Shown here: positions 1 to 64,000 of the stretch, in pieces
Position numbering within the stretch: the stretch's first letter is position 1
Layout of the letters: each line of letters begins with the position of its first letter
Source: Octopus vulgaris
Lineage: Eukaryota
Direction: 5' to 3'
DNA length: 64,000 bases
Assembly (NCBI GenBank): GCA_951406725.2
Contig: OX597817.1
Span: forward strand, 79,732,001-79,796,000
Notes under the pieces: model-generated
The model's input: the letters and a program-made list of their open reading frames with translations, nothing else
The model's database searches: none
Told to the model about the DNA's origin: nothing
Translations under genes and position numbers: made by a program

Positions 1-175
1 TTATATATGTATGTCATATATATTTATATATGTATGTATATATACACATACCCAAGAGATTAAATGCAATGATACATGCAATCATACATTATGTGTGTGT
101 ATGCATACATACATATATATATATATATATACATACATACACACACACATATATATATATACATACGCACACACT

Positions 176-213
<38 letters not shown>

Positions 214-474
214 CATACGCACACACTTATATATATATATATATATATACTTATATATGCATATGAACACACGTATAAACTTACATGTTATGAATTATAC
301 ATATATGTATATTTATATATATACTTATGTATAATAAGCGTGTGTATGTGCATCAGGGAGTGCACATAGGTATACACTGGTCTTTTAATTTACTTAATGA
401 TGCTGTGACATCTAAACTTTGGACCATCTATATTCAGAACAGATGAAGCTTTTCTCTCTCAGATGCACACAAAT

Positions 475-529
<55 letters not shown>

Positions 530-640
530 AATAAAGACAGAGAGAATGCTACATTAAATATAGACATATTAGCATACATAAACATATGCCTATGTATATA
601 TATGTGTGTGTGTGTCTATATATATACATATGTATATATA

Positions 641-747
<107 letters not shown>

Positions 748-749
748 TT

Positions 750-914
750 TACGAAAAAAAAACAAAAGACGAAGACAGGTGGTGTACAAAACAAACAGAT
801 GTATTAGTATAACGCTCAGGAATAGAAACAGTCTTTTATGTTTCGAGCCTACGCTCTTCTATAGAAAGGGACACAGAAAAAACAAGTAGAGAAAAAATGT
901 GTGTAACGGCTAAC

Positions 915-918
<4 letters not shown>
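750..918 (-). mobile_element. Short Penelope-type pLTR remnant with decayed minimal hammerhead (833-868), flanked by (TA)n
   Basis: Minus strand reads cttt-CTATAGA-A-GAGC-gtag-GCTC-GAAA-CA-TA-aaag. Stems I and II pair, but the CUGANGA core and the ACGU stem III are mutated. Confidence 0.5.
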
Positions 919-994
<76 letters not shown>

Positions 995-996
<2 letters not shown>

Positions 997-1290
997 AAAA
1001 TAAGCAACAAGAATGACTCTGGTAATTTGGTACAATTGTTTCGCACTACATCATTTTATTAAAAGTTGTAAGTATTACAGCAGATTTAAGATGCTGAGTG
1101 CTCATCAGCCAATTATATATTTTAATAAAATGATGTAGTGCGAAACAATTGTACCAAATTACCGGAGTCATTCTTGTTGCTTGTTTTTTATTATAATCAC
1201 CCCGTAAATTTTTATGGATAACACCATACAAAATTCTGGTGCATCTAAATTAAGTACCATATTCATTTGAATCCAAATTCTTGCTGAACT
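995..1290. mobile_element. Inverted (fold-back) Penelope-type pLTR cassette inserted in (TA)n
   Basis: About 70-bp near-perfect inverted arms at 996-1064 and 1120-1189. Left part carries a complete HHR, the right arm only its 3' half plus a unique extension. TA repeats flank both sides. Confidence 0.75.
1024..1114 (-). ncRNA. Type I hammerhead ribozyme, intact core
   Basis: Minus strand: aattgg-CTGATGA-GCACT...AGTGC-GAAA-CAATTG-TA-ccaaatt. Stem I ttgg/ccaa, stem II GCACT/AGTGC, palindromic stem III ACAATTGT, GUA cleavage triplet. Confidence 0.85.
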
Positions 1291-1349
<59 letters not shown>

Positions 1350-1469
1350 TTGTATATATACACATCTTTTCTTCTGTCTTTCACTTTTACTGGTTTCAGC
1401 AAGAATTTGAAGCCATGCTAGAACCCTGCATATCATTGTGATTAGGTTTCCTTTCTGTACTGTTTCTGG

Positions 1470-1688
1470 CGAAGTAACAAGTTGGACAGAAGTGCTCTTC
1501 TTTCTGCCTGGTGCCAAGATTTAGGTTCATCTTGTATCTCAAATATAAAATTTTCCAGACCCTCTTTGAAGCTCTCCACAACTAGACCTTGCAAATATTT
1601 GAGGCCATTTGGCAGAATGTTGAATAGTTGTAGACTCTTGGTACCCAATATGTTGCAGTACTGTCCAGTCTGGTGGTCAGCATAATTT
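1470..1688 (-). mobile_element. CR1/L2-group LINE ORF2 C-terminal fragment
   Basis: Translation LGTKSLQLFNILPNGLKYLQGLVVESFKEGLENFIFEIQDEP resembles the recalled GPxLFNxLP...FKxxLDxFLxxIPDEP C-terminus of invertebrate CR1-like RT proteins. Confidence 0.6.
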
Positions 1689-1714
1689 TCAGTTCCACAT
1701 ATGTGTATGTGTGT

Positions 1715-1806
<92 letters not shown>

Positions 1807-1964
1807 TATCTTTGACTCTGTCTATTTGTCTTTCTTTCCCTTTGAATCTCTTTCTTGCTCTCGCTCTCTCGCTGTTTCTTTCTATATTTCTGTATATATA
1901 TATATATATATATGTGCGTGGAGGGTGTATGTATGTGTGAGGGTGTGTGGGTGTGGGTGTGAGT

Positions 1965-2279
1965 ATTGTGATACCCTTGCCGGTGGCACATAAAAAGCAC
2001 CATCCAAACGTGGCCGATGCCAGCGCTGCCTTGACTGGCTTCCGTGCCGGTGGCACGTAAAGAACACCAATCGATCATGGCTGTTGCCAGCCTCCTCTGA
2101 CCCCTGTGCTGGTGGCACGTAAACAGCGCCCACTACACTCACGGAATGGTTGGCGTTAGGAAGGGCATCCAGCTGTAGAAACTCTGCCAGATCAGACTGG
2201 AGCCTGGTGCAGCCTCCTGGCTTCACAGACCCCGGTCGAACCGTCCAACCCATGCCAGCATGGGAAACGGACGTTAAAC

Positions 2280-2312
<33 letters not shown>
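1965..2312 (+). mobile_element. 3' UTR of RTE-type LINE (or derived SINE) with (GAT)n tail
   Basis: Three tandem gtgccggtggcac(g/a)taaa units, then a segment matching 59935-60125, which follows an RTE ORF end. Ends in (GAT)n followed by (GAA)n to about 2398. Confidence 0.75.
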
Positions 2313-2315
<3 letters not shown>

Positions 2316-2702
2316 GAAGAAGAAGAAGAAGAAGAAGAAGAAGAAGAAGAAGAAGAAGAAGAAGAAGAAGAAGAAGAAGAAGAAGAAGAAGAAGAAGACA
2401 TGAAGCAAACTTTAGGTTCATTAAAATATGCTTGTGAAATATTTCAACTTCTAAAGACAAATTCACTAGTTATCATGATGAAAAAAGTTCTAGCTCTTTA
2501 GTCATAATCAACGGGGAATAGCCTTAGCTTTAACTAAAACACGATGAAGAGCATTGACTGACTTGTCCCATTAGACTGCCAGGTCAAAGAAATGACAGCA
2601 ATATCAGCACCAAACAGTGTTTAAGTATAAGCGAACATTAGGTGAGTTAAAATATGCTTCTGACATATTTAAACTTTTAAAAGCAAATTCTTTACAGTTA
2701 CT

Positions 2703-3073
2703 TTTTTACTTTTTTCAGTCATTTGACAGTGGCCATGCTGGGGCACCACCTTTTGTCGAGGAAATCGACCCATAGTACTTATTCTATCCGTCTCTTTTGC
2801 CGAACCGCTAAGTTACGCGGACGTAAACACACCAGCATCGGTTGTCAAGCGATGTTGGGTGGGGGGAGACAAACACACACATACACATATATATATATAC
2901 ATATATATGACGGGCTTCTTTCAGTGTCCGTCTACCAAATCCACTCGCAAGGCTTTGGTTGGCCTGAGGTTATAGTAGAAGACACTTGCACAAGGTGCCA
3001 CGCAGTGGGACTGAACCCGGAACAATGTGGTTGGTAAGCAAGCTACTTACCACACAGCCACTTTTGTGCCTGC
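2703..3073 (-). mobile_element. tRNA-derived SINE family A, full length, with 9-bp TSD
   Basis: Matches other family A copies (head tggctgtgtggtaag...gggttcagtccc, internal TA/TG tract, 3' tail). acagttact is repeated at 2694-2702 and 3074-3082. Confidence 0.85.
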
Positions 3074-3334
3074 ACAGTTACTGTGGAGAAAAAATTCTCT
3101 TTTATGGTAGAAAAGTCTTAAAACACCATATCTGTCCAATGCTGCCCCCTGTCGGATTTACAGATGCATTTCTAATTCTTTAGTCGTACTCAATGGGAAA
3201 TATCCGAAAGAGGCAACTTTCAGTTGGCAATCCCACTCATTGTATACCGAGTGGATGTAATGGCACTCAGAGCATTTTGAATCAATACATGTACATTGCT
3301 CTACTTCGTTCTAGACAGGATAAGTGGACACAAA

Positions 3335-3790
3335 TACGATGGTGAAGAAGCTGATGATACTGATACTGATGATGATGATGATGATGATGATGATGGTAGC
3401 GGTGTTGGTGGTGGTGGTGGTGGTGGTGGTGGTGATGAGGAGGAGGAGGAGGGGGGCAGCAGGAATCTGAAAATTTTTGAACAAAAGATGATGAATCTGA
3501 TAGTGGTGACTGATAATGCTTGCTGATTGATGATTAAAAAACGAGAGTTAGATCACAATGGAGATGATTATGATGAAGAGGAAGAGAAGGAGGAAGAAGA
3601 GGAGGTGGTGGTGGTCGCGGAGGAGGGTATTTGTGGTAGTGGTCGTGGTGGTGCAGTGGTGGAAATGATTATGATGATGATGATGATCATCATCATCACT
3701 ATAATCGTGATCGTGATACTGATGATGGTGATGATGATGATGATGATGATGACGACGACGACGACGACAACGACGACGAAGGGGGATGTC

Positions 3791-3824
<34 letters not shown>

Positions 3825-3870
3825 GACGATGTGCCAGAAACCGAAGTCATGATGTCGACAATAATGACGA
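3335..3870. repeat. Degenerate (GAT/GGT/GAG/GAC)n low-complexity tract
   Basis: Mixed trinucleotide runs with stops or frame switches in the acidic frame. Confidence 0.8.
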
Positions 3871-4289
3871 TCAGAATCATCTCATTCTTGAGAACCATTG
3901 AAGTTCTTCTCAGTTTTTCAACCAGAGTCAGTATCAAAGTCACAACCCTTCTTTAACCCTTGTTCATTGAAAGGATTATTGAAGATTTATCCAAACCAGA
4001 AAACTCTATTCATCATTATACACTAAAGATAAATCTATCAACATTTACATCAAGAAAATCAACAAATTAGCTTCAACCTGATCACACGATCTGCAAGAAA
4101 TAGCAGCTAAATCTTTGGGTTTTTTTTTTTACATATCTATGCTTACATCACTGCTTGCATTCTTTCTTCCATTTAGGTGTGAATGACGGTTTTGGTATTT
4201 CTATGTAAATGAGTGATCACACAGACAGTCTCTCAATAGCTCATACACACATGCACACACATGCATGCACGCATGCACACATATATGTA

Positions 4290-4690
4290 TCAGTGTGGGT
4301 GTGTTTATATACCCATAACCTTAGTGTTTTGGTAAAGGAGACCATTAAAATAGGAGCCAGGATTTAAAAAATAAGTCCTGGGGTCAATTTGATTTCTAAT
4401 TTCTTCTTTACTTGTTTATTGATACTGAACCATTCTCTATTCTTGTCTTGTAATTCCCAGGCTTGTGGTAAATTCATTAATGATAATTACATTACGAAGA
4501 AAGAAAATTCCAAGAAATCCCCTGAACTTTTGGCCAGATAGTGTGACAAAAGAGACTGATAAAATAAGTACTAGGTTTACAAAGAATAAGTCCTGGGGTC
4601 AATTTGTTCAACTAAAACCCTTCAAGGCAGTGCCCCAGCATGGCCACAGTGAAATGATTGAAACAGGTAAAAGATAAAAGATAAAAGGTA
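4290..4690 (+). mobile_element. Two 3' fragments of SINE family A
   Basis: ataagtcctggggtcaattt at about 4371 and 4586; the second continues to cagcatggccacagt...aaaagataaaag. Confidence 0.65.
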
Positions 4691-5035
4691 TTAATGTTTG
4701 TTGTAATATCAACTTAAACATAAAAATAATTTCACATTAAGCTGAAAGATTACTGAATGTTTTTAGTTAAGAACATGTGTATTAAATTTTTATTCAAGGA
4801 AATGGTTGACAGTGACTTCGGAGTTCTGGCTTGCTCACCTTCATCCGACTGTCATTGTCAAGTTCCAACAATACCAAAACACATCTGACATTCTCAAAAG
4901 TTAGTGCTGGGAAGATATTCACCTCATGCCGAAATATATTGTGTTTTTAAAATAACATCTATGAAGAGGTTTTATCTTAGACAATTATCACAGCATCATG
5001 CCTTTCAATGTGATTTTTGTCTGAGAGAAAATCAT

Positions 5036-5435
5036 TGGAGTGGCTGCGTGGTAAGTAGTTTGCTTACCAACCACAAGGTTCCGGGTTCATTCCCACTGTG
5101 TGGCACCTTGGGCAAGTGTCTTCTACTATAGCCTCAGGCCAACCAAAGCCTTGTGAGTGGATTTGGTAGACGGAAACTGAAAGAAGCCTGTCGTATATAT
5201 GGATATGTATGTATGTGTGTGTATATGTTTGTGTGTCTGTGATTGTCCCCCAACATCACTAAACAATCGATGCTGATGTGTTTATGTCCCCGTAACTTAG
5301 CGGCTCAGCAAAAGAGACCGATAGAATAAGTACTAGGCTTACAAAGAATAAGTCCTGGGGGCGATTTGTTCGACTAAAAGTGGTGCTCCAGCATAGCCGC
5401 AGTCAAATGATTGAAACAAGTAATAGAGTAAAAGA
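5036..5435 (+). mobile_element. SINE family A, near full length
   Basis: A-box-like tggctgcgtgg, B-box-like gggttcattccc, conserved body and agagtaaaag tail. Confidence 0.85.
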
Positions 5436-7507
5436 ATATGTGTGCATATGTGCATTCAAATGACAGGCCAATCAGCAGAACTGAAGCAGAGTATTACCCT
5501 GTAGCAGGAGAATACTTTAATAAAGTTTGAACTCATGTCTGCATTGTAAGCAGTACCATACCACTGTGTTATTCTAGTAATGAGGCTATTCAAAAATCTA
5601 AAATTTAGTGTTACTCTTGTCTTCAGTTTTCGCATTCTCTAAACTGATTAGAACCTTCCCACACTTAAACTGTATGAAAGAAACATAATAGACAGCCTTT
5701 GCACAACCATTGTCATTTAATGTTTTACATTTTATTGTAAAGAAAAACTATGACTTTTATAAAAATCGTTATTTGAAGCTTGCCTTAAAATCTTTGCAGC
5801 CTACTGTTTTGTTTTGTTGTTTTTTCTTTTTAAATTTTGATTTTGGTTTGAGAGAATTTGTTTTTTCAGAATTTTGATAATTATTTTTGTTGATAAAATT
5901 TGATGATATTTGTAATTTTTCTTTATATCTACTTTATTTTATGCATTTAAAAGAACTTTATTATCTTCTTTGTTTATTTTTTTTTTCTTCTTACACTCTC
6001 TATGTGTCTTGCCATTACTTTTCTATTAGAGTTCTTGAAAGAAAAATTCTCAATTTGCCAAACTTTAAGAACTGTGTGTTCATATATGCATGTTTGTCTA
6101 TATGCCCTTGTATATACATGTATGTATGTGTCTGTAACATTTTATACATGTATATGCTTCATCTTTTTCTTGTATTTTCTTTCTCCTCATTTATTTTTCC
6201 TTCTTTTACATCTCCTTCTTCATTGTCTTCTCTCTTTTCCATATTTCATATTTCCAACAGCAAGTTATGATGCATATTCACCCCATGATTTTGGTTGGAT
6301 AATTAGAGACTAAATAGTTCTTGTTAAAAGGCTTGTTTAATTACGAGATAATTGTGCACTTGTCACAATCTCAGAAACTTTTAATCAGAAATAACTAATC
6401 ATCTTTATTTTATCAACAGAAAAGTTAGTGACAGAGAGAATTTGCAAGAAAATTAGTTTGCCCAGCCCTCTACTTTTCATTTCTACATTGCAAAGAAATG
6501 TAACAGAAGTAGGAGAAAAACGAATGCAAGAATCAGAATAGTTTTCCTACTGTCTTTTGGATAAATTATTATATTTTAATTTTTAAATATTGTGGAATTT
6601 TTATGCTTTAGATTTGGTTATGGGGTTTTGGAAGTATGGTCTTGTACTATAGACACAGTTTCACAGCAAATTCAGTCACTACTGAGTCTGTGGTGAAACT
6701 GGGTTTAAAATACTGTTGAAAACAAATTAACTGCAGCCCTAATCTTATCATTGGCCCCATGCCACATGCAAAAACATTAGGTTTTCAATACTTTCAGACC
6801 TATCATCAAAAGTGTTTTTACTGTGACCATCAAATTTTTTTTCTATATTTAGAAAGAGATTTTTCAATGCATTCTTTATGTCTTTAGGATACTGGAGTAT
6901 TATTTTAATGGAAATTGGTTGATAATTGTAACACATCAATCAAACACATAGAGATTCTATATCTTTAGAATGTATTAATTACAGTAGCTTTATATGCCCA
7001 GCATGGGAAGGGCAGTATGAAGATAAACCTACATAATAGGCATACAAACATGTTAAATTTACCTACTCCTTCATCTGTAGACTGAAAAAATTATGGAAAA
7101 CCTGGAATGATTCTTTACTCTTTTGAGAGTCTCATCAGATGCATCTCCATCACTTAATCAATCTCATATGCATTCAGGAATTTTGTATACTTCAAAGAAC
7201 TACATCATCAAGAACAATAAGACTGAAAAGAACCACTAACTAGGGGTTTCATTGGCTAGAAATAATGGACAAATCTCTTTTTTGTATATGACTTTTATTA
7301 GCATAAATAAAAAAGACTTCACTGGACAATGTTGGCCCCTAAGTAAAAAGCATACAAATAGATAGGGTAATCATAGGTGGAACATCTGTGAACATAAACC
7401 TGTTCAAAAGCAGCTTACCTGATACTTAGCAACAATAATAACAACAATAATTTAAACATTAGTTTATCACTATGTAAATGAGAAATCGTTAAGATATTTT
7501 TCAGCAA

Positions 7508-7678
7508 GGCGTAGGAGTGGCTGTGTGGTTAGTAACTTGCTTATGAACCACATGGTTCCAGGTTTAGTCCCACTGCATGGCACCTTGGGCAAGTGCCTTC
7601 TACTATAGCCTCAGGTCAACCAAAGCCTTGTTAGTGGATTTGGTAGATGGAAACTGAAAGAAGCCCGTCATATATATG

Positions 7679-7727
<49 letters not shown>

Positions 7728-7947
7728 GTGTATGTACTTGTGTGTCTATGTTTGTCCCCCCAACATCACTTGACAACCGATGCTGGTGAGTTTACATCTC
7801 CATAACTTAGCAGTTCAGCTAAAGAGACAGATAGAATAAGTACTAGGCTTACAAAGAATAAGTCCTGGGGTCGATTTGCTCGACTAAAAAGGCTGTGCTC
7901 CAGCATGGCTACAGTCAAATGACTGAAGCAAGTAAAAGAGAGTAAAG
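7508..7947 (+). mobile_element. SINE family A, full length, CpG-decayed
   Basis: Same consensus with an expanded internal (TA)n and many CpG to TpG/CpA changes. Confidence 0.85.
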
Positions 7948-8345
7948 ATTCATTTAGACACCGACTGTCTCTTTCTCATTTTCTCCTTCTTTTTCTCTCA
8001 CTCTTGCCATCATAAGAGTTTATCAAATGATGTCTTTCAATAAGATTTCTATGAATACACTCTATCTATTTACACAGTTCCAAAAGGTGACAAATGAAAA
8101 CTAACAATTACATTAAACTGGAGAATTGGCAAATATGAGACACACAGACAGTCAATGTGTTTAATAGTTCTTGTAGAAAGAACTGATTCAATTATTTGCT
8201 GTGTGATGAAGTTAGTAATCCTAAAGACATATTCATCAGACTAAATATCTTGCTGCATTTGGTCCAGTTCTTTAGATACTAAGTTCAAATCTGGTCAAGA
8301 TCAACTTTGCTGTTGATTCTTTTTGAGGTTCATATATTGAAATAC

Positions 8346-8743
8346 TCTCTTTACTCTTTTACTCTTTTACTTGTTTCAGTCATTTGACTGTGGCCATGCT
8401 GGAGCACTGCCTTTAGTCGAGCAAATCAACCCCAGGACTTATTCTTTGTAAGCCTAGTACTTATTCTATTGGTCTCTTTTGCCGAACCACTAAGTTACGG
8501 GGATGTAAATACACCAGCATTGGTTATCAAGCGATGTTGGGGGACAAACACAGACACACATATATATACATATACATATACGACAGGCTTCTTTCAGTTT
8601 CTGTCTACCAAATCCACTCACAAGGCTTTGGTCGGCCCGAGGCTAGAGTAGAAGACACTTGCCCAAGGTGTCACGCAGTGGGACTGAACCCGTAACTATG
8701 TGGTTTGTAAGCAAGCTACTTACCACACAGCCACTCATGCACC
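8346..8743 (-). mobile_element. SINE family A, full length
   Basis: Reverse complement of the 7508-7947 copy, lying about 400 bp from it. Confidence 0.85.
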
Positions 8744-8764
8744 TTTATCAATAAGGTTATTGAA

Positions 8765-9150
8765 AAGATGAAATAGTTAGAGCATTGAGCAAACTGCATT
8801 ACAACATTTGGTTTGGCATTTGATGTTGAAGTCAAATCTTGACTTAGTGTTCATTCTCTTTGGAGTAGTAAATTAGTGTATTGAGAAGGGTGTTCGAATG
8901 ATGGAATCGTCAGAGAATTGGACAAAATACATTATAGTATTTGTTCTGGCACTTAATGTTGAGGTCAAATCTTGACTTTGTTAACATTCGTGTTCATTCT
9001 TTCTAGACTGATAAATAAGGGTGTTGGAATGATGGAACTTTTAGAACATTAAACAAAATACAGTGAGGTGTGTACTCTGGTATTTCACATTCTGAGTTCA
9101 AATCTTGACATGGTCACCTTGGCTTTTATATTCCTGGAGTCAGGAAGGTG
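8765..9150 (+). repeat. Three decayed ~130-bp tandem units resembling SINE family B
   Basis: Recurrent agaacattgxacaaaatac...tcaaatcttgac at about 8780, 8912 and 9043. Confidence 0.5.
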
Positions 9151-9169
9151 GAGTATCATATTTATCAGA

Positions 9170-9520
9170 ATGTGTTTCTCATTAAATTCATTATCTGCTA
9201 GTTTCTAATATTAGAATCTGCAGACTTCAGATGTTATAAATAAGGTTAACACCAGACAAGCATTTGTGTTCTTAGAAGAAAAAAACCCCACATATTCCAT
9301 CATATTCCATCATGGGCTGATAAAATAGCCATTTCTGGTCACTGAATCAAAATATATGTGCATTGACCAAAGGGAAAGTAAAGGAAATGGAATGGTTTGT
9401 TGTGCAAAAGCAAAAAGAAGTAAAGGCAAAATAAAATGGTTTTTTTTTATCTGCAGGCTAAAATACACAGCTTCTTGTTCCCATTACATATGTACACACA
9501 AAGCCACACACATATCTATA
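9170..9520. repeat. Local duplication, copy 1 (copy 2 at 12420-12790)
   Basis: Shared blocks such as ctcattaaattcatta, cagacttcagatgttataaataa, aaatagccatttctggtca, ttgaccaaagggaaa and agtaaaggaaatggaatggtt. Confidence 0.85.
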
Positions 9521-10501
9521 TTCATGGATACATATTATATACCAGTCCAGAAATTTGGAAATTTCTGAAAATGTTAGGGTATTGGACAAAATATTTTGTG
9601 GTATTTGCTTGGGCTCTCATGTTTTAAGTGCTGAGTCAGTTGTTGCAAAATTGTATCTAGCTGAAAATATAACCAAAAGAATGCAATAGGCAACTGCCTT
9701 TATATTCTCCCCTAAAAATTCTTTAACAAGCACAAAGCCATTGTCAATGTTGTCAGAATTATTTAAGTGATTTTGCTGTATGGTGTTCACCTAAATTTTA
9801 TCACTCATTTATTGACATTATTTGCACCAATGTGTTTGTTGTTTACTAAAAGATGAAGTTTTAGAATACTAGAACCATCAAAAAGAATCAAAACCAGTCA
9901 TATCTGTATTCTTACATTACCAAAGTTTATTGGACTAGGAAAAAGACTTATAATATTTGAAAACTAATAGAATATTCAAGTGAATGTTTTGTAGTGTAAA
10001 GTTTGTTTTGTTTTGAGATCAATATTGAAACTATATGATTGCAATGTAAGCAAGTTAACCACACAGACATATCTGGACCAAATTTTGAGAAATAAAATGA
10101 GTTATGAAAATCCAAAGTACTTTGCAGTAGATGTAGAAAAGATAGGCAGAAGAAATATAATATCTATGAGCCAGTGGCTGCAGTTGTGTTAGGCTGTGTG
10201 ACTTTCTCCAACAGCAGAATAACAAGACTATTATGTGTAAGAACAGTATTATCACAAGTATGTGGAGCATACCCATGATTCATACATATGTACAGGCACA
10301 TATTATACACACACATGCATATACATACATATATGTATATGTATTTATGCCTGTGTGCATATATGTGAATATGTACATATATATTTATATGTATGTATAT
10401 ATCATTATCATTATTATTATTATCAAAGCTGCTGCAAAAAATCACAAAAAATCTGCCACTCAGAGTTTCACATTCCTATTCATCGGACAGTTGTGATTAT
10501 A

Positions 10502-11300
10502 GAGGCACACGCTTAGTTGTGGTGGTTAAGGAGGTTGCTTTGGGTTCAATCCCAATGTGCAGTTCCTTGTGCAAGTGTCTTTTATAAACCCAGGCTGACC
10601 AATGCTTGATAGTGAATTTGGTAAACAGAAATTATGTGGAAACCCATCTTATATGCATATGCGTGTGTGTATGTGTGTATGGCTTTGTGCTTTTTTCCCT
10701 TTGTCCACACACATATTATTGGTTGGTTTACATCCTCACCACCTAACAGTTCAGCAAAAAAGCAATCTATTTAGTAGCAGACTTTAAAATGTGTACTGGG
10801 ATCAACATGTTGAGCTAAACAATTTAAGGCAGTGCTACAGCATGGCCGCAATCCAAAATGACTAAAACATGTAAAAGTCAAAAGATATATGTGTACAGGT
10901 GCAGGCGTGGCTGTGTGATAAGAAGCTTGCTTCCCAACCACATAGTTCCAGGTTCAGTCCCACTGTGTGGCACCTTGGACTATACTATAGCCTCGGACTG
11001 ATCAAAGCCTTGCGAGTGGATTTGGTTGATAGAAACTGAAAGAATCCTGTCGTATATATATGTATATATCTATGTGTGTGTATTTTTATGTCTGTGTTTG
11101 TCCCCCACCAGCCCATCCAAGTGTTTGAAAACCGGTGTTGGTGTGTTTATTCCCCATAACTTAGTGGTTCAACCTAAGACACAGACAGAATAAGTACTAG
11201 GCTGATGTTGATTTGTTTGAATAAAATCTTTCAAGGTGGTGCCCCAGCATGGCCGAAGTCAAATGACTGACACAAGTAAAAGAATAACAGAATAAAAGAA
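10502..11300 (+). mobile_element. Two adjacent diverged SINE family A copies (about 10502-10885 and 10898-11300)
   Basis: Both show the head, gcaagtgtctt/tactatagcc body motifs and the cagcatggcc...aaatgact tail. Confidence 0.75.
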
Positions 11301-11612
11301 TACATGTGTGTGTGAGTATGTTTCTGCATGTGTGTATATGCATATATGTGCGTTCATGTATGTGCATTTATGTGGGTGTACATACATGCATGCAGCCAGT
11401 AGTTAAGTCATTTTATGTATATCAAAATAAAAGTAGATACTTATATAACTAATTCCTTATGTGTACATACCTATATCTTATAAGGTATTACTCCACCCAC
11501 TCATCTTCATAGCTCTGTAGTCAATACAAGTAATTACAACCCAATATTTTATACTAACACACATATTCTGTGGCTACACCTCTATACTTTAAAAACATTA
11601 TGCAGGCAGAAC

Positions 11613-11659
<47 letters not shown>

Positions 11660-11661
<2 letters not shown>

Positions 11662-11950
11662 AAAATTTCTTGCGTAATGAGGTAAAAAACTAAGGCTGTG
11701 TAGATTTTAAAACATTTATAGACAGAAGGTCTTACAGCTGTTTCCAGGTTATTTAATTATATCCCTTCATAGGAGACGATGTGAGAGGATGGTTAAGTAA
11801 TAGTTAATTTAGATAAAATACAAAATAGAGAATGAGGGGACGAAAGAAAATAGATGTGAGATGTGTAGGGATATTGAATTTTTACATCCATTTTTTAGGC
11901 AGAATGGTATACATGTAAGATTCCAATGCCTTATGAGTAAAATTCAAAAT
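11660..11950 (-). mobile_element. Penelope-type pLTR remnant in (TA)n with mutated hammerhead (11729-11777)
   Basis: Minus strand: gtct-CCTATGA-aggg...cctg-GAAA-CAGCTG-TA-agac. Stem I and palindromic stem III are intact; the core CTGATGA is altered. Confidence 0.6.
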
Positions 11951-12067
11951 ATATACATATATATATAGGATATATACATATATATATGTATATATATACA
12001 TATATATATACATATATATATATATATACATACATATATATATACATATATACATATACATATACAC

Positions 12068-12101
<34 letters not shown>

Positions 12102-12419
12102 GCTTGTATGTATGTAAAGAATACCAGTATTATACTAGGGATGTTTCAATTCAATCAACAAACATCACTCAGACATAGGATTTGTTCATAATCAAAAGAA
12201 ATCAATAATATTTGATTGTTAGTTACTACATACAAAAGCACTTTTGCTGTTTTATTCATTTTTATTTTGTATTTATACTTCTACTTCATGTTGTTCTCAT
12301 TTCATTTTGTTTCGCTTTTTTTTTGTTTGTTTTCTTTTTGCTATTTTAGCAGTGGGGAAAATTGGTGGAGATGGGTGGCTTTATTTTATTCATTTATTTA
12401 TTTATTTATTTTTGTCACA

Positions 12420-12790
12420 ATGCGTCTCTCATTAAATTCATTACTTGCTAGCTTCCGATATTAGAATCCACAGACTTCAGATGTTATAAATAATATTAAA
12501 GCCAGACAAAGCATTTGTGTTCCTGGAAGAAAAAAAAACACATACACACATATTCCATCATATTGGAATGGACTGATGAAATAGCCATTTCTGGTCAGCT
12601 AACCAAAATATATGTGTATTGACCAAAGGGAAACATTTAGTAAAGGAAATGGAATGGTTCATTGTCCAAGAACAAAAAGGAATAAAAGTAAAGGAAAAAA
12701 AACAAACTATGGTTTATATTCTTATCTGCATGCAAAAATACACGACTATTTTTTCTCATTACACATGTGTGCACAGAAAACAGGCACACA
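12420..12790. repeat. Local duplication, copy 2 of 9170-9520
   Basis: Same orientation, colinear with small indels. Confidence 0.85.
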
Positions 12791-12834
12791 CATGCACGCT
12801 TGCAGGTACACACATGCAAACACACATACACACT

Positions 12835-12866
<32 letters not shown>

Positions 12867-12945
12867 AACACACAGAGACACTTATACATACATACATATA
12901 TACATGTTTGTGTGGAGAGATATAACATATATATATGTATGTATA

Positions 12946-13006
<61 letters not shown>

Positions 13007-13199
13007 ATATATGCTATATATATATACATATACATATATATTTATATATACATACCTACTGATATATATTCATATATATACACATATTGACTCTTCCATG
13101 CATACATTCTTACAAACCACAGAGAGAGAGAGAGAGAGGCACACACACACATATTATATATACACACTGCACATATGTATATATATATATATATATATG

Positions 13200-13239
<40 letters not shown>

Positions 13240-13310
13240 CATATGTATACATGTATATGCATGCATTGCATGTATGTGTGTTTGTGTATGTTTGTGTGTG
13301 TGTTTGTGTA

Positions 13311-13377
<67 letters not shown>

Positions 13378-13995
13378 ATGTATTCTGCATGCATAATGCT
13401 TTTAATGTATAGATGTCTTGCTGCAAAGGACATATGTCGGTATAAAATATGAGTTTGTTGGGTTGTAATCGCCTTTATAGATTACAGAACTATAGAGTTG
13501 AGAATGTAGAGAGGTACCTAATGAAATCATGTTCATATAGGTATGTACACATAAGAACTAGTTATATAAGTTTCTATTTTTAATTTTAATATACACAAGT
13601 TTGTGCTTAACTACTGCCTGCACACACACACATATATATGTGTGTGTGTGAATACATATATATATATATACATATAGATATTCTGATATGTGCATATGTT
13701 TAATGTGTTTAGTTACACTTGTGCAATCATTCTTTTTACACGCAGAGAAAGTGAGAGAGAGGGGGGGATAAAAAGAGAGGATTCTGTACGTCTATGCGTC
13801 TATATATTTATTACTATGTATTATATATCTACATCTCTACTTAGAAAAAAGCATACACACATGCTATATATATGTGTGCATTTATATATATATATGCACA
13901 CACACATGCACACATACATGCACACACATATGTATATATAATCATATATATGTTCGTATACACATACATATGTATATACATTATACTCATGTATA

Positions 13996-14033
<38 letters not shown>

Positions 14034-14966
14034 TGCATATGTATATACATTATACACACATATATATATGTATATGCTATAGATAAATATATATATGCAT
14101 ACATATGTATGTGCATATGGACACTCACAAACACACATACACACACACACACATTTACATATATATATATACTGTATACATTATACCTATGTATGTGCAG
14201 CACGTGTGTGTTAGTTGTCTTTACTAGACATGTGTAATAAATAGTAAAAGTGTCTAAGTGAAAGAAGTGCTGATGAAAGGGAAGGGCAGGACGATGAAGG
14301 CGAATTAGGAAAAAAGACGAAGCTGGTTCATGCAGGTAAATTGTTAGGTTGTAAAACTACTGACCTGTAACACATCTATTCAAAGCTTGCTCCTCAACTA
14401 GAACCAACAACTTAAGTTTCTTAGTCATAGGCAGGTTATATTTCACAATTCATTTACTCTAGCATAAAAATACAAATATAAAAAAAGTATGTAGTTGTTC
14501 AAACACTTCGTTGTAGTTGTTGTTCTTGTTCTTGTTCTTATTACTATTGTTGTTTTATTTGTGTTTTAGTGCCATAGAAAACCTGCTGGAGACAAGCAGA
14601 CCTATGGCCATTAGGCTTTCTTGCTTGACCGTTCAGTCTCTGGTTGTCGTTTTCTTTTTTCGTACGACGTGTATCTAGGATCACGTTATCTATTGTCTCC
14701 ATTTATGTTTGTTTATTTTTTCTCCAAAAAAAAGAAGAAAAAGACGACTGGGTATGATGTGAAAAAGATTTGATTGCTATTTCTAGCATTTCTCTTGCCT
14801 ATATAGAGACCTACACGTTGTCTCAATTTCACTTGTATTGCTTTTAAGGCCAATGGCAACCGCCAAAGATACCCCAACTGAGGCAATCGCATATTTTTAG
14901 AGATATCTGGAACTAAATTATCAACGGTGCTGTGTAACTATGAGAATATTCGCCGTTTCTTGAACA

Positions 14967-15166
14967 TACGAGGCTTTCTGTAAAAGCAAATATAGGAGGA
15001 TCACTTAATTATGACTTTATTCAACATATTCCCCTCCTAGATTCACTCACTCATTGCAACGGTCCTTCAGTTTTTCCAAACCATGTGAAAGAACTTGGAA
15101 GTCTGGGCCTCCAGCCAGGCTCTCGCGACACCCTTAAATCTAGGAACTTTTCAGCACCCTCTCGTA
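14967..15166 (-). mobile_element. Internally deleted mariner (MITE-like)
   Basis: Ends tacgagg...ctcgta with TIR-like aggaacttttcagcaccct. Minus strand encodes LEKLKDRCNE*VNLGGEYVE*, like a mariner transposase C-terminus. Confidence 0.65.
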
Positions 15167-15544
15167 TTGAGCAGCGACCAAAATGTCATGCTCTTGGTGT
15201 TCGCCTGGCAGTTATTAAGTAGGTTGGATAGAAAGCTGTAGAAGGTAAGCAAACATAGAAATTGTCAAAAAAGCTTGCCGCACCTAAATATGTTATGCAT
15301 GCTTAAATACACGTTCGTACAGAAAGCAATGCAATTTTTCTTAATCCATAACTAATGTTTTATCAAGCGAGGTGCACGATCCACTACAGGGCGTGGTAGT
15401 ATATTGATGGGGTGTGAGTTACTTTTGAAAAGGTTATAAGTAAATAACAAGAGAATAAATGCTACTATAAAGTTGAATTAAAACTTCTTTTGAATAAAAG
15501 TGTTTGTGGGGTGAAGGCGTGCGTTTGCGCATCGCACGTGAATA

Positions 15545-17036
15545 GATGTCTATTCCACTATATAACTAAGGGTTTCTACTATGAAATAGTAGCTTCAAAT
15601 GAATGTTTATACCTCAACTGATCACTCAGAAAGTTATTTGTGAACATTTAGCATTGCAATTATTGGCTACTACAAGAAATTTTTACAAAGTAGAATTCCC
15701 CTAAAAACAGTTATTATCCTGTTTGTAAACACTATACAAACTTCTCACTGTCATCCCGTTTGCTAATCTACTACAGTTCTGTGTTGAAAAAGCAAATATT
15801 CCACGATTTTCCTCTAGTCTGTAATTATTTTCCATCTATACTAAAATATCACATTTTATAAAATGTTAAATAAATTACAAGATAATCATGCTGACAAATT
15901 CTAAAATGCGTGAACTAATACTGTACAGGGATTCCCACTCACTAGATTTTTAAGAATTCTCTCATTATTACACAAAGAAATTTAAATATGTGACCAAGAT
16001 TTTCTTTATAATTTCTTGATTTCAAATTCAAGTTTCTAATCCTGCTAAATATTATGAAGACATGATTATCTCCTTTGTAATAGTTGTGACCACCTGTAGA
16101 AAAACGTGTTTGAAACCATTGTGAGTTTTGCAAATCCATTCAAACTGTTGACGAGAGTCGAAATGTTATATCTCTAAATGCGTGTCTGTTCCCACTACAT
16201 AACAACGGGTTTCCCCTATGAAATAGCACCTTTAAACGGGAAAGGGAGTCGCTGAATGAATTCCTACGTCTCAGAGGATACGCCGGTTTGTGAAGTTGCT
16301 TGTAGTTTAAACAGAAATCATTGGCTACTGTAAGATATTTTCACAAGGTAGAATTTCTTAGAAACAATTATTATCTTGTATGTAAACCCTTACAATTCCC
16401 TCTCTTTTCTCGCGATTGCTAATTAACATTGTATGAAGACGAAAAAACAATCATTCTATCAATTTTCTCCTAACTTGAGTTATTTCTGTCTTAAATTAAA
16501 TGTCTTACGTCATTAAACTTTTAGTTAGTCGTATGTCATAACATGCTGAGGGTATCCAAAAGGAATGAAACAGTATCATATATAATTACCTCTGATTAAA
16601 AGTTTTAAGTATTCCTTAATAAGTAAAAAACAAGAAAAGAAAAAACAAGAAAAGAAATTAAATAAGTGAATTTTTCTTAATTATATCTGAAATTAAAATT
16701 CGAATTTCTAATCTCGTCAAATATTATTACCCTTGTGATAGCTGGGGCTTCAAACGGTACCTCACACACACACACTCACACACACACACACAGACAAACA
16801 CATACACATACTCACACTCACATACACATACTTCTGATCCTACTAAATATTATGAAGAAATAATTATCTCATTTGTAACAGCTGCGACCATCTGGGAAAA
16901 CACGTGTTTGAAAACCTCTTGCTGTGATTTTTTTGCAAATCCATTTAAACTGTTAACGAGAGTCAAGATGTTATGTCTATATCTGTTCACACTACATAAC
17001 AACGGGTTTCTTCTTTGTAATAGTAGCTTTAAGTGG
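15545..17036. repeat. Diverged tandem repeat, unit about 640 bp, about 2.1 copies
   Basis: Unit start tct(a/g)tt..cacta(t/c)ataac.a.gggtttc at about 15548, 16185 and 16982. gcaaatccatt.aaactgtt.acgagagtc at about 16130 and 16935. The second unit is lengthened by a (CA)n-containing insertion. Confidence 0.8.
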
Positions 17037-17290
17037 GTTGGAGGTCACTGAAGGGGTCACGGGAAGTGTGATGATTTCAGGCAAAGGAAACTCAAATAAG
17101 AATATTAATAAAGGTGAAGAAAATAGCTCCAAGTGTAGAGTGCGTATGAGTAATTGGCAAAATTATGACCATCCCCAAATACAATTATATATATATATAT
17201 ATGTATGTATGTTAGTTTGTTTATATGTTTTGTTTTTTTTTTGTACTTGTTTCAGTCATTTGACTGCGGCCATGCTGGAGCACCGCCTTT

Positions 17291-17446
17291 AGAGTGGTGA
17301 AAGAGTACAGCAGGGATCACCACCATCCCCTGCCGGAGCCTCGTGGAGCTTTTAGGTGTTTTCGCTCAATAAACACACACAACACCCGGTCTGGGAATCG
17401 AAACCGCGATCCTCCGACCGCAAGTCCGCTGCCCTAACCACTGGGC
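17291..17446 (-). mobile_element. SINE family C, 5' part, adjoining a family A 3' fragment (17243-17290)
   Basis: tRNA-like head tggttagggcagcggacttgcggtcggaggatcgcggtttcgattccc; matches 18158-18300. Confidence 0.75.
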
Positions 17447-18018
17447 ATGTTTGTATGTATGTATGTATGCATGCATGTATGTATGTATATGTATATAATA
17501 AACAGTATATGTTTTTATGTGCTACTTTTGTTTCATGTACTGAGAGCATGCCAGACAGTGTTTTTAACACGTCCGGTATCGTAGCGCAATAATCGGGCAC
17601 TGCCTACATGGCATAACGAACTGAAAATGGGACGATAGGGTGAGAGAAAAAGCGAGGCAGATGTAACAGTAACCCTTGATGATGACACAGCAGATAAGAA
17701 GACTATATCGGACTGTGTTAAGGCGAATTAAAAACTCGCTATGATAATCACATACCTTTCTTCTGACACAGGGACGAAAGTAAAGCTACTAGATTGGTTA
17801 GCTACTAATGGGGTTTGACGTCGGACGCCACACCACATAAGATAAAGTGGAAAATAGTCGAAAAATCCACACAACATGTTAACGGATAAAAAAAACTGTA
17901 AGCTATGCGTAGCTGAAAGAACTCAGACCTTTTTCCGATCTAAGAACTCACTGCAGAATTCTAGATCCCAAATTATCAGTGGTTGTAAGCATATATATTT
18001 ATATTTTATTTTTTATTT

Positions 18019-18300
18019 ATGCGCCCTTTTCAAGCCTAGCTAGGCTTATGGGCCCGGTTTCCCGGTTTCTGTGGCGTATGTGTTCCCCAGCTGGACGGAA
18101 CGCCAGTCCATCGCAGCGTTACTCAAGAAACAGGAAAAAAGAGTGAGAGAAAGTTGGGGTGAAAGAGTACAACAGGGGTCGCCACCACCCCCTGCCGGAA
18201 CCCTGTGGAGCTTTCAGGTGTTTTCGCTCAATAAACACACACAACGCCCGGTCTGGGAATCGAAACCGCGATCCATGACCGCGATCCGCAGCCCTAACCA
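18019..18300 (-). mobile_element. SINE family C, near full length
   Basis: tRNA-like head with B box ggtttcgattccc, central gcgatggactggcgttccgtccag block and an A-rich tail. Confidence 0.75.
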
Positions 18301-20088
18301 CATTTTGTGTCCATTTTGAGTGGGGAGGGAATGGAACTGCTGTGTGGGACAAAGGCAATGTTGCGAAATAATGCAATAAACTACTAAAATATTTATTTTA
18401 AAAATATTTGTAAAATATGTTTAAGAATAGTAGAGTCTTTTCACCCAGACTTGACATGGAAAACATCATTATCATATTTCTTTGACCCGGGTTGGAAGCA
18501 GGCCATAATAATAATAATATTTCCCAAAAGAACCAGCGGTCGGCCGCATTATTTTTCCAAAGTCTTCGGTTCAGTAGATAAAATATTTCATGTAATGTTT
18601 TGTGTTGGAGTTATTATGATCATTAAAGAACAATCATATGGACAATTTTTCAGAATTAAAACTTTGTTCTCATAACAGGCTGAATTGGCTCCAGGAAAGA
18701 AGCAGAGAGAAAATGAGTCGACGTAAGTATATGCAAACTTGAGAAATAGTACTAAATATATAAAAGTAGCGTGCATTAATTTCTTAAAAGTGGCGATTAT
18801 ATCTATGAATATAAAATAGTCAATTGTGCATAGATGTGTATATGTGTCTACGAATGTGTGCGTGTGTGTGTATGGTTGTATGTATTTATGCATACACTTG
18901 TATGCACACGTGTATAAATGCGTATAGACAGACAGACCTAACGAAGACATTGAAGCAAAGTAAATGGGTCGACATCATTAAAATCATTAAAAGCTGAGCT
19001 TCAGTATGGCCGCAATTCAATGACAAAAAATGTAATATATGTATGTAGGTGTATATATATGTGTGTGTGTGTGTATATATATGTATGTGTGTGTATGTAT
19101 GTATGTATGTATGTATGTATGTATGTATGTATGTATGTATGTATGTATGTATGTATGTATGTATGTATGTATGTATGTATGTATATATTTATGTATATAT
19201 AGGTACACCTTTACACACACACATGTGAGCATGCATAATAGATGGTATGTATATATATATATATATATATGCACAAAAAGATTACTACATTGTCCCAATT
19301 TTTAACACGTTCTCTTCTGTTATCTCTCACTTTCTTTTAAACTCTGTCTCCCCATTTCTCGCTCTTTCGTTTTTCAGTCTCTCTCTATATATGTCTGTCT
19401 GTCTGTCTCTTTCTCTCTCTCTCTCACTGTTTCCCGCTTGTCCACAAAGACATAGACACATGCATAATCATGTATCAACTTGTAGATTATTCAGCGATGC
19501 ACTTGCAAAACATGACAACATATATTGTTCTCATACACACGCATGCATTGTATATGTATGCACACACACACACACACACACCTATATATATATATGTATA
19601 TACATATATTATATATATATATATGTATATATGTATGTATATATATATGTATATATATGTGTATATATATGCATACATATATACATACATACATGCATAA
19701 ATGCATACATAGATCACCAAAAGATATACACAAAAAAAATAATAATATTAATATCTATTTTTGATGAATTTCAGATCTTCTTTTCAAATGATTAATATCC
19801 TTTCGTTATAAAAGCCTTGTCAATAAAACGAACCATTTTTCAATGTGAACGCGTCGCCGTCTGTGAAAGAAGAGGGAAATACGAATGTACTTCCTGTCAG
19901 AAATAGACAGCTTTCGCTAGTTCCACATGCATACGAACACTTGCACACGTACGTGCACACACATATATATTAATCTGAAATATATTACCATATACATATG
20001 GAAAAGTATGCAGACTATTCTCTACATATATACGCACATACATTCACATGATACATGCATTCATATGCATATATTTATATATTTATGC

Positions 20089-20135
<47 letters not shown>

Positions 20136-20391
20136 TATATAAATATGTATATATATATGTGTGTATGTATGAATAAATATACATATACATATACATATAT
20201 ATGTATACATACGCACATACACATACATATATACACATACAGTTCCCACAGAGAAGACAACAAACATAATTGCTACCTCCAGACATATACAATATATTAT
20301 TTATTCATTTATACATGCATTGATACATATATACACAGACATGCATATATGTGTGTGTGCGCGCCCGTGTATATATAGATAGATAGTTATG

Positions 20392-20427
<36 letters not shown>

Positions 20428-20480
20428 TACATAGATAGATAGGTTGATACCATTCTATAAGTGTGTATATATATTAAATG

Positions 20481-20514
<34 letters not shown>

Positions 20515-20754
20515 TATATATATATAAACATGTATACACACATACATAGATACATACAGATGCATGCAAACATACCTATACGCACACATATATATATATA
20601 AGCGTGTTCATATGTTTTGATTAGTCTTTATAGTTTGTTGATCTCTGAAATGAATGCCGTCCAGTTGAAGCAGAATTTGAAAAAACACTTTTAAAAAGAA
20701 CTGCGGCTGAATATTTGCATTGGTAATCCCTTTATCTTAGTAATACAAATAATG

Positions 20755-20965
20755 TTGCTTTGAAATTTTGGTACAATGCCAACAAGCATGTGCGTAGGGT
20801 AGGTCAATCACATGAACCCCAGTGCTCAGCTGCTAAATATTTTTTCGACTACGAAATAATGAAAGGCAAAGTAGACCTCGGCGGAGTTTGAACTCAGAAC
20901 GTAAAGACAGACGAAATGTCGTCAAGTATTTTGCCTGGCGCACTAATGATTCTGCCAGCGGACCA
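20755..20965 (-). mobile_element. SINE family B
   Basis: gaaaggcaaagtagacctcggcggagtttgaactcagaacgta block shared with 30448-30662 and others. Confidence 0.75.
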
Positions 20966-21249
20966 CATTTGTGATACAAATAATATTAATATCTTTTATC
21001 CTGATATTTTTTTCGCAATAAATTTCGTTTTCTGACTACGTATCAAAGGAATATAGTTTCAGGGGCAATATTTATCTTTTAACCTTTTTTTATGTGTTTC
21101 AGTCATTGGAATGTGGTCTTGTAAGACACCGCCTTGAGGGGTTTTGTTCGATCAAATCAACTCTAGTACTTATTTCCTTATTTCTTTAAGTCTAGTATTG
21201 GTATCTTTTGCTGAACTACTAAATTGTAAGGTTATAAACACAGACTCTC

Positions 21250-21411
<162 letters not shown>

Positions 21412-21702
21412 ACATATACATACATACATACATACAGATCCATAGATTGACTATAATTTTAAATTGAATTCATTTCAATTAAATTAAAATTTATTTGTAA
21501 TTCGAATTTAATTGTAGCCATGAAACGTACGTAGTTTTTTTTACTTATTATATATTGATTATTCATTTTTATACTTTTTGAGATCTAGTTATATGTTTTA
21601 TAAAAATATATTTTATTTGTTATTTATGCTTTGGTTTATGTCTATCACTGTTTGAGTTGCATAATAGTGGGTTTTTTCTCTAATTTATATATAATATTAT
21701 AT

Positions 21703-21759
<57 letters not shown>

Positions 21760-21859
21760 CACACACACATAATTTGATGAAGCAATTTCCCCGTAAGGGA
21801 TTGTTAATAACAATCCAGATGCCAACTGAGTTTTATCAAATATATTCATAGAAAGTTCT

Positions 21860-21904
<45 letters not shown>

Positions 21905-21907
<3 letters not shown>

Positions 21908-22112
21908 TGATCCAAACAAGAAAGCACAAAAAAACACACAACAATGCGAGGACGTGGAACAAATATAGTATTATTGGACGCTCAGAAAAGAAGGAAAGAA
22001 GGAGGGTTTAACGTTTCGGGCGGAGCTCTTCGTCGGAACATAGGAGAAGGAAAGATCCCGAGAAGGGAAGACAGAGGGAAAAAATCGCTAACGGTACACA
22101 CGAGGTCACATT
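21905..22112 (-). mobile_element. Penelope-type pLTR remnant with minimal hammerhead variant (22006-22039)
   Basis: Minus strand: gtt-CCGACGA-A-GAGC-tcc-GCCC-GAA-ACGT-T-aaac. Shares gtatta...acgctcag with the 750-918 element; flanked by TA repeats. Confidence 0.55.
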
Positions 22113-22297
22113 TATATATATATAAGTCTCATAAATTATAAAGTCAATAAAAGAAAATGAATAAGAAAAAATATAATAGATCTATGGTTCATTTCATTTG
22201 TATCACAATGGAAAATTAATGCAAATTAAAAGAGATATCTTTAAGATTAAGTATAAAAGGAACCAGATCAACAAAACAACCAAAAATATCCGAAAAA

Positions 22298-22398
22298 ATC
22301 CTACACATGTTTCAATCCGACAGTATGTTTGAATAATCAATATTCTAACCGTTATAGATGTAATAAATGATATATATTGCCAGATTTGTTCAAGGAAA
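22298..22398 (-). other. Decayed long-stem-II hammerhead motif
   Basis: Minus strand: ttc-CTTGAACA-AATCTGGCA...TGTCGGATT-GAAA-CATGTG-TA-gga. Stem II pairs over 9 bp; the core is mutated. Confidence 0.45.
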
Positions 22399-23517
22399 AG
22401 TAAGTATTTTTTCCGGTCTTGAATTACGAAAAAACTTATTTGAGGACTATGTTAAGAAATTTTCAAATGTAAACAACTTATTAGGATGCAGAGTTCATGT
22501 GATTAGAAATTGATCGTTTAAAATTAGCTAATTTAGGTGTTGTGGACGATGAAGTTGACTCTACTCCACAATATGTCTTAAACAGAAATGGACAGAAAAT
22601 ACCAATTTGCCTCCTCCTTTTGTTACAAATCTACTACTAAGTTCTGTACAAGAGGTTGCCCGGCAATGACAAACAACTGCAAAATAATTACCACCGCCAC
22701 CAACACCCCCACCACGAATAGCAACAACAACAAAAATGGGTTGATAAGATAATTTCTAAAAATTGCAATGAATCAATTATGTGAGCATACTTTTACTCCA
22801 ACTCCACCCGCAAGCTGACAGCCATCACTTACTATCTCCCTCAGTTTCACACACTCTCTCTCTCCCTCTCTCCCCTCCGTTTCTGTCTCTTAATCTCTCC
22901 TGCAGTTGCTTTATTATTTGTTCTATCATTCGCCCATCCCCATGCCCTCTTTGCAGCTTTATTTGATTCAGTTTTCATTGTGTTAGTTTGTATATGTATG
23001 TGCATGTGTGTGTGTAAATGTAAGTGTGTGTGTGTGAGTGTGTGCATGTGTGTGTGTGTGTGTGTCTTTTACAGAATTTCCTGCCTTTTCTCAGTTTCGC
23101 ATTTATTAAATAGACATGATAGATTTAATTCATTCAACAACAAACTCTGTTTATTAATTTATTACTTAAGTCAATTAATTATGAAAGTTCCATGTTATAA
23201 TTGACACGCCATCACATTATCTTTTGCACAAATTTCCGACGCATATATATATATACACATATATATGTATATACATATATATACACATATATATGTATAT
23301 ACATATATATACACATATATATATATATACATTAAATACACATACATACATGCATCTCTATGCAATTATCTATGTTTGTATTTACGTATATGTTATGTGT
23401 ATATATATATATATGAGCATATATATATATAAATATATATATATGTATATATATATAAGTATATATATATATATATATGCGTATATTATATACATATAAA
23501 TATTTACATATATATAA

Positions 23518-23568
<51 letters not shown>

Positions 23569-24717
23569 CATATACATATACATACAAGCAGCACAATACT
23601 TAAGATAATGTATTTACTGATTCTTTTACGTTGTTTTTTTTTTTTTGTTTCATATGTTAGACGGATACAATATTTTTTTAGCTTATTTTAGTAATATTTC
23701 TGTTATATTCTTTAAATCTTTTTTACTGAAAATTTTGACTGAAAAATCTATTTACTATTTTAAAAAAAAAGAGATTTTTTGCAATGTATTCTTTTTTCTT
23801 TGTATAATTGTTTAATAATTTTTGTGATACATAGCTGATAAGTTTTATCTCCCCTTTTTTGTAGTTCTTTGTTCATTTTTCTCTTTCTCCTTTTATTTCG
23901 TTTTTTTCTTTCTTTCATTCTTTATTTAGTTATTCCTTTATTGAAAGTTAATGCATCTTTTTTTTCTTTAACGACTCATTATTATAAAAAATTTTCAGCG
24001 TAACTTTCTCACAATAAAGAATTTAAATCATATTATCTCTTCATAAACTTAATTTAAACTTGAATTTTATACTTTTAATTTCAGCTTTTGTATTTTGACA
24101 GTTTTATACCAATATCCATAGAGTAATATGCTAGCATGTGTTAGTTTTAAATACACATATACAAACCTATGTACATCCATATATGTATTGACTTTATACA
24201 TAATATACATATATATACACACATACATATATATACATATATGTATGTATATATATATATGCGTGCATACATATATTTATATGTATGAATATATATATAT
24301 ATGTGTGTGTGCATGCATATGCATATACATATATATGTATATATCTTTATGTATATATGTGTCTGTATATATATATATATATATATAAGCATATCCATAT
24401 ATATATGTATGCATATGCACACATATATGTAAATATATATATTTCCATACACATACACACACACCCACATATATGCATATATGTTCGTATAAAAATGTTC
24501 TATTCTTTTTAATGTCTTCCTGTTATTATGTATTGTGATAGAGAATCTAATCGGATAATAAGAGAAATATGAGAAAAAACAAAAATACAATAAAGATAGG
24601 ACATTTAACTGCATTACATATAACAGGTAGTTTTAAACTAATAGCTTTGTTGATCAACAAGGTGACAAAAAAAAAATAAGGTCAATACAAGAAACAAAAA
24701 AATGATCATATACATAT

Positions 24718-24793
<76 letters not shown>

Positions 24794-25184
24794 GTATATA
24801 TGTATATGTATATCGATACACCGTTGCATCAGTGTAAAATGTAAAATCAATTTAATTTTTTTTGTTGTAGAAATATTATAAATAATGGTCAGCTTGCATA
24901 AATGATATTATTCGTCAGGAATAGCCAGAAGGAAGTAAATTACTATTTGTTGTTGATGTTTTTTATTGTATTAAGTTACACTAATTTTGTCTTTTTCTTT
25001 GCATCATTTTTTTCACTGTTTTCTTTTTTTTTTTTATAAATTATTATTTTGCTTAAGTTGTCAAACCCTATTTCTTTCGTTTTTCTATTTTAAAGCGTAA
25101 TTTGATTTTTGCTGTTTTTGTTGCTGGTTTTGGTTTTGCTAATTATGAAGGAAAGTAAGAGTCAAGCAGAAATAGCAAAAATTC

Positions 25185-25350
25185 GTGATGACAACGTTGA
25201 CATTGGTAGATTCGATGACAACTACAATGGCGATGATGATGGTCATAATGCTGCCGATGATAATGACGTTGCGGATGATGATTAGGAGGGGGAGGACGAC
25301 GACAATGATGGTGATGTTGATGATGATTACATTAGCGATGATGATGATGG

Positions 25351-25386
<36 letters not shown>

Positions 25387-25720
25387 CGGTGATGATAATG
25401 ATGATGACGGCGATGATGATAATGATGATGATGATGATGATGGTTGGCGATAATAATAGAGATGATGATAAAGAGGTAGAAGAGGAGTGTGGTGGTGGTG
25501 GTGGTGGAGGTGATGTTGATGGTGCGGATGAATATGTTGATGATGACATGAATGACAACGACGAGACGATGTTGATGATAACGATAATGACGATGAGATA
25601 GAGTGTAATGAGGACAGAGATGACAACGAAGATGATTATAACAAGGGTGACAATGACGACGCCGGTGATGATAATAATGACGACGACGATAAGGACAAAG
25701 ATGATGACGGTAATGAGAAT
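25185..25720. repeat. Degenerate (GAT/GAC/GGT)n low-complexity tract
   Basis: Trinucleotide mosaic producing poly-M/D/I/H pseudo-ORFs. Confidence 0.8.
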
Positions 25721-26157
25721 GAAATGCAATTTGATAACGTGAAAATAATGAGAATACTGTCTTACCAAAACAGAACCATTGTCCCCAACTTTTCAATGTC
25801 AGCAAGTGAATTATCTGTGATCATACGTATATACATCGATATTGATGGTCTCCTGGTTTTTCCAATTCTTTAAGAGTGTGTGATTCTAAAATGACTTCCG
25901 TCCATTTAGATTATTCATGCTTAAAAGATAATGACCTTTTAACTGAAACTAAAAACAAAACATGAATCACTGATCACCATTCTTGTTTTCTGAGGAAATT
26001 TTTTATTTATTTCTTCGTTGTTTTTTTAATTGTTTTGCCTACAGATTGCTACAGAGGCATATCTTTGGCCATCCCATCTTTCTGCACTTTCTTTCGTCAG
26101 TTACAATACAATATGGACATCATAATCCAATCTGAATACCATTGAGTTTCAAAATCG

Positions 26158-26620
26158 CGTACACCGATGAATTGCGTATATTATGAACACATCGTCTACA
26201 AAGAGGTGTTCTTTGATGATGAAAAACAACAGCGACCAGATATTCAGTTTCAAATTTGCCAAAATGTATTAAGAATGAATAGTTGTTTTATACTTTGGAT
26301 TCTCGCTACTCTGCATGCACCTCACGAATAATTATCTGTTTAGAAGCAAGTTGCATACATCAGCTAGTAATTTATTTACTGCTTTCTATAAACATGGTCT
26401 TATACACTTGTTGTAGTCTTCGCTCCAGTGGGGCACCGTTGGCTGAGGAGACAAACAATAAAGTCGAAACATTGCGGTGTCCCAAAGCCTTCTTACATCG
26501 GGGAATTGCGTGTTATGAAGGCACATCGACTAAAGGGAAGACGCGTTCTCCGATGACAAAGATCAACAGTGATCCGGTATTCACATTTGAATCTGCCAAA
26601 ATATATCAAGGATGAATGCG
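26158..26620 (+). repeat. Direct repeat with ~335-bp period bracketing a hammerhead ribozyme
   Basis: 26158-26280 aligns with 26492-26617: gaattgcgt at 26169 and 26503, cacatcg in both, tgccaaaat...atgaat in both. Confidence 0.75.
26432..26489 (+). ncRNA. Type I hammerhead ribozyme, canonical
   Basis: ggc-accg-ttgg-CTGAGGA-GAC-aaacaataaa-GTC-GAAA-CAT-tgcg-GTG-TC-ccaa-a-gcc. All core nucleotides present, three stems pair, stem I extends past an internal loop, GUC cleavage after 26481. Confidence 0.9.
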
Positions 26621-27418
26621 TTATTATTATCTAATGTGTTTTTATGGAGATTTAACAATCATTTTTTTTTTTGCATGGTAAACGATCCTATGGAAACTTA
26701 ATCTTGTGTCACTTCAATCATTGTCAGATTTTGTTTCACCTTAAAGATGTTGTAACTAAAATATTTTTTTATAATTAGTATTTCTGTAGCAGTAAGATAC
26801 GTTAATTATTGGCTATTTTGTCTGATAATTTTATCGTATTTTATATTATATTTTCATTTTTTCATTCTTTACTGGGTTTGCTCCCTGTAGATGTATTTGT
26901 TAATCACTTGAAGAAGACCTGAATACTAGGTTATGTAATAAATATTTAAGTCAACAGATCGGTATGGACATAGATAAATAACAAAAGTGAGAGAGGGAGA
27001 CAATTGATGCGTGTGAGTAAAAAGACACACAGAAATTAACAAATGCTCATTTTATATTTTTCCCTTATAAATTTGGTCAACTTTTCATTCTTCATTTAAA
27101 TATCATCTTGTATAACAGTTTCTTCCTTTCCGTCTTTGCAGCTATGTGGCTTTGGTAATTGCTTTTAAAGCGAATAAGTGGGTGAATATATCTATCTATG
27201 ACCAAAGTGTAAATGTATAAAAGCTCTGAGAAAAGTTTGTTAACTCCTAATATATACCATGGTTAAAGACGTTCACTTTGCATACATGTGTCTCTATTCT
27301 TGATCGAATTTAAGACACACAGAACTATCTTTTGTACCAGAGCACGGGGCTGGCATATGCCTTTTGACGGAAATTTAGGCAGAGTGAAGCTACAAAGAAT
27401 CTCATTGCATGGGCTGTT

Positions 27419-27466
<48 letters not shown>

Positions 27467-27487
27467 TATGTACATATATACATATAC

Positions 27488-27521
<34 letters not shown>

Positions 27522-27598
27522 ATACATATATATACATATACATATACATATATACATATATATATACATACATATATACATATATATATACATATATA

Positions 27599-27654
<56 letters not shown>

Positions 27655-28594
27655 CTCATATATGTACTCGACAGTCGACTTAATCTCAATCTAGTCCTTC
27701 AGTGCTTTTGCAGTGTCTTTTCTATATCAACTATTCAGACCACCAACGACACAGAAATATTTATTTCATTGATTCATCTTTTACTAAGCCTAAACGTTGA
27801 GTGTATGTTTCTCCCTTCCTTCTCTCAACCGATCTTTAAAGTCCTACAAAGACGTCGAAGATTTTGCCCTTTTTTCTTCTAACTTAGCCACATATTTCGA
27901 AATTGACTCTTGCCCTAGGCATATTCTCTTCGGCTGGACACGTATAATTAAGATGAAAGTTATGATATTGCTATAGTTGTCGCTACAGATCAAGCTACAT
28001 TATGATCATTAAGTGGAAAGTTTGATATTGTTATTGGTATAAATGAAAGAATCCTGGTTGAATGATAAGTGATTGGAATTCTAATCACTGACACTGATTT
28101 GAACTCAGAAAGTAAAGACATTAAGCAATAAATGATAGTTTTATATTTCAGTTTATGCAGTAAAGGCTGATTATTTCATAATTTATTTACCATGATGCTA
28201 GTGAATAACACTACTATACAAATTAGATCATAAAATGATGGAATATTAACGTAACAATTGTGAAATACCTCACACTTAAGTTTGAGTAAATATTTTCCAA
28301 ACAATTCCCTTCACCGTAGCATCTAGTTGTAAATAGGTTTTAAATTTGAAGTAGGGGTCCAAACTTGTACTAGTAGCCCACTTAAAGTTTAGTAGTGCAG
28401 TGGGTTCTTGGATTACCAGATCTTCAGACTCGGGTGTTGAAGATTCAAATTAACTGGAAAGCTACATTGTGTCCATGACTAAGGTATCAAAAGAACTCAA
28501 TAATTCAGTCTGGCTAACTGTAGATAGGTGCCACATAGAGTAGGGGGATCATCACTATAGGCACACAGTGACACATCAACTGAGTGGCAACTGA

Positions 28595-29190
28595 CGATGA
28601 TAATGCTAATACTTTTGATGATGACGACGACGACAACGATGATGATGATGATGCCAAGAGTGATGTAGTTTTGTAATTGTACTGATGGTGGCGATCTTGA
28701 TGGTGACAATAATGAAGACTACGGTAATGGGGAATGGTAGTGCTAGTATTAGTAGCTGTGGTGATGGTGATGATGATGATAATCTTTTTTTATTACCCAT
28801 AGGTAAAAGGCCTTGGATTTTAGGGGAGAGGGGTCAGTTCATTATATTGATCCCAGTTCCCGACTGGTACTTAGTTCATCGACCACCGAAAGGATGAATG
28901 GCAAAGTGGAATTGGATGGAATTTGGACTCAAAACGTAAAAAACGAACGAAATGTCGTTAAGCATTTTGTGATCGGTGGTGGCATTAGTTGGGTGATGGT
29001 GATGGTGCTGGTGATGACAATAATTTCAATGACGATTATTATAACGACAATCGTGTTGATAGCGTTGGTGGTTGTAGTAGTAGTGGAGTTCGTGGTAGTG
29101 GTACTGGTATTAGTAGTTATGGTGATGGTGGTAGTTGCGATAATGATGATGACTACGATGATGACGACAGCAACGATTATTATGACGAAA
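28595..29190. repeat. (GAT/GGT)n-rich tract interrupted by a SINE family B copy (about 28790-28970, minus)
   Basis: Trinucleotide mosaic; ccgaaaggatgaatggcaaagt...tcaaaacgtaaa matches family B. Confidence 0.65.
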
Positions 29191-29317
29191 GATAACAGAT
29201 TGAATCACTCACCCCCTACCCGGATGCACAAGAGTTGAAGATGATCCCTATTGAGAGACTCTAGCTCTGAAACATGAGGTACAAAATTAGATACTACAGC
29301 AACAACAAAAATAAACC

Positions 29318-29385
<68 letters not shown>

Positions 29386-30387
29386 GAAAAGCCTTTAATA
29401 AAAATAATAATAAAAACAGACATTTCTTTTCTTTTTTTTTTGAAATATAATCCATCAAATATGAGGCGAGTATTAATATCTGTTTAAACATATCTAGTGA
29501 AATATCATCGTAATGCGTAAAACAACAGCTAAAATTATTATTGATTGAAGTTTTTTTTAATAAATGTGTTAAAATAGAATATTTGAATTAAAATATTCTT
29601 CTACATTGTACTTTGTTTCATGTTAAATTGTTTTATATATTTATCATCTCTTTTATTATTATTTTTTTTGTCATCTTTACAACCGAACGTTGTTATACAG
29701 AAATAGAAGTTATAGACATTCCTTGACTATATAGCAATATATGAAGAGAGGACATATTCAAGGAAATTCCAGCACCTACCATATCCTCCGAACCGACATT
29801 AATGCCTTACCAAAAACCGATTAGATGATATTGCCACTCTTAAGAATTTTTTCAAGGAGACTTATCAAGAATTTTGACATTAAAGAAAATAAAAGAGCTC
29901 TTGGTTTTTATTTTGCTAAGTTTCTAAACAATATCTTATACGTTTCAAGGAGTTTTTGTCCAGCATCGTGTGGACTTGATGAAGCGGAAAACATTGGTTG
30001 TTGTGCTGAAAACTTAGGAAGAAAATGGATATCATGAGAGGGTCAGAAGAATCAAAAGCCAGTTGCTTGACTTAAATGTCACAGTTGAACCATGAGACTG
30101 TATACAAGTGGATGACATTTATGAAAAATCTCAGCATAATTATATAATTATAGACGTTCTCTTTATACATTTCTCTCTTGCTTATCCGAACTCCTAAACT
30201 AATTGTTAACATAAGAAATATCGTATTTTCTTGAGATGTTTTCTAATTGATGGGATTCAAATTTGTCTTTTGGGATAACAAAATAAAAAGTTTTAAACAC
30301 CAATAGAAACATTAAAAAAATATTTTAAAAAAGCTGTGTGGCTTTCATTTCAAAAAATTTCGATAATTTTAGCCTTTTTAAATAATG

Positions 30388-30447
<60 letters not shown>

Positions 30448-30449
<2 letters not shown>

Positions 30450-30662
30450 CCTTTCTACTGTCGGCGCAAGGCCTGAAATTTTGGAGGAGGGGGGTTAAGT
30501 CGATCACATCGACCCAAGTACTTGACTGGTATTTAATTTATTGACCCTGAAAGAATGAAAAGCAAAGTCGACCTCGGCGGAATTTGAACTCAGAACGTAG
30601 CGACGAGTGAAATATCGCTAAGCATTTTCCCCGGCGTGCTAACGATTCTGCCAGCTCACCAC
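30448..30662 (-). mobile_element. SINE family B, full length, with (TTA)n tail
   Basis: Head ggtgagctggcagaatcgttagca, B-box-like gagttcaaattcc; (AAT)n at 30381-30448 is the tail. Confidence 0.85.
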
Positions 30663-30715
30663 CCAATGTATCACACATGCACATATTTGCATACCTGTAT
30701 GCATATATATATATA

Positions 30716-31530
30716 TATTGGGTTGAGCAAAAGGTTCGTTCTTTTTTTTCCGTTGCACGTGAACACTTGTTAGATGCATGACATACCAACGTTGCTTGAC
30801 GCGAACTTGCGACGAGCAGTATCGATATGTCATGCTGTTATAATTTAAGAAAGATTGGAAAACTGCAGGAAACTGCAGGAAGGTATGTACTGTATATGGA
30901 TAAGTGGCTGTTACGGAAAGTGTGTGCCGAAAGAGGTTTCCAAGATTTCAATCTTGAAACTCTTCAGTTTAAGATGCATCTCGTTCTGGTCAACAAACTG
31001 AGATTAACAGTGACAAAATGAAGGAGTTATCAAACCCCGTTATGCGACCAGGAAGATCACAAATATTCTTCAAATGTCCAAATCAAGAGTTGAAAAGTAT
31101 CTGCATCAACTTGGTTACGTCAGCAGGTTCGATGTTTGGGTCTCACGTCAGCTGAATAAGAAGAATAAGGCCCAACGACTATCCATCTGCGATTCGTTGC
31201 AGATACACAGGGAAAATGATCCTTTTTTTTTAAAGATAATAATGACAAGGACACGAAAAATGGATCGTCTATAACAGTGTAAAGAGCAAATAATTATAGA
31301 GTAAGTGCGGTGGACCACTACCATCTCCAAAGAACGGTTATGCTTTGGTTTATTGTAAGGGTGCTGTCTGTTACAAGTTAGTTCTCACGAACAGGACAAA
31401 CTAAACGCAACTATCCATCCAGCAAAAATGTGCAGCACTTGCTAATCGTAAAAGCATTGTCTTTTAACACAACAAAGGCAGACCGCACAATTCTTAGCAG
31501 ACATGGCAGACGTTATTGGGGCTTGGTCTC
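30716..31530 (+). mobile_element. Mariner transposon fossil (5' TIR plus decayed transposase)
   Basis: Starts tattgggttgagcaaaaggttcgttc. Translation LHQLGYVSRFDVWVSRQL (WVPHEL-like), RLSICDSL...ENDPF and HNKGRPH (HDNARPH-like). Truncated by a SINE. Confidence 0.85.
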
Positions 31531-31833
31531 TTTGTCCGAACCACTACTGTATGAGAATGTAAACACAACACGTGCTGTTGAGCGGTGCTAGGAGACGAAC
31601 ACTGAACACAGCAACACACACACACACACATACACATACATACACTGATATACACACATACATATCTATATACGACGGACTTCTTTCAGTTTCCGCTACC
31701 AAATCCACAGACAAGGCTTCGGTCGGCCGGAGACTATAGTAAAAAGCACACTTGCCCACGGTGCCATCTGTAGGATTGAATCCAAAACTATATGGTTAGA
31801 AAACAAACTTATTACCACAGCCTCGTCTGCGTC
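31530..31833 (-). mobile_element. SINE family A
   Basis: acgacggacttctttcagtttcc...cacttgccc...accacagcc. Confidence 0.75.
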
Positions 31834-31876
31834 TATATTGTATATATATATTTATACATATGCATACGTGTATATT

Positions 31877-31946
<70 letters not shown>

Positions 31947-32699
31947 GAGACAGAGATAGAGATAGAGGGATAGATAGATTGATAGATAGATAGATAAATA
32001 TGCATACGCAAATATATATGTATATATATACATATATAATATTTACATGCATATATATATATGTGTATATTGACATATGTATACATATATGTGAGTATGT
32101 CTGTATGTATCGGAGTGCGTATTTTATATGTACATACGAATGCATGTATATATATTTACATATGCTTTTATATATACTGCATATATGTATGTGTATATAT
32201 AAGCATACATGTATATGTGTGTGTGTGTGTGTGTATCTATACACTTATACATACACGTTGATATATATGTATATATGTATAGATATATATATTGCCTTTA
32301 CTAAGGTAGAAACTTTTAGGACGATCTGATTAGTATCTATTGATCTCAGAACCTCATGGCAGAAAGAATACTCCTAATTTGCCCTCTGAGAGATTTGTAA
32401 CTTATCGTTGATTATAACTTATTGCTAATTATATTGTATATAAATTATGACGATGCTAATAGGTCACTCTCATTTGTATAAGAGTACATACAACCACAAT
32501 TGTAGATTAATTAATGCATAACGTATTAAAAAGTCTGTTTCTCCTTTTAAGAAATAGAAACATAAATTGAATTATCAAAAAAAACTTGTTTACATCAATC
32601 ATATAATTAACAATTATATGATTATCATATAATTAAGAGCTATCTTAAAATAAATAGATTTAAAAAGGTCCCACATGAAAACAATTATTACCTAAGATT

Positions 32700-33045
32700 A
32701 TATGATTTCAAGTCTTTTGCCTAGAATTATTTTGTGGGATGGGTAAGTCAATAACATCAACCCCAGTGATGTAAATGGGGAAGAAAGGAAGAAAGGCCAA
32801 GTCGACCACTTCAGAATATAAACTCTGAACGTAGAGACAAACAAGATGTCGCGAAGCATTTCGTTCCACCAACTCGTCGCCTCTGAATAAGATTATATAA
32901 TCGTTTTTATTAAATGTACAATGCTTGAAATTTAGACGAAGGGACGAAAGGCAAAGTTAACTTTGCTAAGAACGTAAAGACAGATGAAATGCTGCTAAGC
33001 ATTTCGGCCGGCGTGTTTAACGGTTCTACAACTTCTCCACCTTTG
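32700..33045 (-). mobile_element. Two decayed SINE family B fragments
   Basis: gaaaggc.aagt...gaacgta.agaca...gcattt occurs twice. Confidence 0.6.
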
Positions 33046-34315
33046 ACTAGAATTATATGACAAAAAGGAGTTTTGCTCTAATTTTAGTAAGAAAAGCCTT
33101 TCGGATTATAATATACTTGTTCACCCAGCTGGAACGTAGGATACTGGCAATTCTTTACGAATTTACACACTTCTTTTTAGAAGTATCATATCTCAGTTGC
33201 CAAAAAATGTGAAAAATTAAAATGGAGGCATCGTAATATTGCACTGCTTGATGAATAGATATTGGAGGACTGCGAGGGATCTCTAAAGACGTGATGGTTA
33301 TTGAAAAGGACACTAATAGGCTTTCCACTGCTGGAAAACCAATCACGCATCAGAACATATGAGACTCCGTGATTCGACCAGAACCAACTTATTTAACGTG
33401 GGTGTACTATGCAAAGCCCAAAAGCTACGGTATCCGTCTCGTGCAAGCATCTCGTATAGACGTATAATATTAAAATAGCACTTGAGTATTTTCGTAGCAG
33501 ACGAAAAGCAAAAGCGGTGGAATTGCTAAATCTAGAATTCTGCGTCTATGAGGGTCATATGTATCTGTGTATATATATACAGAGCGTGAGAGAGAGAGAT
33601 ATGTATACGTGTATACATACATATAAATATACATACATCTATGAAGTGCTTCTTTCACTTTCTATCTACCAAAATCAATTACGGCTTGTATGTGTGTGCA
33701 TGTGTGCGTACATGCGTGCATGTGTGCGTGTGTGTGTGCGTCCGTGTGCTTGTGTGTGTGCGTCCGTGTGATTGCATGTGTGCGAGAGTGTATGTGTGTA
33801 TTAAACTGTAGAAACGAAGGTGATGATACACCAGGCAATAATTTGATTCATATAGTCTTCACATTACTTGTCAACATAAAACCAAACCTTCGTGCGTGTA
33901 CAGAAAACCACGCCAATGCAGTTCAATATATAACAAGATCACTTGTCCTGATTGACATTATTCAGATACTGATAACATCATCATAAATGTCACAGTAAAT
34001 TAACAAACAAAGAGACAGTCTTGTTGATATAAACATTTCTAAGACAGAATTTCTTCAAGTCACCGCCTATTGTTCCTTAATTATTAAGACTTTCATCAGA
34101 GTCAACAAATTGGGGTGAACTCGTCGATTTCATACTCAGAAACTAATTTATAATTAATTAACTGATTAAACAAAAGTGACAATTTTAATTAAATTGCGTA
34201 ACGTTTTGAACGTAGCTATAATGCTTGTGTAAATATACCAATATATATACATATGTTTGTGGGGAGGTATGCTTGTAAATATAAATATAAAATTAATTCA
34301 TATGCGCTAACTTAA

Positions 34316-34348
<33 letters not shown>

Positions 34349-35389
34349 CAGGGTGTTCGGGTTAAATTTGACGATTATTTACGTTTCCTCTTTTCAGGAA
34401 AAGCATTGGCGAACAGTTCACGCCGTTGGCGGGCATACAGATTAAAATAAGTGGTAATTGAGAAAAATGTTCGACATGGAAAACTTGACGTCATTTGTAT
34501 ATTGGTTTCAAATTTTGGCTCAAGGCCAGCAATTTCTGGGTATGCTTTAAGTCGAACACATCACCCCTGGTGCTCAACTTGTACATATTTTTACAACCCC
34601 CGGAAGCATGAAAGGCAAATTCAACCTCGGCGGAATTTGAACTCAGAACGTAAACATGAACGAAATGTCGCTAAGCATTTCCTCGGCCTGCTAACGCTTC
34701 TGCCAGATCAGCGCCTTAAATCATTTGAATATTAGAAAAGAGTTAGCTGCGTGGCAACTTGGCAAGTGTCTTCTACTATAGCCTTGGGCCGACCAAAGCC
34801 TTGTGAGTGGATTTGGTAGATGGAAACTGAGGGTAACGTCATAGCACCCCACATCTTTGAGCAAGGCCTTAAGCTCAATTCAGACGGTTATGTGAAGCTG
34901 CCAGAGACTGAGGTCAAACACTTGCTACAGGGGATAGCTATTGGAAGGCTATATGCGAGGCAGCAGGATTAGACTCCTTACCATAAATCTGGAAAGAGTC
35001 AAAACCGGTTTCCGGAGAATTTCTACAACTTCGCCAGCCCAAATTTCTGGCCTCCGATTTCCACGATTGTAATCCCATGGATTAGTTTTTGTGAGTTGCT
35101 TTTGAGAAAGACACCAACCACTCTGCCTGAAACAGCAAGGTTAAGATAGTGACCAAGATCAAGGAGGTGTTCGAAAATCATACAAGGGACACAGTGAGGA
35201 ATACACGTGCCAGATTCCGGAACCGTCTTGAGGCCGCGCTGGTAGTTGAGGAAGGCTACTTCGAATAAAACTGTTATCTCCCAACCATAGACTAGTTGAT
35301 ATTTTTTAATTCTTTAAAATACTTTTATTTGAGAATAGGATATTGTCTCTGTTTTCTTTTGTTCAAACTGTTAGATTTAGCCCGAATGC
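34349..35389 (+). mobile_element. maT (DD37D) Tc1/mariner fossil with nested SINE B (34498-34717) and SINE A (34757-34830) pieces
   Basis: TIR cagggtgttcgggttaaatttgac after TA, and a degenerate inverse at 35368-35389. 34830-35268 translates EGNVIAPHIFEQGLKLNSDGY...QQD*TPYH...FWPP..DCNPMD, with 37 residues between the two Asp after correcting one frameshift. Confidence 0.8.
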
Positions 35390-35392
35390 ATA

Positions 35393-35748
35393 CTCTCTCT
35401 CTTTTACTCTTTTACTTGTTTCAGTCATTTGACTGTAGCCTAGTACTTATTCTATCGCTCTCTTTTGTCGAACCTCTAAGTTACGAGGTCGTAAACACAC
35501 CAGCATCGGTTGTCAAGCGATGTTGGACGGTCAAACACAAGCACACAAACATATACACACACATACATACATATATATACATATGTACGACGGGCTTCTT
35601 TCAGTTTCCGTCTACCAAATCCACTCGCAAGGCTTTGGTCGGCCCGGGCTATAGTAGAAGACACTTGCCCAAGGTACCACGGAGTGGGACTGAACCCGGA
35701 ACAATGTGGTTGGTAAGCAAGCTACTTACCACACAGCCACTCCTACGC
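35393..35748 (-). mobile_element. SINE family A, CpG-retaining copy
   Basis: Family A consensus with an internal deletion near the tail. Confidence 0.85.
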
Positions 35749-36284
35749 ACGTACATATTTATTTAGTCATTTCCATCTGTGATCATACTAAATATATATA
35801 CGCTGCTGAGATGCCGTGGTTTTTTGTCTGGGGGAAAATATTTTCTTAGATTTTCCCCCAGTCAAAACAATATAAAAAATATACGTAGGAAAGAGGTGAA
35901 CATTGTTGCAGTAATGAATCAAAAGAAAGATAGGCGCGATCCATCTAACCTACATTTTGTCAGAGCCGTGACGCAATCTGTCACCTATTAAGACAAATTT
36001 CTTGCTTTGATTTATAGCAAACAGTGAATGTTACCTTTTTTTGTATTCCGGAAAGCTTATCGGAATGCAAATAAAACGGAGAGCAACGTTACGGAGAGAA
36101 ACAAGTTCTTGATGTTTCCACTGAAGTCTGAATGTATAGTTGCTTGCTGATGTCATCAATCTGTGACAAAATCTTTTTTTGTCGTTTTACATGTATTTTT
36201 ACATCTGAACACAGTGATTTTCAGTTCAATTACTACAGACTCCCCCAATATTGTCACTATATATGTAACACTATGCGTATATAT

Positions 36285-36338
<54 letters not shown>

Positions 36339-36484
36339 AATTATAAATTAGGGTATCTACGAGATACCACCATGCTGAAAATAGCAGCCATGATCTGTCT
36401 CTAAAACCACCTTAATTGTTCATATCGCAAACACGAAGAGAAAACAAAGAGACAAGATGAAGCTAGTAAAAAATTACTGGATAA

Positions 36485-36541
36485 CTCTAGATCCCGGATT
36501 TCTGGCTTCGCATTTAGGAATGCTTTGCCTCGTCAGTAGAA
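36485..36541 (-). ncRNA. Type I hammerhead ribozyme, near-canonical, in a pLTR-like cassette (about 36340-36565)
   Basis: Minus strand: ttcta-CTGACGA-GGC...GCC-a-GAAA-TCCgGGA-TC-tagag. 5-bp stem I, AUC cleavage triplet, one extra A before GAAA. Confidence 0.7.
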
Positions 36542-36572
36542 TACACACAGAAAAGAAACATAAATACATACA

Positions 36573-37155
<583 letters not shown>

Positions 37156-37331
37156 TCAACTACTCAAATATTTATATATATATATATTAAACCTATATAT
37201 GTATAAATAATAAACCCATTCATTATATATGCACACACACGCACACACACATATATAAATATATATATATACATATATGTGCGTGGGTGTGTATATATAT
37301 ATATATAGATGCATTTGAAGAGAGAGGAAAG

Positions 37332-37364
<33 letters not shown>

Positions 37365-37387
37365 TACAGACAGACAGACAGACAGTC

Positions 37388-37464
<77 letters not shown>

Positions 37465-37674
37465 TAAAGATTCATATGTGCATGTTAAATTTCAGTCCAA
37501 TATTTCAAATTCCTAACTGTTTAACAACACCATTTGCAGAGAAACGTATAAAACGAAAGGGACCGCCATTTCAAGCGAAATAGTAACCAGCCAGCAGCAG
37601 TCACATATGAATTCAATTTGGGTATCAACCATTTTCCTTGATTATATATATATATATATATACACGTGTGTGTG

Positions 37675-38004
37675 TGTATAAAGTCACAAATGACTGAGAA
37701 ATAGCTTGATTACATTTTAATTAAAAATGACAAAATTGTAATATCAAGACAAATTGTTTCGTAATTTAAAAGCATGTAAATAATTTATATTATCATGTTT
37801 AATAATAAATAAATTACATGCATTATTTTAAAGGAATTTTGCATTTTGCATTAATGCAGGCATTTACTATTTACTATTAAATATGATAATATAAATTATT
37901 TACATGTATTTAAGTTACGAAACAATTTGTCATGATATTAGAATTTTTCTATTTTAACATGAAATTTCATCAAAGTATTTCTAAGTTAATTGTGACTTTA
38001 TACA
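37675..38004. repeat. Older fold-back element with ~140-bp inverted arms
   Basis: tgtataaagtcacaa...ttgtgactttataca termini. Both arms contain the HHR-like 3' half GAAA-CAAtTTG-TC. Confidence 0.75.
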
Positions 38005-38063
38005 TTCCTTGTCGTTTTCTCTTGTAGCGTATTATATATTCTATGGGTTTTATAGAATAATAC

Positions 38064-38092
38064 ATTAAAGAGCTTTTCTTATGAGTACCACC

Positions 38093-38142
<50 letters not shown>

Positions 38143-38165
38143 GGTGGTACTCATAAGAAAAGCTC

Positions 38166-38171
<6 letters not shown>
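38064..38171. repeat. Perfect palindrome: 31-bp arms around a (TA)n centre
   Basis: attaaagagcttttcttatgagtaccaccgg-(TA)n-ccggtggtactcataagaaaagctctttaat. Confidence 0.9.
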
Positions 38172-38224
<53 letters not shown>

Positions 38225-38230
<6 letters not shown>

Positions 38231-39201
38231 GTTGGCAACTAAGTTCCCGCATTTTTTAATTTAACATTTTAAAAGTTTTAATAAAAAATAACAACTAATT
38301 AATCAATAATGTATTCACCCTTGTTGTTTACAACTTCTTCCCAAAGTTCAACAAGATATTCAATACCTCGTTGGTAGACATCACCCGATTTCGACACGAA
38401 AAACTGATCCAACCAAGCTCTCAATTCTGCATCAGTATTGAATGAAACTTCGCGCATAACATTTGAAAGAGATCGTGCCAAATCAGGTGAGTAAGGCGAG
38501 TGTGCCAGCACTTCCCAGTCATGCGTTTAACTGGTTTCCTTGGTTATATTGGCGATATGATGGCGGGCGTGTTCGTGCAGCAGAAGAACTCCATGCTGCC
38601 AATTAGGTCTTTTCTCTTGAACAGCGGTGTCGAGTCGTTCCATTTGTTGACCATAGAGTTCTGCGTTGACCGTTTGGTTCCGTTCAAGCAATTCGTAATT
38701 CCCAGTCCCACCATATGCACAACATCGAGTGAAGATGCTTATCTATAGCAGTTTGTGAGCATTCCATTTTCTCTGCCAGTTCCCTTGTCGTTTGACGAGA
38801 ATTTTTGTGCAAAAGTTGGTTTAATCGCTCTTCGTCGAACTCAACTGGACGACCAGAACGAGGTGCATCTTTCAGGTCAAAATTTCCATTTTTTAACTTG
38901 GTTTACCAATCACGAGCAGTTCTTTCAGCTATGGCACCCTCTCCATACACAGCACAAATGTCGCGAGCAGCTTTTGCGGCCTTAGAACCTTGATTAAAAG
39001 CAAAAAGGAGGTGTCGAAAATGTTCGTTTTTCTTAACTTGACATTCCATTTTAATGATCTGAAGATAAACAAAAATTAACTAAAATAAGTTAGGAAATAA
39101 AAACAAAATAGATTCCAAAATGATTCAAAAACAGAATTCTCGTAAAAAAAAATAGATTCCAAAATTGAAAAAACGGCGGGAACTTAGTTACCAAACCAAT
39201 A
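38225..39201 (-). mobile_element. Mariner transposon fossil with both TIRs
   Basis: TIRs tattgggttggcaactaagttcccgc and gcgggaacttagttaccaaaccaata. Minus strand encodes WEVLAHSPYSPDLA and YQRGIEYLVELWEEVVNNKGEYIID*. Confidence 0.92.
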
Positions 39202-39743
39202 TAATATTTACCGGAAAGAAAAGGGGATATTGCATCGCTTCAGATTGTCTTTTAGTTTGATTTTCAAGTGCATGAGAGGCCTTTCAAATGACTTTCCTTT
39301 TAGGAATTAGCCAATGAGAAGTTAGTTTGGAATTCTGATATCGTTCATACGTGAGAGATGACCTAACAATCTAAGCTTCTCCTCAGTTCAAAGATTTGAG
39401 CAAAGTCGACCCTAAAATCGAGACCAACTTTGTGCAAACATGAAAGTAAGCTGACCAACTGCCGCTCCTCTAAATGAAAACTTTACATTTTATTGTGGTT
39501 TTGTGGCACGGGCCAATGTAAAACTTTCCTCCACTCAAGAAAACACTTGGTAAATGATCCTTAAGCACACGTGCACATGGAATTCTCAGTTTGTTCCATT
39601 TACCAAAAGGCTTGGTACAAGAAAACCTCAAGAGACAGATGCGTGTCCATACAACATGATAACCGTTTTATTTTACTGAACACTCATTTAACGTTCACGA
39701 CGAGAGAATCTAGAATGAAAATGGAAAAAAAGGTCGATTTCTG

Positions 39744-39838
<95 letters not shown>

Positions 39839-40050
39839 GAAAAAGCTGTAAAGTATAGTTTTATGTAATACACAGCAGCCTTGCAAATACCTTACACAAA
39901 GCTGTATTATATTATGTCCACCTCTACTGATATTTTCTCAAACATTTGTTATACAGAACTTTATGTACATGTATGTGTGTATGTATAGATAGATATGTAT
40001 ATATTATATATGCATATATATATATATATATATATGCATATATATATATA

Positions 40051-40104
<54 letters not shown>

Positions 40105-40114
40105 TATATATATA

Positions 40115-40162
<48 letters not shown>

Positions 40163-40680
40163 GTATGTATGCATACTACAAGAAAATTCTAACTAAAATT
40201 GAATTCAACATTATTTTATAGTGATTAAACTATCGTAATTTATTTATCGAAGATGAAATTTTGACAAGAATGACTGACTTTATCCTTTTTCGGTTTCTTA
40301 AAGTAATGATTAATATGGATAACATTACAATTGTACATGTTTGTGAGTAGGAAACGGCACAGAAATGAAACGCAACACCCTCTCTCCTCCAACACACACA
40401 CACATACACACACACACGCACACACACACACACATCTAAATATATATATATGCATGTATATCTGTGAGTGTGTGTGTGTGTTTTATGTGTGTATGTACGT
40501 ATGTAAGCATGTATGTATGTATAACATATGGATTCAGTTCAAGTACCGTGTAGGCCTACCAATCAGGAAATGTGAACATAATACTGTTTATTGACTAAGA
40601 TTTATTTGAGGAATCGGCAAGTTTAATATAATATATCCCACTTACCACCAGATTCATTTCTCGATATATACTCCATCTCC

Positions 40681-40712
<32 letters not shown>

Positions 40713-41301
40713 TACATACATACATACATACATACATACATACATACATACATACATACATACATACATACATGCATGCATGCATACATACATACAGGGC
40801 CTCTGCAAGAAATATGGTAAGGTGGAGTAAAACTGCTTCCGAGGAATGGAAGTTGTTGAGATATTCTCAAATTTCGTGATGGCTATAAGGTTTTTATTTT
40901 TACGGAAGTGCACATATATCATGTCCCTGACTGATATACCGATTGAACCCACCTTTTCCAAAGTCCACGTGTGTGGGGGGGAGGTTGTTGGGGTTGTTAC
41001 GAAAGTGTGCACCTAAGTGCCTGGTTTACAAGAAAAGGAATACTAAAAATACACCGTAAATACTAGATTCCATCAAGCTGCGCGAATTAATACATATTTG
41101 CACTAACAAGGTAAAAACGAGCGTATCTCTTAACGTATTTTTGCATTGTAACCTTAATTTTTGTCTCACCCATAAGACCGTTTAAATCATGTTGACAAAT
41201 TATGCAACGAACCGCTTTAAAGATCCCTCTAATATTTTAGTATCTCTGATTTGGAAATACCAAATGGGATAATCTTAGTGCTTACGAATCCATATATATA
41301 T

Positions 41302-41375
<74 letters not shown>

Positions 41376-41489
41376 GTGTGTGTGTGTGTATTATAAGCAT
41401 ACTATACAGCGCTTGTACATTCCGTGTACAGTTACATAATATTTTAAATGTCGGCATTGGACTGCCGGACAGTTATTTCATAAGTATTG

Positions 41490-41554
<65 letters not shown>

Positions 41555-41726
41555 ATACATACATACATACACACACATACATACATACATACACACACAT
41601 ACATACATACATACACACATACATACATACATACATACATACATACATACATACATACATACATACATTCCAATAAACTTACAAATTCCTTCTGTTATAG
41701 AATACATTCATAAACACCAACTCTAG

Positions 41727-42210
41727 GAATACTGGTGGAATATTCCCGCCGAAACCTTTGTGATATGCAAAGATAACAGGCCGGATATTGTTATTTGGGA
41801 CAGAGGGGAAAGGTATGTACCATCATAGAGGTTAGCTGCCCTACAGATATAAATATCTCTGCAAATCAAAGAAAAAAAAGAGGCTATCTATGGATAACTG
41901 CTTCGAAACCTCCAGCTTCTACATCTAGACTATGAATTCATATTCATACCAATAATAACTGGAGTGCTAGGTTTTGTTAGTAAATGCTTGAAGGAGAATC
42001 TGGATAAACTGAGATTTTCAGAAAGGGAAACAGACCGGTTGATTCGTACATTATAAGTCCAATCTGTGAGTGGAATAATAAAAATATGCAAGACTTTTCT
42101 CAAGTTCCAAATATGTATTTGTCTGAGCTAACTACATCCCAAAGATGGAGCCTTGTATCTTTGTTGGAAACCAGCTGCTTCCTCAGTGGAAGATTTATGA
42201 TAATTAAAAA
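41727..42210 (+). mobile_element. RLE-type non-LTR retrotransposon (R4/Dong-like) 3' fragment
   Basis: Translation EYWWNIP...NRPDIVIWDR...TIIEVSCPTDIN...FIPIITGVLG (with frameshifts) gives a PD-(D/E)xK restriction-like endonuclease motif. Confidence 0.8.
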
Positions 42211-44039
42211 ATAGAAGAGACATATATAATACGAGTGAGTGGATAAGCGAAAGAAAATAATACACTCAACCTACTTGACGGAAGTTACATATATTTTTGA
42301 TAACAGTTTGATTTATCTGTATACGTCTTAAAGTTTCTTGAGTATCTTGGAAGGAGCCTTCCCTTCAGATACCAGTCATATGACTATTCTTGAGAAATGT
42401 GTTATGCAATAAATATTAGAAGGTTACATAAAACGGGAAAATGTCTTGAGGTCTCTCAGCTTTTTGCCTGAATTACAAAAATAATACTAGTCTTTGAGAT
42501 AATATATGTTCCCCACTGCGAAATAATTTACAATTAGCTTTTTAATTTCAGTTTGCATTTGATATATTTAAGTCTGACTTTCATTATGATGATGATTTTG
42601 TCCTCGTTATTCAATTACTTGATGCGTAAGACTTGTCAGTATCCACTGAGAATGATGCAGGTAATATCGTTATGTTTCTTCAAAATGTAGAAGACCGAAA
42701 CCATGACCATCAGCGTAGATTAATTCCAGCTGCCAATTTGTTGCAACAATGGCATTCAATTCAATATGGTCAGAGGCCTCTAGTTCCTTGCGCTTGATAT
42801 TACTGACAGCATGAAAAATTTCCAACACGCAACGGAAATGTCAATAGTACCTGTGACATACTTCAAAACATCTAGCAGTCAAGTATTTCAAAGTTACCAT
42901 GATCGTCCTTTTATTCTTCTCCGGGGAGTTGAAACCAGACTTTTGAAGATTGAGTATGTAAACCAAGATTTTCACAAGGGCTCAAAATATCTCATGGCAT
43001 GAGTGTAAGATCAATGAAAAGATTTGTGGACACGTATACCATTGTTGCTCAACGCATGATAGGTTTCGCTGGTCGTTCCTTTCATGATGAACAACAAGCT
43101 ATTTCAGATGCTATATTTGAGGACAAAAACCCACTAACAGAATACGAAGACCAGCTACATTTATGTCATGGTCTGAAACACAACATAAAACCGAAGTTCT
43201 ACTAGAGCTAAAAGGGTCAGAAATTTCTGGTGTAGTATTGTGAAGTGCTTCTTGGTTGCATCCACCTGGAAAAGAATCATTAAATATGATTACACTCACA
43301 TAAGATATATTAAATATCATACATGGGAAATTCTGTATTTCTTAATACTTTTTGCTCTGGTAGAAAGAAGACAAATATCAAGCAGCAGTTTCAAATTTCT
43401 CTGAAGGTTAAGGTGGGATAATCTGAAAACATTAACAGTATTATTGAATTAACAAAGCAAGTAGGAAAACACACCGTGTTTTACTGGATGCAAGAGATGA
43501 AAGCTGCAAACGTGTTTCTTCTGTTTTTACACGAATAGGTGCCAGTACAAATTCATCCAGCCTCTTGTCCTCCACAAGATAAAAAACCTAGTCATATACA
43601 AAAAGGATAAAATATGTATGCGTATGTATTTTTTATATTGCTGAAGTCCTAAGAATTTCATACACTTTAGAAGGTTTACAAAACTCTTATAAGATCAACA
43701 ATATACAACAGGAAAATAAATTAGAAAAATTGTTTAAGTTCAATGGTACTGTATCAGCATAGGATGTGGGTTCGTATCCCACGGACAGCCGTTGAAGTTT
43801 ACTATCTAAACGTGTTTTTCAACCCAATATTTACATACTGCTCTTTGCAGCTGTATATGATGTGATTCGAGAACCATTAGATCAAACAAAGGTTTACATA
43901 TATAAGTTTACATATGTACGTACGTATGTATGTTTGTGCATATATATAAATACATAGAGATAGATAGACGGACAAACATACAGACAGAGGGACGAAGGGA
44001 CGGGTGGATGGATAGATAGATAGACAGACAGTCACACAT

Positions 44040-44086
<47 letters not shown>

Positions 44087-44110
44087 TATTGATTGAGTGA
44101 TTGATTGATT

Positions 44111-44147
<37 letters not shown>

Positions 44148-44178
44148 GTACACAGACAGAGACAGACTGATAGTAGTA

Positions 44179-44264
<86 letters not shown>

Positions 44265-44618
44265 TCTGATTAATGAGATTAAACATTTATTCGATCTAAA
44301 TTAATCAATATTCAATACTTATTCCTCGTGAAACAGCTGTTGAGAGTAACTAAATTATGAAATTTATGCTTTTCCGCTCTTTATACTCTGTGTGTGTAGA
44401 TGTGTGTGTGTGTGTGTGTCTGGCAAAGCATACATTTCCCTGATATTTCATTATATTATTACTTTCAACAGCTGTTTCATGAGGAATAAACATCTATATA
44501 CCTACATACATACGTACGCACGCATATACATACATAACACACATACATACATATATACATACATACATACATACATACATACATACATACATACATACAC
44601 ACAAGCATACATACATTC

Positions 44619-44649
<31 letters not shown>

Positions 44650-45113
44650 CGTAAATAGTTGAGTGTATTTTTCCCTTGTTAACAATTACCAGGAAAGGCA
44701 AGGAATTCTTCTTCTCTGCAATTCTGAACTATTTTTTTATTCTTTTTTCTAAAAATTCCCTTGTAAACACGGTTATAGAGCGTGCATACCGATGTAAACA
44801 TTGGCAGAAACACACCTTTAGTTCGTATAAGTGATCTCTATCATTATATATAATTTAAACATTAATTTTATTCTTATATTTCACATTCACTTAATATATA
44901 TTTTTCCTAGTCTATAAGGTTTTATTTAATATACATATAGTCATATACTTCTCATTTATTTAGTTTTTCTTTACTTTATCCCTCCTCTTTCTATAGGCTA
45001 CCTCTGACGTTATATCCTATAACGTTTTTTGAAACAATATTAAGAGCGTTCAGTTAATAACTATACATATCAATCATTTTCTGTTAAAATGTCTTATTGA
45101 CGAGTTTCATTTC

Positions 45114-45208
45114 TTCACTTCTCTGAAGAGAAGATTACATTGTTTTACATAATTCTATTCCTTTGGAATAATACAAGTGATATCTTCGAAACATATGTCG
45201 GAATGAAA
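45114..45208 (+). ncRNA. Type I hammerhead ribozyme, intact core
   Basis: ttca-c-ttct-CTGAAGA-GAAGAT...ATCTTC-GAAA-CATATG-TC-ggaa-tgaa. Long stem II, palindromic stem III, GUC cleavage after 45199. Confidence 0.82.
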
Positions 45209-46961
45209 AGAATTTATATAACACCTGCGTTTAACTTCATTTATATATATATATTATATATTATATATATATGTATGTATATATATGTGTGTGTATATAT
45301 ATATATATATGTATATATTGATATACATGCGGGGTTGTCTATATGTTTTTATACAAACTTGGACGCGCGTATGTATGCATAAATATGTGTGTGAATGTGT
45401 GTGAAAATTGTTTAAGAAGAAAAATGAAAACAAAAACAACCAAAGAGAGCAAAACAATTGTGGAATCAGGAAAATAGTTGTGCTTACTGAATCAGCAGAG
45501 CAACAGTTTTAATTGAGTGATACACAGATAAGGAAGGAGTAAGAGGAGATATGTGTGTATTTGTGAGAGTGTCTGCATACACGTGTGGTTATATGTTATA
45601 TATAACCGCACATATGTGGTTATATGTGAGTACGCGTATACATATGTTTGTATATGTATATAGAGAAGTGTCTGTATGTAGTGTTTATAGATGTGTGAAT
45701 GTTTTCTGTTTATATTTATCAGATATTATGTCGTTTTGGTGGCTAAACAAAACCTACCAACTACCTTTAAGTACTGAATTTCAATCCACCAGATCCTGGT
45801 AAGTGATCGCAGCCGGATGTCTTGTTTCGGTTACTGCGACAATCGCGTTGACAAGCTGCAAATAATCGGTATAATATCTCTTTGATGAAACCATAAACTG
45901 GTAAGGTTCCTGATATGAAAACACACCACTCAGTTTACAGTGTCTGTTGGTGCTAATCTGCACGGTTTTCTTCAACATAGTGCAAGGTGGTGTCTGTAAA
46001 ATAATCCGATTGCCGATTCTCGTTGATTATCCTAGCTACTGCGGATGTTTTTGCTGATATATTACCGGTTCATGCATGTATTTGCGCACTTACGAGTAAA
46101 AATGTATGCGTGTATACGTATACATACATACATACATACATACATACATACATACATACATACATACATACATACATACATACATACATACATACATACA
46201 TACATGCATACATACATACATACATATATACATACATATATACATATATATTTATATACATATATACATATGTGTATACACACATATATATGTATATATG
46301 CATATATATACATAAACATATATATATATACATACACACATACATACATATATATATATATACACACACAAAGGTGTATGTGTGTGTATTTATTATAATG
46401 TGTTTGTGTAAGCGTTTAGTACATGTTTGTAACATGTATGTTTTATTATGTAAGTGTTAGTGTGCGTACGTGATGTGCATGCGTGTAAATCGAGTATTCC
46501 GTGTTTAAATATATAAAAATACAAAAAAAGGGGAAACTACGTGTTCCTCTTTTTCATCGGATGTTTCCCCTCAATTTATCTGTTGAAGCTATTTAAAACT
46601 GTGTGCTTATATGTCTCATAGCTGCGCTAGTTTGTGTATAAGTGTATGTATAAATGTGTAGTAAGATGTATATGTACTTTTACTTGATATGAATGTTAGT
46701 GCTTTATTTTAGATGTATTTTGGGTTACACAACAACTTGTATCCTTTCTTGCATTGAATTACATTCTAAAAATGTCATCGAGATGTCAACGCCCTAAGGT
46801 GCTTAACAAGCCCCAGATATACTAATTCGAGCCTATACATATCGCGAGCGCTTTTCATTAGGAAGGCACCAAGACCACAATATTCTGTCTTTACTACCAA
46901 ATATTTCATAACACGCTAGATGTATTCAAGAAAACTACGATTATGAGACTGTGTGCGTGTA

Positions 46962-47035
<74 letters not shown>

Positions 47036-47039
<4 letters not shown>

Positions 47040-47200
47040 GGAGTGGCTGTATGGTAAGTAGCTTGTTTACCAACCACATGGTTCCGGGTTCAGTCCCACT
47101 GCGTGGCACCCTTGGACAAGTGTCTTCTACAAAGCCTTGTGAGTGGATTTGGTTGACGGTAACTGAAGGAAGCCCGTCGTATATTTGTATATATATATGT
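47036..47200 (+). mobile_element. SINE family A, 5' half
   Basis: ggtaggagtggctgtatggtaag...gggttcagtcccactgcgtggcacc. Confidence 0.8.
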
Positions 47201-48268
47201 GTGTGAGTGTGTGTATCAACAAACACGCACGCACACACGCACACACACACACACAGATATATTATTTTGCACGTTATGCAAAAGAATGCCATGTATTTGC
47301 CGATAAGTAGTAAAACTATAACAACAGATATAACTAATAAATAAAGAAAACCCAGCATAAAATATACATAAATACAATAAGAAATAACTGATTCCGCAAA
47401 GGAGCCACATAAATGAATAAACATAACTTTAAAAATTAATCATAAATCATTAAAAAAAAATTTATAAATACTCCTAGATGAAATTAAGACCGAAACAGTA
47501 ACAAGTAAAAATGTATATATTACAGATATAATAACTATATGTGGGTGTGTATATGCATGTATGTGCACCTGTGCTTTTGTATGCATGTGTGTGTATTCAT
47601 TTGTGTGTATGCACGTGAGTATATGTGCACGTGCGTGTGCTTAAATTTTAAAAAAATATTAAATAAAAGCCGATGTTCTCGGTTGACATCTGATCGCTAA
47701 GATTAAAGTTGCATTGAAATTTAGGATGTTCCGAAAGATGAGGAATTCATTTAAACACCACCAAAAACCCATTTTTGTACCAATCACATACATCCTAGCT
47801 AAATCGTCATATTATGTTGTTGTTTTTTTATAATTTATTTTTATATATTTTTATTTCGTTTATTTTTAACTCTTTTTTTCTTTTTCTTTTATTTTACACA
47901 ACGGGGACGTGCTGTCGTGATGTGTGAGTAAAAACAAATAATAATAATTGTTAGATATAATCTGTATTCCTACAACCATCACCGCTGTTAGTATTACTAC
48001 CTGTATCAGCGTCCCCATCCTAATGCCACCACCACCGCTACCACCACCACCATCATCACTACCATCAACCGCATAACATTCATCAACCTATTTTTTCTAC
48101 GCCCACATTTTCCACTTCAACACACCCACACACACCCAAAATGTGATATGAAAGTGTCAAATGGGAAATGACACACCCTCGTCATTTCTTACTTTTTTAT
48201 TTCTTTAGTTCTCTCTCTTTCTTTTTTTTCTCTCTCTCTCCCTTGCGCTCTGTCCATGTATATATATG

Positions 48269-48742
<474 letters not shown>

Positions 48743-50636
48743 ATATATATTAGTATTTGTTTTTATGTTCTGTTGTAACGAAAACTATTTTGCATTAATC
48801 TGTACACTTTTAAAGAGTACAAATTTATTATTGTTGACTGTAACTTCAAAGTTTCGGCCAGTTAATCTTGGCTTTATGTAGTCTCTGTTGAGTTAAAATC
48901 TGATTCATTGGATATACGGGTTCGAGTGGAAGAGTAATTAGGTTTTAGGTTAAGTAGTTATGGAGCGGTGTTTTATTGATTACATTTCGATTAATTGTTT
49001 AGGAGGTTTTCATATATGTAGAACTTTATAAACTGGTATGCATACTTACATATGTCGCTTTTTGGTAAGTAGGTATGGGATGTGCCAACAGTTTTAGCTA
49101 TTTTGGGTTTTATCGGATTTGATCCTTTGATTTGATAATGGAAAGTTCAAATGTCCAAAGTTTAGTTCAGAATTTAAGAACGTAGTGATAGACTGTGTAA
49201 GCAATTTTATTAACTGAATTTCTTTAAGAGTTAGCAAAAAAATATAAGTAGGCGGTATGTTTTAGCTGGTCAGTTTCTCTGCTTGTTGTGATTTAGAATA
49301 TTTCCTGCTTTTATTTGGAAGGTAGAAATTGTTAGTTGAGCATGTCATTTGATTAATCAAATTGCTTAAAGAACAATGAACCCCTAGAGAGAAATATACA
49401 GGCCAACAACCTTTATACCTAACCACATCATTTTGTGAACATTAAGGCACAGGTTAAACAAATGTGTGAAAACCTACTTTTGATTAGCTGATACGGAAAC
49501 AGCCTTGCTTCCAAACGGACACCACACCATAGATATTTACGCATTCTACTGTGATATCCACCATGTTGGCCAGAGAAGAAAGTGAGAGAAGTCACCTCCT
49601 TTAAACTTGAGTAAAACCTGACGATCCCGTCTTCCCGGTAGGCTGGAAATCTTGAGCAGCCCTTTCGAAAGTTACCTAGAATTACATATTTTATTACCCT
49701 GTATACCTCCGGTCATTTTCTACGAGTATCTTATTAACTGAAAATGTGAAAGGTATCTTACCGATTTCTTTCCCCTATTGTTTCGTATTATATATGTTTC
49801 AAGAGATTTATTGTTTTTGTATCCTAATGCGAGCTAAGTGAATGTTATTGGGGACTGAACTTATATCAAAAATACGGCTTCCTATGAAATTGTTATTACT
49901 CTTCATTATTTCATATAGTGACGTATCAAGTTCACACAAACTTTTATATAGACCATATCCACAAAGCGGATGAAGACTTTACAAATAACTTCCTATATGC
50001 ACTTGTATAATAGAACATTCTATTTGACATTGTTCAATATTCAGAGAATCCGTTGTTTAGTTAGTATCTATATCATTGCAAAATTGCATTACGCTGAGAC
50101 ACTTCAAAGTAATTTATCATATCTCCTAACTAGCCTCGCCTTTCAAGTACTTTAAAGCGTAAACTAAGTGTGTTAAAGACTAGGGTAATTACTTACACGT
50201 TCATAATTCCCACCTCAAACACTTTCTTTCGTCTTTTTCACTTTTATTTCAAGATATCAGAAGACGTTCCTATATTTTCATTCACAGAATCGCCTACTCA
50301 TTCTCCGTACTTGTGTACCGACAAGTTCTCTTCCTTTCTCCCTCTCTCTCACTCACCATCTCTCTCTGCACCCCCTTTCTCTATCTATCTGACTTCCTTT
50401 TTTTCATGTCTGCCTCCCCTCTTTTGCTACCTGCCCTTCAATCCACTCTGTTATATGCATTTGAACAAAACTCTCTGTTCCCTCCTCTCTTATATTGTTA
50501 TGTGTGTGTGTGTGTGTGTGTGAGTGTGTGTGTGCGTGTGTGTGTATGTGTCTGTGTGTGTCTGTGTGTATATGTATTACGCATGTATGTATATATATTT
50601 ATTTACACACGCACACACATATATATAGATAAATAA

Positions 50637-50693
<57 letters not shown>

Positions 50694-50695
50694 AA

Positions 50696-50907
50696 CTTTT
50701 ACTCTTTTACTTGTTTCAGTCATTTGACTACAGCCATGCTGGAGCAGCGCCTTTAGTCGAGCAAACTGCCCCCAGGACTTATTCTTTGAAAGCCTAGTAC
50801 TTATTCTATCAGTAACTTTTGTCGAACCGCTAAGTTACGGGGACGTAAACACACCAGCATCGGTTGTCAAGTGATGCTGAGGGACATACACAGACACAGA
50901 CAGATAG

Positions 50908-50944
<37 letters not shown>

Positions 50945-51114
50945 CATATACACGACGGGCTTCTTTCAGTTTCCGTTTACCAAATCTACACACAAGGATT
51001 TGGTCGACTCGAGAATATAGTAGAAGACACTTGCCCAAAGTGCGACGCAGTGGGACTGAACCCGGAACCATGTCGTTGGTAAGCAAACTACTTACCACAC
51101 AGCCACTCTTGCAC
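50696..51114 (-). mobile_element. SINE family A, full length, inserted in (TAGA)n
   Basis: Family A consensus with (TAGA)n on both sides. Confidence 0.85.
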
Positions 51115-51118
51115 CTAT

Positions 51119-51197
<79 letters not shown>

Positions 51198-51239
51198 CCA
51201 ATAAAAGTAGAACAAATAAAAATGTACTCCATCCAGTGA

Positions 51240-51578
51240 GAGATAAATACACAACCTAAAGAGTTACTAATAGTTTCGTGATTTTATGATACTTAAACAG
51301 GCATATATATGAAATACGCCTGCAAGATTATATCTCCAAACAATCTTGCAGGCCCTGAGTATGCGTTATATATAATACAGTTCTATATTTAAGAGATGAG
51401 GAATTATGTACATCATTTACATTATTTACATTTGACGAATATTTATCCTCATCCTGTTTGTTGTTAACACAATGTTTCGGCTGATATACCCTCCAGCCTT
51501 CATCAGGTGTCTTGGGGAAATTTCGAACCTGGGTTCTCATTCCTAAGGTATCTTTCGATGTTGCTGTTGTTGTTGTTG

Positions 51579-51633
<55 letters not shown>

Positions 51634-51826
51634 CATTATTATTACTACTATTATTATTATTACTATTATAATTATTCAGGTCACTGTCTGGAATCGAACT
51701 CGGAATCTTGAGGTTAGTAGCCCGCGCTCTTAACAACTACGCCACGGGCATATGGTGTAGTGGTTATTAGTGCGAGCTACTAACCCCAAAATTCCGAGTT
51801 CGATTCCAGACAGTGACCTGAATAAC

Positions 51827-51900
<74 letters not shown>

Positions 51901-52935
51901 CAACAACAACATCGATAAACACCTTAGGAATGAAAACTCAGGTTCGAAATTTCCCCAACACACCTGATGAAGGCCGGAGGGTATATCAGCCGAAACGTTG
52001 TTAACAACAAACAAGATGGGGACAAATATCCGTCAAATGTAAATAATGTAAATAATGTGCGTTATATACATTTTTTTAATGTAGATCAAAATATCATACA
52101 ACTGCTTCCCAATGTGAAGAACATTATATCTCGTAAAAATCACCAAGAACCCACTCCCATTTGTAATTGTCGAGACCCTAAAGCCTACCCACTTGACCTG
52201 GCTTCTAAGTTAAACTCCGTTATATACGATACTGATGTTACAGCAACGCTTCGAAATAAGTCAATTTAATAGAAGAATTATATCGGGCTAAGTGAGGGCG
52301 AATTCAAAAGACGTTATGCAAACCACCTGTCTTCTTTTCGTGACATCAATAAAAGTAATGCAACTAAGTTGGCTAGCCACATATGGAATTTTAATAGCGG
52401 CCCCACACTGCATACAATTAAGTAGAGAATAATGGAGAGTCTAAGACATATGTTAAAGGATCTAAGAAATGCAACTTATGTGTAACAGAAAGATCTCATA
52501 CTCTTCTTAGATCCATCAATTCCAACACACTGCTTAATTCCAGATCTGAAATTTGTAGGTGTAACCACATGGACAGGTTTCTTTTATCGAATTGGAGCGC
52601 ACCACCCGCTCCAGATTGATTTACTATCTAACAGACTTTGACATATATTCTATTGTTTTGTTCTATACCAGTTGTATTTAATGTGCTTTCTGCAATCAGG
52701 GAGGATGAGGATCTTAGTTTTCTTGATTTCGTTTTTTACTCGATCCTGTTTTTTTTTTGTTTGTTTTTTTTTGCACTCTTCTCACGTTTTTACTTTTTTT
52801 TCTTAAAGTATATTTAATGCATAAACAGAGTCTGAAGGATTGCTTGGAGATACATGTTGTATTTTATAAATATGCCTGTTCAAGTATCATAAAAGCATGA
52901 AACTATTTATAGCTCTTTCGGTTGTGTAATTAATT
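51240..52935 (+). mobile_element. 5'-truncated Penelope-like element (Neptune-type) with inverted pLTR and GIY-YIG endonuclease remnant
   Basis: 52100-52600 translates CNCRDPKAYPL...SVIY...NYIGLSEGEFKRRYANHLSSF...ATKLASHIW...KCNLC...LNSRSEI. 51240-51372 is the reverse complement of 52810-52935, which carries a decayed HHR. Confidence 0.85.
51373..52057. mobile_element. Head-to-head pair of a tRNA-headed, (AAT)n-containing, hammerhead-tailed element with 11-bp TSD
   Basis: Minus copy about 51380-51744, plus copy 51745-52057. A box tggtgtagtgg, B box gagttcgattcc, HHR motif at 51466-51511 (-) and 51959-52002 (+). tgcgttatata at 51362-51372 and 52058-52068. Confidence 0.85.
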
Positions 52936-53021
52936 CAAATATATATATAGCCGGAATAAATAGCATACGATTTTTTATGAGCGCACCCAAAAACTTTTTA
53001 TGTAAATGGACTTGAAGTGTG

Positions 53022-53060
<39 letters not shown>

Positions 53061-53501
53061 ATTTATTTATTTATTTATTTATTTATTTATATAGATGTTG
53101 GCCTTCAAAGTTCGGATCGGGCATCGAAAGCAATAATCTATCCAGGTTTGGACAACAATAATAAAAATTATTAACAATACACATCTGCTTCTTTCTCAGT
53201 TTTTCAACTCTTAGACTTCTTTTGCCCATGCTTATTTCTCTTTCGAGAGTTATAAGGATAATGTTTTAGAATCTTTTTGTAAAATACATATTTAGTTTGT
53301 ATCATAATCACAAACTCTTGAGCACTAAAATTGCAATAGTGATGTTCTACAAGCCCCTGAAAGATAGGATGGTCAATAGCCTTGAAAGTATAAAACTGTA
53401 GTTTTAATATGTTCAGGGGACATTAAAAGATTAACTACAGTTACCAGGAAAATGGCAACGCACTGCTTTCAGAGAAACAACATTAATAATCTCTCTCTCT
53501 C

Positions 53502-53578
<77 letters not shown>

Positions 53579-55596
53579 CTCACCCTGGTAAAAATTAGCT
53601 GTGATTAGGAGTGGAGAAAATTATCCCTACCAGGTTCAGATACCCAACATTCACTTCCTCCAACTCTTTCTTCTTGTTTTATACACTTTCACTTCCGTTC
53701 TCATTTCTTCTTAGGTGAATATTCTCGAGTAAGGAGGCACTTCTTTTTGTTACGCAACTCATCTGATCTTCCTTCCTTTGCAATGCTAGGAAAGGATGCG
53801 ATACATTTGTTGTTATTTTTGTTATTGTCATTTAAGCTGGTGTTTTTCGACACATGTTTCAATGAGGCTTGCCAAATCGTACCTATCTCTGTTTATAGCT
53901 GTTTCTTTAATTATGAGTTTGTTTCATCGTTTGATTTTTTGTATTTTTAAAAGTTTTGCAGGAGTATCCACTGCTAATAAGTTTGTTGATAAATATCATT
54001 TTTTGCTATTTCAAAGGTGACTATATCGAACCACCAATAGAAAAGACAAATCAGAAGCTTCTAAAGGTATATGTACGCAGTACAATACCTAAGAACAAAC
54101 CAACTGCAATATAGAGTAAAATAAAATAAAAATAAAAGTAACTGTTACAGGAATGAATGTCCAAAAAAACCCTAGCAGACTTTCAATTTAAGTCGTTAAA
54201 TTGATTCCTTAGTGATTTTTCAAGTTTGCAATCTTCAGCAATAGTAAATTTTGGCATCAAAAGCTGCAACATATTTCTCTATAATGCTTGATAACTTTAT
54301 TTTGCACTTAAAATTTAGAGACATTCTTGCAAATTCTCTACAGAATCTAATTTGCTTCTTTACTGCCTTCTCATGGAACTCAGCACTTTCAGATAAAAAG
54401 AATAATGGTTGTTTATAATATTTTAGCCATTTTATTTCCCGAGTCAACAAAGAAGTCACTGTGGGATATCTCGATCTGCTGAAAGTGACACCGTACCGAC
54501 ATAAGAAAAACCTAGTACACTGAAAAATGTTGTTCAACATGTTCATAAAGTCGATGACAAGATGTATTTTACCAGAGTCATCTTAAGTTAGCTAACATGG
54601 GTGTTGCAGCATCAGAACGCTGGAGGTATGATATAATTTCTTTATGTTTCAATTGGGTAGGGTGGCCCACTTCTTCGGTTGAACTCTCGGGTCTATGTGC
54701 ATACAATACCTATTGACATTCCTACGCTTCTCTGATTATAAGCTTGTTCGATCAAAGTAAAGCTGCAGTTAATCAACCATATTAATGCTGTCATGTGTAT
54801 CATACTAAATGTATAGACACTTTTAGAAAGCACGATGCTGAAGAATTGTCTGAGATAAAATTTCCTTATTAGCTTGTGCTAAAAACACAATATATATATA
54901 TATCAGAGTGACATTTACATTGTCGCTGCGCTGACTCACGAAATCGACAGAGGCATTTCTTCTTTGCTGAAGCTTGTCAATGCCGTGCACCCGATTGTCA
55001 TTTGCTTCATGCTTCGATATATAGGAAACAACGAATAAAATATTCACCGATATTGTGAAAGTTTGCCATGCTGTAGAAAAAACTCTGGGTACGCAATTGG
55101 AAGAGCATTGAATTAAAACTCCCATTAGTATATTATGAAAAATGAACATATATCGTTAGAACAGCATAGTGTTTATCAAATCATTAAAAAAAAAAATTTC
55201 ACTTTTTCGGCTGGAAAAAAATCCGTGAAATATTTTAAGATCCAAATGTCTTTAAATAAAGTTTGAAAATTGGTGAAGCATTTCTTGGTGCTTTTTACCC
55301 GAAAAGAAAATAAAGGTCAGGTTGGAATATGTGTAATTGTATGTATGGTTGATTATGGCTGAACAACATCAATAACAACAACAAAAACAATGACAATAAG
55401 AAAACAGTAGCAAGAACATGTCTATGGTACTTATTATATATGGAATTAAATGAGAACTTGAACACCCTATTTGGACGGACAAAATTAAATACTCCATAGT
55501 GCTCTTCTTTCTCTACATCATAGTCTCTGACTAATGTTATTAATAACAATGAGGTTTGTCTTAGTGGTTGCAATTAAACATGTGATACTTTATTGT

Positions 55597-55683
<87 letters not shown>

Positions 55684-56442
55684 TATACATATACATATAT
55701 ATACATATACATATATATATATATATATATATCAACATAGCGAAAAAAATCCCTCTATTCCTCATAATATTATCCTGTTGTATGCGATGTACAAGTGATG
55801 TTATAATCCACGCACATCATACACCCACCATATTGCCCGAGATGTTGTTAATAAACTGTGCTCGCCATTTCACACTCACCTCCGACCCTATGCAAACAAG
55901 ACTGTCGTACCGTTGTATATGGCTACATTTCCGTGTTCTGATATGAGTTTACAACCAATTTCCATTGTGGGTATAAAAAAATTAAAACAAAACAAGTTTA
56001 GATTTCCATTTTTGGACTACAGAAACTAATACAGATACTCCAATGAAATAAAAATTCACCCACCCATCTTCTCTTCTGAGCGATAAAACTTAACCCACAC
56101 ACTCTGGTTACGCTATACTGATTTTTTTTCGTCTGCATCCCACTTTACTGACAACATATATATTACTGATACTCAAACATATACAGAAGCACATACAATT
56201 ACCCTCTGTTTTCCACACACATACACACAAAGACACACATATAAATGCATGCTAGCGTTAGCATACATCATACATACATTTAGTCGCTCCGTCATCCATT
56301 GCTTTTTTAATTGTAGAGCATACGCTATGCATACAAACTATACATATACACATACATACATATATACATATATCCATACATAGATATATAAAGAGAGAGA
56401 AAGAGAGTGAGAGAGATACGTACACATATATATATATTTGTG

Positions 56443-56510
<68 letters not shown>

Positions 56511-56955
56511 TATCCATATGCACATACACAAACATATATATACACACACATATGTATGTATTACAGATACGTTTGTTGTTTCTTAATGTATAGGTTTTTT
56601 TCTTTTTGTTTTCTATCTTGCCACAGATTCTATCCGTCCATTTTTTCCACCATTTTACTTACATATGGTGTTCCCGCTTAGATTTTTATTTTGTTTTGAT
56701 CATTTTATATACATATTTATTTACTGGTGGAGAGGTTGGGTCCCACAATTACCTAGGAAGTATATAACCGATGTAATATCTGTAAAAACAAAGTTTAAAC
56801 GGAAACAAAACGATAGAAACAAAAGTAAGATACACGTTTAAGGACATACGCAAATACATGCCTGAGTAAGTATGCATATATATATGTGTATATATATATG
56901 TGTGTGTCTGTACACACACACACATATACATATATATATATATATATCCCTATCA

Positions 56956-56998
<43 letters not shown>

Positions 56999-57308
56999 TG
57001 CATATATCTACATATATATGCATGTATACACGAAGTAATTAGTAGAGAAAAATATGTGACAAATTTAAAAATAAAAAAAGGAAGGAAAAAAATTAATGAT
57101 CAGACAGACAGACAGGAAGGCAGGCAAATAAACAAAAATAGTCACAATCAAATTCAATTAAACGAGCGCAGCAGGTTTATAACCTACACCCGTCACTTCA
57201 TTATTTTCTATCTATTTATTTATTCACTTTCACTGAAATTCTCCATCTATACATACACATACACACACACATATATGCATATAGGCATACATACATACAT
57301 ATATATAT

Positions 57309-57362
<54 letters not shown>

Positions 57363-57605
57363 CTGTATGTGTAGTTTTCTTTGGTTTTATGTTTATTTTC
57401 GATCGACATTCTCTTTCCATTAATATAAGATAGACAAAGCTTCAGTAACACTAATTGCAAAAGTCTATGACGTCCTGCTATGTTCCGGATCACTATGCCG
57501 CGCTCTCCACCTCTCAGCAGACGGTGTTTCATTCTTCAAGAGTCTTTCTATCCTTCTCTGCTACACATTATAAAACGTATACAGGTATACATGCGCACTT
57601 ACAGA

Positions 57606-57648
<43 letters not shown>

Positions 57649-57923
57649 CGCAGTCTCACACATTCACTTTCCCTCACTCTTGTCCCTGAATCATTATATT
57701 ATCTTCAGTTTCTCTTCCCGCCTCTATTTATTTCTGTATTTACCATTTTCTTGTCATTTGTCTCATTTATTCTTTAACTGTCTTTTTATATCTACCATAC
57801 ACTTATTATTCTGAATTTTCTTTCTGTTATTTTTCTCACTCACCTTCTTCCACTTTTATTGTATATATACGCAGACATATGTACATGCACACATGTATAC
57901 CTACATATATATGTGTATGTATG

Positions 57924-57979
<56 letters not shown>

Positions 57980-58242
57980 ATTAGTATTATTTCCCTCTCA
58001 AAATTTATTTGTTTCTTTTATTTATTTGTTTTTGCTTACTCAAAAGATTGAAATTAAGTTTTGCCGTAGGTGATCCTACTGATGTTCCTTAACCTGAGAA
58101 CATGGCACCAATTCCACAGACATTTCCCTATCAATTTAAAAGGTAAAATAACCAAAGTATGAAAACAAAAACTATAATATAAAAAGAAAAAAAAAACTTG
58201 ATTTTCTTTTTTGTATCATTAGTTTTCCTTACACGTATATCT

Positions 58243-58292
<50 letters not shown>

Positions 58293-58490
58293 ACGCATAT
58301 ATACGCATATATATACATGTATGTTTGTATGTGTATATATATATGCGTAGACATATATTTGTGTGTGTCTGTGTGCATCTAAGAGAGAATATATGGGAAA
58401 GTGAAGTGTTATTTAAAGTATAATGTTTAATTTAATTCAAGCCGTGCTAACATATTTAATTTTCTGCAATATATACACACAGATATGCAT

Positions 58491-58542
<52 letters not shown>

Positions 58543-58627
58543 GTATCTATATATTTATATGTGCACATACATATACATGTGATTCTGTGTATGTATATAC
58601 ACATACACTCACACACACACACATACA

Positions 58628-58692
<65 letters not shown>

Positions 58693-58814
58693 TCGTAGGC
58701 ATGCATGACATTCACACATATGTGCATACATGAACAAATTGTCAACGTCTAAATGAAACTCAATATGTACCGGTTAAGAAAAATTACGTTATGACGTGTG
58801 TATTTATGTGTATA

Positions 58815-58856
<42 letters not shown>

Positions 58857-58871
58857 CATACATATATATAC

Positions 58872-58941
<70 letters not shown>

Positions 58942-59414
58942 GTGTGTATCTTTATATATATATATATATATATACATATATCAAATGATATATAAATACA
59001 TGCATACATACATGTTTATATATATGCATATATGAACATATATACATACACATGTTTATGTTTGTAGACTACGTATATGATTTTGTTTACAAACGAGGAA
59101 AAGGAAAATATTCTCTAAGCGAGATATAGAGTTTAAGTTTACTGAAGTTCGGTTGGTGATTCACTGCTTTGAATCACGGTTTCGTCTCTTTTGTGTGTTT
59201 CTTTAAAAGAATGATTATTATTAATAGGTGAAGATATGTATTTACAGGACATCATTTGACATTTTGTACTTTCCTGCATGAATAGAGTGTTGAATGTTTT
59301 TTGCACAGGTATAATAAACGCTAAAAATGTGCAGAAAATAGACTCCATCAACTGCCAGGGGGAAAAAATTGGTGATAGTAGATAGCTGCCATTATCTAGG
59401 TGACCAACTTAGTA

Positions 59415-60127
59415 GTCTTGGTTGGTATGGTCAAGTGATGCGTATGGACGATGACAGTTGTATAAAGAAGTGCCGACCTCTAACTGTGAAGGTAGACCCA
59501 GGAAGACATGGGATGAAGTGGTGAAGCATGATATTTGAACTTTGAACCTCACAGAGGTAATGACCAGAGATTGAGACCTTTGGCGATATGTTGTGCTTGA
59601 GAAGACCCAGCAAGCCAAGTGAAATCGTAGTCATGGCTGATATTAGTGTCACCTAACTAGCACCCATGCCGGTGACACTTAAAGAGTACCGACCGTTCGA
59701 GCATTGGGTCTCACTGAGACTAAATGGCTGAGCTCCTTTCGAACACGGAGGCAAAGTTGCTGAGTTCGTCTCGAGAGTTGGGCCTCCTGGAGGTAAAGTG
59801 GCTGAGTTACTTTCGAGTGTTGAGCCTCAGAGAGGCAATGACCGAGACTTTTGACATTATGTCGTGCTTGAGAAGACCCATCAAGCAGAGCAAAGTCGCA
59901 GTCATGGCAAATGCCGGTGTCACGCAAATGGCATCCGTGCCGGTGGCACATATAAAAGCACCCATTATACGCTCGGAGTGGTTGGTATTAGGAAGCGTAT
60001 CCAGCCGCCGAAAATCATGCCAAATCAGACTGGAGTCTGGTGCAGCCATCCAGCTTACCAGCCCTGGTCAAACCGTCTAACCCATTCCCGATGCCCGCAT
60101 AGACAACAGACATTAAATGATGATTAT
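59415..60127 (+). mobile_element. RTE LINE 3' fragment (ORF C-terminus plus 3' UTR)
   Basis: WYGQVMRMDDDSCIKKC...GRPRKTWDEVVKHD is an RTE-type C-terminus. Internal ~90-bp duplication; ends taaatgatgat like 1965-2312. Confidence 0.8.
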
Positions 60128-60128
60128 G

Positions 60129-60166
<38 letters not shown>

Positions 60167-60339
60167 TCAGATAAGAGGAAAAAATCTATCAGAAAGGAAC
60201 TCTAATCTTTTGATAAGCATAACAAATGCGCAACCGGTAAAAAGAACTTTCACCTAATTAAATTACTTAAATTATTTTGTCAGCATTTTCTTCATTTCCT
60301 TTTATATATATATATATTCATTTCCTTTTATATATATAT

Positions 60340-60520
60340 ATATATATATAAAACTGAGAATGTGTGTCTGTCTGTCTGTGTGTTTTCCTAAAACTTGAGA
60401 ACTACATAACCAATTTCATTTCAATTTTACACATGCCTTACTTAGGGTCCATGTAGTTTCATGGGCAATAAAAAAAATGTTCAACTTCTTGCCTAGAGCG
60501 AGCCCATAGCAATATCATAT
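60340..60520 (+). mobile_element. Possible non-autonomous Helitron-like 5' end
   Basis: tatataaaactgagaatg-(tctg)n-...aactacataaccaatttcatt layout resembles recalled invertebrate non-autonomous Helitron ends. No clear 3' CTAG terminus found. Confidence 0.4.
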
Positions 60521-61605
60521 CTTCTCCACTATTTCAGTATTATGTGTTAAAAGTAAAGCAAAAACATTTCTCTATTTTATCTCAGATGCTTTCACTTTAA
60601 CAATAAAAATAATAATAACAATTGAATTATATGTAGTAAGTAAAAATTAAAATCAAACTAAAATATAATATAATCGTAACATAACAGAAGTAAAAATAGC
60701 AATTGCTATAAAATTGCATCAATCACTTGAACTTGAACAAGTGGTTTCACATGAATGGGAATAAATTAAAAATAAAATTAGCGTGCAGAAATGGAATAGT
60801 CCAGATGGATAATAAAAAATTAAATTAAAGAAAAGACTATTGTCTATAAAGTATAAAATGTAAAGAAAAAAGATTTGAACACCTGGAGGAAAGCACCATC
60901 GAAAAGTGTCTTGGTGCGACTATGAAAGATATCTAACCAGAGGCGGTAAATTCGCCACAATAGAAGCAAGGTGCGAGTCAACAGAGCATGCAAGGGAGTA
61001 CTCGACTCGAACTTGCAAAGTGGAAATATTTTATTTTTACCTGTATATCTGGGACGTAGGACGTCCCGGATAAAAATTTAAAATGTCCCTCCCCCCGCCC
61101 AGCAGTAGAGGTAGGCTGGATTGTAGCCATACTTCTATACAAGAGGGAGGACAAGATACAATTGATCGAATTTACAAGAGACGGGCTTACAATTCCAGTC
61201 TGTTATATAAGTAGAGGCAGAAGAACAACACACACACACACACACACACATTAACTCACTTAGTCCATACATGCACGCACACTGAAAACTTGAATCAAAT
61301 TAAACTATAATCAAACTAAGACAGTTAAAGAATGAAATAAATGCAAAGAAAGAAAGAAAGGAAGGAAGGAAGAAAGAAAGAAAGAAAGAAAAAAAGAAAG
61401 AAAAACTTTTGACGAACAAAGAAAAATGAGTGAGATTAGTTGGAAGGAGTACAGTAACGAGTTGAATGACAGTGATCAATGAATCCGTAAGAGGATATAT
61501 AGGTCTTTGACAGAAATATGAGTTTATGTGTTTTTTCTTTATCGGTGCAGATAATATGAAGTGTTTCCTTACTTGCTCAAAATCTAAATCCACAATCCAC
61601 AAAAT

Positions 61606-62019
61606 ACCACCACCACCACCACCACTACCAACATCAACAACAACATTAACAACAACATCAACAACAGCACCCATTGTCGTCGTCGTCGTTGTTTATCTTA
61701 GTGGAAACGGCTTTAGCATTTTCTACTTGCGACAAATCCCCACCGTTTTCTTCATCAATGTCATTCTTACGATCTTACCCATCCTCATCATCATCATTAT
61801 CAACTAATCACCGTCATTTCTATTATCGCCCTCGTTTTCGTCGTCATCAACACCATCGTCGTCGTCAACATCATCATCATCATCAAAATTCCAATCCCCC
61901 ATCATTTTTATCATTATAATCATCGTCGCCAACGCTGTGGTCGTCATTGTTTTCATCATCATGGTCACCATCATCATTACCAGCATCAATACCATCATCA
62001 TTATCTGCTGTTGTTGTTG

Positions 62020-62098
<79 letters not shown>

Positions 62099-62132
62099 TA
62101 CTAATATTGTTATCATCATCATCATCATCATT
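61606..62132. repeat. (CAT/CAC/CGT/TAT)n low-complexity tract
   Basis: Trinucleotide mosaic. Confidence 0.8.
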
Positions 62133-62135
62133 ATA

Positions 62136-62345
62136 AGGCAGAATCGTTAGCATGCCGGATGAAATGCTTAGGGATCCGTCTTTACATTCTTAGTTCAAGT
62201 TCCGCCGAGGTCGACTTCACCTTTCATCCTTTCGGGGTCTATAAATTAAGTACCAGTAAAACACTGGGGTCGATGTAATCGTCTAGTCCCATCCCCCCAA
62301 ATTTCAGGCCTAGTGCATATAGTAGAAAAAATTATTATTATCATT
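62136..62345 (+). mobile_element. SINE family B
   Basis: ggcagaatcgttagca...gccgaggtcgactt...agtagaaaa then an (att)n tail. Confidence 0.85.
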
Positions 62346-62349
62346 ACGC

Positions 62350-63410
62350 CAGTGCATGCCAACTTATTGAGTAGGTATTTTATGTTGAGGTATGGTACAA
62401 GTCTCTTCAAATATCAAGATGTTTTCTTAAACATTTTGCAGTGTATAGGATGTGCTTTTCTGAAGGTCAACCATTTCTTTGGTATTGACTCTGCTATCAT
62501 AGGGAATTACAAAATCTATGACTTTGCACTGCTTGTTTATTTTGTCCTCTCTAATCATAACTGGTATTTTCCCATCAGTAGTTTGTGTTATAACGTTGGA
62601 ACATCAAAGATGTCATAGAACACTTCCATGGGTATTTCGTCCTTGTCGCCACTATTATATCCTGCTGCAAGTTGGTGTAGATAAACTATGTAGCGGAGGT
62701 TTAATCAATATATTCTCACGACGTACTTCGCGAGACTACGAAAGCGCTCTCTCGACTACTACCGACCTCTACTCTTTATGGCGAAGTATAATGAGATTTT
62801 GTAATTCTCGTTTTCTGTTGTTTTGAAGCCAGATACTTCATTAATATCCCAGTGCACACTTTTGCCTACACAGGTCTACGCTTTTATTCAATTTGTGCTA
62901 GTATACCACACTCCGTCAAAATATGACTGATACTCTCGTCTCCTTTCCAATAGATTCTACATTTGCTGTCTGACTGAGTGTTGTTCATATTCATCTTTAT
63001 CAGATTTGGTCTAAGGGCTTGCTTCTGGGCGGCTATAATTAAGATTTCTGCTTCTTGCTTCAAGTTCCCGTCCGTTAAGCACGACCAGCAGGCTTCATTT
63101 CTAACCTTTTCGGCTTATTGTATGAACTGGCCATGCAGATCGATTCCTTTGCATTTTGTTCATTCTGTTCTTCTTCCTTTCCTCTAAATTTCTCCTACTG
63201 TTTAAATCACATTTTTGGTATCTCTGGCTGCCGAAACTATTCTTTCTTTACTCTGCACAACATCAGTTTTCTGCCTCGGTATTGCAGTACCAACAGTACT
63301 TTCCGCCTTTAGTAATACTCTACCACCTGCCCTTCGTATAGATAGAGTTGATCACTTTTACTTTTGGGATGGAGTGCGTTGTGAATTATTTGCAGCTTTC
63401 TGGGTATTAC
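62350..63410 (-). mobile_element. RLE-type non-LTR retrotransposon (R4/Dong-like) fragment
   Basis: Minus strand GNLKQEAEILIIAAQKQALR...KCRIYWKGDESISHILTECGILA (decayed CCHC knuckle) and KQCKVIDFVIPYDSRV (RLE motif). Confidence 0.8.
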
Positions 63411-63414
63411 TGAT

Positions 63415-63905
63415 GAACTGGTAGAATCTTTAGCACGCTGGGCAAAATACTTAACAGCTTTTCGCTCTGAGTTCAAACACCGCCGAGGTCGATTTTGCCT
63501 TTCATCCTTTCGGTGTCGATGAATTAAGTAGTAGGGAAATGCTAGGTTCGATTTAATCGACTGGTCTCTTCCCCCAAAATTCCAGGTTTTGTGCCTTTAG
63601 TAGAAAGTATTTTTGTTGTTGTTGTTACTGTTGTTGCTTCTGCTGTTATTGTTGTTATTGTTGCTGTCGTAGTTACTAGCATTATTATTTCGGTGGTGAA
63701 GTGGCAGAATCGTTGATGCCCTGCACCAAATGCTTAACAGCAACTCTTCCGACGTTTTACGTTCTAAATTCAAATACCACCGAGGTCAGCTTAGCCTTTT
63801 ATCCTTTCAGTGTCAGTGAATTGCAATACCAGACATATTCTGAAATCACTGTAACTAACTAAGCATCTCCCGCTAAAAATAGATGACTTATGCCAAAATT
63901 TGATA
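63415..63905 (+). mobile_element. Two SINE family B copies (about 63415-63610 and 63690-63905)
   Basis: Both have ccgaggtc...ttt(c/t)atcctttc and the family head motif. Confidence 0.8.
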
Positions 63906-64000
63906 CCGCTATGATTGCTATAATCTTCAATTATTTCTTCTAGTTTTTCCCAAAATTATTTTTCGTAAATGCTTACAAGGGTTCAAGGACGTGTGTTCTT

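Follow-up and report, generated by a model that had tools for sequence, protein, structure and literature searches.

The structure at 26160-26630 of the window, as we call the whole 64,000-nt stretch of DNA that was analysed, is most probably (about 64%, by our estimate) an old 5'-truncated insertion of a dispersed non-coding retroelement of the animal-retrozyme type, which was likely copied by a Penelope-like reverse transcriptase and is likely inactive now. The insertion is about 470 bp long, or 1.4 of a 335-bp unit. It has an A-B-hammerhead-A layout, it belongs to a diverged family and is shared with related organisms, and stem III of its hammerhead is complementary to itself.

A type I hammerhead motif at 26430-26491

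The hammerhead motif lies on the forward strand at 26430-26491, with the predicted cleavage after C26481. In the core region (26443-26481, +), CTGAGGA occupies 26443-26449 and GAAA occupies 26466-26469. Stem I consists of 4 bp (26439-26442/26482-26485) and 5 bp (26430-26434/26487-26491) separated by an internal loop of 4 nt on one side and 1 nt on the other. Stem II has 3 bp (26450-26452/26463-26465) with a G-C pair at the base and a 10-nt loop, and stem III, which is self-complementary, pairs 26469-26472 with 26477-26480, the GUC triplet ending at C26481. The conserved core (CUGANGA, GAAA, and UH), the three helices, and the open helix I are those of a type I hammerhead ribozyme. When the hammerhead descriptor was applied to the window, four loci were found, against averages of 0.01 with its strict and 0.09 with its loose form over 100 block shuffles. 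The complete type I hammerhead with an internal loop in stem I that had been described in an earlier, sequence-only reading of this DNA was thus confirmed; both the motif and the direct repeat around it are genuine and far above chance. That reading had also proposed a comparison with the hammerhead models of Rfam, in which the motif went unscored (no hammerhead match at E<=10 in 25900-27000). Over the whole window, Rfam gave mostly microsatellite matches to microRNA models, and none was at the gathering level among the matches listed. A degenerate ribozyme pattern had no match among metagenome and viral contigs.

Self-complementarity of stem III

Stem III had been regarded as self-contained and non-palindromic, which is contradicted by its pairing properties and by the letters of its relatives. 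The segment 26469-26480 did not fold alone, and it formed a duplex with its own second copy in which 12 of 12 positions were paired, including four G-U pairs, at -13.5 kcal/mol. Position 26473 is C in the orthologues of organisms B and C, which turns a G-U pair of the duplex into G-C. Furthermore, 26472 and 26473 are both C in two paralogue contigs, and each of these changes converts G-U to G-C; here, the letters were assigned to the contigs by deduction from summed depths, and the table used omits some differences of those contigs. C at both positions, together with the remaining letters of the window, would make 26470-26479 a perfect palindrome. Judging from these letters, stem III is a worn palindrome that is better preserved in the orthologues and paralogues. 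A dimer-type helix III has been described for metazoan hammerheads and those of Penelope-like elements (PLEs) in PMC4209133, and the stem at 26469-26480 matches that description.

Direct repeat, unit, and ends of the insertion

On the forward strand, repeat copy A1 (26160-26291), recognized by self-alignment and family cover, is the 5'-most piece of the insertion. It is followed by segment B (26292-26429), the unit spacer, whose first and middle parts are common to other loci, then by the hammerhead, and finally by repeat copy A2 (26494-26630), whose right end, about 150 nt past the cut site, is likely the 3' end of the insertion. The alignment of 26160-26280 with 26494-26617 gave 73.8% over 126 columns (E 2.9e-14), and the local score of 114 compares with a maximum of 43 across 300 shuffles, in agreement with the direct repeats of about 335-bp period noted before. 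The offset between A1 and A2 is 334 at the left end and 337 at the right, with weak extension to 26291/26630. The layout A1-B-hammerhead-A2 therefore holds 1.4 units and one ribozyme, and the unit has 334 nt and 37% GC. A degenerate A pattern matched twice in the window and not at all among metagenome contigs; A1 and A2 are the only A copies in the window.

The left end of A1 lies about 12 nt downstream of 26148, the counterpart of the cleavage site. Anchored extension leftward from 26160/26494 gave a score of 0, whereas copies simulated at 28% divergence averaged 62.7 and none of 200 scored so low. The decayed hammerhead trace formerly proposed at 26115-26155 was rejected on this ground and because 203 of 500 shuffles aligned equally well; for longer segments, 65, 87, and 217 of 500 shuffles were as good. 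A five-base likeness to the 3' strand of stem I at 26149-26153, seen by eye and conditional on T26482 being ancestral, was set aside as post hoc and was not counted. T is found at 26482 in four of five paralogues. Since the locus has a single cut site, it can by itself release no 335-nt monomer or circle.

No inverted repeat was found at E<1e-3 in 25900-27000, and neither a target-site duplication nor a 30-40-nt tail was recognisable at the insertion ends. As the sequence-only reading had stated, the locus stands outside (TA)n tracts and fold-backs, unlike the other hammerheads of the window, of which those at 1108 (-) and 36804 (-) are inside fold-backs and that at 45123 (+) adjoins (TA)n. 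A blastn comparison of 25750-27400 with the window gave no match below E 0.08 except its own repeat, and the locus is unrelated to the three other hammerheads.

Coding potential

A 110-codon stop-free frame (26283-26615, +) crosses the hammerhead and was judged to be a chance frame. Further frames have a peptide-like appearance. The 110-codon frame gave 0 of 66 candidate homologues among longer proteins, the antisense 55-codon frame gave 0 of 4, and a 63-residue read-through frame, whose start would lie in the core, as it does in the Anolis element, had no match among 1.84 billion representatives; decayed short peptides are weak queries in such protein searches. Seven local frames searched against Pfam gave one match of E 0.034, below the cut-off. 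No reverse transcriptase (RT) or GIY-YIG domain was found in 7 + 78 + 127 frames of the window, including 85 frames at 14-40 kb, and the 209 longer complex frames, all of which were scanned, gave only a mariner remnant (38.5-39.1 kb) and a weak zf-RVT match (63 kb). The mismatches between A1 and A2 are distributed over the codon positions as 15/11/12, with no third-position bias, and the idea of a duplicated exon was rejected on this ground. Taken together, these searches suggest that the A-B-hammerhead-A insertion is non-coding.

A dispersed family in contigs of public runs

Contigs of public runs were aligned to the stretch at a likeness of at least 80%, namely from X1 (possibly the source sample), X5 (organism B), X7 (organism C), X8 (organism D), and X13 (organism E). 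X1 had 239 contigs on 25760-27380, 203 of them less than 90% alike and some sitting on other small repeats of the stretch; X5 had 255 and X7 had 189. The summed depth in X1, which is not equal to copy number, rose from 57 in the flanks to about 4000 over 26200-26309 and stood at 160-460 across B plus the ribozyme and at 490-825 across A2; it was at the single-copy level in 26090-26144 and again from 26640. Sixty contigs had the same alternative letter at 26262, indicating that dozens of loci carry A. For segment B, paralogue pieces extended over 26221-26341 and 26220-26321, with bin depths of 460 and 274 against 57. No paralogue cover was observed over 26395-26424, and at most one of 11 paralogue contigs matched the final 35 nt of B and the outer part of stem I. 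Multiple genomic copies, as expected of a non-LTR retrozyme, were thus present in the contigs.

Contigs on 26395-26530 numbered 12 in X5, 8 in X7, 9 in X8, and 0 in X13, where gaps in cover are uninformative; this also applies to organism D (X8), in which no orthologous piece was found. Other loci with the ribozyme accounted for 11, 7, and 9 of the contigs from X5, X7, and X8, respectively. Given that this paralogue cover was highest on the core, the ribozyme is borne by the family. The joints within contigs, which give order and not distance and mostly come from one contig per run, were also informative. The joint 26282>26444, detected in X1 and X5 and within one 1457-nt contig, places A upstream of a hammerhead at another locus, and 26506>26215, 26511>26228, and 26478>26205 place A after a hammerhead at other loci; the loose ends that follow 26506 and 26511 look like A. 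At another locus, the joint 26323/4>26215 connects two direct A copies. These joints suggest that the A/hammerhead unit order is a family trait. Opposite-strand joints were observed at two other loci (26161/26564; 26221/26578 or 26253), and they match the inverted 5'-truncated copies described in PMC8557442, a hallmark of Penelope elements.

No contig had two hammerhead matches (0 of 12, 0 of 8, and 0 of 9 in X5, X7, and X8), and no joint linking ribozymes was found among the 29 contigs on the hammerhead, although short-read contigs may break at arrays. Of the two findings that would have spoken for the retrozyme proposal at the outset, other copies were therefore obtained and arrays, in these 29 contigs, were not. 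In one paralogue, the base preceding the core is A and position 26482 is T, a compensatory change that gives an A-U closing pair of stem I compared with G-C here; this was deduced from depth arithmetic and from a loose end found in a single contig of X7 and a single contig of X8. As its G8 is also changed, this paralogue is decayed. The listed paralogue contigs are of single-copy depth, so that no young collapsed subfamily was seen. At 26281-26282, loose ends fell into two paralogue groups (36 and 28 contigs of X1) with different continuations, one of which resembles B; the other becomes T-rich about 12 letters further on and may represent the 3' terminus shared by the family. Run X14 (presumed RNA; 13 contigs) covered paralogue-like A pieces and 25760-25891, not the ribozyme, and is neutral on transcription.

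These data also bear on an unlikely competitor, in which the locus consists of pLTR remnants of an autonomous PLE, either as two adjacent 5'-truncated copies or as a copy whose ORF was lost here only, and never represented a 335-bp non-autonomous family. According to PMC8557442 and PMC4209133, most PLE insertions consist of partial tandems truncated at the 5' end and of single hammerheads, and the Anolis enzyme nicks its own pLTR (PMC11167929); the far more frequent matches to A than to the hammerhead, the inverted arms elsewhere, and the lack of a two-hammerhead contig would fit such an origin. However, the core-start, 110-codon, and antisense frames had no protein match, weak as such queries are if decayed, and no RT/GIY-YIG domain was found in the 85 frames at 14-40 kb. 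The helix sizes are canonical and not PLE-minimal, and the 1457-nt contig holds another locus with A upstream of a hammerhead. Retrozymes have in any case been proposed to originate from the pLTRs of Penelope-like elements (preprint 10.64898/2026.07.22.740005).

It is very unlikely that the second A was made by local tandem duplication (slippage or unequal crossover) after insertion of a single unit. Such an event would be in keeping with the two A copies of the window, and local amplification of PLE ends is discussed in preprint 10.64898/2026.07.22.740005; however, the occurrence of both A>hammerhead and hammerhead>A at other loci is explained by a circularly permuted or multimeric template and not by a one-off duplication.

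Age of the insertion and selection

Organisms B and C have the insertion at the same site. Over 25760-27377, organism B shows 29 differing letters and 17 gaps, and over 26332-26884, organism C shows 12 differing letters and 3 gaps. The divergence between A1 and A2 amounts to 26-31% of sites, compared with about 2% for the orthologues. If A1 and A2 were identical at insertion, each would have drifted by about 0.16-0.20 substitutions per site (Jukes-Cantor). PMC13282606 describes a Penelope/LINE expansion in Octopus vulgaris at a distance of 0.2, and the insertion may have occurred near the time of that expansion. These observations suggest that such hammerhead elements were spreading in the lineage well before the split of organisms A, B, and C.

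Over the 136 bases of 26395-26530, the orthologues differ at one and two sites, as predicted from the flanks (P 0.29 and 0.37, with low power), and the hammerhead core is unchanged in organisms B and C. Under neutral decay, 14-28% of copies would be expected to retain an intact 12-base core at 10-15% divergence, before ascertainment. With a flank-like substitution rate and a core survival of this order, selection on the copy at 26430-26491 is not needed, and the suggestion in the sequence-only reading that selection keeps the core found no support. Maintenance by selection, whether because the ribozyme was exapted within a host transcript or because a coding exon spans it, is accordingly scarcely probable. 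The intact 12-base core, the 110-codon frame open across it, and the lack of core changes in the orthologues of B and C would agree with it; against these stand the rates and the neutral survival given above, a stem III that is short of the G-C pairs of the orthologue and paralogues, a rival hairpin favoured by 15 kcal/mol, and the absence of codon bias or a protein match.

Predicted folding and activity

In this rival hairpin (26430-26483, +), 26430-26439 pairs with 26474-26483, and both stem III and the cut site are predicted to be masked by this pairing. The minimum free energy with the 10-bp hairpin was -21.2 kcal/mol, compared with -6.4 kcal/mol for the hammerhead fold, the ensemble gap was 15-16 kcal/mol in three contexts, and the pair probability was 0.50-0.99 with the upstream strand. 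Without the upstream strand, the hammerhead helices still had near-zero probability in the folding model. The ribozyme at 26430-26491 is thus predicted to be blocked by the hairpin. Since folding energies leave out tertiary contacts and protein help, the inactivity of the ribozyme is a prediction; indeed, the Anolis ribozyme is reported to cleave only with its protein (PMC11167929). The complementarity itself is mildly unusual, as shuffling the upstream strand gave a fold as good as the rival hairpin in 76 of 2000 cases. With this frequency, and with 26430-26434 covered by one of 11 paralogue contigs, the blocking strand was unsupported as a family trait.

The least credible alternative is a working retrozyme dimer giving a 335-nt circular RNA, for which the unit size and GC content fit animal retrozymes and the core is complete, but which lacks an upstream hammerhead where two consecutive ones are required, consists of old, diverged copies, and would give a circle (26147-26481) that folds no better than shuffles (-60.8 against -66.1 +/- 5.6 kcal/mol in 50 shuffles).

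Other features of the window

The window is microsatellite-rich, AT-rich, animal-like DNA. At 988-1195 (core 1108, -), a hammerhead with a 6-nt palindromic stem III and a long stem II is contained in a fold-back of 80% identity flanked by (TA)n tracts and looks like an inverted-arm Penelope-type remnant. The hammerheads at 36804 (-) (36671-37022) and 45123 (+) form one family (77% over 109 nt); the former is in a fold-back of 121 bp and 97.5% identity adjacent to (TA)n and, from this identity, looks young, and the latter is also next to (TA)n. A perfect inverted repeat around (TA)n at 38073-38162 is perhaps a junction of a fold-back element. A broken mariner (Mos1-type) transposase was found at 38530-39079 (-), with HTH_48 (E 1.6e-13) and Transposase_1 (E 5.2e-07) in different frames. 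The zf-RVT match at 62887-63114 (-; E 0.0004, below the cut-off) is 36 kb away from the element and is possibly a LINE remnant. A T-rich tract at 26000-26045 (+), 115 nt upstream of the element and with CAG at 26042-26044, resembles a splice acceptor; position 26045 is G in the orthologues of B and C.

Discussion

The locus has one hammerhead, where an active retrozyme is expected to have two, and has no ORF as an autonomous PLE would; it was therefore filed as a truncated copy of a retrozyme-like family. The proposal of the sequence-only reading, a partial dimer of a hammerhead-bearing retrozyme family, holds as regards the other copies and the non-coding partial tandem, and is unsupported as regards a second hammerhead and, in the 29 contigs on the ribozyme, tandem ribozyme arrays. 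We infer that the template of the truncated insertion was a multimeric transcript. Reverse transcription by the Penelope-like enzyme would have started near 26630, about 150 nt downstream of a hammerhead, would have passed through one uncut hammerhead, and would have ended at 26160, leaving about 12 nt to the preceding unit's cut site. The two A copies would have been identical at insertion and would then have diverged by decay. Because the second A is only 335 bp upstream with no ORF in between, the template would have been a short non-coding unit. The palindromic stem III would have allowed two hammerheads of a multimer to pair and be cut as a dimer, and as such a stem needs a partner, cutting would be inefficient in an isolated copy. 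The agreement of the left end with the cut site, to about 12 nt in a 335-nt unit, was observed once and may be due to chance.

A more specific form of this scheme is decidedly doubtful. In it, the hammerhead of the family would be doubly gated, with a 12-bp palindromic stem III that needs two units and an upstream strand that masks the cut site, and the insertion would be the print of a linear, once-cut multimer that served as the template for the Penelope enzyme, and not of a circle, the template that has been proposed for animal retrozymes.

If correctly assigned, the family adds a host group, the cephalopods, to retrozymes. We found no published cephalopod retrozyme in the literature on hammerheads, Penelope, octopus, and O. 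vulgaris repeats, and the main text of PMC7229834 contains neither "octopus" nor "cephalopod"; in both cases, supplementary species lists might include cephalopods. An old fossil with a single ribozyme is a poor specimen for tests of cleavage or circle formation. Its value is modest and historical, the insertion ends being one data point on the RNA copied by a Penelope enzyme.

Animal non-LTR retrozymes, as described by Cervera and de la Pena (2020, PMC7229834), have units of 170-400 nt with less than 45% GC, are proposed to be mobilised by PLEs, and are known in the mussel, a mollusc. The present locus is like them in its canonical-type type I hammerhead, its 334-nt, 37% GC non-coding unit, its direct-repeat layout, its dispersed copies, and its mollusc-like host. 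Monomers and "solo" derivatives of retrozymes have also been described in the preprint of Li, Clavereau and Pollet (10.64898/2026.07.22.740005), in which two consecutive complete hammerheads are the criterion of activity. The locus is unlike animal retrozymes in having one hammerhead, 1.4 units, no array seen, and old diverged copies. Its stem III is a palindrome forming a 12-bp duplex, whereas theirs is a stem of 1-2 bp with a palindromic tetraloop. Self-pairing is predicted to block the ribozyme here, which PMC7229834 describes for some mussel circles and not for most animal retrozymes. Animal retrozymes are also expected to be expressed as monomer RNAs, both linear and circular.

Compared with the pLTRs of EN+ PLEs (PMC4209133, PMC8557442, PMC11167929), the locus shares the type I hammerhead, the palindromic helix III, the partial tandem, the 5' truncation, the inverted arms at other loci, and a 3' end downstream of the ribozyme. 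PLE insertions are described in PMC8557442 as 5'-truncated partial tandems, often with an inverted arm. In the Anolis element Poseidon, reverse transcription starts 111-118 nt into the ORF, the hammerhead cuts at +26, the insertion ends map to that start, and uncleaved RNA is the main template (PMC11167929); the 3' end of the present insertion likewise lies downstream of its hammerhead. The locus differs from the PLE pLTRs in having no RT/GIY-YIG ORF between or beside the repeats and no recognisable tail or target duplication. Relative to the minimal PLE motif in PMC4209133, it has a short helix II, no extra base after A9, and a two-part helix I, and is thus nearer to the canonical retrozyme type.
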